The notes under the pieces are model-generated. The model searched no databases, was not told where the DNA came from, and saw only the letters and a list, made by a program, of their open reading frames with translations. The position numbers and the translations under genes were made by a program. From an uncultured Candidatus Saccharibacteria bacterium (lineage in GTDB: Bacteria; Patescibacteriota; Saccharimonadia; Saccharimonadales; Saccharimonadaceae), in contig CAMYZS010000003.1 in NCBI GenBank assembly GCA_947303945.1, positions 4,716 to 68,715 of the forward strand: DNA of 64,000 bases, given 5' to 3'. Shown here piece after piece: positions 1 to 64,000 of the stretch. Each line of letters opens with the position of its first letter. Within the stretch, counting starts at the first letter, position 1.

Positions 1-2530
1 GTTCGTGAGAGATTGCGTCCCCTTCTGGCAGTAGATGAATATACTTTTCAACATCGGCACCCGAGTCGATCAACGCCTTTAGTGAAACATGGCGGCGCAA
101 CCCTATAATTGTATCGGTATACGTCTTTTGATCCGTAAGCCCCATATCGCTTTCGCTTGGATTAGCAAACAATAGCTCAACCTCTTCCTTGGTGAGACTA
201 TAGTCTTTTCCGCTTACGACCTTCTTCTCTATGCCTGTTATAGTAGCATTTTTAGCAGTCCTCTCTCGTAGTAATTTGCTTACCTCCGAGAGACTCAGAC
301 GCCCTGACCATTCACCTAAGACAGTCTCATCTAGAGCATCAATGCGTTGTTCAGCCCGAAAAATCGAATCAACGAATCTCTTGCGATGTTTTCTCGGTAG
401 AGACAATAAATAAGAACGGATCGTCATTAATTCTCGCAAGTTTTTCGCAGACTGAATACGCCCATCAAAGTCGCCCGCTCTTTTTAGTAGAACACTCATA
501 GCATACTCTTTATTCGTATATGGATCTACCTGCGGGTTGTAGCATTCTTGTAGCACTAAGTTCAACCGACGAGCAATATCGTCTAAACCGCTAGCACGAA
601 ATCGCGATAGCACAGAACGCTCCGCTTCCCGATATAGCTGATTATTGCCTAAATTAACTTCACCCTCTCTCCAAAAAAGATCGCCATTGTTATCATTCTC
701 TCCCCAGATTACCTTTTTATTAACACTATCAAACTTCGTAACGTAACTACGCTGCGCCAATTCGTAACACATCTCATCAAAATTATCATCGCGCTCACTA
801 TAGTGTTTGGATTCATTTATTCGAATAGCCTGATTTACAATATAACGAAAAACTCCCTCGCGACAGTCTATCGCCTCTTTGTAGAATCGGAGCATCCTTT
901 TCTCTTCCCATTCGTCTATATCAACAGTGGAATACTTCTTAATAAACTCGATCTCTTCTTCTATTGTTCTGCGACCACTTAGAATAGCTTTATAGTCCGG
1001 CGTTAACTTAATCGATAAGCTCTCGTTTGGTCGTCCATACATTTCCCAATACAACCCCCCAGTACTATAGCCACGTTTTTCAATAGGGTGATGATAGCCT
1101 TTGCGATCCTCCCAGTAAAAATCGTCACAATAATACACCTCACCCTTATCGAAATACCCCACTCGTCCAGCTCTTCCCGATATCTGATCAAATAGATTTT
1201 TGCTAATTGGCCTACTCTCATTATATTTTGCCAACTGGCCAAAAGTCGTCATTCTAACAGGCAGATTCAGACCATATGCCACCGCATCCGTTGCAGCAAT
1301 CGCGTCAATCAGCCGGCCGGTAAAGGCTCTCTTCACGAAGGCCTTCTCTTTTGGCAGCATATCACCGTAATAGGTAGATATTCCGTACTCCGCCCATTTT
1401 ATCAATTCCTCGTTATCAATATTTAGCTCATTGGCAAGCTTTTTAATCTCTTGCGTGCGCGCGTCATCATATACAAATGAAGTAACGACAGGTTGAACTT
1501 CTTCAATCTCAACATCCTCATATTCTCTGCGCTCCTCATCGTCATCGTCGTCGTCATCATACTCATCGTCGCGCTCTTCCTCTATGTGGTAACTTCGCTT
1601 AATCCCGTCTGCTCTTGCCTCTAACAGCGTATCAGCAACGATCTTGCAGTTCTTTACTGAAAATGAGACTACCAGAGCATCCTGTATGTCCTCTACGCCA
1701 ATTCTGCCCCTTCTCTCCAATTCCGTCAGACGAGCTTTGTTTTCATAGCAACAATACCTCTGACCAGTGATTTCCTCTATATATCCTACGGTTTTTTGTA
1801 CCTTACCAAATGTAGCTGAACAAACTAATAAATTCTCCGCTTTTGAATTTAGTAGACCATCAACATACGCCCTTGCCCTGTCTGAATTCTCGGAAACAAA
1901 ATTAAATTCATCAACAATTAAAGTCGCGTTTTCATCGTCTGCATATTTGTTTGTATAAATCTCTTGAGTACAACAGATATAATCGGCGTCTTCGGGAATA
2001 ATTTTGCTCTCCCCCGTCTCAAGACCGACCTTATAGCCCATCTTTTTTAAGTTAAGAAAGTGCTCCTCGGAGAGGGCTCTAATGGGCGATGTAACATATA
2101 TCGTATGGTGAGATTCATTATTGTCTTTTTCAGCCTTCTCCTTCTTTTGTCTTGCCCAATCTAAAAATACCGCGGTTTTTCCCGTATTAGTCGGAGAAGA
2201 AAGCACTACGTAACTTTCGTTTTTTATCCGTTCTAGACATTCAATTTGCCAGTCATAATAGCGCTTAGGAAAGCCTTCTTCATCTTGGCGTAATACTTGA
2301 TCATCATTCGAGAGAAACTCTTTAAGTCGTGTAACTTTGTCACCAATTCGATAAGTAAGCGGCTTCGATGCATTTTCATCTATTAGCGTATCATTTTCCG
2401 GACCATCTTCAGTGCTAACATATGGTTCATCGTAATAATCTGCATCAAGCTCTTGATATGCACGCGAATCCAACTCGTCATCCTCGGGCTGCGTTTGCGA
2501 TCTTTGAGAATCAAAGCGTTGTTCGACCAT
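1..2530 (-). CDS. Superfamily-2 DEAD/DEAH-box (Ski2-like) helicase; 3' end lies beyond the window start
   Basis: Absent from the ORF track because it is open to the window edge. Hand translation of the minus strand from ATG 2530-2528 gives an unbroken >840-codon frame (MVEQRFDSQRSQTQPEDDELDS...). Motifs: I SSPTNTGKT, II LIVDEFNF, III CSATFG, VI QISGRAGRVG. Poly-acidic insert EEERDDEYDDDDDDDEERREYED. Confidence 0.85.
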   Translation of the reverse strand, partial: MVEQRFDSQRSQTQPEDDELDSRAYQELDADYYDEPYVSTEDGPENDTLIDENASKPLTYRIGDKVTRLKEFLSNDDQVLRQDEEGFPKRYYDWQIECLERIKNESYVVLSSPTNTGKTAVFLDWARQKKEKAEKDNNESHHTIYVTSPIRALSEEHFLNLKKMGYKVGLETGESKIIPEDADYICCTQEIYTNKYADDENATLIVDEFNFVSENSDRARAYVDGLLNSKAENLLVCSATFGKVQKTVGYIEEITGQRYCCYENKARLTELERRGRIGVEDIQDALVVSFSVKNCKIVADTLLEARADGIKRSYHIEEERDDEYDDDDDDDEERREYEDVEIEEVQPVVTSFVYDDARTQEIKKLANELNIDNEELIKWAEYGISTYYGDMLPKEKAFVKRAFTGRLIDAIAATDAVAYGLNLPVRMTTFGQLAKYNESRPISKNLFDQISGRAGRVGYFDKGEVYYCDDFYWEDRKGYHHPIEKRGYSTGGLYWEMYGRPNESLSIKLTPDYKAILSGRRTIEEEIEFIKKYSTVDIDEWEEKRMLRFYKEAIDCREGVFRYIVNQAIRINESKHYSERDDNFDEMCYELAQRSYVTKFDSVNKKVIWGENDNNGDLFWREGEVNLGNNQLYREAERSVLSRFRASGLDDIARRLNLVLQECYNPQVDPYTNKEYAMSVLLKRAGDFDGRIQSAKNLRELMTIRSYLLSLPRKHRKRFVDSIFRAEQRIDALDETVLGEWSGRLSLSEVSKLLRERTAKNATITGIEKKVVSGKDYSLTKEEVELLFANPSESDMGLTDQKTYTDTIIGLRRHVSLKALIDSGADVEKYIHLLPEGDAISHE

Positions 2531-2650
2531 ATACTCATATTATACTATAACCGTTAATAGAAATAAGACGCCTATCATCCGTAAGCTACTACAACAAATA
2601 ACGCAATTATCATGAAAATTTTTTCTCCTCTTTTATAAAGACTAAACCGC

Positions 2651-2680
2651 AACAAAAAAACGCCCAAAAGGCGTTTTAAG
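2651..2680 (-). terminator. Intrinsic terminator downstream of the 16S rRNA
   Basis: Minus-strand hairpin AAACGCC / GGCGTTT (plus-strand aaacgcc-caaaa-ggcgttt) followed by a T7 run. It lies just 3' of the 16S processing stem. Confidence 0.6.
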
Positions 2681-2830
2681 ACGTTCTTAACAACTTAGTT
2701 GTGCAATCACTTCATCGTAGTATCTGAAGCTTATGTTGCATCTGGTAAACCAGAAAATTAGTAAATTAAGCTTATACCTACTATTGCAACCGACCTAGCT
2801 ACACTATGAGATAGTGCGCTTTTTCTCCCT

Positions 2831-4338
<1,508 letters not shown>

Positions 4339-4584
4339 TGCTACCTAAAAGGTAGGCTTTTGAAAAAATTTGATAAATCAAACATTCGAACGAAATAGAA
4401 AAACTTGTTTTGCTATTTCTGAGAATGTGCAGATTTATATCTTAGTGAAACTAAGATAAAACTCAAATAAAAGACTGACGATGATAATTAATTGCACAAC
4501 TAAATTGTTAAAAAACATAAAATTTAAAAGCTCAGCTAACAAGGGTGTCAAATATAATTGTCCTCTCGCAGTTGAACTGTTCTT

Positions 4585-4613
4585 ATCTTATATTACCCCA
4601 ATTAAACTGTCAA
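4585..4613 (-). promoter_or_regulatory. Candidate sigma70-type promoter of the 16S unit
   Basis: Minus strand reads TTGACA (4613-4608), 17 nt spacer, TAAGAT (4590-4585). A boxA-like TTTTTTAACAA lies downstream in the leader. Confidence 0.45.
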
Positions 4614-4665
4614 GCACTTTTTTAAACTTTTTTAAAATCAACCAAAAACCCACCCAAAAATCGCA

Positions 4666-5130
4666 TTAAAACCACAAAAAACAACAATAGCCAAGGATAA
4701 CGCCTAGCACTGCACCCACGCAAACCTGCGGAACCGTATGCCCCTCCACCACCTTCATTTTGCGCATCTTTTTGCCGTTATCCGACTCTGCAATAATATT
4801 TAATAGCTTCCCCTGCTCTCCAACCGCAAAGCGCACATTTACCGCATCGTAGACCACAATAATCGTCGTAGCAAGTGCCAATACAAACAAACCCGACGTA
4901 AAGCCATTTTGAAGCCCCATAAAGACCGTCAAGCCAGTAAAACTAGCCGTATGCCCACTTGGCATGCCGCCACTACGCGTAAAACAGTCTATGACTTCAG
5001 AAAAACTCAAGATGCGCTTCTTAGTAATAAGATCACCCACAAACTTCCCCGCCTGCGCAAAAAACCACCCCAACACAAAAGCAATCAAACCCCCAATACA
5101 ATTCGAGTCCATAACCATACTATAGCACAA
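4666..5130 (-). CDS. Divergent PAP2 family (DUF212/YuiD-like) membrane protein
   Basis: 154 aa ORF, multi-TM, with the motif SGGMPSGHTASF typical of the divergent PAP2/acid phosphatase-like family. Confidence 0.7.
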   Translation of the reverse strand: MCYSMVMDSNCIGGLIAFVLGWFFAQAGKFVGDLITKKRILSFSEVIDCFTRSGGMPSGHTASFTGLTVFMGLQNGFTSGLFVLALATTIIVVYDAVNVRFAVGEQGKLLNIIAESDNGKKMRKMKVVEGHTVPQVCVGAVLGVILGYCCFLWF

Positions 5131-5165
5131 CCGCTACTCTGCCAATTCGAATCTGCACAAAAACC

Positions 5166-5194
5166 TTGACAAAGTTCATATATATAAGTAAAAT
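5166..5194 (+). promoter_or_regulatory. Candidate promoter of the vapBC-like operon
   Basis: TTGACA (5166-5171), 17 nt, TAAAAT (5189-5194). A direct repeat attcatata x2 (about 5192-5219) between the -10 and the start codon could be the antitoxin operator. Confidence 0.5.
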
Positions 5195-5233
5195 TCATAT
5201 AAAACTTAATTATTCATATAGCAGAGAAATAAT

Positions 5234-5542
5234 ATGGAATTTACTACAGTTATAGGAAAAACTGGGCAAATCACCTTGCCCAGCAAAATCCGCCAGATTA
5301 TCAACGCCACCCCAGGCGATAAAGTCGTCTTCCATGTCGACAACAACAATCGTATCACCATCAAAAAACAAAAGACCACTAATGAGATCTTTTCCGAGCT
5401 CGACCAAATCAGAACACAACTCCCTAGTAGCACCCAACGACACATTCACGAGAATGCCGGAAAAACCATTACCGACTTTCGTAGTGACTGGCTAAAATCA
5501 GAAGCCAATAAACAGGCACTCAAGGAGGAATATGGCTGCTAA
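5234..5542 (+). CDS. vapB: AbrB/MazE/SpoVT-type antitoxin (VapB-like)
   Basis: 102 aa. The N-terminal swapped-hairpin motif reads TVIGKTGQITLPSKIRQIINATPGDKVVFHVDNNNRITIKK. It overlaps the downstream PIN gene by 11 nt. Confidence 0.8.
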   Translation: MEFTTVIGKTGQITLPSKIRQIINATPGDKVVFHVDNNNRITIKKQKTTNEIFSELDQIRTQLPSSTQRHIHENAGKTITDFRSDWLKSEANKQALKEEYGC

Positions 5543-5936
5543 TCCCGAGTCAATCGATACCAATATCATTCTTCGCGCTATTCTAAACGACATCCCCGAA
5601 CAATGCCAAAAAGCGCGCAAGCTTCTATCTCGCCCCAATTCTTCCCTGCACGTCTCCGACCTAGCCATCGCCGAAACAGTATTCGTTCTTGAGAAATGTC
5701 TATGCTACAACCGTGATACTATCGCTAAAGTACTCAACCTCTTCCTTAGCACACCCTCACTAAACTATAACGCCGGCCTCTTTACGAATGTTTTTCCATT
5801 CTATGTCGAGCATCCGCAATTATCGTTTAATGATTGCTGTCTCGCCGTCTATGCCGCCCTCAACCAAGCTGAGCCACTTTGGACTTTCGATCGCAAACTT
5901 GCTATCCAGTCCCCCACCGCTAAAGAATTAATATAA
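5532..5936 (+). CDS. vapC: PIN-domain ribonuclease toxin (VapC-like)
   Basis: 134 aa. N-terminal acidic signature SIDTNIILRAIL, size and genetic context fit type II TA VapC. Confidence 0.8.
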   Translation: MAANPESIDTNIILRAILNDIPEQCQKARKLLSRPNSSLHVSDLAIAETVFVLEKCLCYNRDTIAKVLNLFLSTPSLNYNAGLFTNVFPFYVEHPQLSFNDCCLAVYAALNQAEPLWTFDRKLAIQSPTAKELI

Positions 5937-5984
5937 TAAATACGGCAATAAATATCTATCAGCCTAGCTGGTGGCCTTATCCCA

Positions 5985-6012
5985 AGAAAAAAGCGACCCA
6001 CGCGGAGTCGCC
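5985..6012 (-). terminator. Intrinsic terminator ending the large ncRNA candidate
   Basis: Minus strand reads GGCGACTCCGCGTGGGTCGC followed by TTTTTT. There is no T-run in the plus orientation, so it is strand-specific. Confidence 0.6.
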
Positions 6013-7005
6013 AATTCATACAAAGTGCCAGGAAGATTTTGGCTTGGGGCCATACTTCCAACTGTTTTCCTCCGTTCCTTATCGTATCCCTACGGTTTGG
6101 TAACGGAAACACTCCATCATTGTTGAGCCACAGACATCTCTTGTCAGGTCTCGCGCTTTCAAACGGTTGGCCGACCGCTCTACTCACACTCCTCTAACAT
6201 GAGATTTGCACGCCTACGTGTGTTTAGTTGGGAAGCCTCGCAGAAGCAACCCCCGCACGAACCGAGCGAATACAACCAGCGGAGCCCGCCAGACCAACCC
6301 GAAGGCTGGTAGAAGTTTGCAGACGCAAATCATTCTTCATATTCTTAGCAAGGCTTCCTTGCTGCCACCCGGTACCACTTACCTTCCACCCTTTGGTGGA
6401 CCCCCGAGGCATCCAATAGCACCTCTGTACTATCGGTCGAGGTCGAGTTTTGGGAGGTTTCTCTTGGTTTTCGAGGCCAAGAGATCGCGACGCCCTGTGG
6501 GTTAGCAAATAGATTTGCGGTCTATCGCATCGCCACCTTCTCTCTTCGGATCCCCACTCGGGAATCCTCCGCCGTCATCGTGTCCCACTCTTAGGTTCGT
6601 GTGCTGTACAATGTTCGCTCGCCTTACGATTGGCTCGCTCTGAAGTGTCAATACTGCACAGTTTTTACGTTCCATTTCTGAAATACGCATAGAGCCACAT
6701 TACTGCAGCCCCTCAATACTCACTATCATACACGCAGGCAATTCCACCTTTGATAGCTTTCTCGTGTCTAGGCGCCAAAAGACGCCGACTGTGCATCCAG
6801 CCAAGGCAGGGGTTGCATCCCACCTCTACAACTGGTTTGGCAAAAGTATGAATCCACCGCCCTCAGGCGATGCGTCGATGGAATAATGTCCCAGCATTAT
6901 CCCGCCGGCGCCTCGCCTGAGGCAGCCATGATATTAGTAAGTATTGAAGAAATCTTTTAAAAAACATAATTGCACGGTCTTGGTCTGTGCTTACCTCCGC
7001 GCAAC
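5988..7005 (-). ncRNA. Candidate large (about 1 kb) structured non-coding RNA, family unknown
   Basis: The unit is bounded by a near-consensus promoter (7041-7013) and an intrinsic terminator (about 5988-6012). It is visibly GC-richer than its flanks. Only short ORFs occur, overlapping on both strands and without an RBS. Many perfect hairpins are present: 6861-6870 pairs with 6913-6922 (10 bp), 6293-6310 (7 bp, UUCG loop on the minus strand), 6460-6467 with 6477-6484 (8 bp), and 6548-6567 (8 bp). Confidence 0.45.
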
Positions 7006-7012
7006 TGTTCAT

Positions 7013-7041
7013 ACTATAACAAATCTGCTCATTTTTGTAAA
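7013..7041 (-). promoter_or_regulatory. Near-consensus sigma70-type promoter facing the ncRNA candidate
   Basis: Minus strand reads TTTACA (7041-7036), 17 nt, TATAGT (7018-7013). It lies downstream of the gyrA terminator. Confidence 0.55.
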
Positions 7042-7159
7042 GTGCCACGGTGCAAACGCAAGCCACAACAGAGGTAGAACAATGCAAATTTTTGTAAAAA
7101 CAGCATTTACAACTATTTATTTTTCATCAAAATTCCTATGCAAAAAACAACCATACTCA

Positions 7160-7196
7160 CAAAAATATTCCAGAGCCCATAGACTCTGGAATATTT
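7160..7196 (-). terminator. Intrinsic terminator after gyrA
   Basis: 12 bp perfect stem aatattccagag (7164-7175) / ctctggaatatt (7184-7195), with a T-run on the minus strand. Confidence 0.7.
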
Positions 7197-7220
7197 ATTA
7201 AGAGCTTAAAGGTATTTCTT

Positions 7221-9863
7221 TTATGACTTTTTCTCAGTCTTCTCGACCTTCTCCACCTTTTCGGCGACTCCGCCTTCCTCGGCTTCTTCCTCTTGCGGAA
7301 TAATACCAATCGAGGCTACCGTATCATTATCATTCAAACGCATTACGCGCACCCCCTGCGTCGCGCGACCAAGCGTTGGAATATCCTTCACAGCTACCCT
7401 AATCGCCTGTCCGCCCGTCGACATCATAATAATCTCTTTCGCCTCTGGATCAAGTGTATGTACTGCTGCAATCGGGCCAGTCTTCGCTGTTACCGCCGCT
7501 ACCTTCACACCTACGCCCCCACGCTTATGTGGCGGGAAGTTCGTTGCTGCCGTCATCTTACCGTAGCCCTTCGTTGAGATTACAATCAGCTTCTGACTCT
7601 TCGGATCAGATACAACATCCATACCTACAACAGTATCATTTGGACGTAAACGTACACCGCGTACACCACGCGCCGAACGGCCCATTGGGCGTACATCCTT
7701 CTCATTAAAGCGTACCGCCTGGCCAGCCGAAGTCGAGATAATAATATCATTCTCGCCCGTCGTACCACGCACCCAGCGTAGCTCATCGCCCTCGTCAAGT
7801 TTAATCGTAATTAAACCATTAGTGCGAATATTGGCATAATCTTTCAACGAAGTCTTTTTAATTGTGCCCTTAGAAGTCGTCATAAAGAGATAGCCATTTT
7901 CACCCGCCTCGTCTCCTTGCTTAATTACAGCCGTAATCTTCTCTTCCGGATGTAAATTCAATAAGTTAACCGAAGCCGTACCCTTCGCTACTAATGATGA
8001 CTGTGGAATTTCGTAGGCCTTTATCCGGAAAATGCGACCTTGATTAGTGAAAAATAGCAAATAATCGTGCGAAGAAGCCGTAATAATCGTGTCAATCACA
8101 TCTTCTTCCTTCGTTGTCATACCGCGACGCCCCTTACCGCCACGATTCTGCTTCTTGAAGTCATTTTGCAAAACACGCTTGACATAGCCTTGCGCCGTCA
8201 AGAGCACTACGCTCTCCTCGTCTGGAATCAAGTCCTCCTCGGCAAATTTACCAAGCTCGTGATTATAAATCTTACTCCTACGCTTGTCGCCATACTTCTC
8301 TTTCATTGCTAGAAGCTCTTCTTTAATTACGTCAAGAATCGCCTGCTCAGAAGCTAAAATCCCTTCAAGCTTCGCAATTAACTCTCGAAGTTCCTTCAAT
8401 TCGTTTTCGATCTTATCACGCTCGAGTCCTTGGAGACGACGTAGCTGCATTGCCAGAATAGCTGCCGCCTGCACTTCGGATAAGCCAAAGCGTTCCATTA
8501 AACGCTTGTCCGCATCGTCGTAAGATTCGCGAATTGTCTTGATAACCTCATCGATATGATCAAGTGCAATCTTCAACCCCTCCAAGATATGCGCACGTTC
8601 TTTTGCCTTATTTAGATCAAACTCCGTACGACGACGTACTACTTTTTGACGATGCTTAATAAACTCCGCCAAAATTTCCTTAAGCCCCATCACCTTTGGC
8701 TGAATACCATCAACCAGCGCCAATACATTGTAGTGGAACGAGGTCTGCAAACCGGTTAATTTATAAAGTTGATTCAAGATTTTCTTCGGAAAAGCATCTT
8801 TCTTGAGCTCTACTACCACGCGAATTTTGCCGCGCGCCGACTCGTCACGCGCATCGGCAATATGATCCAGCTTCTTTGCAAGCACGAGCTCGCGTACCTT
8901 ATCTACAAAAGCCTCTTTGCTCATACCATAAGGTACTTCTGTAATCACAATATTGAAACGGCCATTTTTACGCTCCTCAATATTCGTTACCGCCCGAATC
9001 GTCACCGAACCGCGACCAGTCTCATAAGCCTGCACCATCGGTGCACCGCCATAGACTTCCGCCCCCGTCGGAAAATCCGGACCCTTCACATGTTTCATTA
9101 ATTCCTTCAGAGTAATATCCGGGTTATCAATTTGTGCAATCGTCGCATCGACCACTTCGCCAAGATTATGCGGCGGAATATTCGTTGCCATACCAACCGC
9201 AATACCCATCTGGCCGTTCAAGAGAATATTCGGTACTGCTGAAGGCAATACGACCGGCTCCTGTTCGGTACCATCAAAGTTATCACGAAAATCAACCGTA
9301 TTCTTCTCAATGTCAGCCAACAGCTCCACGCCCAACTTATCCATGCGCGCCTCAGTATAACGCTGAGCAGCCGGTTCATCGCCATCCATCGAACCGAAGT
9401 TACCCTGACCTTCTACCAAGGTGTAGCGCATCTTCCACGGCTGCGCCAAGTTCACCATCGATTCGTAAATCGAGGAATCACCATGCGGGTGATAAGAACC
9501 CATCACATCGCCGACAATCTTCGCCGATTTTACCGTTGGATGAGGCGGCTTATACCCCTTCTTATTCATCGCATAAAGAATACGGCGGTTTACCGGCTTC
9601 AAACCATCACGCACATCTGGCAAAGCGCGATCAATCAGTACCGACATCGAATAGCGCAAAAAGCTATCCTCCATCACACTCTCGACAGTCAACTCTTCAA
9701 CGCCATCTTCGGCTACATGCGCCTTCAGGCCGCCGACTTTAACAACCTCTTCCTCTTCAGGCTCGGTCTGGTAATCGCCTAGAGTTTCGTCAACGCCCTT
9801 ATCGTCGCTCGCGTCTGACACCCCACCAACTTTGCTCTTATCTTTCTCGTCTTTATCTGCCAT
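7221..9863 (-). CDS. gyrA: DNA gyrase subunit A
   Basis: 880 aa with ...[24 protein letters not shown]... and the catalytic region [19 protein letters not shown] lies upstream. It has an acidic N-terminal extension of about 55 aa and an acidic C-terminal tail. Confidence 0.98.
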
Positions 9864-9875
9864 TTTTCTTTCTCC

Positions 9876-11870
9876 TTAAAAGTCCAAATCATCCAGATTA
9901 ACCGTCGCTGCTCTAGACTGGATAAAGTTTTTACGTAATTCCGCTTCACTTCCCATTAGCTTCGTAAATATAGCGTCTGCCTTCTCGGCGTCTTCAATAT
10001 TAACCCGAATTAACGTACGGTTTTTTGGGTTCATGGTCGTCTCCCAAAGCTGAGCCGCATCCATCTCGCCAAGACCCTTAAAGCGTTGCTGCGATGTATA
10101 GCCAGCCTGCTTGAAACGTTCATCTTCTGGATTAATTTTCGTGCCAGCCGCCTTACGCTCTTCGATTCTTTTCGTCAAAGTATGCTCAAGCGCTTCTTCG
10201 TTATATACGTATTCGATTTTACGACCACTACCTGTACCCTTAATTAGACCAAATAGCGGCGGCTTCGCAAGATAAACGTGCCCCGCCTTAATTACCTCTG
10301 GCATATAACGGAAGAAGAACGTCAAAAGCAAGGTTGAAATATGCGCACCATCAACATCCGCATCTGTCATAAACACAATTTTATGATAACGAAGACCATT
10401 AATATCGAACTGTTCGCCAATTCCCACTCCCAGGGCTTTAATTAACGATACAATCTCAGCATTGGCAAACATCTTATCTAGGCGCGCACGTTCTGTATTA
10501 AGCACTTTACCGCGCAAAGGCAATACCGCCTGAATCTTACTATCGCGCCCCTCCTTAGCGGAACCGGCCGCCGAATTACCCTCTACGATAAATAGTTCAC
10601 ACTCTGTACGGTCACGCGATGAGCAATCGGTTAATTTCGACGGCAGATTTAAGCCTTCAAAAGCCCCCTTACGAATCACATTATCACGTGCTGCCCGCGC
10701 TGCCTTGCGCGCCCGCGCCGCCAGAGTTGCCTTGTTAACAATCTTCTTTGCAACATCTGGATGCTCCTCAAGGTAGTATGCAAAATATTCGCTCATTACC
10801 TTATCGGTATATCCACGCACCTCTGGATTACCGAGCTTATTCTTAGTCTGCCCCTCAAACTGCGGATCTGGCAATTTTACCAAGATAACCGCCGTTAAAC
10901 CTTCTTTGATATCGTCGCCAGTCAGATTGTCGTCTTTCTCTTTTAGGAGGCCGTTCTTGCGTGCATAGTCATTAATCGTACGATTCAAAGCCGTACGAAA
11001 ACCAACCACATGCGTACCGCCATCTGGCGTCAAAACGTTATTCACGAATGGTCGTATTGTTTCAGCAAAAGTATCATTATATTGAACTGAAATTTCAACA
11101 ATGATATCCTCGATTGGCTTCTCGACATAAAACACATCATCGGAAACCACTTCTTTCCCCTCATTCAAGCGACGCACATAGCTTTTAATGCCACCTTCAA
11201 AATAGAAAGATTCACTCTTACCCGTACGCTCATCGTGTACACAAGTTAAAATACCCTTCGTGAGATAAGCTTGATGACGTAAATAGTTTACTACCCAATC
11301 ATAGTCGAATACCGTCGTCTCCTTAAAAACCTCTGCATCTGGATAGAAAGTAATCATCGTGCCTTGTTTTTCCGTCTTACCAGTTACGGCGAACGGGACG
11401 ACAGTCTTACCTTTTTCGAATTCAATATGGTGAATTTTGCCATCTTTGTATACTTCTGCAATCATCCGATTCGACAAGGCGTTTACTACCGAAGAGCCAA
11501 CGCCATGTAAACCAGATGACACCTTGTAGCCACCCCCACCAAATTTACCACCCGCATTTAAAACACTAAGAACGGTCTCTAATGCCGACATCTTTGTTTT
11601 TGGATGAATATCTACCGGAATACCACGACCATCATCGACAACACGGCAGCCGCCATCGGACAATAATGTAACCTCAACGCGAGTTGCATATCCTGCAATC
11701 GCCTCATCAATCGAGTTATCCGCAATCTCCTTTACGAGATGATGTAAACCATCATAACCAGTCGATCCGATATACATCCCTGGGCGCTTTCGCACGTGTT
11801 CCAAACCATCGAGAACCTGAATATCCTTTGCGCCATATTCGTCAGCGCCGGACTTTTTCTTTTCAGCCAT
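9876..11870 (-). CDS. gyrB: DNA gyrase subunit B
   Basis: 664 aa with IQVLDGLEHVRKRPGMYIGS, GHKL ATPase and Toprim (ELFIVEGNSAGGSAK) motifs. It sits immediately upstream of gyrA. Confidence 0.98.
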   Translation of the reverse strand: MAEKKKSGADEYGAKDIQVLDGLEHVRKRPGMYIGSTGYDGLHHLVKEIADNSIDEAIAGYATRVEVTLLSDGGCRVVDDGRGIPVDIHPKTKMSALETVLSVLNAGGKFGGGGYKVSSGLHGVGSSVVNALSNRMIAEVYKDGKIHHIEFEKGKTVVPFAVTGKTEKQGTMITFYPDAEVFKETTVFDYDWVVNYLRHQAYLTKGILTCVHDERTGKSESFYFEGGIKSYVRRLNEGKEVVSDDVFYVEKPIEDIIVEISVQYNDTFAETIRPFVNNVLTPDGGTHVVGFRTALNRTINDYARKNGLLKEKDDNLTGDDIKEGLTAVILVKLPDPQFEGQTKNKLGNPEVRGYTDKVMSEYFAYYLEEHPDVAKKIVNKATLAARARKAARAARDNVIRKGAFEGLNLPSKLTDCSSRDRTECELFIVEGNSAAGSAKEGRDSKIQAVLPLRGKVLNTERARLDKMFANAEIVSLIKALGVGIGEQFDINGLRYHKIVFMTDADVDGAHISTLLLTFFFRYMPEVIKAGHVYLAKPPLFGLIKGTGSGRKIEYVYNEEALEHTLTKRIEERKAAGTKINPEDERFKQAGYTSQQRFKGLGEMDAAQLWETTMNPKNRTLIRVNIEDAEKADAIFTKLMGSEAELRKNFIQSRAATVNLDDLDF

Positions 11871-11972
11871 TTTATGCTTACCTCAACTTGATATTTAATA
11901 CATATATAATAATATGTTATTTTCTCTATAAAATCAAGTATAAGGCCTCTATTTTCGCGTCTAAGGGCTCTC

Positions 11973-14900
11973 TCATCGCCAGCGCAGTACAGTACCGTCT
12001 TCATCGCTTTGAGACACCGTAACGCCGCTCTGATTGGCTTGTTTTTGTGGTTGAACTTTTGGCGCAGGTGCATTTGGAACCGCTACTGCTTCTTGACTAA
12101 CATTTAGAACTTTCCGTGGCTTATGGTGAATTTTTATCTTTGCATTCGACTTTAGAATATCGTCGGTATCCATTTTGTTCTTCTCCATAGTTGTACCTGC
12201 CGCATTTTCTGTTGCTACCGCCGTCCAAGACGACCCTGTCGACATTTCATTTAACTCCTCAGCCGCTTCAAGCTTACGCGCGTTTGTATCATGCTGGATA
12301 ATCGTCTCCGACGAATTCTTAACCGACTCTACCGAAGCTAAGGCTGGCTCTACTGTGGACAACGGTCCTGAAGCTGGCATAGATACTAAGTCTGGCGCAG
12401 GCTCCGATATTTGTGTAGCTAATGGTGTCGACATTGGCGCTAGTGTCGTTGTAGGCGTAGATGTAGACGTAGGCGTAGATGTAGACGTAGGCGCGAGCGT
12501 AGGCACTGGCACCAAGCTCGGCGCTGCTACCGAATCTGACATCGTCGCCATAGGCCTCGACGACGCCGTAGTTGGCGTTTTGGCTGTCGGCTTCGACGCC
12601 GAAACCGAAGCACCGCCACTAGCAACTTTATTCGCCTCCATCGCCTGAACCCCCTCTTCGCGACTCTTCTTCGCTAAGCTCGCCTTCTTCTCCAGCCATG
12701 AATCCAAAAAGTTCTTCTTTGGCTTCTCTGTCGGCTTTGGTGCACCACTCCTTACGCCAGCCGACGCCGCATCTGCCGCACCGCCATTTTTCGCCGCCGG
12801 ATCTTCATCCGTCGCCGCTAAACGTGCATCAATCTCCGCCTCAACCTCCGCACGTGGTCGACCATACCTCGACAAGGCATAGGCCTTCATCTTCTGCATC
12901 AATTCGTCATTATCTTCACCCATCGGCGGCAAAGATTTCATCGTAAATGGACTGGTCGGCGTATCAAACATCATTACCGTCGCAATCCAGTTAAAGTTCG
13001 GTTGTTTATGCAAATCTTCTGCATTAAATACTGGCGAGAATGCCTTCTCCATCAACTCAGCATCGGTTACGCCAATACGACCAGACATCAAAGTACCAAC
13101 GTTACCAAGCAAGGCTTCACGAATCTTATCCGTCAGCTGCGTCATGAACTGGTTCGCCAAGATCAAGTTCAAACGGTATTTGCGGGCCTCAGACAGAATC
13201 GACTCAAAGCTCTCTGTTGCGAAGTTCTGAAACTCATCTACGAAGAGACAGAAGTCGACACGTTCATCTTCTGGCGTATCCTGACGGCTCATAGCTGCAG
13301 CCTGGAACTTCATGACGAAGATCATACCCAAAAGCTTTGCGTTTAATTCACCAGTTTTACCCTTTGAAAGGTTCACTAAGAGAATCTTCTTATTGTCCAT
13401 GATTTCGCGAATGTTAAAGCCTGACTTGGTCTGTCCCAAGATATTACGCATCATCTTGTTCGATAGGAATGGACCCCACTTCGATACGAACCAGCTCGTC
13501 ACCTCACCTGCATCGTTCGACTTCTGCGAAGCTGGGAACTCTTTCGTCCAGTAATCATATACTGTTTTATCTGTTACGTACGGCAACTTTGACTTCACAA
13601 AATCTGCATCAATAAAACAGCGCGGAATATCAATAAAAGTGCCGCCCGCCGGATCACTCATGAGTAACAATGCCGCATTGCGAAACATATGCTGCGCGCG
13701 CGGACCAAAGATGCCTTGGTTGCCCGGGTCATACAACGAGGTCAGCATATTAATGCCTTCCTGCACGATAAAGTCTTTCTGATCCTCAGTCTGGAATTCA
13801 AACATGTTCATACCGACCGGATTATCCATATTGCCCGGCTCGAACAGGATCACATCATCCATACGCTCTCGTGGCACGCGGCTCAATAGCCACTCAACAG
13901 CATCACCGTGCGGATCAATGAAACAGAAACCACGTCCATCGCACATATCCTGGTATGCCAAGTTCTCCAAAAGTACGGATTTACCAGAGCCCGTAGCACC
14001 AATTGCATAAGTATGGCGGCGACGATCCTTTTCGCGTAAGCGGATCACTTTCTTTTCGCCGCGGAATTCATTTACACCCAAGACGATACCATCTTCGGCT
14101 AGCTTTGCTGGACCATCCACCTGTTTTACTGCCTGACGTTCTACTTGTGAGGTTGGAATTGCATTCTGTGCTGGTAGATGGAATAAACTCGCCATCTCTA
14201 CACTATTCAAAACCAAGCTCTTGTAAGTCTGAGGAAAAATCCTCAACACATAATCACGCGCTAAGTCCTCTGCCCTAGTCAGCGCATCGTAGCGAAAGCC
14301 ATTATATTGCGGCAAATCAAACTGTGAGAAAATCGATACCACCCCACCAAGCAATGACTCTGAACGCACTTTGCTTGACGAGCTCGCTACTATCCGTATT
14401 AAAACTTCAAAACCAGGATATTTAGTTTTTTCTTCAATTTTCTGAATTTCTTCTTGCTGTAAGTTAGTTAAGACTTTATCCTCGTTTTGATATTTATCGT
14501 GTTCACTCGGCGGTTCCCATAATGCGCGCGCCACATCGCCGACTAAATTACCAGCATTGTATACAACACGATTAATTAAATTACCCGTGCCACTTCGCCA
14601 TTTTTTACCATCCTTTATATTTTGTACTCGCGATAATGATTTTGTTACCCAACTACCATCAGTCGGACGGAACATAATCTGCAAGCCAATCCCATCGCCT
14701 TTCTTCGCTACCGACATAGCGTTAATCAAGCCTAGCGCCACATCGCGCTTCGTGTCCTCATAAGTAGCAATTGGATACCAATAATCCTCCTTCATACGCA
14801 ATTCACCCCCCGCAACAGTACTGATCTTCCCTTCCGCACTAAAGAAGTTGGGGTCCGCCACCTCCTCCAGACGTGCTGTCGGGTATGCCGCTGTAATCGC

Positions 14901-15272
14901 CTGCTTAATCGTTTCCGTCAAAACTGCCGGCACGACTGCATAATACTTAATAAGACCATCATGAGCCACAATCTCAAAACTAATATGCTTCTGTCCATAC
15001 AATTTCGCCTTCAGACCCTTCTTTAAAGTCGAAGAAATAATACTATACATCACCTGCGCCTCGGAAATCTGCTCGTTAATAACGTCGCGCTCATCGCGCC
15101 CGCCCACTTCAATATCGTCCGTACTCGGCGGAAGATGAATCAACATCGGCACCATCTTCAAGGCGCGCGCAATATTCTTCCTATCACGCTTACCGCCAGC
15201 CCAAATTTTCCATACGATTACCAAAAAAACAATTACTCCAACACCAAGAGCAACCATTTGCCAAATGTCCAT
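11973..15272 (-). CDS. TraD/TraG/VirD4-like (type IV coupling protein family) membrane P-loop ATPase with a long Ser/Thr/Pro/Ala-rich C-terminal tail
   Basis: 1099 aa. It has an N-terminal TM segment, Walker A YAIGATGSGKS, the Walker B-like FCLFVDEFQNF, and SEARKYRLNLILANQ as in TraD/VirD4/HerA-type ATPases. The last ~330 aa are low complexity (PTSTSTPTSTSTPTTT). Confidence 0.65.
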   Translation of the reverse strand: MDIWQMVALGVGVIVFLVIVWKIWAGGKRDRKNIARALKMVPMLIHLPPSTDDIEVGGRDERDVINEQISEAQVMYSIISSTLKKGLKAKLYGQKHISFEIVAHDGLIKYYAVVPAVLTETIKQAITAAYPTARLEEVADPNFFSAEGKISTVAGGELRMKEDYWYPIATYEDTKRDVALGLINAMSVAKKGDGIGLQIMFRPTDGSWVTKSLSRVQNIKDGKKWRSGTGNLINRVVYNAGNLVGDVARALWEPPSEHDKYQNEDKVLTNLQQEEIQKIEEKTKYPGFEVLIRIVASSSSKVRSESLLGGVVSIFSQFDLPQYNGFRYDALTRAEDLARDYVLRIFPQTYKSLVLNSVEMASLFHLPAQNAIPTSQVERQAVKQVDGPAKLAEDGIVLGVNEFRGEKKVIRLREKDRRRHTYAIGATGSGKSVLLENLAYQDMCDGRGFCFIDPHGDAVEWLLSRVPRERMDDVILFEPGNMDNPVGMNMFEFQTEDQKDFIVQEGINMLTSLYDPGNQGIFGPRAQHMFRNAALLLMSDPAGGTFIDIPRCFIDADFVKSKLPYVTDKTVYDYWTKEFPASQKSNDAGEVTSWFVSKWGPFLSNKMMRNILGQTKSGFNIREIMDNKKILLVNLSKGKTGELNAKLLGMIFVMKFQAAAMSRQDTPEDERVDFCLFVDEFQNFATESFESILSEARKYRLNLILANQFMTQLTDKIREALLGNVGTLMSGRIGVTDAELMEKAFSPVFNAEDLHKQPNFNWIATVMMFDTPTSPFTMKSLPPMGEDNDELMQKMKAYALSRYGRPRAEVEAEIDARLAATDEDPAAKNGGAADAASAGVRSGAPKPTEKPKKNFLDSWLEKKASLAKKSREEGVQAMEANKVASGGASVSASKPTAKTPTTASSRPMATMSDSVAAPSLVPVPTLAPTSTSTPTSTSTPTTTLAPMSTPLATQISEPAPDLVSMPASGPLSTVEPALASVESVKNSSETIIQHDTNARKLEAAEELNEMSTGSSWTAVATENAAGTTMEKNKMDTDDILKSNAKIKIHHKPRKVLNVSQEAVAVPNAPAPKVQPQKQANQSGVTVSQSDEDGTVLRWR
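12451..12504. repeat. 18-bp tandem repeat (2 perfect + 1 degenerate copy) inside the low-complexity tail of the ATPase
   Basis: gtaggcgtagatgtagac occurs at 12451-12468 and 12469-12486, followed by a diverged copy. It encodes STSTPT units on the minus strand. Confidence 0.8.
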
Positions 15273-15273
15273 C

Positions 15274-15756
15274 TTAATTACTCCCCACCCCGTTTAGACC
15301 ATCGCCTAATTTACGGCCAAAGGCTTTCCCCATCATATCCCAACGTGCGATATCCATCTCCTGCACTAAGCGAAATGGGTCCTTACGACTTCGCTCTACA
15401 ATGCGCTGCACCGCCTTCTCGTAGGCTTTCGGTAACGATTCCGCATTCCTCTGTATCTTAATCTCGCTTAACTTCGCTATTACCTCATCATCTTTCTTCT
15501 CATTTTCATCTTTACTATCATCCTTAGCTGGCTGTGTCGCTGTCTGCTCTTTCGGCTGCATCTCCCCACTTATTTCCGCCGAATTATCATCATCTATTAA
15601 CTCAGCCGGCATCTCGATTTGCGGTTTTAAATCTTCACGAGAATCAGCGAAAGCATCAAAAACATCTTCTGGAACATTAACCGAAGAAATCTCTTGAGCG
15701 TCAAAAACACCTCTATTATCGGCCACTTCACCGCTATTTTTGACCTGATTATCCAT
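15274..15756 (-). CDS. Hypothetical acidic protein (operon partner of the ATPase)
   Basis: 160 aa, strongly acidic (D/E rich). Its stop abuts the start of the 1099-aa gene (15272/15274). Confidence 0.6.
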   Translation of the reverse strand: MDNQVKNSGEVADNRGVFDAQEISSVNVPEDVFDAFADSREDLKPQIEMPAELIDDDNSAEISGEMQPKEQTATQPAKDDSKDENEKKDDEVIAKLSEIKIQRNAESLPKAYEKAVQRIVERSRKDPFRLVQEMDIARWDMMGKAFGRKLGDGLNGVGSN

Positions 15757-15769
15757 AAGTACTATTGTA

Positions 15770-16225
15770 TCATAAAACGTTATGAGAAACTAAGAAACAA
15801 AACAAGATTTCCAACGCAACGATTGCTACAACTTCATAAATCAACAAACCGCCAAATGACTGTCCAATTAGCAAGAACAATGGCGCAAGCGCAATTATCG
15901 GCCCATAATAATAACTCTTCTTTTTTATATTCCCTGCCGTCGCCTTATTAAGCCGCGCTTTCAGAATAAAAAATAGCCTGCAGCCAAAAACTGCAAGCCC
16001 AAGACAAAGAACGTACACAAGTGTAAAAAATACTAGAACACCTGAGGCACCCACCCCGCCCGGGCTAGTCAAAAACATCATCGTCAGAAGAAAGAAGAAA
16101 GCGACAACACTGGCAATCAACAATAACTTATCCATAAGCGAATTATAACACAGAAGCAAATAAACCGCCCCCTTCTCCTGCCCTTCGCTCATCGCGCGAA
16201 AGATAAGTGCTATCAGTCCACTCAA
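15770..16225 (-). CDS. Hypothetical polytopic membrane protein (start uncertain)
   Basis: 151 aa with about 4 hydrophobic segments. The track start is TTG; alternative ATG starts lie downstream (for example 16192). It sits 13 nt upstream of the acidic protein gene. Confidence 0.55.
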   Translation of the reverse strand: MSGLIALIFRAMSEGQEKGAVYLLLCYNSLMDKLLLIASVVAFFFLLTMMFLTSPGGVGASGVLVFFTLVYVLCLGLAVFGCRLFFILKARLNKATAGNIKKKSYYYGPIIALAPLFLLIGQSFGGLLIYEVVAIVALEILFCFLVSHNVL

Positions 16226-17094
16226 ACAATAATTGCTTTCTTCCCCAACAAGACATGGGCTAAAGGTAGAGGAGTTTATCCGGCAAATATATACATTACT
16301 TATAGCCGCAAACTTATTCTCTACCCCTAGCTTTATTGACCGCCTCTCGTATAGAGAGGCATAGTCCTTGCAAATCTCCGTACTTCTCTTTTCGGGTATC
16401 TAATGTGCTAGTCGTATCGTCGATTTACGCGCTCTACGCTCCTTACCTCTCGGTAAGTCTTTGGCGGAGCTTAGCTTACTCCTAGGTTGTAATTTATGGC
16501 TAGAAATAAGCTATTACTACGCCAAATTCTCTACACAACCTCTTTTTTGTTTTTGTGCTGTTTGTTTTGATTAAGCACATCCTCAATATAGCAAATTAAC
16601 TTAAGAATGTCAATAATGTTTACGCATAAATCGTATGTGTTTTTTACAACATATACCATATTAACAGATACAAATAGCTCATAGAACACTGATGTAATTA
16701 TTACAACAGCATATTGAATCATTATATATAATGATATTTATACTAGCTTAACCTAAGCTACACTTCTCCCTACCACATCGCCGTACACTACGTTGTTAAT
16801 AATAAAATACGAAATAAAAATCCTCCACGCCTTCCAATCTCGCGTTGATCTTCATGCCTCCCTAGCCTAAACTATCTAAGTATTTTTAACATAAACAGAT
16901 TGAGGTACCATATGGACATAATTTACGTCACGCTCTGCATCGTAACCATGCTATATAAATAACTGCAAAAAGCCCCAGTGCCGTACGACAACTGCTCTTT
17001 CCAATGCATTTTAAACTCTCATATCTGCATTTTCGGCTATTTTGTATAATATTATTCCACAAATAATGCTGTAAAAAACACAACGTATTTTCTA

Positions 17095-17123
17095 TTGACA
17101 TGAGCATTTTAAAGCTTTATTAT
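17095..17123 (+). promoter_or_regulatory. Near-consensus promoter of a candidate sRNA
   Basis: TTGACA (17095-17100), 17 nt, TATTAT (17118-17123). Confidence 0.5.
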
Positions 17124-17129
17124 AGAGGT

Positions 17130-17250
17130 AGCTTTTGAATAAAATTATTATCCAGAGGCCAAAAACAAACATTGATTCCAAAAATATAACTCCACACTCC
17201 ACACACAGAAGATCCGGTTTTCCTCGCAGTTACCGGATCTTCACTTTTTT
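17130..17250 (+). ncRNA. Candidate small RNA (about 120 nt), unknown family
   Basis: The promoter above is followed ~80 nt later by a strong terminator: 11 bp stem gaagatccggt (17208-17218) / accggatcttc (17232-17242) plus TTTTTT (17245-17250). The only ORF (17135-17344, TTG start, no RBS) reads through the terminator. The body is CA-rich (ccacacuccacacaca). Confidence 0.4.
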
Positions 17251-17329
17251 GTCAAAATTACATCAAAAATCGCCTAAATGGGTGTTCTTTCCTTTCGAAG
17301 CGCGTCTTATCGACGAACAAATAAAGAAA

Positions 17330-17353
17330 AAAACGCCCAAATAGGCGATTTTT
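17330..17353 (-). terminator. Weak hairpin plus T7 run 3' of tmRNA
   Basis: Minus strand reads CGCC-tatttg-GGCG followed by TTTTTTT. The stem is only 4 GC pairs. Confidence 0.35.
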
Positions 17354-17721
17354 TGGTGGAGCTGCCGGATACTGCCTCCGGGTCCGAACTACCTCTGGTA
17401 TGTAATCTACGGACATAGTTCATTCTTTTCATCTCGACAAACTCACTAGAGCTGGAATAAACAAAACTCGAGCAATGTCATGACTGATTTTTCGTGCTGA
17501 TCTCTGTCAAAAGGTCAACCTTATTACCATATGTATGATATTATCCGAAGTTATGGTATCTCACCGAGGATAACAGACCTAGCAATATCTTAGGCCAAAG
17601 CGTAAGCAGGCATATAAGCTACATGCTTACTAGCAGTTTTGTCTGCATTTATGAAAACACTTACGGTGTTAATCGATCCGCATACATACTGTTAATAATC
17701 CGTCTAAGCTTTGTCAGCCCC
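17354..17721 (-). ncRNA. ssrA: tmRNA (transfer-messenger RNA)
   Basis: The minus strand begins GGGGCTGACAAAGC and ends TCCGGCAGCTCCACCA. The acceptor stem GGGGCUG/CAGCUCC has G3:U70. The tag frame (17646-17590) reads GCA GAC AAA ... TTG GCC TAA = ADKTASKHVAYMPAYALA*. Confidence 0.9.
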
Positions 17722-17732
17722 AACTAATCAAT

Positions 17733-17761
17733 ATTTTATCGCACTCACGCTTTAAAAGCAA
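17733..17761 (-). promoter_or_regulatory. Candidate tmRNA promoter
   Basis: Minus strand reads TTGCTT (17761-17756), 17 nt, TAAAAT (17738-17733). It lies 11 nt upstream of the mature 5' end. Confidence 0.4.
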
Positions 17762-17786
17762 GATTCCACCCCCGTATACTACCCAT

Positions 17787-19313
17787 ATGAGAATATCAAA
17801 AGTTTATTCCGCCATCCCTCAAGGGTACGCCGGGCGCCTCGTAACCGTTGAGGGCGATTCTAATCATGGCCTCCCCTGTTTTAATATTGTCGGTATGGCC
17901 AGCAAAATTATCGACGAAAGTCGCGACCGCATCCGTTCCGCCATTCATAATTCCCTCTTCGACTTCCCCAAACACAAAGTTGTTATCAATTTAGCCCCAG
18001 CCGAGCTCCGCAAAGATGGCACTCATCTCGATTTACCCATCGCTCTAGCCATTCTGGAGCTCTCTCAGCAGCTCTTAGCCAAAGACCTGCAGAATCGCAT
18101 GTTTGTAGGAGAGTTATCGCTAAATGGTGATATTCGCCCCGTCAAAGGCATTTTAAATATCGTTGAAGTAGCCAAAAAACACCACATCAAACAACTATTT
18201 ATTCCAGCCGCCAATATAAGTCAAGCCGCCTTATTAGCCACCAATATCGACATTGTTCCGGTTCAAAATCTCCGCGAACTATGGCTATTTCTTAAGGGAA
18301 GAGTCAGCCTCAAGGCTACATCTGTTTCTGTTAAAAATACACAAACAGATACACGCGAGCATATTATACTTGATCAAATCTTTGGCCAAGACAACGCCAA
18401 ACGCGCCCTTACAATCGCCGTAGCTGGCCGCCACAATATCCTACTAACTGGGCCACCTGGCACTGGCAAAACTCTCCTCGCCAAAGCTAGCGCCAGCCTA
18501 CTTCCGCCACCTTCTTTAGCCGAACAAATCGCCATTACTAAACTTCATTCAATCAATACTGTCTGCACAAACATCATCACACAGCGCCCTTACCGCGCCC
18601 CACACCATCGCTCAAGCCTCACTACCCTCATCGGCGGCGGCCCCAACCTCGCCCCTGGCGAAATCTCACTTGCCCACCTAGGCATCTTGCACCTCGACGA
18701 ACTACCAGAGTTTCCACGCGATCGTCTCGAAGCGCTTCGTCAGCCTCTCGAGGACCACAAAATCACCCTTAATCGCATCGGCAAGCACGCGTCTTACCCA
18801 GCAGATTTCATGCTTGTCGCCACCATGAACCCCTGCCCTTGCGGCTATTCTGGCTCCTCGAAACAAAAATGCACCTGCACTCCTGCCGCTCTCTATAATT
18901 ATCGTCGCAAACTTTCCGGCCCACTCCTCGATCGTATCGATATCGTTATTGAGCTACCGCATGAAGATAACTCCATCCCCACACCACAAACGGTATCAAG
19001 GCACCAGCAGCATATCGCTCAAAAATTAATTCAAACCGCCCAAAAACAGCAATCCAAACGCTACCACCAGCCAACTAAATTTAATTCCCGCCTCTCTTCG
19101 TACGAAACTACTAAATATTGCCATCTCACCGCCGCCGCTAAAGTTTTGTTAAATGCCGCTTCTCGCCGCTACGAACTCTCTGCTCGCGCCTATTTTAAAA
19201 TTATTAAAATAGCGCAAACTATCGCCGATCTCGAAGCCGCCCCAGAAATCACCGATCTTCACCTGTCGGAGGCTCTCCAGTACCGCCAGAGGTCAAACCC
19301 CTTGTTATTTTAG
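17787..19313 (+). CDS. comM: YifB/ComM family Mg-chelatase-like AAA+ ATPase
   Basis: 508 aa. It has an N-terminal Lon-like domain, Walker A LLTGPPGTGKT, GILHLDELPEF, and the Zn-ribbon-like PCPCGY...C.C segment typical of ComM. Confidence 0.9.
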   Translation: MRISKVYSAIPQGYAGRLVTVEGDSNHGLPCFNIVGMASKIIDESRDRIRSAIHNSLFDFPKHKVVINLAPAELRKDGTHLDLPIALAILELSQQLLAKDLQNRMFVGELSLNGDIRPVKGILNIVEVAKKHHIKQLFIPAANISQAALLATNIDIVPVQNLRELWLFLKGRVSLKATSVSVKNTQTDTREHIILDQIFGQDNAKRALTIAVAGRHNILLTGPPGTGKTLLAKASASLLPPPSLAEQIAITKLHSINTVCTNIITQRPYRAPHHRSSLTTLIGGGPNLAPGEISLAHLGILHLDELPEFPRDRLEALRQPLEDHKITLNRIGKHASYPADFMLVATMNPCPCGYSGSSKQKCTCTPAALYNYRRKLSGPLLDRIDIVIELPHEDNSIPTPQTVSRHQQHIAQKLIQTAQKQQSKRYHQPTKFNSRLSSYETTKYCHLTAAAKVLLNAASRRYELSARAYFKIIKIAQTIADLEAAPEITDLHLSEALQYRQRSNPLLF

Positions 19314-19353
19314 CGGTATTTTGCTATAATTATCACCATAACAAAGTCTAATT

Positions 19354-19884
19354 TTGAGGAGCACTACCATCGGTACCAACAATTCGAAAACACGCATTAA
19401 TGGAGAAATTCGTTATCCGGAGGTGCGCGTTATCAGCGCCGACGGCGCACAGTTAGGTATCATGTCTAGTCGCGACGCTCAGCTCATGGCTCGTGATGCC
19501 GGCTTGGATTTAGTGGAGATATCCCCTAACGCCAATCCACCCGTTGTTAAAATTATTGACTGGGGTAAATACCAGTATCAAAAAATGAAAGAGCAATCAC
19601 GCGCCAAGAAAAAAGCCAAAAGCTCCGAGCTAAGACAAATTAGACTTGGTTTAAAAATTGGGGAGAATGACCTCAATATTAAATGCCGCAAAATCCTCGA
19701 GCTGCTCGACGATGGCGATCGCGTCAAAGTAATGATTATCTTCCGTGGCCGCGAAATGGCCCACAAAGAAATCGGCACCGAGCTCATGCATCGTATTATC
19801 GAAAAACTCGGATCAGAAGTCGTCATAGACGGCAAATCACAAATGAGCGGCCGCAACCTTACCTTTATGGTTCGCCATAAATAA
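19354..19884 (+). CDS. infC: Translation initiation factor IF-3 (true start uncertain, see findings)
   Basis: 176 aa with RINGEIRYPEVRVISADGAQLGIMSSRDAQLMARDAGLDLVEISPNANPPVVKIIDWGKYQY. It is followed by rpmI-rplT as in the canonical operon. Confidence 0.95.
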   Translation: MRSTTIGTNNSKTRINGEIRYPEVRVISADGAQLGIMSSRDAQLMARDAGLDLVEISPNANPPVVKIIDWGKYQYQKMKEQSRAKKKAKSSELRQIRLGLKIGENDLNIKCRKILELLDDGDRVKVMIIFRGREMAHKEIGTELMHRIIEKLGSEVVIDGKSQMSGRNLTFMVRHK

Positions 19885-19958
19885 GGCCTAACAACGCCCA
19901 CCGGTTCCCTACACCCCAAAGCGTTCAATATATCAACTAAAGTAGGAAAGGTAATCAA

Positions 19959-20153
19959 ATGCCAAAAATGAAGACCCACAAGGGTACTGCTAAACGCGTC
20001 CGCCTTACCAAAACTGGTAAAGTTGTTCGTGAACGCGCCTTCGGCAACCATATCCTTGCCAAGAAGTCCAAAGCCCGCAAACGCAACATGAAAACTGCTG
20101 CGGTTATTCGTGGCAAAATCAAGAAAAACGTTAAGACTGCATTAGGAGCTTAA
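19959..20153 (+). CDS. rpmI: 50S ribosomal protein L35
   Basis: 64 aa, [22 protein letters not shown]... Confidence 0.95.
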
Positions 20154-20155
20154 TT

Positions 20156-20497
20156 ATGAGAGTTAAACGTGGAGTCGCTGCTCGCGCAAAGCACAAAAAA
20201 ATCCTCAAAGCTGCCAAAGGTATGCAGCATTATCGCACCCGTAGCTTCCGCCTCGCGAAGCAGGGCGTAATTAAATCATTACGTTATTCCTATCGCGATC
20301 GCCGCAATCGCAAACGCGATTTGCGTGCCCTCTGGATCACTCGCATCAATAATGCTGCTCGCGAAAACGGCGTCAGTTATAGTAAGTTGATTAACGGTAT
20401 GAAAACCAAAGGTATCGAACTCGACCGCAAAGTTCTCGCCGAACTCGCCGTCAGCGATCCGAAAGCCTTTACTGCTATTTGCGAAAGCGTTAAATAA
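20156..20497 (+). CDS. rplT: 50S ribosomal protein L20
   Basis: 113 aa, [22 protein letters not shown]...[23 protein letters not shown]. Confidence 0.95.
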
Positions 20498-20510
20498 TTA
20501 GCGTAATTCC

Positions 20511-20548
20511 CAAAAATACACTCCGCTCTACGTGGGGTGTATTTTTGG
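20511..20548 (+). terminator. Intrinsic terminator of infC-rpmI-rplT
   Basis: Stem aaaatacac (20513-20521) / gtgtatttt (20537-20545) followed by a T-run. Confidence 0.6.
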
Positions 20549-20753
20549 TCTTAATCATATTATTTATTAAATATAAACACTAGCACTTTAAGGCATCTAA
20601 CTGCTAACATTTCTAGGTGCTACCCCATTGATGATCCAATATTCCTGAGCTTATTTAATATTTTTTACAACATTTCAAAACGACATCAATAACTCTCAAC
20701 AAAAATACCCCACGACCACACTCATGTAGAATCGTAGGATATGTTACTTTTCT

Positions 20754-21111
20754 AGACAAGCTCGCCTCATAAGCCGGGTTCTGTAACTTAACGTCGAAAC
20801 GCCAAGCCTGTAGTCATCTATCTAGCCGCACGATTGCTCGCACGATCTAGCGGTGAGCGACCATCCGCGGATCACGGTATATAGGTCTCCTTGCAGCCGG
20901 TAGAGTTTACCCCACCTCGATGTCACCACCGAGATCTGTAGGCTCTTGCCCTACTCTTTTCACCCTTACCCCAGTCATAGACTAAGGCGGTATAGTTTCT
21001 GTGGCACTTTTCCTACGCTTACGCGCGGTTGCCGTTAGCAACTACCGTATCCTATGCTGCCCGGACTTTCCTCTCGCCATAAGGCCAGCGACTACATCAA
21101 CGAGCTTGTCT
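20754..21111 (-). ncRNA. rnpB: RNase P RNA (bacterial type A)
   Basis: Minus strand shows P1 AGACAAGCTCG...CGAGCTTGTCT, CR-I GAGAGGAAAGTCCGGGC, AGGGTGAAAAG, and the P4 3' strand ACAGAACCCGGCTTA. Confidence 0.92.
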
Positions 21112-21153
21112 TTAATTGTAACAGACCTTGACAAAAATAGCAAATGTTTCTTA

Positions 21154-22041
21154 CTAATATTCACCTCGACGCACATTTGCATCGATTACCTTGTTTACTT
21201 CAGCATCAGCCTCCACATTCTGCCCCCGCGGCACATGCGTAAAGCTATAGGCTTCCAAATTCTCTAATAACTTCAGAACATCCGCGTGAACCTGAAGCAG
21301 ATCCTGGTTCTTAACCTTATATATGCCATTCATTTGGTTTACCATCATTAGGCTATCGCTCTTGAAATGGACTCTTTTTAAGCCAAGCTCAATCGCCTGT
21401 TCTAAGCCTTCTTTCAGACCATAATACTCCGCCAATCGCGAACTCGAAAAACCCAAGAACTCCCCGCCCCTCTTTATCTCTTTACCGTCGGTACCAATAA
21501 TATAATAGCCTATACCGCTCGGGCCAGGATTTCCACGTGATCCACCATCGGTATAAATAGTCGCAAAATCGCTCGCCGGCAATACCTGCGCACCCTCCCC
21601 GGCCTGCATAATTCGTGTCGATGGCGTGCCGACCTTAGTTGCAACAATTTGCAATACCATCAGTGACGCATCTTCCATTGGAGACGCATCGACATCTGCC
21701 ACCTTTACCCACTTATACGCCGAATAACGCTCATTCGTAATCTTTATAACCCTATCATCTATCTTAACTTCATAGACTATATATAAATTACCCAGCTCTG
21801 ACGCTCCTTCAAGATTCGTAAAAGTCACTACATCGGTTAACTGTATACTTGTCGCCTGTGCGCCTAAATTCTCATAAATCACTCTCGTCATTGCCTCTTC
21901 CGGTTGCTCACCGAAGATTATTTTGCCTTGCGGCAACTCAAAATTCGGCGTCCCACCCTCTATGCGCCCCCCTGCGCGTTTCAAAAGTAGAATTTCGTCA
22001 TCTTTTCTGCATATCGCCGTCACCCGAATACGCTGTTTCAT
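21154..22041 (-). CDS. Fusion protein: N-terminal Nudix-fold domain (degenerate Nudix box) plus C-terminal RNase HI
   Basis: The track ORF extends to a GTG at 22131 without an RBS; ATG 22041 (MKQRIRV) is the likelier start. The Nudix-like box is GKIIFGEQPEEAMTRVIYENLGA. The RNase H domain has IYTDGGSRGNPGPSGIGYYI, EYYGLKEGLE, FKSDSLMMVNQ and QNVEADAEVNK (DEDD residues). Confidence 0.75.
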   Translation of the reverse strand: MKQRIRVTAICRKDDEILLLKRAGGRIEGGTPNFELPQGKIIFGEQPEEAMTRVIYENLGAQATSIQLTDVVTFTNLEGASELGNLYIVYEVKIDDRVIKITNERYSAYKWVKVADVDASPMEDASLMVLQIVATKVGTPSTRIMQAGEGAQVLPASDFATIYTDGGSRGNPGPSGIGYYIIGTDGKEIKRGGEFLGFSSSRLAEYYGLKEGLEQAIELGLKRVHFKSDSLMMVNQMNGIYKVKNQDLLQVHADVLKLLENLEAYSFTHVPRGQNVEADAEVNKVIDANVRRGEY

Positions 22042-22249
22042 ATATCCTATTTTATCACAAGCGCAATCGTCAAAAAATCCCAAGCTACATCGTTTTCCCG
22101 TGATAAGAACACGGTGGGTAAACTCTCTCACGCTAAACCCACGGGCTTAGTATGTCGAATTCCCGAAAACATGATTATTCAGGAAAATCATGCATAGCTT
22201 GGGATATCATCATTCTACCACGCATCCCCTTCGCACGTCAAAATAATAA

Positions 22250-22939
22250 CTATGCCGCCCCTACTAAAAAGGTAAATAACTTCATAATCCCCTCAGTTGC
22301 GCCCGCCATATAAAAACTCAAAACCGTACCAAAGAATAACAAACAAAAGTAAATTACCAACACACCATATTTCTCAATCTGTTCCATAAATATACGAATA
22401 CTACCTTCTGGAGCTATCGCATAAAGCACTCTTGAACCATCTAGTGGCGGAATCGGAATAATATTAAAAAGCATGAAGCCCAAATTCACATTCACCCCTA
22501 GTGCCATAAACATACTCCAAAAGCTTCCCGGCACATATGTCATCGATCCACCATGAACGCCTAGTAGTCCAGTCGAGTATCCGACCAAGAAGAATAAAAA
22601 TGCCAACAAAAAATTCGTCAACGGGCCCGCAATCGCCACTAAGGCAAAACCCCACTCTCGATACTTCAGTTTTCTCGTATTAATTGGTACCGGCTTAGCA
22701 CCACCAAAAATCGGGCCACCCATCAAAGCCAGAACAATCGGCATAATAATCGTCATTACTAAGTCAATATGCCTCAAAGGGTTTAACGATAAACGGCCAC
22801 TATGTTTTGCCGTATCGTCACCTAATTTAAAAGCTACGAGCCCATGCATTAGCTCATGTAGAATCATCGAAAATAAAGTGATAATAAACACCGAGAACAC
22901 ATATCCCAGCATTTGCATCAAGCCACTATCCATTACCAC
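22250..22939 (-). CDS. Site-2 protease (M50) family membrane metalloprotease
   Basis: 229 aa, polytopic, with HELMHGLVAFKLGD (HExxH) and a later PLDG motif. Confidence 0.8.
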   Translation of the reverse strand: MVMDSGLMQMLGYVFSVFIITLFSMILHELMHGLVAFKLGDDTAKHSGRLSLNPLRHIDLVMTIIMPIVLALMGGPIFGGAKPVPINTRKLKYREWGFALVAIAGPLTNFLLAFLFFLVGYSTGLLGVHGGSMTYVPGSFWSMFMALGVNVNLGFMLFNIIPIPPLDGSRVLYAIAPEGSIRIFMEQIEKYGVLVIYFCLLFFGTVLSFYMAGATEGIMKLFTFLVGAA

Positions 22940-23000
22940 ATTATATCACGCATATATACAAAAAAGATAAGCGCCATCAGGACACTCATCTTTTTTAATT

Positions 23001-23192
23001 TTATTTAATTAAACCTTTTTTACGGAGCGTACGAAGCGCTGAGGTAGCAACATTTAACTTAACCTTGCGACCATCAATAACGAAGGTGCGCTTCTGGACG
23101 TTTGGATGAAAAACCTTGCGAGTCTTATGCTGAGAAAAGCTCACATTGTGACCATACATCTTGCCCTTACCGGTAATTTCACATACTGCCAT
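23001..23192 (-). CDS. rpmB: 50S ribosomal protein L28
   Basis: 63 aa, MAVCEITGKGKMYGHNVSFSQHKTRKVFHPNVQKR. Confidence 0.93.
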   Translation of the reverse strand: MAVCEITGKGKMYGHNVSFSQHKTRKVFHPNVQKRTFVIDGRKVKLNVATSALRTLRKKGLIK

Positions 23193-23260
23193 ATCTATTA
23201 TCTCTTATTATTATTAAAAACTTGCTCTATTATATCTTATAATTGACTTTTCTGCAAGGG

Positions 23261-23710
23261 TTAGTCGAGCTTCCAAACTTCCATTATTGTCGGTAGCGAG
23301 CTTGCATTCTTAATTTTAAGCTTTTTCTCAACCTTAATCGAAGCCTTTAGCTCCGCAATATCCATATTACCCATCGGAACTACAATTTTCGGCTCAATAA
23401 TCGGCACAACCTTCGGATTGCTAGTGCCAAGAATATCTACTGGCCCAAGGTTATCTAAATCCTCGGTCTTAGCAGTATTTCCAACTAGACCAATCTTTAT
23501 GCCATCCACATCAACCCGGTACATGATACCGCCTTCTTTCAAGCTAGTACCGACTATCGCAATATCTCCGATTTCAAACTCTCCCGAACCCGCAATTCGC
23601 CCAACTTTCAAGTCTGATTCTATCGTTGATTGTGCGACATTAATATTTACGACTCTTTCCTTTGCTTTTATCGTCATTTCATCGGAATTCTTCAATTCTA
23701 TCTCAAACAT
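23261..23710 (-). CDS. Hypothetical protein
   Basis: 149 aa ORF in an operon-like arrangement with rpmB. I recognise no motif. Confidence 0.6.
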   Translation of the reverse strand: MFEIELKNSDEMTIKAKERVVNINVAQSTIESDLKVGRIAGSGEFEIGDIAIVGTSLKEGGIMYRVDVDGIKIGLVGNTAKTEDLDNLGPVDILGTSNPKVVPIIEPKIVVPMGNMDIAELKASIKVEKKLKIKNASSLPTIMEVWKLD

Positions 23711-23734
23711 TTTTCCTTCTCCTTTCCCTGCTGC

Positions 23735-24334
23735 TTACAGAATTTTATTTGGATCGTATGTTTCGCTAATCTTTAACGACCATATATCCGCCAAAAACCG
23801 ATCACGTACACTCTTACGGTATAAATAATCTTCACGACTCATAATAGCATAATTCAACGGTTTTCCTTGTCGCTTCTCTACCACTTCCGCCCAACGCGTT
23901 AACTTTCTCTGCTGATCATTTCCTACTATCAATAAATCCAAGCCATCTTGACCAGGAATACGATTCGTCACAATTAAAGCATCGATCAAGTTGGCGACTG
24001 GGCGCACATAATCTTCCCAAGTTGGTCGGCGCACTTCAACATCTTGCCCATTATCAATTTTTCGCGAAAAAATCTCTGTCATTGGCCGAGTGAACGGATG
24101 CTTCGTATTCGCTGAGTAATAAACTTTATTTTCATAGTTCTCGGTTTTAACGAGTCCGAGTGCATTTAAGTTCGTAAGCTCTCGTCGGACCGAGTTAATT
24201 TGCTCTTCAATCACACGCGTAATCTCGCGTACATAATAAGATTTATCTGGATTTTCAAAGAATAGCCCCAAAAGCTTCGCTCTGGTTTTTGAACCAAACA
24301 ACTTTTCTAGCGGCATTGCATTTTCTTTGCTCAT
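23735..24334 (-). CDS. Winged-helix (ArsR/MarR-like) transcriptional regulator
   Basis: 199 aa. The N-terminal wHTH reads LFGSKTRAKLLGLFFENPDKSYYVREITRVIEEQINSVRRELTNLNALGLV. Confidence 0.65.
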   Translation of the reverse strand: MSKENAMPLEKLFGSKTRAKLLGLFFENPDKSYYVREITRVIEEQINSVRRELTNLNALGLVKTENYENKVYYSANTKHPFTRPMTEIFSRKIDNGQDVEVRRPTWEDYVRPVANLIDALIVTNRIPGQDGLDLLIVGNDQQRKLTRWAEVVEKRQGKPLNYAIMSREDYLYRKSVRDRFLADIWSLKISETYDPNKIL

Positions 24335-24365
24335 CTTGTAACTATATTAACAAAGAAAATCAAAA

Positions 24366-25184
24366 TTATCTAGTAATGTAAAAATTAATTATACGCTCTA
24401 CCGCCTCATCTAATGAAACCCAAACAATATCCTTATTTCGCTTAAACCAAGTCAATTGCCGCTTCGCTAAATGCCAGTCATCAATCGCACTCAATTCTAT
24501 TGCTTCTTCGAGGCTGATTTTACCAGTCATCATCTCCCAACAAATTGGATAAATATCCGACTTCATCGCTTGACTGTCCCAGCCATACCGCTCCACTATG
24601 CTCAATGTCTCTTTATCAATCGGTTGAGCAAATAATTTATTCGAGCGAGACTGTATCCTCTGTTTAATCTCGTCACGCGGCCAATCGATTCCAAATACTA
24701 CAAAATCTGAGCTCATCTTTTGTCTGTCCGAACAAGTTTTTTTCACAACATCATTGAATTTATAGTCATACACTAAAGCATCCACATACAATCCCGTTCC
24801 GCCAACAATTATTGGTAAATGCCTCCTTTCACGTATTTCAACTATTCTTTCTCGCGCATATTTACAAAAGTCGACTACCGTAAAACGGTCATTTGGCTCA
24901 ACCAAATCAATCCCCCAATGCGGCACACCTCGCATCTCCTCCCGCGTCGGCTTCGCTGTACCAATATCCATACCTTTATATATCGCACGAGAATCCGCCG
25001 AAATAATCTCACACCTACAAACCCCATGCTCAGATAGTGCGATCGCTACATCTATTGCTAGCCCTGTCTTTCCACTCGCCGTCGGCCCAATAATTACTAG
25101 TATTGGCGCTTTAGCAACATCAAAAACAGCAGAGCCATCTCCAACCCTACTGTTCTTTTTAATTCTTTTATTTTTTACGCTCAC
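24366..25184 (-). CDS. miaA: tRNA (adenosine37-N6)-dimethylallyltransferase
   Basis: 272 aa with the P-loop IIGPTASGKTGLAIDVA, SADSRAIYKGMDIGTAKP, and the IIVGGTGLY motif. Confidence 0.9.
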   Translation of the reverse strand: MSVKNKRIKKNSRVGDGSAVFDVAKAPILVIIGPTASGKTGLAIDVAIALSEHGVCRCEIISADSRAIYKGMDIGTAKPTREEMRGVPHWGIDLVEPNDRFTVVDFCKYARERIVEIRERRHLPIIVGGTGLYVDALVYDYKFNDVVKKTCSDRQKMSSDFVVFGIDWPRDEIKQRIQSRSNKLFAQPIDKETLSIVERYGWDSQAMKSDIYPICWEMMTGKISLEEAIELSAIDDWHLAKRQLTWFKRNKDIVWVSLDEAVERIINFYITR

Positions 25185-25728
25185 GATAAGCGTAAGTCTC
25201 CGTATCTACCGAGATAATATCGCCAATCTTAATAAAAGCTGGAACTTTTATTTCGACGCCAGTCTCAAGCTTCGCATCTTTCTGCACGGATGAAGTAGTA
25301 TCACCCTTCACTACGCTCTCTGTATAACTTACTTCAAGCCACACATTTTTTGGGAGTACCAGGTTGATTGGGCTATCGTTATAAAACTGAATATCAAAGT
25401 TTTCCCCTTCTTTCATAAAATCCTTCGAATCGCCAACCATGTCAGCTAATAGCTCATACTGATTAAACGTTTCGGGATTCATAAAATAAAACTTTTCGCC
25501 ATCATTATAGAGATACTGCACGGTTTGATTCGTAACCTCTGCTGGCTCAATCTTTTCCTGCCCCTTAAAAGTCTTCGGAAGCAGCGCGCCCGTAATCAAG
25601 TTTTTTACCTTGACGTTTACAATACTACCGCCGCGCCCCATCACCTTCTGGGAATACTCAACCACCTTGTATGGCTGCCCATCTAAGGTAATCAGGGTGT
25701 TTTTCTTCAAATCTGTAGGTCCATACAT
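25168..25728 (-). CDS. efp: Elongation factor P
   Basis: The track ORF starts at TTG 25734. ATG 25728 has better GGAGG spacing (MYGPTDLKKNTLITLDGQPYKVVEYSQKVMGRGGSIVNVKVKNLITG). Confidence 0.93.
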   Translation of the reverse strand: MYGPTDLKKNTLITLDGQPYKVVEYSQKVMGRGGSIVNVKVKNLITGALLPKTFKGQEKIEPAEVTNQTVQYLYNDGEKFYFMNPETFNQYELLADMVGDSKDFMKEGENFDIQFYNDSPINLVLPKNVWLEVSYTESVVKGDTTSSVQKDAKLETGVEIKVPAFIKIGDIISVDTETYAYRERKK

Positions 25729-25746
25729 ACCCAAGAGCCTCCAGTA

Positions 25747-25944
25747 TTACGCGCTAGCAACAAACGGCATTAATGCTAAATGACGTGCACGTTTAACTGC
25801 CACGGCGAGTTGACGCTGTTGCTTTGCGGAAAGACCAGTCTTAGAAATTGGTTCAATTCGGCCGTACGCATCAACGTAACGCTGCAAAGTCTTAACATCG
25901 CGATAGTCAAAATACATATTCGGGTCATTCTTATATCTTTTCAT
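25747..25944 (-). CDS. rpsR: 30S ribosomal protein S18
   Basis: 65 aa, ...[51 protein letters not shown]. Confidence 0.93.
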
Positions 25945-25963
25945 TTTTATCCTTTCTTATTCT

Positions 25964-26413
25964 TTAAAATGGAATTTCACTCAAATCAATCGGCTCATCA
26001 GATATATCTTCTGGCGCTATATCCTGAGGCTCATTAGCTTTCGTACTACTCTTACTGCCAGAATAACCACCTTCGCCACTTCCGCCACCGATGAAATTAA
26101 AATCTTCTACCACAATTTCAACACGAGAGCGCTTTTGACCTTCTTTATCTTCCCAGCTGCGTTGCTCGATGCGACCAGAGACTAAAATTCCACTTCCTTT
26201 TTTAGCATATTGCGCAATAATCTCACCAGATCTCCCCCAAGCCGAGCAATCAATAAACGATACTTGTTCCTTATTATCCCCTGAGCCGTCCTTGTAACTG
26301 CGGTTAACCGCCACCGTGAAACCACAGACCTGCGCACCGCTAGGCGTCGATCGCAACTCTGGGTCACGTGTCATATTTCCAACAATGATTGCTTTGCTAA
26401 ATCCCCGCGCCAT
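25964..26413 (-). CDS. ssb: Single-stranded DNA-binding protein
   Basis: 149 aa with an OB fold (IIVGNMTRDPELRSTPSGAQVCGFTVAVNR), a Gly-rich linker and an acidic tail ...DLSEIPF. Confidence 0.93.
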   Translation of the reverse strand: MARGFSKAIIVGNMTRDPELRSTPSGAQVCGFTVAVNRSYKDGSGDNKEQVSFIDCSAWGRSGEIIAQYAKKGSGILVSGRIEQRSWEDKEGQKRSRVEIVVEDFNFIGGGSGEGGYSGSKSSTKANEPQDIAPEDISDEPIDLSEIPF

Positions 26414-26416
26414 ATA

Positions 26417-26767
26417 TTATTCCTCCTCTTTTGCTTCTTCTTGAGCTTTACGTTCTTGGCGTTTTGCCATCATTTTTTCACGACGTGGATCTTTGGCAAC
26501 TAGCAAGTAGCGAATCGCCTCATCGGTAATATTAAGTACCGATGAAATTCTCGCTGGCGCCGTTACCGGAAGCTCCAACTCGTAATAATAATAAACTGCA
26601 AAATCTTGGCCCTTAATCTGATAAGCAAGCTTCTTCTTGCCCTCATTGGCTTCTTTAGTAATCTTACCGCCGTTTGCCTCAATTAAAGCCTTGATCTTGT
26701 CAGTTGCCGGCTCTAAATTCATCTCCAAATCTGGATGAATCAGCACGGTCAATTCGTATTCTCGCAT
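26417..26767 (-). CDS. rpsF: 30S ribosomal protein S6
   Basis: 116 aa, MREYELTVLIHPDLE..., first gene of rpsF-ssb-rpsR. Confidence 0.92.
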   Translation of the reverse strand: MREYELTVLIHPDLEMNLEPATDKIKALIEANGGKITKEANEGKKKLAYQIKGQDFAVYYYYELELPVTAPARISSVLNITDEAIRYLLVAKDPRREKMMAKRQERKAQEEAKEEE

Positions 26768-26842
26768 AGAACACTCCTTTGGTTAAAGCAAGAGCACAAT
26801 TGTTTCTTCACTAAGCCTCTTGCTGAGTTGATATTATCAATA

Positions 26843-26871
26843 ATTATACCACGATTCATCTTGATAGGCAA
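26843..26871 (-). promoter_or_regulatory. Candidate promoter of rpsF-ssb-rpsR
   Basis: Minus strand reads TTGCCT (26871-26866), 17 nt, TATAAT (26848-26843). Confidence 0.5.
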
Positions 26872-26876
26872 ACATC

Positions 26877-26903
26877 AAAAAGCCTCAGATTTATATCTGA
26901 GGC
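26877..26903 (-). terminator. Intrinsic terminator after the 243-aa orphan gene
   Basis: Stem gcctcagat (26882-26890) / atctgaggc (26895-26903), with a T-run on the minus strand. Confidence 0.6.
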
Positions 26904-26916
26904 CATAATTCTACTC

Positions 26917-27648
26917 CTATTCGTAGGGGCACCATCTCATCTCAGGATTACATCCCAAAAAATGCTTAATCCTCTTGGCGTATTCGCCATCAAGCCCAAT
27001 CGCACGGTTTAATTCAGCGAGGCTGGCATCTTTTTTATCACAATCACGAAGCTTATCAAGGGCTAATTCTACATAATAAGCCCCCCACAATAATGGAGCT
27101 CCTAATAATACGTGAAGAAACCCCATCGCAGCATCATGCCAATCATCATATAACGACAAAAGCATTTCAGACTCCGCTAGCCAAGCCCCCACACTACTGC
27201 CATTCAGTAGATTTTCGGTCCACTCCTGGTCGCCATACGTATCTTCCATTAATTTGTCCAAGCGGGATCTAACTCCACATATCTGGTCATGCAGCATCCA
27301 GATTTTAGCCACCCGTCTAGTATACTCGAATGCAACTGCTTCCGAGATCTGATATTCACGCATGGCATGCCCAACCGTAACTACATTCAGGAGATGCCAT
27401 TCATGGTTAATATCAGCTTCGCGAACAGGAATAATTACATTTTTATCATCTATCTCAACTTCACTCGCTATACGAATTATCATCGCATCATAAACGACAT
27501 GCTCATTACGAGTACTACTAAGCATTTCACAAATGCTCTCAATGAGATCATCGCCATGGGCTAAAACCATACTTAATCCTATTTTCGAACAGGCGTCCAT
27601 TACTTCATCAATATATTTAACGAAGTTATCAAACTCTTCTTTCTTCAT
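26917..27648 (-). CDS. Hypothetical protein (orphan)
   Basis: 243 aa with GGAGG-like sequence upstream (aggaggggaga). No recognisable motif. It has its own terminator. Confidence 0.6.
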   Translation of the reverse strand: MKKEEFDNFVKYIDEVMDACSKIGLSMVLAHGDDLIESICEMLSSTRNEHVVYDAMIIRIASEVEIDDKNVIIPVREADINHEWHLLNVVTVGHAMREYQISEAVAFEYTRRVAKIWMLHDQICGVRSRLDKLMEDTYGDQEWTENLLNGSSVGAWLAESEMLLSLYDDWHDAAMGFLHVLLGAPLLWGAYYVELALDKLRDCDKKDASLAELNRAIGLDGEYAKRIKHFLGCNPEMRWCPYE

Positions 27649-27881
27649 TCTCCCCTCCTATGAAATAGAACTCTTTTTAATACTGCCTGAAACTTTCTTC
27701 TTGTAGCAAAAAGTCATCACGAAAAATATTATATCATGAATATATAGTATAGTCAATCAAGACCCCAATAATTGACTCGAAACGTTATGTATGGCATAAT
27801 TCGGTAGGAAACTATTCTCTCTCGGAGGTTTGTTTTAGAAAAAAACAACCGAAGCGAACATTAATAAGGAGGTGTTATTAT

Positions 27882-28811
27882 ATGTTATCGGCGGCAGAGC
27901 GACAGATGCTCCCAGACCTAATCGCTAAAGCAATCAGGGAGGAAATCAACGATAAGAGTTATCTCACTGACGGCGGCAGTATTATTGTCGAAATCGGGCA
28001 TATATCAAAAGACGGCAATATGGGTCTACAGAATCCTTTAATTTTTCCATACGCCGTAAGAAGCAATCAAGACACTATCATCTATAGCGACGGAAGCGAT
28101 TGTGTCTCCGACAGCTCAGTCGTAGCACAGATGATGATCAGTAACGCTATACAGGCGTATCAACACGACGGCAAGACGCTGCTATCGGGAATTAACCCTA
28201 CAATAGCCAAATACAGCACAAGTAACGGTTTCATCAATTGTCCCGGCGGCATCCTCATTGTCGTACAGGACAGTCATTCAACCGAGATTGTCGGCTGGGC
28301 TGTATTTGGTGGCATTGGTGCCGAAAGAGAGGCCGCTCTGAGCGCCGCAAAGGCTATCGGGATAGTAAAAAAAGCCTTAGCCAAGAATACAGCAACAATC
28401 ATTGCGCCAAAATGTCTCGACATTAAAGATGCATTATTAGCTTACGATATTGCAAATGCTTGCAAAAATCGCGGACGCCAAAGACCACTCATCATCGGAA
28501 ATATACGCGCTATGTATTGGGATGAGCATTCAATCCTCTCGCAAACCCTCCGCGCTGCGGGGGTATCGCCCGTCTCCATTAATAGCCCGATGCATAGAAA
28601 ACAAGCCGAATTAATCCGTAGCTTCATATGCATGCATCGAGACCCGAAAGATTTCAATGATATATATAATCTTGTACGGTACGCTGAGCTCAAAAATGAA
28701 CACGGACAGCTCAAGGACTGCGTCGTAGTTGTCGGAAATGAAGATCTGAAGAATGTTCTTTCTGCGTATGTTCATAAAGATCACATGACAAATATATATT
28801 TTGTTGAATAA
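27882..28811 (+). CDS. Hypothetical protein; the central segment weakly resembles the GlcG/HbpS (DUF336) fold
   Basis: 309 aa with a strong RBS (AAGGAGG). The segment CPGGILIVVQDSHSTEIVGWAVFGGIGAEREAALSAAKAIG recalls the DUF336 pattern GG.PI...G..IGAIGVSG...D...A. This is inference only. Confidence 0.6.
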   Translation: MLSAAERQMLPDLIAKAIREEINDKSYLTDGGSIIVEIGHISKDGNMGLQNPLIFPYAVRSNQDTIIYSDGSDCVSDSSVVAQMMISNAIQAYQHDGKTLLSGINPTIAKYSTSNGFINCPGGILIVVQDSHSTEIVGWAVFGGIGAEREAALSAAKAIGIVKKALAKNTATIIAPKCLDIKDALLAYDIANACKNRGRQRPLIIGNIRAMYWDEHSILSQTLRAAGVSPVSINSPMHRKQAELIRSFICMHRDPKDFNDIYNLVRYAELKNEHGQLKDCVVVVGNEDLKNVLSAYVHKDHMTNIYFVE

Positions 28812-28819
28812 CATCACCT

Positions 28820-28848
28820 AGCTCCAGGACCACTCCTGGAGCTTTTTT
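28820..28848 (+). terminator. Intrinsic terminator after the 309-aa gene
   Basis: 10 bp stem agctccagga / tcctggagct followed by a T6 run. Confidence 0.7.
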
Positions 28849-28874
28849 ATATACACTATATTAACCTAAAGAAA

Positions 28875-30896
28875 TCATCTATACTCAGGTACATCTGGTG
28901 GGAATGGGTCATAATTACCTTTATCGTAACCTCTCGAAGTAAAACCGCGTTCACTTGGCTTGCGCGTCCATAACCCATCAGAGCCACCACTAAAATCATT
29001 CTCCCCAAATTCATCGTCCGCATATCCATCGGCGTCCATATCGTGGCTACCGTACGGACTAAAACCTAAATCCTGCAAAAACCGCGACGGAAAGTTATAA
29101 CTCCGTCCACCGTAAGCAAAACGCGACTGCGCAAAAGTTAAAAACAATTCTTGCATCGCCCGCGTCATCCCTACATAAACCAAACGACGTTCCTCTTCGA
29201 CATCATCCGCCGACTCATCCATTGAGCGCACGTGCGGTAGTAGCCCCTCCTCCATGCCCACCAAAAACACAATCGGAAATTCCAGCCCTTTTGCAGCGTG
29301 CAAGGTCATTAAAGTTACCGCATCCTTCCCTGCTTCCTCGTCCGCCGAAGACATCAATGCTGCATCCGCCAAAAACTCATCTAAAGTTGCATATGCCCCA
29401 GCTTCGCCAATCAACACGGTCAAGTTCTCATTGCGCTCCTCAGCCTTCAATTTATCGCCATCATTCAAATACCCCCTGTAATCTATCCGTCTCAATAACT
29501 CCTCAATTATATCCGCCGGATTCACACCGTCAGTATTCTTCTTTCGCAAAGCTTCCAAAGTGTCGGTAAACTTCAAATACGCATTCGCCGCTTTCCCAGT
29601 CAAGCCGACAATATCCCCTTCTAAAATCTTCTGCACCGATTTCTCGCCTATCCCCCGCGCTGGCACATTTACCACCCGCGTAAATGAAACTATATCTCGC
29701 GGATTCGCAATCAAATGCAAATACGCCACGACATCACGAATCTCTTTGCGGTCATAAAAGCGCACCCCACCCACCAACTTATATGGAATCCGATACTCCA
29801 TAAACGCTTTTTCAAAAGCTTGCGACTGCGCATTCGTCCGATACAATACCGCAAAATCACTCAACGGTCGCCCGCTTTTCTTAATCATGCCCGCCACATA
29901 GCGCGCCTCGTCCTGTTCATCGCGCGCCCCATGAATCTCCACCGGCGCACCCTTCCCAATCTCCGTAAATAGTTCTTTGTCGCTGCGTTGCGTATTCTTC
30001 GTGATTACTTTTTGTGCCGCATCGAGAATATTCTGCGTCGACCGGTAATTCTGCTCCAATTTAATCACTTTCGCCCCTGGAAAATCACGCTCAAAGTTCA
30101 AAATATTCGTGAAATCAGCTCCGCGCCACGAATAAATCGACTGCCAGTCATCTCCCACACAGCAAATATTCATCTGATCGTTCACTAGCAACTTTACAAT
30201 CTCGTACTGGATGTGGTTTGTATCCTGATACTCATCAATCAAAATATGCTGGAATTTCCTTTGCCACTTTGCTCGGATATCCGACCGCTGCCGGAACAAT
30301 CTCGCCACATAAAGCAGTAAGTCGTCAAAATCTACCGCATCCGCCTTCATGCGCATATCTTCATAGCGCTCATACACCTCCGCTATCTGCTTTTGATTCG
30401 GATAAAAAGCCTTTGCCAACATTCCATCTGGATCCTCGCCATCGTTCTTCGCCTTCGAAATCGCCGCCTCGCAAGCCCGCGGCTTAATATTCTTATCGCT
30501 AAAATGTAGCTCTTTCATTGCGCGCTTAATCAACGCTAATCGATCATCCGTATCGTAAATCACAAAATTCTTAGACAGCCCCACACTTTCTGCCTCGATT
30601 CGTAAAATCTTCACGCAAATCGAGTGAAAGGTCCCCATCCATGGCATAAAACTAAAACTATTTTCCATTCCGAGCAACACCGCCAGACGCTCACGCATTT
30701 CGCGCGCAGCTTTATTTGTAAAGGTTAAAGCCAAAATCTCGTACGGCGCCACCCCATTCGCAATCAGATTCGCAATTCGGTGCGTTAATGTCTTAGTCTT
30801 CCCCGAGCCAGCCCCTGCCAAAATTAATACTGGCCCCGACAAAGTCCGAACCGCCTCTTGCTGCGCAGAATTCAACCCCTCCAATATTTTCGACAT
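28875..30896 (-). CDS. pcrA: ATP-dependent DNA helicase PcrA/UvrD
   Basis: 673 aa with LNSAQQEAV, AGAGSGKTKTLTHRIA, ILIDEYQDTN, VGDDWQSIYSWRGA and VYVGMTRA. Confidence 0.93.
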   Translation of the reverse strand: MSKILEGLNSAQQEAVRTLSGPVLILAGAGSGKTKTLTHRIANLIANGVAPYEILALTFTNKAAREMRERLAVLLGMENSFSFMPWMGTFHSICVKILRIEAESVGLSKNFVIYDTDDRLALIKRAMKELHFSDKNIKPRACEAAISKAKNDGEDPDGMLAKAFYPNQKQIAEVYERYEDMRMKADAVDFDDLLLYVARLFRQRSDIRAKWQRKFQHILIDEYQDTNHIQYEIVKLLVNDQMNICCVGDDWQSIYSWRGADFTNILNFERDFPGAKVIKLEQNYRSTQNILDAAQKVITKNTQRSDKELFTEIGKGAPVEIHGARDEQDEARYVAGMIKKSGRPLSDFAVLYRTNAQSQAFEKAFMEYRIPYKLVGGVRFYDRKEIRDVVAYLHLIANPRDIVSFTRVVNVPARGIGEKSVQKILEGDIVGLTGKAANAYLKFTDTLEALRKKNTDGVNPADIIEELLRRIDYRGYLNDGDKLKAEERNENLTVLIGEAGAYATLDEFLADAALMSSADEEAGKDAVTLMTLHAAKGLEFPIVFLVGMEEGLLPHVRSMDESADDVEEERRLVYVGMTRAMQELFLTFAQSRFAYGGRSYNFPSRFLQDLGFSPYGSHDMDADGYADDEFGENDFSGGSDGLWTRKPSERGFTSRGYDKGNYDPFPPDVPEYR

Positions 30897-30959
30897 GTCT
30901 CTATTTTATCGCAAAAGACACTAAAAAGCGCCCCTCAGAGCGCTTTTTAGTGTCGTCTT

Positions 30960-31784
30960 CTAATCCTCGGACCCTTCAACCGCACTTAATAATTCGGCGC
31001 TCATCCAAATCTGTTCTCCATTTTTCTTCACTATCATAATCGAGCCACCACTACCGCGCTTCGTCGCTCTCATAACTCTTACTACGTCACTATATCCACC
31101 TACTTTTTTTGTTAAGATTGCTCCAGCTTTCGAGCCAGCCTCATTTTGGAACTTTGGATCAATATGTAGCCAATCTACGCTGCCATCAAAACCAATGAAC
31201 GCATAATTATAACCATTCCAGGCCTGCCCAAAACCAAGCGGCCCCTCCACACTAATGATATTAGCCACATCTAACTTATAGCCATCGAATTTCAAATCGT
31301 GCCCAACCGCCTCTTCTTCACCAGTATTTGGGTTAATCTGGCTGCTCTCAATATCTTCCTCAGTTAAAGTATATGTACCGTATTTTCCAGGCAACTTTGA
31401 TTGGTCGTAATCTTTGGCGCGCATATATTGCTTACCGTTTGCCACCTCAATAACATTCTCGACAGGCTCAAGATAAACGTCACCTTTCTTAGTGATATAT
31501 ATATTACCAATATTCTCTCTTAAATAAAAACCCTTTCTAGCTCCATCGGAAGCCTCACCTAACCCCCCTTCCAAACCACTACCGGTCGCGCTTCTCGCCG
31601 CACCCAAGTCAATCTTCTTGGAATTTATCTTATCTACTATTATAAAACCTGTTGCACAAATTGCCGCCAATGCAAATACAATGGTTGCTACAATCCATCC
31701 AGTCGGCCTCTGTTTTTGCAATGGAATCGGTACCGCCTCTTTTATTGTTGGACGTTCTTCAAACTCACCCATCCTTTTTGACAT
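30960..31784 (-). CDS. Hypothetical membrane-anchored extracytoplasmic protein (paralogue A)
   Basis: 274 aa with a single N-terminal TM. It shares blocks with the next gene (YITKKGDVYLEP vs IVTKNGDLYFAP; KFDGYKLDVANIISV vs NFSGYKLNISNVQSI). Confidence 0.65.
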   Translation of the reverse strand: MSKRMGEFEERPTIKEAVPIPLQKQRPTGWIVATIVFALAAICATGFIIVDKINSKKIDLGAARSATGSGLEGGLGEASDGARKGFYLRENIGNIYITKKGDVYLEPVENVIEVANGKQYMRAKDYDQSKLPGKYGTYTLTEEDIESSQINPNTGEEEAVGHDLKFDGYKLDVANIISVEGPLGFGQAWNGYNYAFIGFDGSVDWLHIDPKFQNEAGSKAGAILTKKVGGYSDVVRVMRATKRGSGGSIMIVKKNGEQIWMSAELLSAVEGSED

Positions 31785-31801
31785 ATTATCTTTCCGTAAG
31801 A

Positions 31802-32551
31802 TTATTCAAATACCTTATTGTCAAGCTTCTTCGAGCCGCCATCACGGTAGTATACTACCGCATACATTCCAGTACCATGATATGCAGTGCCTACACTTGC
31901 TACGTTCTTCTCGATATCTTTCTTTAGCCTCAATTTTACATTTTCACCAAAGCCATCTTCGGTCTTTAAGATGCTTAAGCTGCCATCCTTAGCGATAATA
32001 GCAGCTAAAATACCGACTTTCTGCTGACCGCGACCAACCTCCATTATAGACTGAACGTTACTGATATTCAGTTTATAACCACTAAAATTAATTTTCTGTC
32101 CTTCTTCCATTGGTGGCGTATAATACGAAATATCATCAGGCTCAAACGTAAATTTACCATTCGTACCCGTCTCACTGTCAACCAAATATGAGACTCTCTC
32201 CCCCATAACTTTGTCACTCGGCGCAAAATAAAGGTCTCCGTTTTTTGTTACAATATACTTACCATAGTCAACATATAATCCAGTCGAATCAGTTCTATAT
32301 ACGAATCCAATGTTTCCATTAGAAGTCTCCTCGTCACCAGACTCTTCATTTCCGTTATAGGCTTCTTTGCTGCTGTTCTTTTCATAGTCATCTACGGCGC
32401 AATTAGTTCTCTCATTAGAGCGAGCCTTATTTATAATTAGACAAGCTCCTAAACCTATCGCAACCAGCGCCAGCACTACACAAGTTATTTTCAGACCAAC
32501 ATTGCTCTTCAAACCATGGCTCTGCTCCACGGCCTCTTGCCCATTTTCCAC
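31802..32551 (-). CDS. Hypothetical membrane-anchored extracytoplasmic protein (paralogue B)
   Basis: 249 aa with the same architecture and shared motifs as 30960-31784. Confidence 0.65.
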   Translation of the reverse strand: MENGQEAVEQSHGLKSNVGLKITCVVLALVAIGLGACLIINKARSNERTNCAVDDYEKNSSKEAYNGNEESGDEETSNGNIGFVYRTDSTGLYVDYGKYIVTKNGDLYFAPSDKVMGERVSYLVDSETGTNGKFTFEPDDISYYTPPMEEGQKINFSGYKLNISNVQSIMEVGRGQQKVGILAAIIAKDGSLSILKTEDGFGENVKLRLKKDIEKNVASVGTAYHGTGMYAVVYYRDGGSKKLDNKVFE

Positions 32552-32574
32552 CTTCTTTCCTCCTTTTTTTATCC

Positions 32575-34383
32575 TTATTTAAATAATAGCATATTAAATT
32601 CCTCGTCAGTATAGAAGCTTCTCTCGATATTCTCAATGACATATTCACTTAAATCCTTTAAGCTAATCTTAGCTTCTTTACCATCAATCGACCAGCGCAC
32701 AGATATCTGCTCCGCCTCCGCATCCTTCGGCCCCACAATCAAGACAAACGGAATCTTCATCTTTGTCGCCTCACGAATCTTCTTGCCGAGACTCTCGTTT
32801 CTATTATCAATCGTATAGCGGACTCTATAAGTCCTGTCAAAGAAATGCGTTTCGATACTTTTTAGACGCTCTTCGACTTTCTTTGCATAATCCGTTACAT
32901 CATCGTTCAGAGTTAAGATACGCACCTGCTCTGGCGCACACCAAGCCGGAAACCACCCTGCCGTATGTTCAATAAATACGCTCAAGAAACGCTCAATCGA
33001 ACCGAGTAATGCACAGTGAATCATAATCGGCGTTTTCTTGGAACCATCTTCGGCCGTGTACTCGAGACCAAAGCGTGTCGGCATTGCATAATCTAGCTGC
33101 ACCGTTGCTAGCTGCCACTCGCGCCCCAAAGCATCTACAGCCATAAAGTCCATCTTTGGGCCATACATTGCTGCCTCCCCCTCGCCAATCGAATAGTTCA
33201 TCTCAAACTTTTCGGCCATTTCCCGAATAGCATTCTGAGCTTTCTCCCACATTTCTGGCGTACCGATATAGCCATCGCCATCATCGCGGAAGGACAGACG
33301 CAACTTCAGTTGCATATCTATACGCTTATATAAATCTTTAGCCGATTCGATTAGCTCGCCAAAAATGTCGCCGACCTGCTCCTCCATACAGAAGACGTGC
33401 GAATCATCCTGCGTAATCGCGCGCACGCGACTCAAACCGCCCAATTCACCCTTACGCTCATCGCGATATACCATCGTCGTTTCAAGAAACTTCACTGGCA
33501 ACTCTTTATACGAACGCGGTACGCTTGCAAAAATCTGACTATGATGTGGGCAGTTCACCGGCTTCAAGGCTAACTCATCGCCACTTTCCGAACTTGTAAA
33601 TCGCAACATCTCCGGAAACTTCTCAAAGTGACCCGACGTTTTGTAAAGGTCAATATTTGCAATGTGCGGAATGCACACCTTCTGATAATTACAACGCTCA
33701 CGGTAGCTATTCGCCAACGCTGCCACCATATCACGCAAAACCGTGCCCCTTGGCGTAAATAGCGGCAGACCTGCACCAACCAATTCTGAATAACAGAACA
33801 AGCCCAATTCTTTGCCAATCTTGCGATGGTCACGCTTCTTTGCTTCTTCTTGCTGTTTCAAATATGCATCAAGTTCTTCCTGCATCTCAAATGCCAGACC
33901 ATAAATCCGCGTCAACATCTCGCGTTTTTCGTCGCCACGCCAGTATGCGCCTGCGACTTTATCTAGCCTAAAAACGCCAACCTCACCAGTGTTCTCCACA
34001 TGTGGTCCACGACACAAATCCTCAAAGTCACCCAACTTATAGAAAGAAATGACTTCATCTTCCGGCAAATCATTAATTAGTTCTTCTTTGTATTTTTGGC
34101 CATTTTCTTTCGCCCACTTTAACGCCTCGGCACGCGTTTTTTCACTACGCTCAATCGGTAACTTTTGCGCAATTAATTTACGCATCTCTTTTTCTATCTT
34201 TTTAAAATCGCTCTCGGAAATCTTTATGCCGCCAAAATCAATATCGTAATAGAAGCCATTATCGATAGCCGGGCCAATCCCAAACTGAATCGTTGTTGTG
34301 CCAGCATACAAATTCTTAATCGCTGCAGCCATAATATGGCTAAGCGAATGACGCATTATTTCTATCGATTGTATATCTGACAT
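32575..34383 (-). CDS. thrS: Threonine--tRNA ligase (lacks the N-terminal TGS domain)
   Basis: 602 aa. It starts in the editing domain (MRHSLSHIMAAAIKNLY) and has the class II core (HRKIGKELGLF, ...RDERKGELGGLSRVRAITQDDSH...). Confidence 0.93.
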   Translation of the reverse strand: MSDIQSIEIMRHSLSHIMAAAIKNLYAGTTTIQFGIGPAIDNGFYYDIDFGGIKISESDFKKIEKEMRKLIAQKLPIERSEKTRAEALKWAKENGQKYKEELINDLPEDEVISFYKLGDFEDLCRGPHVENTGEVGVFRLDKVAGAYWRGDEKREMLTRIYGLAFEMQEELDAYLKQQEEAKKRDHRKIGKELGLFCYSELVGAGLPLFTPRGTVLRDMVAALANSYRERCNYQKVCIPHIANIDLYKTSGHFEKFPEMLRFTSSESGDELALKPVNCPHHSQIFASVPRSYKELPVKFLETTMVYRDERKGELGGLSRVRAITQDDSHVFCMEEQVGDIFGELIESAKDLYKRIDMQLKLRLSFRDDGDGYIGTPEMWEKAQNAIREMAEKFEMNYSIGEGEAAMYGPKMDFMAVDALGREWQLATVQLDYAMPTRFGLEYTAEDGSKKTPIMIHCALLGSIERFLSVFIEHTAGWFPAWCAPEQVRILTLNDDVTDYAKKVEERLKSIETHFFDRTYRVRYTIDNRNESLGKKIREATKMKIPFVLIVGPKDAEAEQISVRWSIDGKEAKISLKDLSEYVIENIERSFYTDEEFNMLLFK

Positions 34384-34558
34384 CGCTGCCCTTTCGTTTA
34401 AGTAGTTTATATCTGTTATTCTAACATAATTTTTACCTTCGCTAAATATAAGTTATTTCTATGAAAATTTATCCCTCAGTAGTTGACTAAACTAAAAAAA
34501 CATGTGAGAATAACAAGATAATCGTACCTTAGTAATCTGCTCACACCTAAAAAAGGAG

Positions 34559-35833
34559 GTGCACTTATTGTTTGAAATACTCGATTATAATCTCGCCCAC
34601 ACAGCAGCTGACCGCATCGCTGACATTATTCTAGAATTGGACCCATTAAAAATAGTCACTCCGGTAAACTATCAAACAGAAAAGCAAAAATGGATAAACG
34701 CCGTCTCTCAGAATGGCGTCTTCCTCGGCCCAGACTTCATATACGACTACTGCTATCTTTACACGGTCATCTCTCTTGGGTTTGACCTACACAACGCAGA
34801 AGAACAGCTCAAGCGGTCGATTCGGCCACGGAATAAAGTTGACACCATCGTACTCGACATGATTGATCATCGCATACAGAACGCCTACCAAATCATTGAC
34901 TTAGCATACTCAATCGTCGATAAGAACGATGAGTTAGCGGCTAAATGCGTCGCTGAGATAAATCCTGGACACAATAATCTATATGACGCACTAATGGCAA
35001 CTAAACCATTTCGCAACTTAGCCGCCACCCCAAGACGCATAGACGATAAAAAACGCAAGCAACTTAGCTCCATCCACTTCAACGCCGAAAGAGCAAAACA
35101 TATAGTAGAGCAAGCAATCAGCGCTTATAATATTAAATGCGAAGTCAAAGTAGATGAAGCTACAACAAAAGTTGGCATGCATTATAGGACAGGTGATCAT
35201 CCAGCATTCTTTATTCCGGCTAATTACGAGGTTACCGGCTTTGAACTCGTAAAGTTAATCAGCCGCGAAGTCGAATGCCGTCTGCGTAGCTACGAAAACT
35301 CCAAATGGCTACTCCGCGGGTTGCTCGGATATCAATCGCCACTCTTACCGCTCGTGCCAATTCTAGCAAAATCCGAGGACGAGATGTTATTTAGAGGGTA
35401 TGCAAAAATATCCGACGAGAGCTTTTCGGGAAGATACTCCTCCCAAAACTCGCAAACATCTTACCGAGTAGCACAGAGCTTAGCTATGAAAGGAAAGTCT
35501 TTCGTGGATACAGCAAAAGAAATCTACCAACGGTGCACTCAATGTGGCGACAAAAAACCAAACGCAATCAAGAAGAGCTGGTGTGCAACTTATAAAGTAT
35601 TTCGAGGCTGCACTAATACCGACAACTCACATAATTACTGCTTCGATAGCAGCTCGGATTATACTGGTTTTATGATAGCTCGCAACATAGCCTATCCAGA
35701 GTTTCTAGACTTCTCAAGCCTAAGCTTATTTGAACTATCGCAGCTCGATGCGGCCGACGTTAAGCTAAGGCCAAACTATCGGTATCACAACATAGCAGAG
35801 CAGTTATTGGAAGATATACTGGAAACAGAATAA
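34559..35833 (+). CDS. Hypothetical protein (possible degenerate DUF1704/MATCAP-like fold)
   Basis: 424 aa. The GTG track start abuts the RBS, so TTG at 34568 is the likelier start. No confident motif; see findings. Confidence 0.6.
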   Translation: MHLLFEILDYNLAHTAADRIADIILELDPLKIVTPVNYQTEKQKWINAVSQNGVFLGPDFIYDYCYLYTVISLGFDLHNAEEQLKRSIRPRNKVDTIVLDMIDHRIQNAYQIIDLAYSIVDKNDELAAKCVAEINPGHNNLYDALMATKPFRNLAATPRRIDDKKRKQLSSIHFNAERAKHIVEQAISAYNIKCEVKVDEATTKVGMHYRTGDHPAFFIPANYEVTGFELVKLISREVECRLRSYENSKWLLRGLLGYQSPLLPLVPILAKSEDEMLFRGYAKISDESFSGRYSSQNSQTSYRVAQSLAMKGKSFVDTAKEIYQRCTQCGDKKPNAIKKSWCATYKVFRGCTNTDNSHNYCFDSSSDYTGFMIARNIAYPEFLDFSSLSLFELSQLDAADVKLRPNYRYHNIAEQLLEDILETE

Positions 35834-35857
35834 CATATTTCTTCCAGCCATTCCTAT

Positions 35858-35889
35858 CGCCCAAGCGCATCATTGCTTGGGCGGTTTTT
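35858..35889 (+). terminator. Intrinsic terminator
   Basis: Stem cgcccaagc / gcttgggcg followed by GTTTTT. Confidence 0.65.
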
Positions 35890-35933
35890 CTTTTCCTCAA
35901 AAATATGATATACTACACTTATCCGACAAATAT

Positions 35934-36010
35934 GGGTTGCTAGCTCAGTTGGCTAGAGCGCCTCGTTTACACCGAGGAGGTCGGGGGTTCGAGCCCCTCG
36001 CGACCCACCA
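35934..36010 (+). tRNA. tRNA-Val (anticodon UAC), CCA encoded
   Basis: Cloverleaf gggttgc...gcgaccc-A-CCA, D-arm gctcagttggctagagc, anticodon arm cctcg-tttacac-cgagg, T-arm with GTTCGAG. Confidence 0.92.
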
Positions 36011-36109
36011 TAGAAAATACCCAACTATTTGGTTGGGTATTTTCTATGCGTATTGCACAAAAAGATAAATGCTTGCCCTACAACCAAAAAATACATATAT
36101 CTTAAATCT

Positions 36110-36691
36110 CTAGCCTTCAAGGGCGTCCGTCACAGTACTCGTATCTACAAAGACCTCAGCCCTCATGCCTAACTCCCGTGCAGCAATGACGTTCTTCTCT
36201 CTATCGTCAAAGAAAACTGACTCGGCGGAGTTAATCTGATAACGACTCAATAACAACTCATAGAAAGCTAAATCCGGCTTCTTGAAATGCTCCCGAAAAG
36301 AGTAAACTCCACCATCGAAACACTGCAAAGTACTTTTTAAATACTCGTAGCATACATCCGTTATATTCGACAAAAAGTAGATTTTATAAGAATTATGTAA
36401 TTCGTACAATAAATCCAAAACTTGCCGCTTAACCGGTAATATAACGGGTAAGTTTTTGGGGGCAAAAAGAAAGCTAATCTCTTTTTCAAGATGAGGATGC
36501 TTTGCGATCATCTCATTAGCGTAATCGGCTGAAGACTTATTTCCCAAAAGCACTTCCACGAAACCTGGACTTTTATAATAAATTAAGTCTGATATTTGCT
36601 TTTGTTCAGCCGTAGTAAGATGAGTCAAAGCTCGCCCATTAACTTCTTCAGCCAATACGCCGCCAATATCAAAAATGATATTTCTTATCAT
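36110..36691 (-). CDS. HAD-superfamily (subfamily IA) hydrolase
   Basis: 193 aa with motif I IIFDIGGVL and motif IV FFDDREKNVIAARELGM. Confidence 0.8.
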   Translation of the reverse strand: MIRNIIFDIGGVLAEEVNGRALTHLTTAEQKQISDLIYYKSPGFVEVLLGNKSSADYANEMIAKHPHLEKEISFLFAPKNLPVILPVKRQVLDLLYELHNSYKIYFLSNITDVCYEYLKSTLQCFDGGVYSFREHFKKPDLAFYELLLSRYQINSAESVFFDDREKNVIAARELGMRAEVFVDTSTVTDALEG

Positions 36692-36746
36692 ATCAATCCA
36701 ATTATACTATAAATATATTCGCTACCTTAAAGATCCCCTGTACCAC

Positions 36747-37397
36747 TCATAAAACTACTCGAAAGTCTTCATATTTATTAGCAAAAACTTCCTCAATCTT
36801 CTTGCCTGTCATCTTCAAATACTTCTTAATCAGATAATACCCCACTGTATACCCCGCCCATCGCGGAAGAATGTCATTTCCCTTAAAGAATATATCGCCA
36901 TAATCATATATATCCGAATCTAGCCGTCCGCCAATCCCCCTCAAAATTTTTTCATTTTCTTCGTCAGCTCGACCTAAGACGACCTTAATAAAATGAGTCA
37001 TCTCTCGCGACTCTTTAGCAAATTCGGCCTCAAAGTACGTCGCGATACCCTCGTTAATAATTTCATTAAACAATAATCCAGCCCACTCATCATTCTTGCC
37101 CCATCGTGCGGCATGGCACAGCTCGTGAACTACCATTTCGGAAATTAGACATTCGGTCGCCTTTTCTTCGTTGATTGCGAATTCAATAAAATCTGAGGTC
37201 CTAGTACGCCCTCCAACACCATCTTCGGGAATGACAATATCATATAGTCGATTTGTCACTAATAGATCAATATCCCAACCAATTTTCAGCTTCAAAAACG
37301 CATATTCTTCAGCTCTTTTAACGGCAGCTTCTATCGTCTCCTTACTACTAGCTAAGTTGCCATTTGCCTCGGTTAGTAATAAATTCACCTTGCTCAT
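36747..37397 (-). CDS. DUF2268-like putative Zn-dependent protease
   Basis: 216 aa with MVVHELCHAARW (HExxH) and a downstream EGIATYFE. Confidence 0.55.
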   Translation of the reverse strand: MSKVNLLLTEANGNLASSKETIEAAVKRAEEYAFLKLKIGWDIDLLVTNRLYDIVIPEDGVGGRTRTSDFIEFAINEEKATECLISEMVVHELCHAARWGKNDEWAGLLFNEIINEGIATYFEAEFAKESREMTHFIKVVLGRADEENEKILRGIGGRLDSDIYDYGDIFFKGNDILPRWAGYTVGYYLIKKYLKMTGKKIEEVFANKYEDFRVVL

Positions 37398-37401
37398 ATA
37401 T

Positions 37402-38277
37402 CTACTTAATTAAGAATATATCAAATTGGTTCGTAATATTGTTTTTCTTCTCCGGAGTATCAATTAATTCACGCATATCATGCACGCTATCATTCCCAAC
37501 AACTATATATTTTGAATAATACTTCAAAAGTAATTCCACAAACTCCACCGTTTCAACCTTTGCGCGCTTATGAAAGAATGCTGGCGTAAACTCCATAAAA
37601 ACTGGAATATCGGCACTTGATAGAACCGCATCCGCCCCTTTTATCACCTCCGGTTCAAACCCTTCCGTATCAATCCAAATATACTTTATGTCGTAAGGAT
37701 TAATACCTTGAGCTTCAACATAGTTGTCGAGCGTACCAACCTGAGTGATATTTTCCCCATCATCTCCCTCCTCGCCATCTTTCAAATATTCTATATTTGC
37801 TCCCCCCATATTAGCAGACCAATAATTAACCCTTGCCTCCGCAGACTTTGCCCCCAAAGCCCCATGCACAAACATACACACATCATCTGGCACGCCGTTC
37901 AAAAGCGCATTGGCCTTTAACAATCTATAATTATCATCCACTGGTTCAAATGCCGCAATTCTCAAATTCTGATCAAATTTTTTATAAAAAGAAATGCAAG
38001 TTGTACCGATATTTGCACCAATATCAAAAAAATACTTCGGCTCCGAATCGTCGACTGAATAATACTGATGCGCCAAACGATAAAACTCCCCTATCGAAGC
38101 AGAGGCCCAAATTCTATTATTAATATAAGAGCGCCTAATAATAAACTTATCAGAGGATCTACCAATAAACGAAACTCCGTCTACTGTATATGTAAAGAAA
38201 TCATTTCCAGGCGTGATAGCATCAAACAACACTTCACGGTCGGCTCTATCTTGATTATTAAAGCTAATCTTCATCAC
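37402..38277 (-). CDS. FkbM-family SAM-dependent methyltransferase
   Basis: 291 aa with FFDIGANIGTTCISF and the FEP...N motif, plus WIDTEGFEPEVIKG. Confidence 0.75.
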   Translation of the reverse strand: MMKISFNNQDRADREVLFDAITPGNDFFTYTVDGVSFIGRSSDKFIIRRSYINNRIWASASIGEFYRLAHQYYSVDDSEPKYFFDIGANIGTTCISFYKKFDQNLRIAAFEPVDDNYRLLKANALLNGVPDDVCMFVHGALGAKSAEARVNYWSANMGGANIEYLKDGEEGDDGENITQVGTLDNYVEAQGINPYDIKYIWIDTEGFEPEVIKGADAVLSSADIPVFMEFTPAFFHKRAKVETVEFVELLLKYYSKYIVVGNDSVHDMRELIDTPEKKNNITNQFDIFLIK

Positions 38278-38345
38278 TATCTATCATATCATGCTTATGT
38301 TTTTATTTTTTCTCTAATTATTATTTTTTATAGTACAATCAAATT

Positions 38346-38510
38346 ATGACAAAACTAGAGCATAAGCCAACCGAAGAATCAAAACTTTGGATGATTGGCA
38401 TGGTCGGCGTAATCACCGCAATTGTCCTCTTAGTTATGATCGCAATCTTCATCCAACATCAAGAGTTAACCGCCAAAACTACCACCACCGACATTTCTCA
38501 AGAAAACTAG
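38346..38510 (+). CDS. Possible small membrane protein (54 aa, below the ORF-track cutoff)
   Basis: ATG...TAG frame MTKLEHKPTEESKLWMIGMVGVITAIVLLVMIAIFIQHQELTAKTTTTDISQEN with one TM helix. It is followed by a terminator hairpin at 38513-38539. Confidence 0.35.
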   Translation: MTKLEHKPTEESKLWMIGMVGVITAIVLLVMIAIFIQHQELTAKTTTTDISQEN

Positions 38511-38550
38511 CAAGCCTCAGACTTCCATCTGAGGCTTTTCGTAACGACGA

Positions 38551-39030
38551 CTAATCGTAATAACTGTTATATTTCATACAGTAATCCGCCGCATCATTAA
38601 GCGCATACAAGATTGTTGTCAACTGTAACATATTTATCGATCCGCCCAACCCCTCGCTATAATATATATTTCCGTACTCTTCCGCCAATACCTCGTGTTG
38701 CCGACTATTAAATGAACTTCGGCCACCACTATTCAAGGCGATATTCAAATCAACACCCACAACACCGCCGAGTTTCTTAGGCTTAGACGTCAAGATAATA
38801 ACAGAACCACCATCCTCTTGTTTGCCTCCCCAAAGAGGCGCCACGATAGTAATCGTATTATTACCTTTTTTAACTTCATACTCATTGCAACCAAAGATTT
38901 TTAGCATGTGCCCTAAGTCTAATTTAAACACACCGTTCTCGCTACGGCATATACCCATACTTAAGGCATAATTCGCCGCACAAATTGGGCCGCCAAAAAT
39001 ATTGCTACCGTACATCACCCCTCCTATCAT
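38551..39030 (-). CDS. Hypothetical protein
   Basis: The track ORF starts at TTG 39042. ATG 39030 sits 5 nt after GGAGG (MIGGVMYGSNIFGG...). No recognisable motif. Confidence 0.6.
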   Translation of the reverse strand: MIGGVMYGSNIFGGPICAANYALSMGICRSENGVFKLDLGHMLKIFGCNEYEVKKGNNTITIVAPLWGGKQEDGGSVIILTSKPKKLGGVVGVDLNIALNSGGRSSFNSRQHEVLAEEYGNIYYSEGLGGSINMLQLTTILYALNDAADYCMKYNSYYD

Positions 39031-39138
39031 ACTTACCTCCAAGTTCTTCTATGCGACTCCATTAAGGAGCAAGTCTACCAACTACTGTTTTATAATAACA
39101 TTTTAGAACCCAACTATGATATAATTAGAACCACCCAC

Positions 39139-39214
39139 GGGGTGTTAGCTCAGTTGGTAGAGCGACTGGTTCGCAATCAGTAGGTCAGGAGTTCGAATCT
39201 CCTACACTCCACCA
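39139..39214 (+). tRNA. tRNA-Ala (anticodon CGC), CCA encoded
   Basis: Acceptor ggggtgt/acactcc with the G3:U70 identity pair, and anticodon loop ttCGCaa. Confidence 0.9.
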
Positions 39215-39450
39215 AACGGTTTATGAAATAATTCGCAATCTATTCCTACTCTTTGCGATTCTGTTAAATTCCTCGTAGAAATAGAGGGCTATTTTTGTGT
39301 CATTTCGGTGACAAAAACACATTAAAAATCGTGTTTTACCTCTATAATTTTGTCGGTTAAATCCCTAATTTAATCTCATAAGCTTCGTTATAGTGTAGCT
39401 AAGAATAGTGTGTCCATTTAAAATACTTGTAAATATGCTACGATAAAACC

Positions 39451-39873
39451 ATGAGCACTAAATCTAATAAAACAAATATTCGTGTCAAAATTAACACCAG
39501 CTTGCTTTTTATTATGAGCGTGGTTTTTGGCGCCATCACTTTTACTACGGCTTCTAGTATCTACAAAGCTTCAAATAATTTTCAAAGCGTTTCTGATGCA
39601 CCAGGTCTTTGCTATGATGAAACTAAAGCTGAAGACTCATTCATCCGTGAAAATTCTTATATTTGCACTACTGAACACGACGAAGACGGTAACGCTTTGC
39701 AAGCTACAACGAACAATGAGAACACCCTCTTTCTCTATGATCGTCTGACACTATCCTCGTTGATTCGCTCTAGTGACCACATTGCCGTCATTTTATCTAT
39801 TGGCTCGATGTTTACTATCGCTAGCTTCGTCGCCACTTTTGTTTATTGGAATCATAATAAAGCTAAAATTTAA
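39451..39873 (+). CDS. Hypothetical membrane protein (N- and C-terminal TM segments)
   Basis: 140 aa with hydrophobic segments LLFIMSVVFGAITFTTA and AVILSIGSMFTIASFVATFVYW. Confidence 0.55.
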   Translation: MSTKSNKTNIRVKINTSLLFIMSVVFGAITFTTASSIYKASNNFQSVSDAPGLCYDETKAEDSFIRENSYICTTEHDEDGNALQATTNNENTLFLYDRLTLSSLIRSSDHIAVILSIGSMFTIASFVATFVYWNHNKAKI

Positions 39874-39992
39874 TAGAAATTAAGTTGACCAGCTAGTTCA
39901 CATATCTATAGTGCACGAGTTTTCCCCTAGGTCCTCTTTATACACTGTTAAAACTTGGCTAATTAAGCCCCACCAAGAATTATTACTCAAAC

Positions 39993-40016
39993 CTTGTTCA
40001 AAAAAATTTGAACAAG
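39993..40016. terminator. Bidirectional hairpin between convergent genes
   Basis: Perfect 10 bp palindrome cttgttcaaa-aaaa-tttgaacaag, with T/A runs on both sides. Confidence 0.55.
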
Positions 40017-40133
40017 ATTTTAGTAATTCACGGGTATCATCGACACATACTTTATACATACGCTGACTTATAGTTTTTCATTCTATCAATAAATACCGTT
40101 GACTGCATTGGGCTGTTTTTTTTAAAAACCGCG

Positions 40134-40233
40134 GAACTGGTGGCTCAATTACTTGTTTTGAGTGACTAGTTCTGAGGTTTTGGAATAGAGGCGCACCAAG
40201 CGGTGCGCCCTAGCAGTTTATTATGAAAGAATT
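40134..40233. repeat. Direct repeat copy A (about 100 nt) at the 3' end of the hexapeptide-repeat gene
   Basis: About 85% identical by eye to 41001-41101. It includes the last codons (..ILS*) and an 8 bp GC hairpin ggcgcacc-aagc-ggtgcgcc. Confidence 0.8.
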
Positions 40234-40880
40234 GTGTCTCCGGACACTTCGGTGTTTCCATAGACCTTAGCTTCACCATTGACATGGGCGTTACCGAAAA
40301 TCTTAGCATCGCCAAAGACATCGGCATAACCATAGACTAATGCGTTTCCGAAAATTCGTGCATTGCCGCAGATTCGGGCACTGTCGTAAATCTTAACACT
40401 TCCAGAAATCTTGGCGTTATCGTAGGCCCAGGCTCTGCCATAAACTTTGGCATTGTCGCAGACTTCAGCGTCGTCACGAATCAAGACCATATCGTAAATC
40501 TCAGCAAATCCATAGACCTTGGCGTTACCGTAGACTTCGGTACGACCGTAGACCTTGGCATGACCATAGACCTTGGCATGACCATAGGCAAGGGCGTTCT
40601 CAAAAATTTCGGCCCCATCATAGATTTGAGCGAAGCCGAAGAGCTCGGCATTACCGTAAACTATGGCATTACCACAAACTTTGGCCTTACCATAAACTTT
40701 GGCATTTCTAAAGATCCAACAAGAACCTTTCTGAGAAAGGTTTTCTTCTTTCTCGACCCAACCGCCTATGTCACCCCTTTTTACCCCTATTTCCGGAATA
40801 CCCTTAAGAGCTTTGATGCGATGAAGAATACGCCCAAACCATTGCATAGTTTCTGTAGTCAATTCAAATTTTTTATCCAT
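40221..40880 (-). CDS. Hexapeptide-like repeat protein (about 25 tandem xxVYGN units; predicted beta-helix)
   Basis: The likely start is ATG 40880, 7 nt after GGAGGGG (MDKKFELTTETMQWFGRILHRIKAL...). The track ORF extends to 41063 through repeat copy B. The C-terminal 160 aa read NAKVYGKAKVCGNAIVYGNAELFGFAQIYDGAEIFENALAYGHAKVYGHAKVYG... Confidence 0.65.
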   Translation of the reverse strand: MDKKFELTTETMQWFGRILHRIKALKGIPEIGVKRGDIGGWVEKEENLSQKGSCWIFRNAKVYGKAKVCGNAIVYGNAELFGFAQIYDGAEIFENALAYGHAKVYGHAKVYGRTEVYGNAKVYGFAEIYDMVLIRDDAEVCDNAKVYGRAWAYDNAKISGSVKIYDSARICGNARIFGNALVYGYADVFGDAKIFGNAHVNGEAKVYGNTEVSGDTILS

Positions 40881-41000
40881 AATATACCCCTCCATTGAGC
40901 CGAATAGTGAAATAATGGAAAGACTATGCCCTATGTTAGCGGCATCTTCTTTCATAACCTTAAGGTGCTCCTGTGTTTTTGTCGTATTAGCAAAACTACA

Positions 41001-41101
41001 GGACTGATGACTCAATGCCATGTCTTGAGTGACCGGTTCTGAGGTTTTGGAATAGAGGCACACCTAAAGGTGCGCCCCAACAGTTCATTATGAAAGAATC
41101 G
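41001..41101. repeat. Direct repeat copy B (about 100 nt) upstream of the hexapeptide-repeat gene
   Basis: It aligns with 40134-40233, carrying the same ..ILS* codons (41088-41099) and a degenerate version of the GC hairpin. Confidence 0.8.
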
Positions 41102-41330
41102 CGGCTTCGACTGTTAGCTTTTTATGTCTTGGCGAGTTTCCGGATTATTTTTCCATAATCCTTCATAATAAGCTTTACAACATTATCCATTTCGTCCATT
41201 GCGGACTTTAATCTTCTTAGCTATTTTTTCGGCTATCAGACTTCTATTATACTATAGGAGACCATCCTCTCGAATAATCCCACCCTGCATACATCTTGAT
41301 ACTATGCCCATTTAGACAGTTTCGAATTGC

Positions 41331-41516
41331 CTACTCATTAACCTCAAGTATTTTGCCAATCTCCCTACTCCGGTATCCGTCGGTATAAAGTTAAATCGCT
41401 CCTTCGGCTTCGAGAGCTTCCCCATCTTTTTTACGCGTTGTTACAACCTCCGCCTCATTAAAAGCATTACGGATAGTTATTCGATGAGCCCCCATATACT
41501 GCCGCAAGCTAACCCA
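41331..41516 (-). pseudogene. Remnant of an HTH-containing gene (in-frame TAA, no start)
   Basis: The minus frame reads WVSLRQYMGAHRITIRNAFNEAEVVTTRKKDGEALEAEGAI*LYTDGYRSREIGKILEVNE*. The tail resembles resolvase/LuxR/sigma-r4 type HTH (GYs..EIgkiLgV). Confidence 0.35.
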
Positions 41517-41582
41517 TTTCAAATGTTAGATTAAATAAAGTTGCGAGAGTCCCCACCATATTTAAAGACTGCTCAGTCTTTT

Positions 41583-41855
41583 TTAATACCGCATCGGACG
41601 TTGCACGGAAGTCGGAATATCATTAAACATATCCGTCTTTGTAACTAGGCTAGAAACATCCCAATTGTTAAGCGGTTCCAGACTTGCAATCGCAGAGTCT
41701 TGGATAGAACTATCTGCGCGGGATACAGCACCAATGGTACCATCCGAGGTCGTAACGAAGCCTTGAAACTCAAGGCCATCAGGTATCTTGTCTATGACGG
41801 AGATTCTACCGCTATATACACTTATAATAATTTTGCCAATATCGTGTTCCGCTTA
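41583..41855 (-). pseudogene. Start-less fragment of a surface-protein gene (DUF285/BspA-like WDVS..V..M..MF motif)
   Basis: The minus frame reads AEHDIGKIIISVYSGRISVIDKIPDGLEFQGFVTTSDGTIGAVSRADSSIQDSAIASLEPLNNWDVSSLVTKTDMFNDIPTSVQRPMRY*. It has no canonical start codon and overlaps the sortase 3' end. Confidence 0.35.
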
Positions 41856-42550
41856 TTCTTCTCTTTCCCGTCGCACGTCGATAATAGTATATACTTACTG
41901 TTCGAGTCATAGTCTTCTACGCTTATTGATGACTTATTATCAATAATATCTCTTGCTACATTCTTATCATTTCGACTCTTCTCCACATTGTATACTCCTC
42001 AATCGTTCGCCATGATCTCGGCATAAGAAATAAGCTTAAGTTCAATTGTCCGATCACGCATTTTTAAATAACCCTTTGGGTGACTTCTTAAAAAAGCTTC
42101 ATCGCTAAAATAGTGAATATCCGAGAACATCTCACCATTACCCATTCTGTGGCCATATATTACAGAAAAGACATCATTAAATCTAGCGCTATTCCTATAA
42201 TCTAAAAACAAACTTCCAGCAGTCGCAAACTCGCCTTTATAATTACGATTTAGAAACCAACTATTATCCTCGCCCTGCACTAGCGGATAATTAATTCGCG
42301 TCCCCTCAATTTTCAACCAAGCTATTACATACTCCGAATCCTCTTCCAACTTCTCAAACGCCTCTGCACTCCGCTCTTCCACCATTTTCACCAGCTGCCC
42401 ATCAACTATGGAACTCTTACTTACCAATACTGAATCTATCATCACATAAACACCCAACGCCATAATCGGCACAACCATCAAGTAAATAGCTAGATCCAGA
42501 ATTCTATTAGTCAACCTCATGAGCAAGCCCTCGCACGCATACTCTGGCAA
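41822..42550 (-). pseudogene. Class B sortase, full-length frame interrupted by a single in-frame TGA (41999-42001)
   Basis: The track ORF 41999-42550 ends ...EIMAND*. The same frame continues GVYNVEKSRNDKNVARDIIDNKSSISVEDYDSNSKYILLSTCDGKEKNKRNTILAKLL* with the catalytic LSTC Cys and conserved Arg. The N-terminal part has the SrtB-like NYPLVQGEDNSWFLNRNYKGEFATAGSLFLDYRN and IYGHRM. The total is 242 codons, normal SrtB size. The likely start is ATG 42520 (MRLTNRIL). Confidence 0.8.
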
Positions 42551-42806
42551 TTATCTTCCCTTTTACTATTCCATCTTTTGCATTATCATACATTACCGCA
42601 TCGCCACTATCCATCAGTAACAAGTCGTTTGTACCATAATTACGGCACACTCTACAAAACAACACTAAGTCACCGTCAATTTTGCCAACACCTCTTTCGA
42701 TGCCAAAAACTACACCAAACATGACATAGAATATATTCACGGCAAACAGCGCTTTTAGAAAAAGGCGCGCCCACTCGCGCCCTTTTCTTCGTTTTATTTT
42801 GAGCAT
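42507..42806 (-). CDS. Small membrane protein, possibly a catalytically dead signal-peptidase-like (SipA/LepA-type) pilus assembly factor
   Basis: 99 aa with an N-terminal TM. FGIERGVGKIDGDLVLFCRV aligns loosely with the S26 box SGSMEPT...GDLVLV but lacks the Ser. It overlaps both neighbours translationally. Confidence 0.4.
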   Translation of the reverse strand: MLKIKRRKGREWARLFLKALFAVNIFYVMFGVVFGIERGVGKIDGDLVLFCRVCRNYGTNDLLLMDSGDAVMYDNAKDGIVKGKIIARVCVRGLAHEVD

Positions 42807-43873
42807 TTTGTTTTACGTTGTTTCTTTTTATTCATATAAACAATTGTCACAAATAGCCCACAAATACCTATCGCTAACACATATGGCATAATATCAATCA
42901 TAATACCTGTCAGCACACTCCCTTCTTTATGGTTTAAGAAATCAACCCGGTTGCTCGCTCCATCTTCCGTAACAGAAACCGTTTTTGTTTCAGAAGTATT
43001 ACCAAGCACATCGTCAACATACTGCGTATAGCCATTCGCGTCAACCTCAATTAAACTATACGTTATTCCAATTGGTAGTTCTTCTTTTTCGCCATCATAA
43101 CCGATATATGCAGTCTGTCCATGCTTTAGATATATATAACTATTATTATCGCCAACAGTAATTTTATCGGTAGTAGCTATACTAGAGCCACCATATCTTA
43201 TTACACTATCCTGACCATATACTGTAAACTCATTACCATTTCCAATGCCATTTATTATTACTTTGTATTTAAAATAATCATCTACGCTTGCCAAGTTTCC
43301 GCTTACCGTGTTAGTTACTTCAATCCTACTTCTCACTGCTACTGACTCAAAATTTGCATCTGTTTTATCGCCAGTATCATGATTCTTCACCTGTTCAGAC
43401 ATCGTAGCAATATACTCACCAGTCGGTTGACCGTCATCATTGAGACGGTTGCGTACGCTCACATAATAATAGTACTCTTTCTCGCTATCGACTGGATAGT
43501 TTACCGCATCTTGCGACCTCGTCTCACGTACGACAAACTTATAATCGCCCAAAGCTGTAAAGTCATAATTCTTAATTTTTAGACCGCCCTGCACCACAAC
43601 ATTACCATCCGAGTCGGGGTCCCCAGTTACCTCGAGTCCAAATTCATCTGGTAATCCTTCAAGTACTGCTGGATTACCTTCATCTTGCGTTAATGAATAA
43701 TAAAATACATTACTTACTCGACTCTTTAATCCACGAATTGTACGCGTAACTCTTATTCAATTCGGACTATCTGGATTATTCGCCAATGTCGTGCTTGTGG
43801 CATGTGCCGTCGACAATGCAAATGGTGCCGCTAATATGCTTAAAATTGCCCCAATTTTTAATGCCTTCCTCAT
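42794..43873 (-). pseudogene. Sortase-substrate surface protein / pilin-like, full-length frame interrupted by a single in-frame TGA (43757-43759)
   Basis: ATG 43873 sits 5 nt after GGAGG. The frame reads MRKALKIGAILSILAAPFALSTAHA (Sec signal) TSTTLANNPDSPN*IRVTRTIRGLKSRVSNVFYYSLTQDEGNP...VVVQGGLKIKNYDF, continuing in frame into track ORF 42794-43597. The C-terminus EGSVLTG plus a hydrophobic stretch plus KKKQRKTK is a cell-wall sorting signal. Confidence 0.75.
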
Positions 43874-43996
43874 ATTACCTCCGTTTAACTTTTATAAAAC
43901 ATCAAAATATCACGGGCCAGACTTCATTCTTACCTCCACATTAATTGCTAACTGTACTTTAAAACAAAAAAATTAGCATCAAAAGCATAAGTTTAA

Positions 43997-45619
43997 TTAT
44001 TTCTTAACTGCTTTTTCAGTAACGTCAAATTTCTCCATATATAGAGCTAATAATAACCGTGTCTGCGAGTAAAATGCGCAGGCCGAAGAATAAACAATTG
44101 CAATCACTGGCGCAATAACCCACTGTACTGCCATCCATATTTTCTTGCTCTTCTTGTAACGCGCTGGCCTTGGCGGCAACATTCTAAGCGAAAGTATCAA
44201 AGATACAAATAAGCCAATCGCCGCTACAGTCTGAATATAACTAACAACCATCGGCAAGTTATGAGATAATAAATCACGCGTATCATAATGAAAAATTAAC
44301 GGTATCCAACCACCAAAAGCGATGATTGGTGCCATCGCCGCTAGTGTTACGTGGCCATCTAATAAACGAACAAACTTTGGAATTATTACACTCCACTTCA
44401 CTGTTCTCCTCTTCGAACACATATAAGAACCGACATATGCCACATCACTTGCGCCATAATCCCACCGCCTCAATTGGACCCACTGCGCTTTTAAAGTCCT
44501 CCAAAGCGTATCCGACAATACCGCATCTTGATAAATCGGCGCCCGGATCGGCAAGACTTCATAATCGCCGTCGAAATAAAACAAGCTACGCCAATATTGA
44601 TGACCATCTTCAACAATAGTACGCGTGCTCCAAAAATCCATTTCTACTAAAGCGTCAAGAGATTGTGAATGTGACGCAAAATTGCGCAAAGTATGTGGGC
44701 GCATCGTACAAATCAGATTCCAAAAAGAGTTCGTCGAAGCCACTACGCGCGTAACCGCCGGCGCATCCCAAATATTATTCGTGAACAACGACACTGGCTG
44801 ATAGCTTAATCGTTTACGATCTTCGTGAACTATATATTCATATGCCACTACGTCAAAATAATATTTATTCGGCTTATTATCGCAGTCGAGAGTAGTTACA
44901 ATTACATTACTGTACCTGATGTTCTTTTTATTTACATATTCCTTCAAAACGCGACCAGCATATGTAATATTTCCACCCTTACCAATTACCTCATGCGCAA
45001 TATTGTCTGGATGTTTCGATAGAATAAAGTGACCAAAACGATTTTTATAGTTCTTTTCCAAAGTTTTTGCAACTTCCTCGCCCGCAATTCCACCTCTTTC
45101 CTCATAGGCGACCACTACAATCATCCGATCTTTCGGATAAGTCGTCCTCAGTAACGACTCCATTGTCGGAACAAGCACTTCAAGAGATTCGTTATACATC
45201 GTTACAATTACTGCATGATATATTTCACTCGGTTTTGGGAAATATCCCTCTTCCGCCGCTGCTACCATACAGAGATTACGTAAATGCTGGACATAATCAT
45301 ACGCATCTTTTTTTGTCCCAACTAGCTTTTCGTAACTCCCTTGTGCATCTTCCAATTCAGCCAAACGTTTCGACCAATTGACCCCTAAACAACACTGCAT
45401 CAGCTTATAACCCTGGACTGTTCTAAAAGCAATACCAACCGCCTTTACGAGGTTAATAATAACTATCAGTAAAATATAACAAGAACCTAAAACCGGATCT
45501 AACGCCGACAAAACAAACAATAAAATTATCATGCTATAACTTAGCAAGCCCGGCAAAGCTTCAAAAAAACGATATAGCGGCGACCTCTTGCCCACCGGTA
45601 TCTCAACCACCTTCGACAT
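43997..45619 (-). CDS. Processive family-2 glycosyltransferase (cellulose/chitin/hyaluronan-synthase-like)
   Basis: 540 aa with multiple TM segments. It has VIVTMYNESLEVL, the DxD-like TLDCDN, and QxxRW (WVQLRRWDYGA). Confidence 0.8.
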   Translation of the reverse strand: MSKVVEIPVGKRSPLYRFFEALPGLLSYSMIILLFVLSALDPVLGSCYILLIVIINLVKAVGIAFRTVQGYKLMQCCLGVNWSKRLAELEDAQGSYEKLVGTKKDAYDYVQHLRNLCMVAAAEEGYFPKPSEIYHAVIVTMYNESLEVLVPTMESLLRTTYPKDRMIVVVAYEERGGIAGEEVAKTLEKNYKNRFGHFILSKHPDNIAHEVIGKGGNITYAGRVLKEYVNKKNIRYSNVIVTTLDCDNKPNKYYFDVVAYEYIVHEDRKRLSYQPVSLFTNNIWDAPAVTRVVASTNSFWNLICTMRPHTLRNFASHSQSLDALVEMDFWSTRTIVEDGHQYWRSLFYFDGDYEVLPIRAPIYQDAVLSDTLWRTLKAQWVQLRRWDYGASDVAYVGSYMCSKRRTVKWSVIIPKFVRLLDGHVTLAAMAPIIAFGGWIPLIFHYDTRDLLSHNLPMVVSYIQTVAAIGLFVSLILSLRMLPPRPARYKKSKKIWMAVQWVIAPVIAIVYSSACAFYSQTRLLLALYMEKFDVTEKAVKK

Positions 45620-45985
45620 TTACCCTTCTCCAAGAATACTCATCAAAAAACGCAATGCAATTATCGTAATTGCAATACTTACACCTAAAAATAATCTCGA
45701 GATATCCCTGCTACGTTTCGTAAATAAACGTGCGCTCACTATAGTGTGGCCAACACCAATCGCTAATGCAATTAACGAAAATGAAAACAAATACCACCAA
45801 TCGCTCTGCTCATAACCATTACTGATATCAGAATAACGCGCCCAGATCTTCGGATGCGCTGGATTGAAGTTAACAATTGGCACCAAAAAAAGCCAGACAT
45901 TTAGTAAAAAGTTTACCGCCATCCACCATAATAAACTGCGATCTTTTTTCCAAATCGCCTTAAAATCTTCGGCTAAATCTTTCAT
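45620..45985 (-). CDS. Hypothetical membrane protein
   Basis: 121 aa with 3 hydrophobic segments. Its stop abuts the GT2 start. Confidence 0.6.
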   Translation of the reverse strand: MKDLAEDFKAIWKKDRSLLWWMAVNFLLNVWLFLVPIVNFNPAHPKIWARYSDISNGYEQSDWWYLFSFSLIALAIGVGHTIVSARLFTKRSRDISRLFLGVSIAITIIALRFLMSILGEG

Positions 45986-46062
45986 AGCTTTTCATTATTC
46001 TACCACAAATATCTAAAAACTCACACACGTACTATATCTTTGTAATAAATCACCGTTCAAAT

Positions 46063-47583
46063 TCAGAGATTATCCCTATAGCTTGCTCGCTTCTTAATAA
46101 ATACTACTACGCATATGACATACATCATTATTGCGGACATTAATACACCAACACCTACACAAATCCACATCATTATGTTTGAACTATCATTTTCATCGTT
46201 GGCTATCTTTCTCTCCGGCATTTCCTCAACCGGATGTAGTCCACTATATGCCATAATTGCACCGCTTGCCACATTGAGCTTAATCTTCTCTTCCGCTTTC
46301 CCCACGGTCTCCTTATCCGCATAATACTTCGATCCGCGTACCGAATAACTCGCCTCTTTCTCAACCGTCGTCGCAAACGCACGATATCCTTTTGGCATTT
46401 TCATTTCATATGCCTCACTTTCGTCATCGTAATTAACAACCTCAAAACTCTTTTCAGCACTCATATCTACCGACTCCGAAAACACCGCCTGCAAAAGATT
46501 ACCCTCAACGCTCACCCCCTCTTCTAACGGCATTTTTTCTCCATCCGTATATAAACGAGTAATTCCAGCATCTTTCCCAATCACGATATTGCTTTCAATA
46601 TCATTTCCGGCACCGTTCCCAATCCCAGCCGCACCCCAACCTGCTACTGCATTCTCTATAGATCCACCAATAATACTCATCGTTACTTTTGTATCAATAT
46701 CACACATTTTCGCGCCCGACCCAATCGCCGCACCGCCCATCATTTCATCTGCGCTGCTTTCGTACCCTTTTATATCACTAAAGGAACCTTTATTTATTTT
46801 AATAATTACATTATTACTACAAAAGCCACCACCAATCCCGGCCGCGTATTGGCCACCATAAACTGCCTTAAATACACCGTCATTAACCGCAATTGCAGCA
46901 TCGATATATTTTCCACCACCAATACCAGCGCCACCACCGTTACCTGTCGCAGAAATAGCGCCACCATCAACACTAATACTACCAACCGAGTATTTAGAAT
47001 CCAATATCGATTCGGAGCCCCAACCGCCTCCAATACCTGAACTATTTTTTTGCGCAATCGCCACAATCTCTCCGCCCCTAATAATAATCTTTCCATTGAT
47101 AGCGTCCACATTTTTCGTACCATTACCGCCAATACCAGCACCGCCATCAGTTCCACCAGTTGCCGACAGAGAGCCTTCGCCATCGATAATCAAGGTCGCC
47201 ATACTGCCAGTACTATTAAATCCCACGTTAATGCCAGCACCACTCCCCTCCCCTTCTACTTTATTATTTCCGTCAAGAATCAACTCAGCTTTTACGCCAC
47301 TATCCACAGAAATTGCCGCCCCTTGCGAAGATATTATCGTAGCGTTACTTAATATGATTTTTGAGTCACCTATTACTCGAAGCGGCACATCCGATTCTCC
47401 AGACACCTTCACTTCACCGCCGCTAATAATAATCTCTCCATCAACTAATAAATAGCTTCCGCCATTCTCGCCACTACTTATATCGTAGCCGCCCACACCG
47501 CTAGCGTAAACACCCTCAGAAATTATAAAACTCACCCCTAGCATGAAAAATATACCAAAAAAAGCTTCACAACTTCTACGCAT
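46063..47583 (-). CDS. Secreted, C-terminally membrane-anchored beta-helix protein (Cthe_2159-like carbohydrate-binding family)
   Basis: 506 aa with a signal peptide. Repeated GGAGIGGxG / AAGIGGGF / GAAGIGNGAG turns occur, and the C-terminal TM is IMMWICVGVGVLMSAIMMYVICVVVFIKKR. Confidence 0.65.
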   Translation of the reverse strand: MRRSCEAFFGIFFMLGVSFIISEGVYASGVGGYDISSGENGGSYLLVDGEIIISGGEVKVSGESDVPLRVIGDSKIILSNATIISSQGAAISVDSGVKAELILDGNNKVEGEGSGAGINVGFNSTGSMATLIIDGEGSLSATGGTDGGAGIGGNGTKNVDAINGKIIIRGGEIVAIAQKNSSGIGGGWGSESILDSKYSVGSISVDGGAISATGNGGGAGIGGGKYIDAAIAVNDGVFKAVYGGQYAAGIGGGFCSNNVIIKINKGSFSDIKGYESSADEMMGGAAIGSGAKMCDIDTKVTMSIIGGSIENAVAGWGAAGIGNGAGNDIESNIVIGKDAGITRLYTDGEKMPLEEGVSVEGNLLQAVFSESVDMSAEKSFEVVNYDDESEAYEMKMPKGYRAFATTVEKEASYSVRGSKYYADKETVGKAEEKIKLNVASGAIMAYSGLHPVEEMPERKIANDENDSSNIMMWICVGVGVLMSAIMMYVICVVVFIKKRASYRDNL

Positions 47584-47693
47584 ATAATTCCACTAACTCC
47601 TTTTACCTAAGAACTATTTAATCATACACTAAACCAAAGCACAAGCGCCATTTTAATTATTTACTTACGCATGGAAGTATACTATACTAATTC

Positions 47694-47706
47694 GAGAATC
47701 ATTCTC
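47694..47706 (+). promoter_or_regulatory. Candidate Fur-family (Zur) operator
   Basis: Perfect 6-1-6 palindrome GAGAAT-C-ATTCTC between a TATACT -10-like element and the RBS (AAGGAG) of the Fur-family gene. It has the same 7-1-7 layout as known Fur/Zur/PerR boxes. Confidence 0.5.
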
Positions 47707-47722
47707 ATATTCAAGGAGTCTA

Positions 47723-48133
47723 ATGGCCAAGAAAGCTAAATATAATACCTTAAATCGAAATCATTTTCTACAAACCGTGCAATCATTCCACCGTCCTTTT
47801 TCCGCAAAAGATATTGCCGATAAGCTTCAATCCAGCGAAAACCCCATGGGCACCAGTACCATTTACCGTTTTTTGGACGAATTTACGTCTGACGGCATCC
47901 TCCGAAAGACACTCGGCGAAGATAATACTGCTCGTTTTTTCTACTTCAAACCTTGCAATAATGAGAATCATTTTTATCTTGAATGCGAAAGATGCCACTC
48001 CTTTTTTCATCTTGATTGCAAGCATCTACATAGCTTCTCAAAACATCTCGCCAAAAAGCACTCATTCCAAGTTTCAAGTTATAACTTGATAATTACTGGA
48101 ACATGCGCAAATTGCTCTAAGGATAACAAATGA
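47723..48133 (+). CDS. zur: Fur-family metalloregulator, probably Zur
   Basis: 136 aa with the wHTH (FSAKDIADKLQSS...STIYRFLDEFTSDGILRK) and CxxC pairs (CERCHSFFHLDC, CANC). It overlaps znuA (ATGA). Confidence 0.8.
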   Translation: MAKKAKYNTLNRNHFLQTVQSFHRPFSAKDIADKLQSSENPMGTSTIYRFLDEFTSDGILRKTLGEDNTARFFYFKPCNNENHFYLECERCHSFFHLDCKHLHSFSKHLAKKHSFQVSSYNLIITGTCANCSKDNK

Positions 48134-49083
48134 AAACTATTCTCAGAATTATTCTCATCTTAATATTAATTGGCGCATTCTCGACCATCTTCTTTCTCCC
48201 CATCAGTAGTCAAACCCAAGAAAAGCCAACTATCAAAATCGTCACAACTATCTTCCCTGCTTATGATTTCGCACGCACTATCACTAAAGATACTAATACT
48301 TCTATTGAGCTACTAATAAAACCCGGCGTCGATCTTCATAGTTACGAGCCAACCCCCCAAGATATTATAAATATTAAGGAATCAAATATTTTTATCTATA
48401 ACGGCGGCGAATCGGAATCATGGGTCAAGAACATACTGAAAGAGCTAAGCGTAGACACTACAATTATTCGTATGATGGATTCCGTTGAATTGATAGCCGA
48501 GTCGTCTGATAATATCATCAACAAAGAACAGAACAAAAAACCAGTCTACGATGAACATATTTGGACAAACCCAAATAATGTCATTAAAATATCCGAAGCA
48601 ATCTCGCAAGCAGTTAAGAATCATTCCCCAGATGACACATCAACCATTCAACGCAACCTCGATCAATACAAAACCAACCTTCAAAATCTTGATAATGATT
48701 TTCGCATGCTATCTAATACTAAAACCGGCAAGCTTATAGTCGCAGATCGCTTCCCATTCCGCTATTTTATTGAAGAATACGGATTCGATTATATAGCCGC
48801 TTATCCTGGCTGCTCCGAACAGGCCGAAGCATCCGCAAAAACCATCACTGAACTAATTAAACAGACAAAGCAAAACTCTCAAAAAATAATATTTAACCTC
48901 GAATTGTCTAATAATAAAATCGCCCAAACTGTCGCCAGCTCAACTGATGCTAAAATACTAACCTGGCATTCTATTCACAATGTCTCCCAAACCGATTTCG
49001 ATTCCGGAAAAACATATATCGACTTTATGCGCGACAATTTTGATAACCTCAATGAGGCACTCTATGACCATTCTGCAAGCTAA
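48130..49083 (+). CDS. znuA: Metal (Zn/Mn) ABC transporter substrate-binding protein, cluster A-I
   Basis: 317 aa with a signal/anchor segment. It has VTTIFPAYDF, DLHSYEPTPQD, DEHIWTNP and RYFIEEYGF. Confidence 0.85.
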   Translation: MKTILRIILILILIGAFSTIFFLPISSQTQEKPTIKIVTTIFPAYDFARTITKDTNTSIELLIKPGVDLHSYEPTPQDIINIKESNIFIYNGGESESWVKNILKELSVDTTIIRMMDSVELIAESSDNIINKEQNKKPVYDEHIWTNPNNVIKISEAISQAVKNHSPDDTSTIQRNLDQYKTNLQNLDNDFRMLSNTKTGKLIVADRFPFRYFIEEYGFDYIAAYPGCSEQAEASAKTITELIKQTKQNSQKIIFNLELSNNKIAQTVASSTDAKILTWHSIHNVSQTDFDSGKTYIDFMRDNFDNLNEALYDHSAS

Positions 49084-49729
49084 AAAACTTTGCTTACGCT
49101 ATGGTCATCATTATGCCTTTAAGGACTTATCCTTTAAGCTTATGGATAAAGATTTTCTTTGCATTGTTGGCCCAAATGGATCCGGGAAAACCACTCTTCT
49201 AAAATGCATTCTTGGCAGAATTAAACCGACCTCTGGAACAATCATCTTAAATAACGAACTAAAAAAACATCAAATTGGATATCTTCCGCAAAACCCAATA
49301 TTCAAGCCCGCCTTTCCTGCATCGGTGTACGAAGTTGTTTCTATGGGAGTTCTAAATCAAACGCGCCTCCTTTCGCGCTATCCAAAAACAAAAATCGAAT
49401 CCGCGTTAAAAACATTACACGTAGAAAACTTATCACATCTACAATTCAGCACACTCTCCGGCGGGCAACGCCAACGCGTTCTGCTCGCCCGTGCTCTCGC
49501 AGCCAGCACTAACCTCCTCATCCTCGACGAACCATCTAATAACCTTGACTACTCGTCTAAACAGGACTTTTATAACACTCTCACAGAGTTAAATGACTCT
49601 ATGACCATTATTATGGTTACTCACGACCTCGACCATCATAATCTCATCGGCAACAAAATCCTTTCATTAAATCCAAAATTACCATTCTTCGGTAGTACTA
49701 ATGATTATGTTAGGAGAATTCATGATTAA
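49064..49729 (+). CDS. znuC: Metal ABC transporter ATP-binding protein
   Basis: The likely start is ATG 49064 (MTILQAKKL); the track ORF begins at 48980. It has Walker A GPNGSGKTT, the signature LSGGQRQR, and Walker B LLILDEP. Confidence 0.88.
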   Translation: MTILQAKKLCLRYGHHYAFKDLSFKLMDKDFLCIVGPNGSGKTTLLKCILGRIKPTSGTIILNNELKKHQIGYLPQNPIFKPAFPASVYEVVSMGVLNQTRLLSRYPKTKIESALKTLHVENLSHLQFSTLSGGQRQRVLLARALAASTNLLILDEPSNNLDYSSKQDFYNTLTELNDSMTIIMVTHDLDHHNLIGNKILSLNPKLPFFGSTNDYVRRIHD

Positions 49730-50534
49730 TATTTTTATCGAAATGATAAAATACGCCTTTATTTCTCGCGCGTTCTTTGCTGGTCTCATTATTTCATTTT
49801 GCTCTGCCCTCATCGGCTCTAGCCTCGTCTTACGCAAACAATCTATGATCGGCGATGGCCTATCGCACGTCGCCTTTGGCGCTGCCTCTATTGCTACTAT
49901 GCTTGGTTTTGCGCCTATTGAATTTTCAATTCCAATTGTTATTATCGCCGCCATTCTAATATTGCAACTTAACCAAAACACCAAAATAAATGGCGACGCC
50001 GCCATTGCCGTCCTTTCAGCATCCGCTCTTGCGCTTGGCACTTTATTTATCTCTATTAACCAAGGCACAAATGTTGATTTAAACTCTTATTTATTTGGCA
50101 GTATTCTAGCTATCACTAGTCACGACCTAAATATCTGTATTATTCTGGGGATCATTATTATTTCAACTTTTATTCTCCTCCGCCGACAAATATTCGCTAT
50201 TACTTTCGACGCAGAATTCGCTAGTGCTATCGGAATTAAAGTCAACACCTATAACATTATCTCAGCTATTATCTGTTCACTTATTATTGTCGTCGGTATG
50301 CGCATGCTCGGCGCACTCCTAATCTCCAGCCTAATAATCTTCCCTTGCCTATCCGCCCTCCAACTTAGCAAAACTTTCCTTCAAAATACTATAATTTCCG
50401 CCATTCTTTCCGTGACATGTTTTATTATTGGTTTCATTACATCATATGCCCTAAACACACCCACGGGCGCGACTATCGTTCTAGTTAACCTATTCACGCT
50501 AATCGTCTGCTGGGTATATAATAAGCTCAGATGA
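49722..50534 (+). CDS. znuB: Metal ABC transporter permease
   Basis: The likely start is ATG 49722 after AGGAG (MINIFIEMIKYAF). It is polytopic, ZnuB/TroC-like, and overlaps znuC by 8 nt. Confidence 0.85.
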   Translation: MINIFIEMIKYAFISRAFFAGLIISFCSALIGSSLVLRKQSMIGDGLSHVAFGAASIATMLGFAPIEFSIPIVIIAAILILQLNQNTKINGDAAIAVLSASALALGTLFISINQGTNVDLNSYLFGSILAITSHDLNICIILGIIIISTFILLRRQIFAITFDAEFASAIGIKVNTYNIISAIICSLIIVVGMRMLGALLISSLIIFPCLSALQLSKTFLQNTIISAILSVTCFIIGFITSYALNTPTGATIVLVNLFTLIVCWVYNKLR

Positions 50535-51022
50535 GATATAAAATTACCATAATAATCTGCGGGGTACTGGCGCTTATAGTCATAGGTGGCTTAACTGGAC
50601 TATATGTTAATTATCATAAAAACAACACGTCAATCATCTATAACGATATTATTAAATATGAATCACAAACTCACGAATACTTTCCCGATGCCCCACTCAA
50701 TAAAAAGTACCACATCAACTCTGCAGACGAACTAGATAAATTCTATTCGATTTACTCGAATAATCTTGCAATTGATATTACTCATCTAGAACATAATGAT
50801 ATCCTAATTCAAGTTCAATCAGAAAGCTCTGGCAGCATCCAGCACAAACTCGAACAAGTTGTTATTCAGAATAATAAGCTGACCTTCCAAATAAGCACCT
50901 CTACCCCAGAAATAGCTACCGCCGATATGGCATTCTGGTACTACGTCGCTATTATCCCAAAGGACAAGTTAATAAACATTAGCCTTACTGACTGGAAGGC
51001 TCCGTCGGAAGTTGATAAATAA
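50531..51022 (+). CDS. Hypothetical membrane-anchored protein
   Basis: 163 aa with a single N-terminal TM. It shares an ATGA overlap with znuB, and its stop abuts the UvrA-like start. Confidence 0.6.
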   Translation: MRYKITIIICGVLALIVIGGLTGLYVNYHKNNTSIIYNDIIKYESQTHEYFPDAPLNKKYHINSADELDKFYSIYSNNLAIDITHLEHNDILIQVQSESSGSIQHKLEQVVIQNNKLTFQISTSTPEIATADMAFWYYVAIIPKDKLINISLTDWKAPSEVDK

Positions 51023-53287
51023 ATGTGTACTAACGAATATAAATCACCTTTCGAAAAAATAAAAATCATCGGTGCCAAAGAAAATAACCTCAAGAACATA
51101 TCACTCGAAATCGATAAGCATAAATTCAACGTCATAACGGGCGTTTCTGGTAGCGGCAAATCATCATTAGCTTTCGACTGTATATACGCAATGGCGCAAA
51201 CCTCATTTTACGAAACGTTATCAACCTATATTGTCAAAAACCTGCCAAAACTTAATAAGCCTGACGTTGAGAATATTATCAATTTATCTCCCTGCGTATT
51301 AATTGAGCAAAGGAAATTGGGAACGAATCCCAGAAGTACAGTTGGAACATATACTGAAATATACACATACTTACGTTTACTATACTCCAGAATCGGCTAC
51401 CCTATTTACGATAGTAGCTTCTTTTCTTTCAATTCTCCCAAGGGAGCCTGCAAAAAATGCAAAGGACTAGGCTTTGAACTCGCAATCGATTTATCGAAAT
51501 TAATCAATTTCGATCTATCCCTAAACGAAGGCGCCATCAAACACCGAACCTGGAAAGTTGGTTCAAGATATTTCAATATCCAAAGATCGACCGGCTACTT
51601 CGACATGAATAAAAGGATAAAAGATTATTCTCAGGAAGAACTAAATCTCCTTCTATACAAAGAACCGACCAACTTCATGGACCAAGACAGCGGTTTTATA
51701 CAAAACTGGTCTTACGAAGGAATTGTCAGCAGATTACTTAAAAGACAATCCGACTCAAGAGGCTTACAAATCAACGACTATGATAAAAAATTCTTTATAG
51801 AAAACAGATGCTCTTATTGTGACGGCTCAAGGCTGAACGAAGATGCCCTAAAAGTATTGGTCCACGATAAAAGTTTAAGAGAATTGCTTAATCTAGAAAT
51901 AAGCAATCTATATAGCTTCATTCTAACCATAGACGACGCCGAAACTGAAGAAATTGTAATCAAAATTAAGAAAGATTTAAAAAACCTCATTGACTTAGGA
52001 GTAGGATACCTTACCTTGAATAGAGGTATAGGAACACTCTCAAGCGGCGAAGCACAAAAGATAAAATTAGCTAAAAGCACAAATAATACATTAAACGAAT
52101 TAATATACATCATGGATGAACCTAGTTTAGGCTTTCATAGTAGAGATGTTAATAAAATCATTAAAACTATCCAAAATATCGTCAAAAACAATAATACTGC
52201 CATTGTGGTTGAGCATAATCGCGAAATTATTGACAGTGCCGACAATATTATCGACATTGGACCCGGATCGGGAGCAAATGGCGGAATGGTTGTATATAAC
52301 GGATGCGCGGACGGAATTACCGAAGAAACCAAATCGGTTACTGGTCAATATCTGAAGAATAAAAGCACACTGCCTAATTCGCCAAAAACAATTGATAATT
52401 ACTATAAAGTAAATAATATAAATATTAATAATATTCAAAATTTAGACATAGAAATCCCGTTAAACTTGCTAACTTGCATAACCGGAGTTTCAGGAAGCGG
52501 AAAATCATCTCTTATTAAATATTTAGTTCAAAACGACCAAAATCTTATAAAAATCGGCAAAGAGAACGTCGGACTTAATAGTCGCAGCAATGTCGCCACC
52601 TATACTAATACTTTCGATATTATCCGAGAATTATTCTCAAAAGAAAACAGTATTAAACCAAGTGAATTTAGTTTTAATTCTACCGGCGCCTGCCCTAACT
52701 GTAATGGCGCAGGAATTGTAAAAATTGATATGCATTTTTTGGGAGACATTAAGCAGACCTGCGAAACATGCCACGGCAAACGCTACAAAAAAGAAGTCCT
52801 AGCATACCTATATCGCGATAAGACCATTCATGATGTTTTAGAAATGACCGTCGAAGAGGCATTAAACTTCTTCGACAACAATAGCATTAAAGACAGACTC
52901 AAGATACTCAAAGACGTAGGGCTCGAATACTTAAAACTTGGCCAAAACTTAGATACTTTATCTGGCGGCGAAGCCCAAAGAGTAAACATGTCCAAATATC
53001 TTATCAAAAAAGGCAACATTTACATATTTGACGAACCAACACAGGGGCTCCACCTAAAAGACATCGAAACCCTAAAAAACGTTATGAGAAAAATGATCAT
53101 CAACGGGAACACAATCATAGTCATCGAGCACAACTTGGATTTTATTATTGACTCCGACTACATCATCGACATGGGGCCAGACGCTGGGAAAAATGGTGGC
53201 AAAATAGTCTATGCTGGACACCTGTGTGACATAATAAAAAGTAATACCTATACTGCTATAGCTATTAAAAATTACCTAAGTAAATAA
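51023..53287 (+). CDS. UvrA paralogue (class II, short form lacking the UvrB-binding region)
   Basis: 754 aa with two ABC modules (GVSGSGKSSLAF; GVSGSGKSSLIK; LSGGEAQ x2). Zn-module cysteines are CKKCKGLG, CSYCDGSR, CPNCNGAG and CETCHGKR. It is about 190 aa shorter than canonical UvrA. Confidence 0.85.
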   Translation: MCTNEYKSPFEKIKIIGAKENNLKNISLEIDKHKFNVITGVSGSGKSSLAFDCIYAMAQTSFYETLSTYIVKNLPKLNKPDVENIINLSPCVLIEQRKLGTNPRSTVGTYTEIYTYLRLLYSRIGYPIYDSSFFSFNSPKGACKKCKGLGFELAIDLSKLINFDLSLNEGAIKHRTWKVGSRYFNIQRSTGYFDMNKRIKDYSQEELNLLLYKEPTNFMDQDSGFIQNWSYEGIVSRLLKRQSDSRGLQINDYDKKFFIENRCSYCDGSRLNEDALKVLVHDKSLRELLNLEISNLYSFILTIDDAETEEIVIKIKKDLKNLIDLGVGYLTLNRGIGTLSSGEAQKIKLAKSTNNTLNELIYIMDEPSLGFHSRDVNKIIKTIQNIVKNNNTAIVVEHNREIIDSADNIIDIGPGSGANGGMVVYNGCADGITEETKSVTGQYLKNKSTLPNSPKTIDNYYKVNNININNIQNLDIEIPLNLLTCITGVSGSGKSSLIKYLVQNDQNLIKIGKENVGLNSRSNVATYTNTFDIIRELFSKENSIKPSEFSFNSTGACPNCNGAGIVKIDMHFLGDIKQTCETCHGKRYKKEVLAYLYRDKTIHDVLEMTVEEALNFFDNNSIKDRLKILKDVGLEYLKLGQNLDTLSGGEAQRVNMSKYLIKKGNIYIFDEPTQGLHLKDIETLKNVMRKMIINGNTIIVIEHNLDFIIDSDYIIDMGPDAGKNGGKIVYAGHLCDIIKSNTYTAIAIKNYLSK

Positions 53288-53302
53288 TTATTAACCAAAA
53301 AA

Positions 53303-53378
53303 TGGAGCCGTTGACTGGGATCGAACCAGCGACCTGCTCGTTACGAATGAGCTGCTCTGCCAGCTGAGCTACAACGGC
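53303..53378 (-). tRNA. tRNA-Thr (anticodon CGU), CCA encoded
   Basis: Minus strand reads GCCGTTGTAGCTCAGCTGGCAGAGCAGCTCATTCGTAACGAGCAGGTCGCTGGTTCGATCCCAGTCAACGGCTCCA. Confidence 0.9.
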
Positions 53379-53501
53379 GTCCGTAAAGACAATTATAGCA
53401 CAACTAGGAGAAAAGAACCCCACAAACACTAGAAATCAATACTGTTTTAGCATATATTAACTTGCATTTTTAGCCACTTTCGTATATACTAACCACCACA
53501 A

Positions 53502-53578
53502 GGGCTCGTAGCTCAGTTGGTTAGAGCGCCTCCCTGTCACGGAGGAGGTCGCGCGTTCGAGTCGCGTCGGGCCCGCCA
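53502..53578 (+). tRNA. tRNA-Asp (anticodon GUC), CCA encoded
   Basis: gggctcgtagctcagttggttagagcgcctccctGTCacggaggaggtcgcgcgttcgagtcgcgtcgggcccgcca. It is followed by the terminator hairpin agtctcc-tttc-ggagaact plus a T-run. Confidence 0.92.
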
Positions 53579-53605
53579 CAAAAAGTCTCCTTTCGGAGAA
53601 CTTTT

Positions 53606-54116
53606 TTATTCCTTACGAATCTTTTCTAAAATGTTCTCAAATTCTTGACTTGCCTCACGATAGCTAATTGGGAATTTCATATACCCATGCGCTTCTATTT
53701 TCTTTTCATTATCATATATCACTTTTAATAAAAAAACCATCCCCATCCACCACACCATCATCACTCTGGTCAAATCCATCCCATTTTGCAACTTCATATT
53801 TTTTGATAATATTCGCCAATTCTTCAAATACCTCGCCATCAACCGTCTTTGTTATATCAAAAGAATCAGGACAACCAACGCATTTCGCTGTAAAAAACGC
53901 CAAATTGTCTTGTTCTGTTAAAACATAGTCAGAAAAACCGCTCCAACCATTCCCTTTACTAAACGAAAACGAGACAATGTTTCCATTTCTTACCGCCCTT
54001 TCGGCTCCATTTCTAATAACCAATACCGCCGCAAACGCCACTATAATTACTAATGCAATTATAATGCTTATGATGTTTCTAAAAGTTTTATTGCCCTTTT
54101 CTTCCTTTCCTGCCAT
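53606..54116 (-). pseudogene. Hypothetical membrane-anchored protein split by a frameshift at an A7/T7 homopolymer (53730-53736)
   Basis: Track ORFs 53712-54116 (...DGDGFFIKSDI*) and 53606-53842 overlap. Removing one T from the T7 run fuses them: ...DGDGFLLKVIYDNEKKIEAHGYMKFPISYREASQEFENILEKIRKE*. Confidence 0.55.
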
Positions 54117-54159
54117 ATCATTATCATACCAGGTACTTTTGTGTTAAAATATAACCAGC

Positions 54160-54234
54160 GCGGGTGTCGTATAACGGCTATTATGTATCCTTCCCAAGGA
54201 TAAGACGAGAGTTCGACTCTCTCCACCCGCACCA
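54160..54234 (+). tRNA. tRNA-Gly (anticodon CCC), CCA encoded
   Basis: gcgggtgtcgtataacggctattatgtatccttCCCaaggataagacgagagttcgactctctccacccgcacca. Confidence 0.9.
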
Positions 54235-54331
54235 AAAACGAAATAACAAATACATATTAGTGCAGCTAATCAAAGCTGTATTTTTTTAAAAACTAGCAAC
54301 CAACTCGCGCCTCGGCAACTCACTATTAACG

Positions 54332-54904
54332 CTACCCTTTAGAAATGTATTTAACATATTCCATAATCATATCCTCATCATGCATATTCCTCGGAAGATT
54401 ATCAATCTCAAAGAATTCCATCTTAATAGATTCATCATTTATTTTGATAGCGATATCCTTCAGCCGAACATCAACCAAATACAAAGAAGTATTATTATAA
54501 ACGATATCCCCATTAGGGTAAATCCTTTTTCTAGGCTCACCAGACAAGGTATTAATCAATACCAAATCGTCCTCAGATACTTTTATACTAGTCTCTTCAT
54601 ATAACTCTCTTATCGCCGTTGTCTCTAGTCTTTCCCCCAAATCTTGGCATCCTCCAGGTAGCCCCCACAAACCATTATCAGACCTTTGCTGTAATAATAT
54701 CCTACCGTGCTCATCTCTAACGATAACCGATGCTCCGGTTTGGATAAAAGGAATATGCTTCAATTCTTCGTCAAGAGCTGCCCTAAAAAATACTGGATAC
54801 CCACCATAATTAGCACTCAACTCCAACAATTGCTCGTCGTTTATACTCTTCACTAAACGGACAAACTCTTCATGACTATAGTCTCTTATTCTCTTAAAAC
54901 CCAT
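54332..54904 (-). CDS. Nudix hydrolase
   Basis: 190 aa with an intact Nudix box GGCQDLGERLETTAIRELYEETSI. Confidence 0.85.
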   Translation of the reverse strand: MGFKRIRDYSHEEFVRLVKSINDEQLLELSANYGGYPVFFRAALDEELKHIPFIQTGASVIVRDEHGRILLQQRSDNGLWGLPGGCQDLGERLETTAIRELYEETSIKVSEDDLVLINTLSGEPRKRIYPNGDIVYNNTSLYLVDVRLKDIAIKINDESIKMEFFEIDNLPRNMHDEDMIMEYVKYISKG

Positions 54905-55043
54905 ATCTAACCTTAGAATTATTTTATCATCACATAAGAATCCTATTCATTATTATAATCTGCCAGAAATAACTACATCGCAAGAACCTAAGCACGCTAA
55001 ATAATATATAATTACTAGAAATATATAATCGGATATTAAAACA

Positions 55044-55844
55044 ATGAATAAAATCATCATGCTAGGAACGGGTAACGGTATTACATTAAACTTGTTTAAC
55101 ACTTGCTTCGTTATTCAAAACGAAAATGGCAATTTCTTAGTCGATACTGGCGGTAGCATCGAGATTATTAAAAGACTAGAGCTAGCTAACATCGATTACG
55201 AATCAATCAAACATATTTTTATTTCGCACAGTGACAGCGACCATATTTTAGGACTATTCTGGTTTTTTAAAAAAATGGGCTTCAAGGCAATGAGTGGGCT
55301 TATCAATGAAAAAATCAACGTTTACTGCAACGATAAAGTTCATGAAGCCATAAAAGGAGTAGCTAAATATATCTTCCCCGACAAGCTTGCTAATGACATC
55401 TTTAATGTTGTAAACTTTGTCATTTTAAATGATAACGATACTTACACTATTAATGGCGTTAATTATACATTCTTTGATGCTCGTGCCAAAAAAGTAAAAC
55501 TATTTGGCTTCGAAGCAATCATTAATAATCAGAAAATAGCCTTCCTTGGCGACGAACCCATCGACTCGAGTCTTTATGATAGAATTCGCGGGTGCGATTA
55601 CGTTATGCATGAGGCATTTTGCCTAGATTCAGAAGATTATATCTTCCACGCCACCAAAATACACCACTCTACTGTCAAAAATGTTAGCAAAATAATGGAA
55701 TCTTTAAATGTGAAAAACTTAATCTTATACCACACAGAAGAAACACATGTTAATAAAAAAGAGCTCTACACAAAAGAATCCCAATTATATTTTAGCGGCA
55801 AAGTGATCGTTCCAAATGATTTAGAGGCAATAGTCATAGAATAA
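55044..55844 (+). CDS. MBL-fold metallo-hydrolase
   Basis: 266 aa with FLVDTGGS and the HxHxDH-like ISHSDSDHILG. Confidence 0.8.
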   Translation: MNKIIMLGTGNGITLNLFNTCFVIQNENGNFLVDTGGSIEIIKRLELANIDYESIKHIFISHSDSDHILGLFWFFKKMGFKAMSGLINEKINVYCNDKVHEAIKGVAKYIFPDKLANDIFNVVNFVILNDNDTYTINGVNYTFFDARAKKVKLFGFEAIINNQKIAFLGDEPIDSSLYDRIRGCDYVMHEAFCLDSEDYIFHATKIHHSTVKNVSKIMESLNVKNLILYHTEETHVNKKELYTKESQLYFSGKVIVPNDLEAIVIE

Positions 55845-55884
55845 AGATGCATTTAATTCCGTTTATGCTAAAATAGAAATAACT

Positions 55885-56871
55885 ATGCAACCAAACAATA
55901 TGCAAGCCCAAACCGTCGCCCCCGTTCAGCAAAGCCCAGTAAACTATCAAGTTACTCCAACACCGCCGCCTGCAATCAAAAAAGCCAAGCCATTCGGAAT
56001 GATTTTTGCTATAATATTTTGTTTAATTTCGCTCGGACTAGTTATTTATATCGTAATTGATAAAACAAAGCCCCAAGACAAACCTATAGATACCTCTGCA
56101 ATAAGCGCCCCACTTTCGGTTCGCCTGTCCGAAATTACAATCCCAGACGACGCCGAGGCTGATGTCCTTAAAAATACTCTCGCCGGCCGCACGTTCACAG
56201 TCAACTCCACCTTTGATGAATATATTACTTTTACTAACGAATCCAAATACGAATTATCTTATTATCGCAACCCCACCGAGGACCGCCTCAAGCTTCAAGC
56301 TAGCACCGATCCAGGTACCTATACCGTAAGCGATAAAACCATAGCTCTCAGCAATGGCGAGACATTTCAAATTACTGGCGACTATTTAGTAAAAACCAAT
56401 AATAAAATCAGCAATAACAAGACCACCGTCTACTTTGATGCTCTTCAGCTCGATTCTATTATTCCAAATATTTCCATCGCTCTCAACACATATCTAAACA
56501 CTAATAAAAGCACTGACGCTCCAGACTTCGAGAAAATCCGTATTGACCGTTTTTATTGTCGCGCCGACTATTCCGTCAAGAAAATGACCAACGCCGATAG
56601 CTATCTATGCGACACATCATATAGCTACATATTTGACCAAACAAAACTTACTAATCAAATCAAAAAAGCAAAAGTTAAGGACTTCCCTGCCTATTGTGCA
56701 CTCAAAAAAAATCCATACCTCAACTATATTGTCGACGAAGGAGTGTGCACTAAAGACTTCACCATCTCAACTTGGGCATACGCAATTATTCGCACCGACA
56801 ATATCAGCTACCGCATCACCGGTATTTTTCGCACCATAGACGACTCCGCCGAAGCCATCCCGCGCTACTGA
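55885..56871 (+). CDS. Hypothetical membrane-anchored extracytoplasmic protein
   Basis: 328 aa with a Pro/Gln-rich N-terminus, then the TM FGMIFAIIFCLISLGLVIYIVI. No recognisable domain. Confidence 0.6.
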   Translation: MQPNNMQAQTVAPVQQSPVNYQVTPTPPPAIKKAKPFGMIFAIIFCLISLGLVIYIVIDKTKPQDKPIDTSAISAPLSVRLSEITIPDDAEADVLKNTLAGRTFTVNSTFDEYITFTNESKYELSYYRNPTEDRLKLQASTDPGTYTVSDKTIALSNGETFQITGDYLVKTNNKISNNKTTVYFDALQLDSIIPNISIALNTYLNTNKSTDAPDFEKIRIDRFYCRADYSVKKMTNADSYLCDTSYSYIFDQTKLTNQIKKAKVKDFPAYCALKKNPYLNYIVDEGVCTKDFTISTWAYAIIRTDNISYRITGIFRTIDDSAEAIPRY

Positions 56872-56911
56872 CCATTGAAAAAACAAGCATTTTATGATAT
56901 AATTAAAAAAT

Positions 56912-57643
56912 ATGAAGCTTTCTCGCTACAAGCATGACTCTCCTTTTTCTTACACGCTCGGCGCCACTCTTAGCTATGAACTGCTCAAAACTTCGCCAGA
57001 GCTTATTAGACGCATATTCTTGCGCCCAAACATCCAATTTGGTGACGATTTGACTAGAATCCTCAATGATTTTCATCAGCATCAAAAAGAAGTCATCGAA
57101 TCCAATAAAGCGTTCAATATATTAAACGCTAAAGACAACTGCCTCCTAATTGCCGAGTTTACAAAGCCATCGACGCCACTTAGCTACGATCAAGATCAGC
57201 CCCATATCGTACTCATTAATCCTTCCGACGCCGGAAATCTCGGCACTATCATACGCACTGCTGTCGCTTTTAATTTCTACAATATCGCCATTATCACCCC
57301 CGCCGTAGATCCATATCACCCAAAGACTATTCGCGCATCAATGGGTGCCATCTTCCACTTAAATATTAAACTGTTCGAAAGATTCGATGACTATCTACAA
57401 TCAGGCGCCAACTCGCGCGCACTTTATTCCTTTATGTTAAACCCCAACGCGCAAACTCTAGAATCAACCACTCAACCAACCGGCAATTATAGCCTCATCT
57501 TTGGCAATGAGGCCTCCGGGTTGCCACCCGAGTTCGCTCAAAAAACCAAGCCAATCTATATCCCGCAATCATCAAACGTTGATAGCCTTAATCTCTCTAT
57601 CGCCGTCGGCATTGCGCTCCATCACTTCAATAATCAATCATAA
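56912..57643 (+). CDS. TrmH/SpoU-family RNA 2'-O-methyltransferase
   Basis: 243 aa with SDAGNLGTIIRTA, LIFGNEASGLP and SLNLSIAVGIALH. Confidence 0.85.
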   Translation: MKLSRYKHDSPFSYTLGATLSYELLKTSPELIRRIFLRPNIQFGDDLTRILNDFHQHQKEVIESNKAFNILNAKDNCLLIAEFTKPSTPLSYDQDQPHIVLINPSDAGNLGTIIRTAVAFNFYNIAIITPAVDPYHPKTIRASMGAIFHLNIKLFERFDDYLQSGANSRALYSFMLNPNAQTLESTTQPTGNYSLIFGNEASGLPPEFAQKTKPIYIPQSSNVDSLNLSIAVGIALHHFNNQS

Positions 57644-57670
57644 ATATCCATCCTTATAAATGGATATTCT

Positions 57671-58762
57671 TCACTCATTCTCATTTGCGTCTGGGCTCGC
57701 CGTTGCCGGCGCCTCACCGCTTTGATCTATTTTTACATCAATTTTTTCAATAATCTTCCCCTCGTCACGCAACCTTTGAATCTCGTTATTGACTTTTGAA
57801 AAACGAATCGAGATTGTCTCATAGCTTACCTTATCCTTGTCTTTTTCAACTAAACGCACATAATAATAACCATCGCCATTCTTTGAAACAAAGCGCTCCG
57901 ATACGTCGCCTTTCTTCTCCAATTTCATCGCAACTTCTGCGCGTCCGCTATCTAGATTCGATATATCGACCGCATTGCTAGCAGCTTCATAGCTCACTAG
58001 ATCATTGTCCTTTAGAATATCGGCAACTTTCGAAAAATCGTTATTATTTTCACGCAACGCATCGTCAACTTCATTGGCCGCCTTCTTTGCTTCGTCGTCA
58101 ATCTCAATCGATAGCTTACGCTTCGCGAGCGACAACATAATCAAACGTCGATATTCCGAAATACTCAAGTTAAAGTTATCCCTAACTATTCCCTCAAATG
58201 CTTCATCGCCACGCTTCTCGCCGCCAATACTCTTATGACTATCAATAACTTCGTCAATCTCTGAAGTTGAGACCGTTAAATCGCGAGCCTCCAACTCTGC
58301 CAATACATACGCATACATTTCTGCGTCATTTAGTGCTTGGCGCTTATAAAACAGCTTCTGCGCCCTCACCTCTTCATTGCTATCATCAAGCTTACCTTGC
58401 TGGCGTTCGATTGAAGTGATACTACTTCGATACAACATCAAATAATCACTATATAAAACCTTATGGCCGTCAATCTCCGCAACCGGCAATCCTAGCACTT
58501 TCGTAAAACGATATGCAACGTCGCCAGTATTTTGAGCTCTATATAACTGATGCCAGCCGATACTAATAAATGTCGCAATCGCCACAATTGCAATCACGAT
58601 TGTCGATGCTACGATTTTATGTTTCGCATACTGAAATGGGTATTTAAACTTTTTACCCTTAGCTAAAATCTCTTCGCGACTTTCCTCTAGGTTCTGTTGC
58701 GTTATATTAATATCTTTTTTCTCAGAGCGACGCTCTTTGATATTCTTAATTAACTTGTTCAT
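57671..58762 (-). CDS. SurA/PpiD N-terminal-domain-like membrane-anchored chaperone (no obvious PPIase domain)
   Basis: 363 aa with a single TM (VASTIVIAIVAIATFISI), followed by a helical domain resembling the SurA_N/PrsA N-terminal region. Confidence 0.45.
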   Translation of the reverse strand: MNKLIKNIKERRSEKKDINITQQNLEESREEILAKGKKFKYPFQYAKHKIVASTIVIAIVAIATFISIGWHQLYRAQNTGDVAYRFTKVLGLPVAEIDGHKVLYSDYLMLYRSSITSIERQQGKLDDSNEEVRAQKLFYKRQALNDAEMYAYVLAELEARDLTVSTSEIDEVIDSHKSIGGEKRGDEAFEGIVRDNFNLSISEYRRLIMLSLAKRKLSIEIDDEAKKAANEVDDALRENNNDFSKVADILKDNDLVSYEAASNAVDISNLDSGRAEVAMKLEKKGDVSERFVSKNGDGYYYVRLVEKDKDKVSYETISIRFSKVNNEIQRLRDEGKIIEKIDVKIDQSGEAPATASPDANENE

Positions 58763-58764
58763 AC

Positions 58765-59253
58765 TTATTCTTTAGGGCGCATATCATGCCGCGCATTCTC
58801 TATTTCATTATACACTTTTTCAGGATGGCTCACCATGCTTAGTACTAAATCACCAGCACCTGTCTGTATTAGAATCGTTCCATAATTAAATATAGAGCCA
58901 AACACGCCAGGCACCCCAAACGAAGCGCTCTGAATATTTTCTAAGCTCAAATCCACCACAGTCTTCTTAAATAGGCCCTTTTGCCTAGTCTGACGCAAAC
59001 GCTGATTCGTAACAATATAAAAGCTAAAATACCATAACAAATAACTATAGCCAAAGCCTAGCAACCCTAACATCACAAAGCCCATCCATACAAACACCAT
59101 ATTTTGATTATCAGGCCATATCAAGATTGGCACAAACCCTACCGCCACCATAAAAAACAGAAAGAATAGCCCTTTGACCGACGTCAGAATATGGCGTCGA
59201 AAAACATAAATCACTTCTTCCCCCTGACGCTGACCTTCAAACGTAGTCGCCAT
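58765..59253 (-). CDS. Bacterial PH-domain (bPH_2/YdbS-like) membrane protein
   Basis: 162 aa with two TM helices, then a short soluble domain (TNQRLRQTRQKGLFKKTVVDLSLENIQS). Confidence 0.5.
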   Translation of the reverse strand: MATTFEGQRQGEEVIYVFRRHILTSVKGLFFLFFMVAVGFVPILIWPDNQNMVFVWMGFVMLGLLGFGYSYLLWYFSFYIVTNQRLRQTRQKGLFKKTVVDLSLENIQSASFGVPGVFGSIFNYGTILIQTGAGDLVLSMVSHPEKVYNEIENARHDMRPKE

Positions 59254-59313
59254 ATCTATATTCTACCATAAGCAACAAAACAAGAAAAAACGCGACATAC
59301 GCGCAATTTCTCA

Positions 59314-59389
59314 TGGTAGCCCAGGAGCGAGTCGAACGCACAACCTTCTCCTTAGGACGGAGCTGCTCTATCCATTGAGCTACTGGGCC
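59314..59389 (-). tRNA. tRNA-Arg (anticodon CCU), CCA encoded
   Basis: Minus strand reads GGCCCAGTAGCTCAATGGATAGAGCAGCTCCGTCCTAAGGAGAAGGTTGTGCGTTCGACTCGCTCCTGGGCTACCA. There is one mismatch in each of the T and anticodon stems. Confidence 0.8.
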
Positions 59390-59539
59390 AACATCTTCAT
59401 TTTAGCACATCGTTTCATTATCTATATCCAGAATCACCCCTAATATGTTCGCCATTTCTCATACCAACAATATAGCACGGACCAAACAACAAAATGCGCC
59501 CCCGATAATACGAAGACGCATTTATAGAGCTACTTTTAT

Positions 59540-60154
59540 TTAACGCGTAAACTTTTCACTCAAGGTATGATACATATGAATCTCCTCAGGCTTAAACCAG
59601 TATGAAACTTCAGCATTCGCTTCATCAGGATTACCGGAAGCATGAATTAGGTTCGGCACCGCCTCATCGTGCGCATCAGCATAACCAAAAGAAATATGCG
59701 CATAATCGCCACGAATCGTACCCATGTCAGCCGCCATCGGTTCAGTCGAACCGACCATTTTTCGCACAAGCGGCACAGCCTCTACGCCTTCGAGTACCAT
59801 CGCAATCACTGGACCAGAAGTCATAAATTTTAGAGTAATATCAAAGGTCTTCTGGCCACGGCGCGAAATCATCTTCGATATACCCTCATAGTGCTGATAA
59901 TAATGATCCTTATCCGGGTTCACCATCTTAGCACCTACAATTTTCAAACCGACTCGTTCAAAACGGCTTAATATCTCACCCACAATTCCACGCTGCACCG
60001 CATCTGGCTTAAATACCACCAAAGTACGCTGGACTAAACCATTTGGATTATTATCTTTTGTAAAGCCAACATTCGAAGCAGTTACTTCTGCTGCTTCATT
60101 TTTTTTCTTTTCAGCTTCTTTCTTATCTACCATATTTTTCTCCCTTTTCAACAT
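59540..60154 (-). CDS. ndk: Nucleoside-diphosphate kinase (with an N-terminal extension of about 40 aa)
   Basis: 204 aa with RTLVVFKPDAVQRGIVGEILSRFERVGLKIVGAKM and the active-site NLIHASG. Confidence 0.9.
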   Translation of the reverse strand: MLKREKNMVDKKEAEKKKNEAAEVTASNVGFTKDNNPNGLVQRTLVVFKPDAVQRGIVGEILSRFERVGLKIVGAKMVNPDKDHYYQHYEGISKMISRRGQKTFDITLKFMTSGPVIAMVLEGVEAVPLVRKMVGSTEPMAADMGTIRGDYAHISFGYADAHDEAVPNLIHASGNPDEANAEVSYWFKPEEIHMYHTLSEKFTR

Positions 60155-60177
60155 TATATACCAAATAAGGTCCTTTA

Positions 60178-61134
60178 CTATGCTTTATCTGTTTTTCTCT
60201 CAACATCACTATGAAACTTTTCATGTATTTCCCGCAGATGCGGGTCTGTTACATGTGTATATATTTGCGTTGTCGAAATATTTGAGTGTCCCAACAAAGA
60301 TTGTACCGAACGCAAATCCGCCCCATTCATTAGTAAATCAGTCGCAAACGAATGGCGCAAAGTGTGCGGCGTTACATGTTTCGTAATACCAGCCGCTCGT
60401 ACATATTTATTTATTATCCTCTCCACACTTCGCGAAGATAGCCTCCGATAATCTCCAGAAGTCCCCACCGCCGGCTGATTACGCGAGTTATTCAAAAACA
60501 AAGCCGGCAAACTATCCTTGCGTTCATCTAAATAATCCCTTACCGCATCTGCCGCCGATTGCGACACAAACACGGGGCGATCTTTTTGCCCTTTTCCGCG
60601 CACCATAAACTCGCGTCGTTCCAGGTTTATATGATCACGGTTTAAATTAGTTAACTCCGACACACGCAAGCCGGTCGAGAACAATAATTCAAATATCGCC
60701 CGATCCCGCAAACCGTCTTCAGTGTCTAACGGAATCTCTGCCAGTATTCGGTCTATTTCGTCGATATGTAAAAAGGTCACCTGCGATCGATGCGTACGTG
60801 GCAATTCGACTAAAACCGGATCTAGTGACTTGATGTTTCGTTTCGCTAAATATTTCAGAAACCCACGTAATGCTATTAGATGATAATTTTGCGTCATTAC
60901 AGATAACCCTTTGTCGCGCTCAGTTTGGTACCGATTCAACCATAAACGATATTTTCGTAGCCATTCCGCCGTAATTTCAGATGGCCTCAAATCGTCTTCA
61001 GGGTTCGTCTCTTGGCTAAATTCAACCACTCGCGACAAGTATAGCTCATAGTTTCGCGTCGTATATCGACTGCGACCATTCTCAACTTCTAACGATTCCA
61101 AAAAATCATTAATTAAATCCGATACGTACATCAA
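60178..61134 (-). CDS. Tyrosine recombinase XerC/XerD family
   Basis: 318 aa with GLRVSEL, HTLRHSFATDLLMNGADLRSVQSLLGHSNISTTQIYTHV. Confidence 0.88.
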   Translation of the reverse strand: MMYVSDLINDFLESLEVENGRSRYTTRNYELYLSRVVEFSQETNPEDDLRPSEITAEWLRKYRLWLNRYQTERDKGLSVMTQNYHLIALRGFLKYLAKRNIKSLDPVLVELPRTHRSQVTFLHIDEIDRILAEIPLDTEDGLRDRAIFELLFSTGLRVSELTNLNRDHINLERREFMVRGKGQKDRPVFVSQSAADAVRDYLDERKDSLPALFLNNSRNQPAVGTSGDYRRLSSRSVERIINKYVRAAGITKHVTPHTLRHSFATDLLMNGADLRSVQSLLGHSNISTTQIYTHVTDPHLREIHEKFHSDVERKTDKA

Positions 61135-61994
61135 ACCACAATCAAATTAAGAATTTGCGTTTGCAGAAAAAACACAACTAAAAACCCTAAAATCAAAAAT
61201 GGACCAAACGGAATTGCAGTTTTTGCCCCCTTCTTTTTTAACAATACCGGTATCGACGCGAAACTCCCTATTATATTCGCCGCAAATAACGCACATAATG
61301 ATAACCAAAAGTTCCCCAATATCAACGCCAATGATATGCATAAAATCCAATCACCACCACCAACCCACGATTCATTGCTAACTCTATACATTAAATAATA
61401 AAAGCCCGGCAATACCACTAGAGCCCCCGCTAGACTCAACCAATTGAAACTATTGCCCATTCCATAAGTCATAGCCACATCTATTCCGCAAAAAATCATC
61501 GCAATTATCGCCGCCGCCACCATTAACCCAACTGGCAACTCTTTCCATTTTGCATCATAAACAAATAAAACCAATAACACAACAAGTTCAACTAAGAATA
61601 ATCCAAACCTCAGAATCTCTGCCAAACCAAACCACATTAAAGCTTCCCGCGCTGGCCATAGCCAAAAACTAACCACAAACACAACTCCTAATCCAACTTC
61701 CGATAAGAATTCCGACCAACCAATCGGCTTTCGACACTTGCGACATTTTCCGCCCAGCATCAACCAACTAATCACCGGTATATTGTCATACCATCGCAAA
61801 CAGTATTTACATTTTTCACAATGCGACCATTTTGATTTGTCTTTATCGTGAATCCGCCACGCCTGACAACAGGCAAAAGATCCTAGCGTTGCGCCTAAAA
61901 TAAAAAACAATATAATTACGCCTACGCTTTCCATACTACCTATATTACCACAAAAAGAAGCCCCTTCTAGGGGCTCCTTTTGAATATCTAGCAA
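61131..61994 (-). CDS. pilD: Prepilin peptidase (A24 family)
   Basis: 287 aa. It has N-terminal Cys pairs (CCQAW...CEKCKY...CRKC), a polytopic body and the GGGDWIL motif. Confidence 0.88.
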   Translation of the reverse strand: MLDIQKEPLEGASFCGNIGSMESVGVIILFFILGATLGSFACCQAWRIHDKDKSKWSHCEKCKYCLRWYDNIPVISWLMLGGKCRKCRKPIGWSEFLSEVGLGVVFVVSFWLWPAREALMWFGLAEILRFGLFLVELVVLLVLFVYDAKWKELPVGLMVAAAIIAMIFCGIDVAMTYGMGNSFNWLSLAGALVVLPGFYYLMYRVSNESWVGGGDWILCISLALILGNFWLSLCALFAANIIGSFASIPVLLKKKGAKTAIPFGPFLILGFLVVFFLQTQILNLIVV

Positions 61995-61997
61995 ATA

Positions 61998-62549
61998 TTA
62001 GTGATTATCATTACAAGCGATAGCACCACCTTCTAGCTTCATGAAGACGGCAACGTCGCGATCACCAGTACCGGAATTAGTCTTACCTTCATCGCCACAA
62101 GTAGCATTGTAGTAACCGTAGAAGTTCTTCTCTTTAAGACCACTCGAGATATCAGTTCCATTAGTAGCTTTACCTTTGTCGCTCATACCATAAGTATCAC
62201 CCTGCGGATCTCGGAACTCATTCGAGCCAGCATCACAAGTATAGCCATGCGCAGTTGTATCGCCATTAGCGCCACCAGTCTTAGGATCACAGGTCTTATC
62301 AAGATAACGTTTTACGAAATTGTCAACATTACCACTAGTACCATCAAATGGAACCTTACCATTATTATTTGCTTGATATTGATTTACTGCCGTAAGTACG
62401 CGAGCTAGATCATCTTCGCGCTGAGTATTACGTTGCGAACGCTGCAAAGCAGGAAGCGCAATAAACACCATCAAGAAGATAAGACCCGCAATTGCAAGTA
62501 CCAAGACTACCTCAATGATCGTAAAGCCTTTTTTATTTTTTGTTGTCAT
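61998..62549 (-). CDS. Type IV pilin (prepilin-type N-terminal cleavage/methylation domain)
   Basis: 183 aa, MTTKNKKG/FTIIEVVLVLAIAGLIFLMVF, with Cys pairs in the C-terminal globular part. Confidence 0.9.
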   Translation of the reverse strand: MTTKNKKGFTIIEVVLVLAIAGLIFLMVFIALPALQRSQRNTQREDDLARVLTAVNQYQANNNGKVPFDGTSGNVDNFVKRYLDKTCDPKTGGANGDTTAHGYTCDAGSNEFRDPQGDTYGMSDKGKATNGTDISSGLKEKNFYGYYNATCGDEGKTNSGTGDRDVAVFMKLEGGAIACNDNH

Positions 62550-62644
62550 TTTATGCTCCTTTTTTATTTTTGCACCAGCAATTGCCCTTTGGCTACTAGG
62601 AAACCTTCCTAGTCATTGCCGAGTGCAAAATTGCATCTAACCCT

Positions 62645-62673
62645 AATATACATAATCCTTATGCTAAAATCAA
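62645..62673 (-). promoter_or_regulatory. Candidate promoter of the major pilin gene
   Basis: Minus strand reads TTGATT (62673-62668), 17 nt, TATATT (62650-62645), leaving a hairpin-rich 5' UTR of about 90 nt. Confidence 0.45.
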
Positions 62674-62712
62674 GCTTAATTTTTTTCGCTCAAAGTCACA
62701 CTCTTATTACTG

Positions 62713-63912
62713 CTAACCAATCGAGTTGACGAGCGAGTAAATCGGAAACAGTACACCACCTACCAAAAGCCCAGCAACCACCGCTAGCATTATCATCATC
62801 AAAGGCTCAATCATCGCCGAAATCGTCGCAATCTTCTCATCTAGCTCATCTTCAAACACTTGCGCCGCCTTACCGAGCATTTCGTCCATCTTACCAGACT
62901 GTTCGCCAATCGCCGCCATCTGATAAACTAAGGGCATAATATAATCTTGTTCTTTCAAAGCGTCCGACATCGTTCGTCCCGATTGCACCTTCTCCGCCGC
63001 TTTATCTATGTTCTCCTGCACAACCACATTCGCCGTCGATTCGCCCGCAATATGCATCGTATCTAGCACTGCTACTCCAGTAGATAGCAGGATTTGCGAA
63101 ATCCTCGAAAAACGCGACATATACAAAATCCTAAACAACCCATTAAACATTGGAATATTCAACTTTACCGTCGCCAACACCTTAATGCCACCTTCTGTCT
63201 TTTTCCATTGCATAAAGAACGCAACAAGAACGACTAATATTACTAGAACAAGCCACCACATATTCAATAAGAAATCTTTTATTCCAACCATAATAACCGT
63301 CAATACTGGCAGTTTTTCGCCAAGATCGTTATATAACGATTCAACATGTGGAACAACTTCAAGCATCATATAAATAAAGACAACTATAATAACGCCCAAA
63401 GTGATTAACGGCATCGCTAACGCGCTTTTAATCTTACTTAGCATCCTTTGATCTTTTTCTTCCTGATCCGCAATTCTTCGCAAACTCTGGTCAAGAGTAC
63501 CCGAAGCCTCACCCGCTTTAATCAATGATAGATATACTTTATTAAACACGTCTGGGTGTTTCTCAAAAGCCGAACTCAATGAACGGCCTGCTTCGATATC
63601 GGCTAATATTTCCTCGATAATCGCTTTCATTGCCTTATTATCGGTCTGCTCACTCACCGTACGCATCGCCTGCGCAATCGGCAAACCCGCACCCACCAAA
63701 GTTGCAAACTGGCGCGTAAAATTAATACGGTCTTTTGCTGTAACTTTATTCATCTTTTCGGCCAAGCCGCCACCCTCTTCCTTCAGAACCTCGGGCACAT
63801 AGCCGCGATCCACCAACAGCTTGCCAGCCACACGTTCAGTCTCGGCCTGAATTGTGCCTTTAATAACCCTACCCGTACTCTGCTCTTTCGCTTTGTAGGT
63901 AAAACGTTTCAT
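62713..63912 (-). CDS. pilC: Type IV pilus platform protein (GspF/PilC family)
   Basis: 399 aa with two T2SS-F repeats (INFTRQFATLVGAGLPI... and RFSRISQILLSTGVAVL...) and 3 TM segments. Confidence 0.9.
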   Translation of the reverse strand: MKRFTYKAKEQSTGRVIKGTIQAETERVAGKLLVDRGYVPEVLKEEGGGLAEKMNKVTAKDRINFTRQFATLVGAGLPIAQAMRTVSEQTDNKAMKAIIEEILADIEAGRSLSSAFEKHPDVFNKVYLSLIKAGEASGTLDQSLRRIADQEEKDQRMLSKIKSALAMPLITLGVIIVVFIYMMLEVVPHVESLYNDLGEKLPVLTVIMVGIKDFLLNMWWLVLVILVVLVAFFMQWKKTEGGIKVLATVKLNIPMFNGLFRILYMSRFSRISQILLSTGVAVLDTMHIAGESTANVVVQENIDKAAEKVQSGRTMSDALKEQDYIMPLVYQMAAIGEQSGKMDEMLGKAAQVFEDELDEKIATISAMIEPLMMIMLAVVAGLLVGGVLFPIYSLVNSIG

Positions 63913-64000
63913 CCGCGCGCTAGCCTTTCAAACTCTTGCAAATCAACCGCGAATTCGCGTGCATTATCATACGTGATTACGCCTGTCTGAATTAGCTTTA
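63909..64000 (-). CDS. PilT-like type IV pilus ATPase, C-terminal 30 codons only (5' end beyond the window)
   Basis: The minus frame reads KLIQTGVITYDNAREFAVDLQEFERLARG*. Its TGA overlaps the pilC ATG (ATGA). It is not in the ORF track because it is open to the window edge. Confidence 0.6.
   Translation of the reverse strand, partial: KLIQTGVITYDNAREFAVDLQEFERLARG

Follow-up and report, generated by a model that had tools for sequence, protein, structure and literature searches.

The minus strand between gyrA and a vapBC pair, in a 64-kb stretch of Saccharibacteria DNA from a "rumen-type" bacterium (the window, in which all coordinates below are positions), very likely carries a stand-alone, non-coding and highly structured RNA gene of about 1.0 kb, the family of which is absent from Rfam 15. 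The unit occupies 7010-5987 on the minus strand (about 1,020 nt) and extends from promoter to terminator; both elements are predicted, and there are no expression data on the transcript, its ends or its abundance. It fulfills two criteria for a large ornate non-coding RNA, namely more than 500 nt without coding function and a multi-junction fold with covariation, while an independent transcript is predicted only. A first-pass annotation had proposed an RNA of this kind and had named a match to a known Rfam family, a conserved reading frame in homologues and a lack of covariation as outcomes that would refute the proposal. Each of these sequence-based tests was run and none refuted it.

The gyrA gene ends at 7221 and has its own terminator, a perfect 13-bp hairpin at 7163-7196. 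The neighbours of the RNA unit in the window are gyrA, vapBC, DUF212 and the 16S gene. The vapBC pair that comes after the RNA is convergent, and no gene on the same strand lies between the RNA and this pair. The 16S gene at 2833-4337 was the sole rRNA match found by covariance models in the window, while tmRNA (17354-17721) and RNase P RNA (20754-21107) are located elsewhere in it. No tRNA was found within or beside the unit and no tandem repeats were found in the window copy. The RNA is present as a single copy, as an nhmmer profile of it matches nothing else in the window. The first-pass annotation had described the interior as richer in G+C than its flanks and this held: the GC fraction is 0.49-0.55 over 6001-6900 versus 0.38 at 6901-7350 and 0.44-0.47 at 5551-6000. 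The values for the unit are those of the 16S gene in the same window (0.49-0.54). The features of the unit and of its upstream region are as follows.

7093-7111, minus strand: palindrome TGTAAA-N7-TTTACA, an exact match, about 50-70 nt upstream of the promoter
7083-7098, minus strand: upstream -35 copy, TTTACAAAAATTTGCA, which repeats the promoter -35 region in direct orientation at a distance of 57 nt
7076-7066, minus strand: conserved box TACCTCTGTT, following the upstream -35 copy
7013-7041, minus strand: predicted sigma-70-type promoter, near-consensus with extended -10 (10 of 12 matches in a consensus scan); -35 TTTACA at 7041-7036, 17-nt spacer, TG at 7021-7020, -10 TATAGT at 7018-7013
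5987-7010, minus strand: RNA gene, covered over its whole length by homologues and supported by structure and covariation
6963-7006, minus strand: 5'-terminal hairpin AGUUGCGCGG.../...CCGUGCAAUU, predicted in the minimum free energy (MFE) fold
6962-6922, minus strand: A/U-rich linker after the 5'-terminal hairpin
6862-6921, minus strand: long peripheral hairpin H2/H3, an inverted repeat; 22 pairs, 8 of them changed on both sides
6842-6838 / 6030-6026, minus strand: core-closing long-range helix H4; 5 pairs, 100% paired in 9 sequences
6797-6835, minus strand: hairpin H5/H6 with flanks (AAACCAGUUGUAGAGGU...GCCUUGGCUGGAUGC), nearly invariant
6655-6795, minus strand: domain closed by H7 (6795-6788 / 6662-6655) and holding H8-H14
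6108-6649, minus strand: largest domain, closed by long-range helices H15 and H17, with sub-domains H18-H34
6649-6641 / 6116-6108, minus strand: long-range helix H15; both sides changed in 8 of 9 pairs (9 sequences)
6613-6600 / 6130-6118, minus strand: long-range helix H17; both sides changed in 4 of 9 pairs
6160-6182, minus strand: hairpin H34 with the 6-nt apical loop YGGCCR (6173-6168, CGGCCA)
6031-6107, minus strand: pair of 3' hairpins at the central junction: H35/H36 (6107-6071, with the conserved AAACCGUAGGGAUACGAUAAGG) and H37 (6059-6031)
6012-5992/5987, minus strand: predicted intrinsic terminator GGCGACTCCGCGTGGGTCGC with T-run; 8-bp G+C-rich stem, 5-nt loop and U-tract

The promoter TTTACA-17-TATAGT that the first-pass annotation had placed at 7041-7013 on the minus strand was recovered by the consensus scan, and the strand-specific terminator it had placed at about 6012-5988 was likewise found, as GGCGACTCCGCGTGGGTCGC followed by a T-run on that strand. 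Of the 18 loci that retain the 5' end of the RNA, 17 contain the pattern TTTACA-N16-18-TATANT-N5-CAGTT. The exception is L105 with a -10 of TATACT, though it keeps TTTACA-17-TATACT-N4-ACAGTT. Elsewhere, the pattern was encountered only in a cassette at L104. The distance from the promoter to the conserved 5' end is constant in all seven lineages in which the RNA was found. Furthermore, the RNA promoter and the 16S promoter have a -10/start motif in common: TANNNT-NNN-RACAGTT matches these two promoters only in the 64 kb, with 0.24 matches expected, and in relatives it precedes 16S by about 150 nt. The palindrome at 7093-7111 recurs at an unchanged position in the alignments for every lineage, and the sole other site in the 64 kb has one mismatch. 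It may possibly serve as an operator or upstream promoter element, a function that is inferred only. The upstream -35 copy is also conserved in the alignments and would constitute, together with the promoter, a tandem promoter-like module, as judged from sequence alone.

The start of the RNA is predicted near 7009-7005, on the basis of the distance to the -10 and the conserved GAACAGUUGCG, and the 3' end is inferred to lie in the U-tract at 5991-5987; neither prediction is backed by transcript data. In six lineages a terminator hairpin and U-run occupy the same position with stems of different sequence (shown for L092, L104 and L105). In L086, only a weak 3-bp hairpin (GGG/CCC) and U4 are present there. 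The transcript ends are thus supported by the conserved positions of promoter and terminator in homologues, and this is their sole support.

Homologues were identified in seven Saccharibacteria lineages, representing a narrow clade and one contig of unknown affiliation, and range from 95% down to about 53% identity. Over aligned positions, identity with the window sequence is 95% for L097, 89% for L096, 72% for L007/L083, 63% for L092 and 53% for L086; L104 and L105 are two further lineages. The length from start to terminator was 964-1,287 nt in eight units; L104 and L105, measured in addition, have 1,073 and 1,067 nt. Conservation of the RNA sequence greatly exceeds the neutral level. Four-fold degenerate sites of gyrA are only 45-50% identical, i.e. 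saturated, whereas the RNA is 72% identical between the window and L007, in the same genomes. The conservation of the RNA in the face of saturated synonymous sites indicates that it is under purifying selection. A reading in which the RNA evolves faster than its flanks was dropped, given the saturation of the gyrA four-fold sites.

The search pattern that recovered homologues was derived from the H5/H6 block, which is the most conserved part of the RNA; in L086 this hairpin persists, but its inner stem differs. In 1.25 Mb of Saccharibacteria loci, searched with an nhmmer profile and with a covariance model built on the 194-nt domain of highest conservation (6652-6845), the covariance model matched only true homologues. 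Metagenome pattern matches at L095, L098 and L099 proved to be chance matches in coding-like sequence. Phage and plasmid collections yielded no match in blastn, and four exact-pattern scans of IMG/VR returned nothing real, the lone exact match (L100, in the fourth scan) being a chance occurrence in a high-GC phage contig.

The distribution of the RNA is patchy. Among the gyrA loci of 80 related species, a full homologue is present only in L007, a 3' remnant in L082 and none in the other 78, and the order gyrA-DUF212-16S without the RNA is found in most relatives. The slot is hypervariable and contains nothing, a membrane protein gene, toxin-antitoxin genes or G+C-rich, foreign-looking cassettes in close relatives. 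Initially, this pattern was read as insertion. That reading was given up when the three empty or partial sites were compared: each has a junction of its own, and half of the terminator is still there, which indicates deletion and not excision. Because it has been deleted in sister species and close relatives, the RNA is accessory and not essential.

A fold of about 40 helices is kept by compensatory changes. An alignment of nine sequences yielded 262 pairs in 42 helices, with 93.2% of cells paired versus about 40% when partners were slid, and 110 of the 262 pairs changed on both sides versus 26-32 in controls. On all five measures, 0 of 500 shuffles attained the observed value. With eight sequences, 225 pairs were obtained, 92.1% of cells being paired versus about 41% with partners slid and 91 pairs being changed on both sides versus 15-23 in controls. 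Two reservations apply to these figures: the fold was predicted from the same alignment that was used to count covariation, and the alignment of L086 is poor in parts. In addition, the counts rest on few independent events because only seven lineages are known. Folding of 996 nt of the minus strand gave an MFE of -378 kcal/mol (z = -6.95 versus shuffles), compared with z = -3.69 for the plus strand. G-U pairs account for 13.5% of cells, and the same helices are only 81.5% paired on the opposite strand.

The nested long-range helices H4, H7, H15 and H17 join the ends of the core and close two large domains. One pair of H4 covaries (CG/UA/UG), and every cell of H17 is paired in the nine-sequence alignment. 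Equivalents of the 5'-terminal hairpin with different sequence are present in L007, L086 and L104. The palindromic GGCC of the H34 loop is invariant in all lineages and is a possible kissing loop, an interaction inferred from nothing more than the loop sequence. CCUAAG and UAUGG, parts of the 11-nt tetraloop receptor, are present, though the predicted pairing does not set them opposite each other. The individual helices listed in the first-pass annotation all held and show compensatory changes in homologues: 6861-6870/6913-6922 is H2, the stem with UUCG loop at 6293-6310 is H28, 6460-6467/6477-6484 is H21 and the stem at 6548-6567 is the H19 hairpin, the last three all lying in the largest domain. 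The same is true for its smaller hairpins ccacc-aaa-ggtgg and agcaagg-aa-gccttgct, which are conserved.

No conserved reading frame exists in the RNA unit. In agreement with the ORF-poor character noted at first pass, no ORF within 5988-7041 exceeds 112 aa and the ORFs present overlap on both strands. Across homologues, the longest open frame has 80-263 codons (up to 263 in L086) and varies in strand and phase. Mismatches are spread evenly over codon positions (e.g. 86/103/91), and 17 of the 22 indels that separate the window from L007 have lengths not divisible by three. Blocks of 30-45 nt are perfectly conserved, third positions included, where synonymous sites of gyrA are saturated. Gene callers placed two ORFs of 62 aa in L001 and one of 232 aa in L086-L090, and the antisense ORF of a single lineage (L086) measures 232-247 aa. 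For the latter no homologue was detected among 5.8 billion proteins beyond its own cluster of about 100% identity. A six-frame pseudo-protein query also gave no matches, a result that is weak alone as the query consisted of X-joined fragments. The conserved frame that would have refuted the RNA interpretation is hence absent from the homologues.

For comparison with known RNAs, cmscan was run with all 4,227 Rfam 15 models. At E<=10, the window and the divergent homologue L092 gave no match in the unit apart from one 22-nt chance match and terminator-like ones, and at E<=0.1 none was obtained for nine homologue-bearing or pattern-matched loci. The unit was matched neither by the models for GOLLD, ROOL, OLE, HEARO and raiA nor by those for SSU, LSU, 5S, RNase P, tmRNA, SRP and 6S. 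Group I/II intron and retron-type models also did not match. The claim that signatures of 23S/5S rRNA, RNase P, tmRNA and SRP RNA are lacking agrees with this, and a match to a known family as a ground for refutation did not materialize. The further claim that RNAs of this type have not been described for Saccharibacteria agrees with the literature searched, which was limited to open-access text.

Four alternative explanations were weighed against a stand-alone RNA gene. The one that survives best, though still very improbable, regards the RNA as belonging to a mobile or defence cassette (for example an intron-like element without ORFs, or an RNA serving as guide, template or antitoxin) that moves with the promoter module. 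In its favour, the RNA occupies the hypervariable slot, the cassettes in L104 and L105 each come with a copy of this promoter module, a second genomic context exists in L092/L093 and toxin-antitoxin pairs adjoin the RNA in two contexts. On the other hand, no transposase, integrase, reverse transcriptase or nuclease gene is adjacent at any locus, terminal repeats and target duplications are absent and the junctions indicate deletions. Moreover, the models for group I/II introns, retron-type RNAs and HEARO remain unmatched, phage, plasmid and viral collections contain no true match and each genome window has a single copy.

We also consider it very unlikely that the RNA acts in cis, either as part of the rRNA operon (a long leader or a spacer on one transcript with DUF212 and 16S) or as a regulatory leader of a downstream gene. 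Such a function would fit with the orientation of the unit, which is that of 16S at a distance of at most 1.7 kb in both genomic contexts, with the promoter/start motif common to the 16S promoter and with the weak terminator of L086. However, an intrinsic terminator with U-run follows the RNA in six of seven lineages (L086 being the weak case), 16S has its own promoter downstream, the next genes in the window are the convergent vapBC pair, the RNA lies downstream and not upstream of 16S in L093, and most relatives have gyrA-DUF212-16S without it. Which gene lies downstream of the RNA depends on the locus (the convergent vapBC pair in the window, a TrmB-like gene in L093 and DUF212 in L007), and this speaks against a cis-regulatory role.

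A missed or decaying protein gene on either strand, including the 232-247-aa antisense ORF, can be all but ruled out. The gene-caller ORFs in L001 and L086-L090 and the frames of up to 263 codons in L086 speak for it; against it stand the unconserved frames, even codon-position mismatches, non-triplet indels, lack of protein relatives and the 30-45-nt blocks without third-position variation. A functionless G+C-rich spacer with chance hairpins, for which only the loss of the RNA in sister species without obvious replacement could be cited, is as good as excluded by conservation far exceeding the saturated synonymous level, by the 110 compensatory pairs and conserved long-range helices, and by the conserved promoter and terminator (weak in L086).

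The stand-alone RNA gene resembles several known large RNAs and differs from each of them. Like GOLLD, it is very large, contains many multi-stem junctions, is patchy in distribution and dispensable and has an unknown function. GOLLD is of the order of 800 nt, and the RNA described here is longer (0.96-1.29 kb). GOLLD assembles into multimeric cages of RNA alone, in which kissing loops and A-minor contacts hold the copies together (PMC12286853), and by analogy the invariant palindromic loop could serve as a contact of this sort, as inferred from its sequence. Typical contexts of GOLLD are prophages and adjacent tRNAs (PMC5737381), while the present RNA is located neither in a prophage nor by tRNAs but beside 16S in Saccharibacteria. 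ROOL (rumen-originating, ornate, large) averages 581 nt (PMC5737381), so that the present RNA is roughly twice as long. The resemblance to ROOL lies in the origin from rumen metagenomes, an ornate multi-junction covarying fold, few absolutely conserved nucleotides and an unknown function. ROOL forms RNA-only nanocages (PMC12286853) and has been reported from three phyla, often in prophages and near tRNAs (PMC5737381). These phyla are Firmicutes, Fusobacteria and Tenericutes. The RNA found here, in contrast, is chromosomal and without a true phage or viral match.

OLE (ornate, large, extremophilic) is a trans-acting protein scaffold of about 600 nt that forms an RNA dimer (PMC12286853, PMC12054373) and sits in a conserved operon with partner-protein genes in Bacillota, whereas no conserved partner gene adjoins our RNA. 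OLE is the precedent on which the mechanism favoured below is based. Group II introns are comparable in size and in having several domains radiating from a central junction. Unlike them, the RNA is intergenic, has a predicted promoter and terminator of its own and lacks an intron-encoded protein; its largest domain is the third and not the first, and its ends are helix-closed. It is akin to stable RNAs of the same genome in its 16S-level G+C, richness in G-U pairs and strand-specific folding, and the type of its -10/start motif is the one seen in the 16S promoter. It differs from 16S, RNase P RNA and tmRNA of that genome in being dispensable in sister species.

As to function, we propose that the RNA acts in trans as a folded RNA, a role that is inferred. 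Its rRNA-like promoter, recognized by the -10/start motif it has in common with 16S, would drive transcription, and with such a promoter the RNA would probably be abundant and stable, for which no expression data exist. The 5' hairpin and the terminator hairpin may protect the ends, and the invariant junction nucleotides are presumed to build a tertiary core. The mechanism we favour is an architectural RNA, i.e. a ribonucleoprotein component or an assembly of RNA alone, comparable to OLE, ROOL and GOLLD, in which the palindromic GGCC loop would be a candidate contact. This proposal relies on analogy to these RNAs, and we would not yet call it probable. A ribozyme is unlikely, and the same holds for a protein-sequestering RNA. 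The sequence provides no pointer to a specific partner or chemistry and no protein gene is consistently linked. Action as an antisense RNA to 16S, RNase P RNA or tmRNA was considered and rejected, as the longest complementarity is 9-10 nt and not above that of shuffles.

Apart from rRNA and group II introns, bacteria are known to have very few RNA classes that exceed 500 nt. At the time of the ROOL report, nothing but rRNAs, group II introns and GOLLD was considered to surpass it in length and complexity (PMC5737381). Each of the large classes has proved to conceal unusual biology, examples being nanocages built of RNA alone and ribonucleoproteins linked to membranes (PMC12286853). With its 0.96-1.29 kb, the RNA would rank among the longest such bacterial RNAs, if not as the longest, and no earlier example from the candidate phyla radiation came up in the open-access literature searched. 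Genomes of this radiation are smaller than 1 Mb and can ill afford a non-coding kilobase. In practical terms, recognition of the RNA gene shows 'hypothetical protein' annotations in public assemblies to be spurious and provides a clonable set of sequences with a covariation-supported fold, ready for experiments. A bolder reading is possible, in which the RNA represents a new Saccharibacteria-specific class of giant RNA, longer than GOLLD and transcribed from an rRNA-type promoter to stable-RNA levels, that performs sophisticated chemistry or forms an RNA-only particle. If this were true, the RNA might serve the epibiotic lifestyle or the ribosome and translation biology of these minimal cells.

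The block between gyrA and the vapBC pair (window 7010-5987, minus strand) is, on sequence evidence, an independent, conserved and elaborately folded non-coding RNA gene. The first-pass annotation had described an ORF-poor, GC-rich, hairpin-dense unit with promoter and terminator, and this observation held as written, because promoter, terminator, ORF sizes, G+C content and folding energies all agree. No ORF within the block exceeds 112 aa, its G+C content (0.49-0.55) is at the level of the 16S gene, with flanks at 0.38-0.47, and a minus-strand fold of 996 nt reached -378 kcal/mol (z = -6.95), that of the plus strand -319 kcal/mol (z = -3.69). The locus is laid out as follows.

Layout of the locus (window coordinates)
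Minus strand, gyrA end at 7221: gyrB and gyrA
7163-7196: gyrA terminator, a perfect 13-bp hairpin
7041-7013: RNA promoter TTTACA-17-TATAGT, TG preceding the -10 box (consensus scan)
6012-5992: RNA terminator and T-run (consensus scan)
5234-5936, plus strand: MazE-type antitoxin/PIN toxin pair, convergent with the RNA block
4666-5130, minus strand: DUF212 gene
2833-4337, minus strand: 16S rRNA gene

A 23S gene was found neither downstream of 16S in window 1-4337 nor in the 2.5 kb downstream of 16S in the related locus L083 (L083:7652-11687), and the rRNA genes of this clade appear to be unlinked.

The annotation had further suggested a new family, not described for Saccharibacteria, which would stand or fall by an Rfam search, homologues, helix covariation and the lack of a conserved reading frame. 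A scan with all 4,227 models of Rfam 15 matched 16S, RNase P RNA, tmRNA and six tRNAs across the window and no family inside the block, where at E<=10 the sole match was a 22-nt chance match. A divergent homologue (E<=10) gave nothing beyond 16S and terminator-like matches, as did nine homologue-bearing or pattern-matched loci (E<=0.1). Since these scans of window and homologues gave no match to their models, GOLLD, ROOL, OLE, HEARO, raiA, group I/II introns, rRNA, SRP and 6S RNA are excluded. The RNA is a member of no described family and fits the descriptive kind 'large ornate bacterial ncRNA', so that the idea of a new family held. The literature searched contains no report of such an RNA from Saccharibacteria, in line with the annotation's claim, or from the wider candidate phyla radiation; lysM-TM7, a small leader, is the sole TM7 motif in a 224-motif survey. 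At 0.96-1.29 kb the RNA is longer than ROOL (581 nt). It is also longer than GOLLD.

GyrA groups the organism with rumen and gut Saccharibacteria, several of these relatives being labelled Nanosyncoccaceae. Of the 80 species representatives retrieved by GyrA, L007 alone carries related sequence and one further (L082) retains a 3' remnant only; in most of the 80, 16S begins about 0.8 kb past gyrA with DUF212 alone between. Further copies were obtained through contigs encoding close GyrA variants, one metagenome scan with a pattern of two conserved blocks, and profile searches. Over aligned positions, the homologues found are 95% (L097), 89% (L096), 72% (L007, L083, L084, L091, L094), 63% (L092, L093) and down to 53% (L085-L090) identical to the window; L104 and L105 hold additional copies. 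Related MAG contigs (e.g. L003, L004, L006, L009, L015, L017) stop 0.9-1.5 kb after gyrA because the assemblies break within the following 16S gene, not the RNA. The RNA terminates in six lineages with a hairpin of lineage-specific stem sequence and a U-run, and in the lineage of L086 with a weak 3-bp hairpin and U4 only. The RNA of L092 and L093 has an extra 5' domain of about 330 nt (L092:1298-1640; minus strand in L093). This domain includes a long hairpin of 2-5-bp G+C helices split by AAA loops, with a CCAAAGG repeat of period 7-8; the folding z-score is only -2.4.

The fold was predicted with RNAalifold on an 8-sequence alignment and pair support was counted independently. The 225 predicted pairs in 37 helices had 92.1% paired cells versus 40-42% when the 3' partners were slid by 1-3 columns, and both-side changes in 91 pairs versus 15-23 in the slid controls; none of 500 shuffles matched the observed value on four of five measures, while 65 did on the fifth, further pair types. 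With two more lineages taken in (nine sequences), 262 pairs in 42 helices were obtained, with 93.2% paired cells versus 38-43% in slid controls, and none of 500 shuffles reached the observed values on any of the five measures. Helix covariation is thus supported by 110 pairs changed on both sides, versus 26-32 in slid controls.

Predicted fold of the RNA (window coordinates, minus strand)
5' end: hairpin, then A/U-rich linker
6921-6862: long peripheral hairpin
6842-6838/6030-6026: core-closing helix
6835-6797: nearly invariant hairpin in the core
6795-6788/6662-6655: helix closing a core domain
6649-6641/6116-6108 and 6613-6600/6130-6118: closing helices of a very large domain
Inside the core, 3' side: two hairpins

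In the 9-sequence alignment, 8/9 pairs of helix 6649-6641/6116-6108 covary, as do 4/9 of helix 6613-6600/6130-6118, in which every cell is paired. All helices listed by the first-pass annotation held as parts of the predicted conserved fold; the ccacc-aaa-ggtgg and agcaagg-aa-gccttgct hairpins were recovered after the badly aligned L086 row was dropped, and covary in L092 and L097. The minus strand is the functional one, because G-U accounts for 13.5% of cells and the helices read on the opposite strand pair only 81.5%. As caveats, the alignments used for counting support also yielded the fold, and seven lineages make a small sample; the strongest structural evidence comes from the slid-partner control and the long-range helices. 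The apical loop of helix H34, YGGCCR (6173-6168), is invariant in all lineages and its GGCC is palindromic. GGCC also occurs in the loop of helix H37 (6031-6059) in all but L086, whose GGUUAA is a possible pairing partner for UUGGCC of H34. Either an intramolecular loop-loop contact or dimerisation would fit this pattern.

A faster evolution of the block than of its flanks was considered and rejected. Among the window, L007 and L086, GyrA proteins are 95-97% identical and four-fold degenerate sites of gyrA only 45-50%, and these sites are therefore saturated; against this synonymous background, window and L007 share 72% identity in the RNA, with perfect 20-45-nt blocks alternating with variable helices. 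Conservation of the RNA thus clearly exceeds that expected under neutrality. Examination for a conserved reading frame found none: the three codon positions carry similar numbers of mismatches (86/103/91 for window-L007, 120/123/121 for window-L092), 17 of the 22 window-L007 indels have lengths not divisible by three, and the longest open frames of homologues range from 80 to 263 codons with differing strand and phase. A six-frame pseudo-protein query of the block had no match, and the 232-247-aa antisense ORF of L086-L090 had no relative outside its own cluster among 5.8 billion proteins. Public gene calls within the RNA are spurious, namely two 62-aa ORFs (locus L001:13087-13553) and a 232-aa antisense call (L086:4509-5207, also L087-L090), which is Arg/Pro/Ser/Leu-rich and without homologues.

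In all homologues TTTACA-17-TATAST is kept, with constant spacing to the conserved start (G)ACAGUUGCG. Every lineage has, upstream of this promoter, a palindrome TGTAAA-N7-TTTACA (window 7093-7111), whose only other occurrence in the window is a site with one mismatch, a second -35 box copy 57 nt away and a TACCTCTGTT box. The RNA and 16S promoters have in common the -10 hexamer followed by three bases and GAACAGTT, a motif with only these two matches in 64 kb versus 0.24 expected; it recurs about 150 nt upstream of 16S in relatives. The first ~20 transcribed bases at the 16S (4575-4613) and RNA (7003-7041) promoters are similar, GAACAGTT..GCG.G.GG. Expression in the manner of a stable RNA is inferred from sequence and not shown.

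The gyrA-DUF212 slot (window 4666-7221) is a gene-content hot spot among species with 92-97% identical GyrA.

Slot content at related loci
Window, L097: RNA and vapBC
L007, L096: RNA alone
L104, L105: G+C-rich cassette and RNA
L106, L107: 257-aa membrane-anchored protein
L101, L102: nothing, gyrA-DUF212 gap of 36 nt

L003 and L006 lack the RNA yet keep the 3' half of its terminator, with differing left junctions, and L082 keeps only ~290 nt at the 3' end of the aligned region (~240 nt of RNA). We rejected these three as empty insertion sites; they are deletion scars, and the RNA is therefore ancestral to the clade and dispensable. In L092/L093 it lies in another context, with a 16S gene and a RelB/YafQ pair upstream and two TrmB-like regulator genes downstream. 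Only one copy of the RNA occurs in the window, no genes for a recombinase, reverse transcriptase or nuclease lie beside it at any locus, and phage, plasmid and viral collections contained nothing similar.

The cassettes between gyrA and the RNA (L104:2790-3530, two ORFs of 56 and 43 aa; L105:6720-7560, one 152-aa ORF) each have a terminator of their own and a separate copy of the promoter module seen at the RNA (palindrome, CTCTGTT box and TTTACA-17-TATAAT). Their composition, visibly G+C-richer than the flanks (~44% G+C), suggests that they were acquired from a donor of high G+C content; Actinobacteria are the known hosts on which Saccharibacteria live. In two unrelated contexts the RNA directly adjoins a type II toxin-antitoxin pair whose toxin is an RNase, a MazE-like/PIN pair (window 5234-5936, also L097) and a RelB/YafQ pair (L093:5147-5736); perhaps the RNA and such pairs are just tolerated in a variable slot.

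We infer that the RNA would work in trans as a folded molecule. Complementarity to 16S was no more than that of shuffled sequence, and with RNase P RNA or tmRNA it reached only 9-10 nt. Activity as a ribozyme remains possible at low probability, as does, to the same degree, a role as a protein-sequestering RNA. A leader of the downstream gene is rejected, because the neighbour on that side varies between loci and, in the window, points towards the RNA. The reading we favour, at less than even odds, is an architectural role as part of a ribonucleoprotein or RNA-only assembly, by analogy with OLE, ROOL and GOLLD, the only comparable RNAs. OLE dimerises and serves as a scaffold for proteins, and ROOL and GOLLD are RNA-only cages that kissing loops and A-minor contacts hold together (PMC12286853); in such an assembly the invariant YGGCCR loop would be a candidate kissing loop.

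Follow-up and report, generated by a model that had tools for sequence, protein, structure and literature searches.

The closest described counterpart of the locus analysed here is the T-antigen pilus encoded in the FCT region of Streptococcus pyogenes (Spy0128/FctA, Spy0129/SrtC1 and SipA). The pilins of the two systems are homologous, the sortase of the present locus matches class B enzymes (3psq included), and a small membrane protein lies between pilin and sortase, in the helper position. The two systems differ in the host, which is here a CPR episymbiont of the Saccharibacteria, and in the sorting motif, which is here xVLTG. We know of no streptococcal pilus gene that needs stop-codon readthrough.

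Devices that limit pilus output after transcription has been initiated, through inefficient decoding at the head of the operon or close to it, occur in other bacteria. The CS3 fimbrial operon of Escherichia coli involves the bypass of an amber codon. In Enterococcus faecalis the rare ATT start codon of EbpA limits pilus output (PMC4447247), and Pil1 of Streptococcus gallolyticus is controlled by leader-peptide attenuation (PMC3894217). The Saccharibacteria locus would share with these three systems the limitation itself, but its device would be a different one: an internal UGA, readable as sense or stop, within each of the pilin and sortase genes.

Among relatives in the same phylum, UGA is fully reassigned to glycine in Gracilibacteria and Absconditabacteria. 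Genome-wide code 4 is found in Mycoplasmatales, Hodgkinia, Zinderia, the Patescibacteriota family JAKLIH01 and Eggerthellaceae (PMC13092985, PMC13462651), and alternatively coded phages carry in-frame TGA or TAG codons in late genes, which are unlocked by a suppressor tRNA (PMC10746230). [quoted passage not shown] As in the phages, the in-frame stops are restricted to a functional gene set and could form a translational lock, but the pilus operon is chromosomal and syntenic, was absent from viral contigs, and came with no suppressor tRNA in the sequence scanned. A further counterpart is the known UGA readthrough that competes with RF2, in which UGA is likewise read as Trp, depending on the +4 base and with no dedicated RNA structure. 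In contrast to the UGA readthrough that yields C-terminal extensions, the Saccharibacteria UGAs are internal, chromosomal and needed for any functional product, and they are conserved across the family and concentrated in one operon. Our literature search returned no report of UGA readthrough, of UGA as Trp or of sortase pili in Saccharibacteria.

In this work we analysed a 64,000-nucleotide stretch of Saccharibacteria DNA (hereafter the window), in which the genes of a backbone pilin and of a class B sortase, read in frame on the minus strand, each contain one TGA and no other lesion. The reading that we favour, at a probability of roughly 60%, is that selected, operon-specific UGA readthrough, in competition with RF2, throttles or gates this T-antigen-type pilus operon; like its rivals, it is drawn from sequence comparison.

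Results

The pilus cassette

The pilin gene (42794..43873, minus strand) has a frame of 360 codons (43873 to 42794) that ends in TAA and is interrupted once, by an in-frame TGA at codon 39 (43759-43757). It encodes a signal peptide, then a body of the T-antigen/DUF7601 type and, at the C-terminus, a sorting signal. The strong ribosome-binding site and the signal peptide of the original prediction are both present: the intergenic leader 5' of the gene (43874..43996, minus strand) holds a GGAGGT 8 nt 5' of the ATG, and the N-terminus, read from the translation, is the signal peptide MRKALKIGAILSILAAPFALSTAHA. The TGA (43757..43759, minus strand) stands 13 codons past the predicted cleavage site and is always followed by ATA, ATG or ATT. 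The body matches DUF7601 in Pfam (E=1.5e-10) and, in PDB profile searches, the T-antigen pilins of S. pyogenes (8f70 at 3e-21 and 3b2m/Spy0128 at 1e-7) as well as 6n0a (9e-11), with matches spanning profile positions 53-315, a homology that marks FctA-type sortase-assembled backbone pilins. The C-terminus, ...HKEGSVLTG-IMIDIMPYVLAIGICGLFVTIVY-MNKKKQRKTK, comprises the motif, a TM helix and a basic tail, which bears out the sorting signal proposed earlier, and the protein has both the signal peptide and the cell-wall sorting signal of a backbone pilin. Body and signal peptide are joined solely by crossing the TGA (the spanning peptide would be TSTTLANNPDSPNWIR, where any residue is possible at the W position).

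The next gene (42507..42806, minus strand) shares its first 13 nt with the end of the pilin gene, stop included, and its last 14 nt with the start of the sortase gene. It encodes a 99-aa single-TM protein that is kept in the cassette and has no family assigned; sequence searches of Pfam and PDB were empty, and no likeness to SipA or to signal peptidase could be detected. Its Trp codon is TGG in the window ("GREWARLF") and TGA in the loci L005-7 and L016.

The sortase gene (41822..42520, minus strand) likewise has one in-frame TGA (42001-41999), at codon 174, and a TAA stop (41824-41822). It had been described as a 242-codon SrtB with the catalytic Cys and Arg; the frame is indeed intact but for the one TGA and both residues are kept, but a length of 232 codons, from the ATG at 42520, is more likely than one of 242 from the TTG at 42550, judging from the N-termini of orthologues. 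Family assignment is by PF04203 (E=8.7e-9), by TIGR03064 (E=7e-44; 149.9 bits, just below the equivalog cut-off of 153.75) and by profile comparison with PDB (SrtB 4y4q at 5e-46), so that the predicted identities of both genes, class B sortase and T-antigen-type backbone pilin, hold. His124, Cys216 and Arg224 are invariant in the alignment, and the LSTCD...R motif is kept in the orthologues. The TGA (41999..42001, minus strand) occupies a nearly invariant Trp column ("DW.IYNV" in the alignments and codon table), and the Cys and Arg lie 3' of it, so that the triad is brought into one polypeptide only with UGA readthrough (the spanning peptide would be LISYAEIMANDWGVYNVEK, any residue being possible at the W position).

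Beyond the sortase lie the degraded pieces (41063..41821, minus strand) of a large surface protein of the VWA/DUF285 kind, outside the recoding and the sole real decay at the locus. The DUF285-type remnant noted in the original prediction is real: the fragments "RISVIDKIPDGLEFQGFVTTSDGTIGAVSRADSSIQ...LEPLNNWDVSS" correspond to the N-terminal portion of proteins that are intact in L005-L007 (1717-1734 aa). In relatives this surface protein is likely a pilus-associated adhesin, and the large downstream surface proteins of L005-7 contain no TGA.

The in-frame TGAs are genuine and concentrated in the cassette

Both TGAs, together with the absence of a frameshift or second stop in either frame, are as originally read. 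L001, an independent assembly from ENA at 99% identity whose sortase differs by 2 amino acids, has the same two codons, and their recurrence in multiple independent assemblies sets assembly error aside. Among the 58 genes of the window only the pilin and sortase genes contain in-frame TGAs, and no gene outside the cassette has one in 15 flanking loci. The cassette has 2 TGA and 3 TGG codons, the other window genes 0 TGA and 146 TGG (149 TGG codons in total; Fisher p = 9e-4), so the in-frame TGAs exceed chance. An apparent 70-codon extension of the gene at 57671-58762 past its TGA was rejected and ascribed to antisense conservation of the adjoining gene.

Standard gene callers split or truncate the two genes: public protein sets hold the pilin as pieces of 38 aa and 267-320 aa and the sortase as fragments of about 134 to 201 aa. 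The sortase-pilus system of rumen Saccharibacteria is consequently mis-annotated as fragments or pseudogenes.

Conservation across orthologues

Of 12 distinct orthologous loci in other, mostly rumen, Saccharibacteria MAGs, 11 have the pilin TGA at the same codon, just past the signal peptide (lineage counts here and below are phylogenetically non-independent). The remaining locus, L021, has AAA (Lys) instead. About 20 of 21 pilin protein clusters (at least 52% identity) are called only from just past the TGA codon, and synonymous sites around the codon are saturated (pairwise dS >1.4 or saturated). The sortase TGAs fall in four columns in different lineages (W21, W68, W174 and W197), each of which is Trp (TGG) in other species, and number 0, 1 or 2 per gene, with three lineages having none; such counts are also compatible with near-neutral TGG/TGA turnover rather than selection in the sortase. 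In-frame stops across the orthologues are all TGA and never TAG or TAA, the at least 7 independent stop events at Trp sites including zero TAG (p = 0.008). The orthologue alignment suggested with the original prediction thus gives Trp at the sortase site, and K, M, A, T, S or D at the pilin site in distant full-length homologues. More distant SrtB homologues (30-40% identity) are intact, and their truncations are not at Trp columns; the phenomenon is confined to the clade of the window plus L018.

That the genes are plain pseudogenes of a pilus cassette being lost, or products of sequencing or assembly error, is the least probable reading of all. The adjoining adhesin gene is truly degraded, as this reading would have it, but independent assemblies agree, the TGA position is conserved, TGA is the sole stop seen at Trp columns, and no extra stop or frameshift appears in at least 12 lineages, where plain decay would have broken orthologues at other positions. 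Nor is selection relaxed: dN/dS is 0.15-0.27 on the 3' side of sortase codon 174 and 0.08-0.27 on the 5' side, with omega at about 0.2 downstream. The idea of a very recent, parallel nonsense inactivation is refuted by the TGA in 11 of 12 orthologues, by the saturated dS and by the downstream purifying selection.

A quite improbable alternative is heritable switching, ON/OFF or high/low, by point mutation, in which TGA would be the OFF or nearly OFF allele under fluctuating selection on a surface antigen. Near-identical protein pairs (P0008/P0024, P0023/P0031 and P0025/P0028) do differ by Trp versus stop in the same column, and there are pilin-only variants (L019, L020) as well as the TGA-free variant L021, whose sortase is partial on its contig and lacks TGA in the part present; L021 also means that the gate is dispensable. 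But neither TGA is flanked by a visible repeat or homopolymer that would raise the mutation rate or mediate phase variation, the pilin TGA persists from species to species, and the restriction to TGA in a non-U context is unexpected for a simple OFF state. Moreover, purifying selection acts downstream of the TGA in L010-L014, which have it by common descent (omega 0.20; in the close pair L010/L012, which have the TGA in common, dN/dS is 0.20 downstream versus 0.13 upstream), implying that the TGA-bearing allele is expressed.

UGA remains a stop codon in the clade

Elsewhere TGA is a genuine stop, as originally claimed: it ends ten other genes of the window, among them a FUR-like gene (47723-48133) and a 506-aa gene (46063-47583), whose orthologues terminate in TGA, TAA or TAG at the matching position or no more than a few residues away. 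Genome-wide code 4 or 25 was rightly excluded, as these stops and the lack of in-frame TGA in other genes bear out; 22 of 147 clade genes end in TGA, and UGA at Trp columns is limited to the pilin, small and sortase genes instead of being spread over many. TGA is the least-used stop in the clade (15%, with TAG at 22%), and an enrichment of backup stops after TGA stops was not significant.

No decoder was located in the sequence searched. Roughly 300 kb of clade sequence contained no tRNA-Trp, tRNA(UCA) or prfB, and the flanks past the window ends contained neither prfB nor tRNA-Trp; neither the window nor the Saccharibacteria loci scanned yielded a suppressor tRNA, and a GGQ-motif scan for a release factor in the window was negative. 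A metagenome scan for Trp-like UCA-anticodon tRNAs led to 61 contigs, aquatic and low in GC, that had no protein in common with the clade.

We regard as unlikely that the TGAs reflect an incipient or ambiguous reassignment with no regulatory role, in which a partial UGA=Trp decoder (for instance a tRNA-Trp whose anticodon stem has 4 bp, or a UCA suppressor) acts beside RF2 and TGG drifts to TGA in genes for which the amount of product is of little consequence, by chance those of the pilus. Such drift would account for the shifting of sortase TGAs among Trp positions and for their 0/1/2 counts, which resemble a mutation-selection balance. The low use of TGA stops in the clade (15% versus 22% for TAG) agrees with the fewer UGA stops reported in bacteria with a 4-bp-stem tRNA-Trp (PMC13092985), a tRNA carried by one Saccharimonadales genome in the supplement of the same study. 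Against drift, the other window genes, poorly conserved ones included, have no in-frame TGA to set beside their 146 TGG codons, and the pilin TGA stands at a non-Trp site, yet is fixed in 11 of 12 lineages; its fixation despite saturated synonymous divergence leaves drift without explanatory force.

Very improbable, in turn, is a relic of horizontal acquisition from a donor reading UGA as Trp, be it a member of the Mollicutes, one of the Eggerthellaceae with code 4 or a phage with code 4. The cassette ranks low in GC within the window, its pilin GC3 of 0.30 is the lowest of 30 genes, and code-4 Actinomycetota do occur in mammalian guts (PMC13462651). Cassette GC nonetheless lies inside the window range, the locus has the same syntenic position in all family members and was not found on viral contigs, and TGG and TGA have repeatedly replaced each other in place within the family; a relic would also have been purged or have decayed, so that its maintenance is left unexplained. 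The TGA-sense donor proposed earlier is neither needed nor supported.

Sequence context of the in-frame TGAs

A T following the TGA is a strong termination context (+4U; PMC5289835). It follows none of 21 in-frame TGAs, all of which have A, C or G at +4, compared with 8 of 22 genuine TGA stops (p = 0.002, becoming only p = 0.055 under conservative event counting). Within the sortase alone, T is next to 0 of 10 TGAs versus 18 of 37 TGG codons (p = 0.004). The Leu codon after W68 is CTN in all three TGA lineages and TTG in six of seven TGG lineages, and W88, where the next codon is Phe (TTY), is never TGA. The contexts are thus the termination-weak ones of programmed readthrough, in lineages that are not fully independent.

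RNAalifold found no pairs after the pilin TGA in 10 orthologues, that is, no SECIS or readthrough-stimulating structure. Given the lack of conserved structure, nothing local beyond the simple +4 context explains the operon specificity. Selenocysteine recoding was rejected on the same 10 orthologues, and homologues never have Cys at the sortase or pilin sites.

Discussion

Of the explanations originally offered, low-level readthrough is the one that survives, and the evidence goes further, in that the UGAs are conserved or appear to be selected, are equivalent to Trp in the sortase and stand in weak contexts; an in-frame stop that is kept while purifying selection acts on the frame beyond it is what characterizes programmed readthrough, and is what these genes show. 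In the mechanism that we propose, the pilin, the 99-aa membrane protein and the class B sortase, encoded by three overlapping and probably translationally coupled genes, would form a sortase-assembled pilus of the Streptococcus T-antigen type in a family of mainly rumen Saccharibacteria. UGA would act as a normal RF2-type stop in these organisms, while the in-frame UGAs of the pilus operon would be kept and read through. The alignment with TGG-Trp columns suggests that Trp is put in at the sortase UGAs, and the residue at the pilin UGA may be unconstrained. Readthrough is probably partial and regulatory: its competition with termination would leave less full-length protein per UGA, and the pilin UGA, at codon 39, may lie early enough to throttle the whole coupled operon, whose output would stay low or depend on suppression. 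We infer that the decoder is a tRNA-Trp: the ordinary CCA form, a UCA suppressor or a variant whose anticodon stem has 4 bp. Leaky expression fits oddly with a backbone pilin, a protein usually required in many copies.

A possible, more tentative view is that UGA has a dual meaning in these genomes, as in an "ambiguous intermediate": RF2 would terminate at most UGAs, while a trans-acting decoder (candidates being a 4-bp-stem tRNA-Trp(CCA) or a regulated UCA suppressor) would read it in weak contexts, a situation that the cell would have exploited as a translational lock on an operon for a host-contact pilus. Piliation would then be set by the balance between decoder and RF2, depending for example on growth state or on the tryptophan that the host bacterium supplies.

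If selected readthrough holds, the operon would be a rare instance of cellular bacterial genes that use the standard code and yet have a conserved UGA readthrough on which their function depends, and the "ambiguous intermediate" route of codon reassignment would become directly testable in extant genomes. Host attachment in Saccharibacteria is mediated by surface filaments, and gating a Gram-positive-type pilus at the level of a codon would point to a further, new means of controlling the interaction between these bacteria and their hosts.

Results

In-frame UGA codons in the pilus cassette

Two genes on the minus strand each contain one in-frame TGA, as the original prediction had observed, and at the coordinates it had given. 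The pilin frame (43873..42794) reads MRKALKIGAILSILAAPFALSTAHATSTTLANNPDSPN-TGA-IRVTRTIRG..., with the TGA at 43759-43757, and is otherwise uninterrupted up to its TAA stop; the sortase frame reads ...SYAEIMAND-TGA-GVYNVEK...LLSTCDGKEKNKRNTILAKLL-TAA, with the TGA at 42001-41999. The most likely sortase start is ATG 42520 (232 codons), which fits the orthologue N-termini better than TTG 42550 does. Both TGAs are present in L001 (a 99%-identical strain, assembled independently), and assembly error is therefore ruled out.

The pilin, which has an N-terminal signal peptide, a DUF7601 domain and a C-terminal sorting signal, matches in profile searches the T-antigen/Spy0128 backbone pilins of Streptococcus pyogenes (8f70 at 3e-21). 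The sortase matches PF04203 and the class B model TIGR03064 (149.9 bits vs a cut-off of 153.75), and its profile matches solved SrtB structures (4y4q at 5e-46, 3psq at 1e-36); His124 lies upstream of the TGA, and Cys216 and Arg224 downstream. The small gene between them (42806-42507) encodes a 99-aa protein with a single transmembrane segment, for which Pfam and PDB sequence searches detected no family. The apparatus belongs to the T-antigen/FCT pilus type, and the three genes, whose reading frames overlap by 13 and 14 nt, very probably form a single translationally coupled operon.

Conservation of the TGA codons

The orthologous loci all come from Candidatus Saccharibacteria MAGs (yak and sheep rumen where the source is stated; one is labelled Nanosyncoccaceae) and keep the same gene order: ZnuA, FUR, ~506-aa, 121-aa and 540-aa genes, then pilin, small gene and sortase. 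Across the family the 540-aa neighbour is 81-90% identical, the pilus proteins only 50-71%.

The pilin TGA occupies the identical codon in 11 of 12 distinct orthologues, always followed by ATA, ATG or ATT, and about 20 of the 21 pilin clusters at >=52% identity in the protein database are called only from just past this codon, P0122 being the lone full-length cluster among them. The exception among the orthologues, L021, has AAA (Lys). This locus (ENA ERZ27257202, a 2339-nt contig) is a TGA-free cassette variant: neither its small gene nor as much of the sortase as the short contig covers has an in-frame TGA, and its pilin is the nearest non-identical relative of the window pilin among the sequences retrieved.

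In the sortase, the TGA falls at Trp column W174 in the window and in L001, L002, L007/L016, L008 and L010-14, at W68 in L009, L015 and the more distant L018, and at W197 in L022; L007/L016 have an additional TGA at W21, and L019, L020 and L021 have none. Each of these columns is TGG-Trp in other species. The small gene of L005-7 and L016 (~5667-5903 in L005, encoding a ~100-aa membrane protein) also carries a TGA, at its conserved Trp. The comparison of residues across orthologues, proposed with the original prediction, gives Trp at the sortase sites; at the pilin site, remoter full-length pilins have K, M, A, T, S or D, and in the pilin it is therefore the TGA that is conserved, not a Trp. 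The genuine stops of the three genes are TAA or TAG in all loci examined.

Selection, stop identity and codon context

Between species, pairwise dS exceeds 1.4 or is saturated. Where computable, sortase dN/dS is 0.15-0.27 past codon 174 vs 0.08-0.27 before it, and for the close pair L010/L012, which have the TGA in common, omega is 0.20 downstream vs 0.13 upstream. No second stop or frameshift, the sign of plain decay, was found in any orthologue. Purifying selection past the TGA and the lack of further lesions are therefore incompatible with recent or ongoing pseudogenisation. A split-enzyme model is not credible, since the sortase would have to be divided at four different points.

The in-frame stops of the cassette are TGA without exception. 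A single transition at a Trp codon gives TGA or TAG equally, and each of at least seven independent events at Trp sites gave TGA (p = 0.008). T directly follows none of the 21 in-frame TGAs vs 8 of 22 genuine TGA stops (p = 0.002), and at the sortase Trp columns 0/10 TGA vs 18/37 TGG codons (p = 0.004), with lineages not independent in either test; under conservative event counting the association has p = 0.055. The Leu after W68 is CTG/CTA in 3/3 TGA lineages and TTG in 6/7 TGG lineages, and W88, which precedes Phe (TTY), is TGA in no lineage. A U at position +4 is known to favour termination strongly in bacteria (PMC5289835), and this pattern is what would be expected if these UGAs had to win competition with RF2. 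RNAalifold on 10 orthologues found no conserved RNA structure past the pilin TGA, which argues against SECIS-like or pseudoknot-stimulated recoding.

UGA elsewhere and its possible decoder

Ten other window genes terminate in TGA, with short extensions. At 2-4 kb from the cassette, the TGA stops of the FUR-like and 506-aa genes coincide, exactly or to within a few residues, with the TAA/TAG stops of their orthologues. Outside the cassette the window has no in-frame TGA, vs 146 TGG codons, nor is one present in any flanking gene at 15 loci. TGA is the least used stop of the clade (22 of 147, 15%, vs 32, 22%, for TAG, in the window and 10 loci), and such a rank below TAG is unusual in a bacterium with 42% GC; this is consistent with a leaky UGA.

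No tRNA-Trp, tRNA(UCA) or prfB lies in the window, its flanks or the clade loci scanned, and a metagenome scan for a UCA suppressor tRNA returned only unrelated low-GC aquatic contigs. Within Patescibacteriota, the one family with reported UGA=Trp is JAKLIH01 (Minisyncoccia); a tRNA-Trp with a 4-bp anticodon stem is present in one Saccharimonadales genome of another family (PMC13092985). We found no literature report of in-frame UGA readthrough in Saccharibacteria.

Genomic surroundings

The slot between the sortase and tRNA-Ala(CGC) (39139-41821) takes variable cargo: L010 and L012 have none, L002 has a 518-aa T4SS_pilin/Big_2 protein, and L006 has a giant adhesin along with an FtsK_gamma protein. 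In the window it contains a beta-solenoid gene and, at 41063-41822 (minus), pieces of a large VWA/DUF285 surface protein, apparently an internally deleted remnant and the sole real decay at the locus; the intact counterpart (1717-1734 aa) sits 3' of the sortase in L005-L007. The YdcK-type beta-solenoid repeat gene (280 aa, 40221-41063), flanked by 118-nt direct repeats (40125-40242 and 40992-41109, 81% identical), may be an inserted cassette. Type IV pilus genes (PilC-like T2SSF, N_methyl pilin, prepilin peptidase and, outside the window, a PilB-like ATPase) lie ~16 kb from the sortase pilus, at 59540-63912 and just past the 3' end (L084), with a XerC-type integrase among them. The 1099-aa protein encoded immediately upstream of gyrB-gyrA (11973-15272, minus) weakly resembles VirD4/TraD coupling proteins.

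Discussion

Taken together, the comparative patterns indicate that the cassette UGAs are translated, with Trp inserted in the sortase and the small protein, and that the pilin UGA is actively maintained at a residue-unconstrained position. Among the three explanations first offered, readthrough stands, in a stronger and conserved form, and both nonsense inactivation and acquisition from a TGA-sense donor fall away. Near-neutral TGG/TGA turnover under a partial UGA decoder is compatible with the sortase pattern taken alone, but does not fit that of the pilin. Readthrough is probably inefficient, harmful in ordinary genes and tolerated or useful in the cassette, since no other gene examined has an in-frame UGA.

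By their defining tests, the cassette is not a case of code 4 (UGA read as Trp genome-wide), selenocysteine, pseudogene or repeat-based phase variation. In mechanism its recoding is like leaky UGA=Trp readthrough, with similarities both to an "ambiguous intermediate" of code 4 and to the locks that alternatively coded phages make from stop codons. The cassette is best classed as a new variety of programmed stop-codon readthrough.

Termination at the pilin UGA would yield a 38-aa pre-peptide (43760-43873), whose signal peptide cleavage would free a conserved 13-aa peptide, TSTTLANNPDSPN, and a second, secreted product is thus conceivable. We propose that the cassette UGAs act as a translational throttle or gate, in which the early pilin UGA (codon 39) would limit pilin synthesis and, through translational coupling, probably also the downstream small gene and sortase, the sortase UGAs adding to the throttle; pilus output would then be held at a level either constitutively low or condition-dependent.
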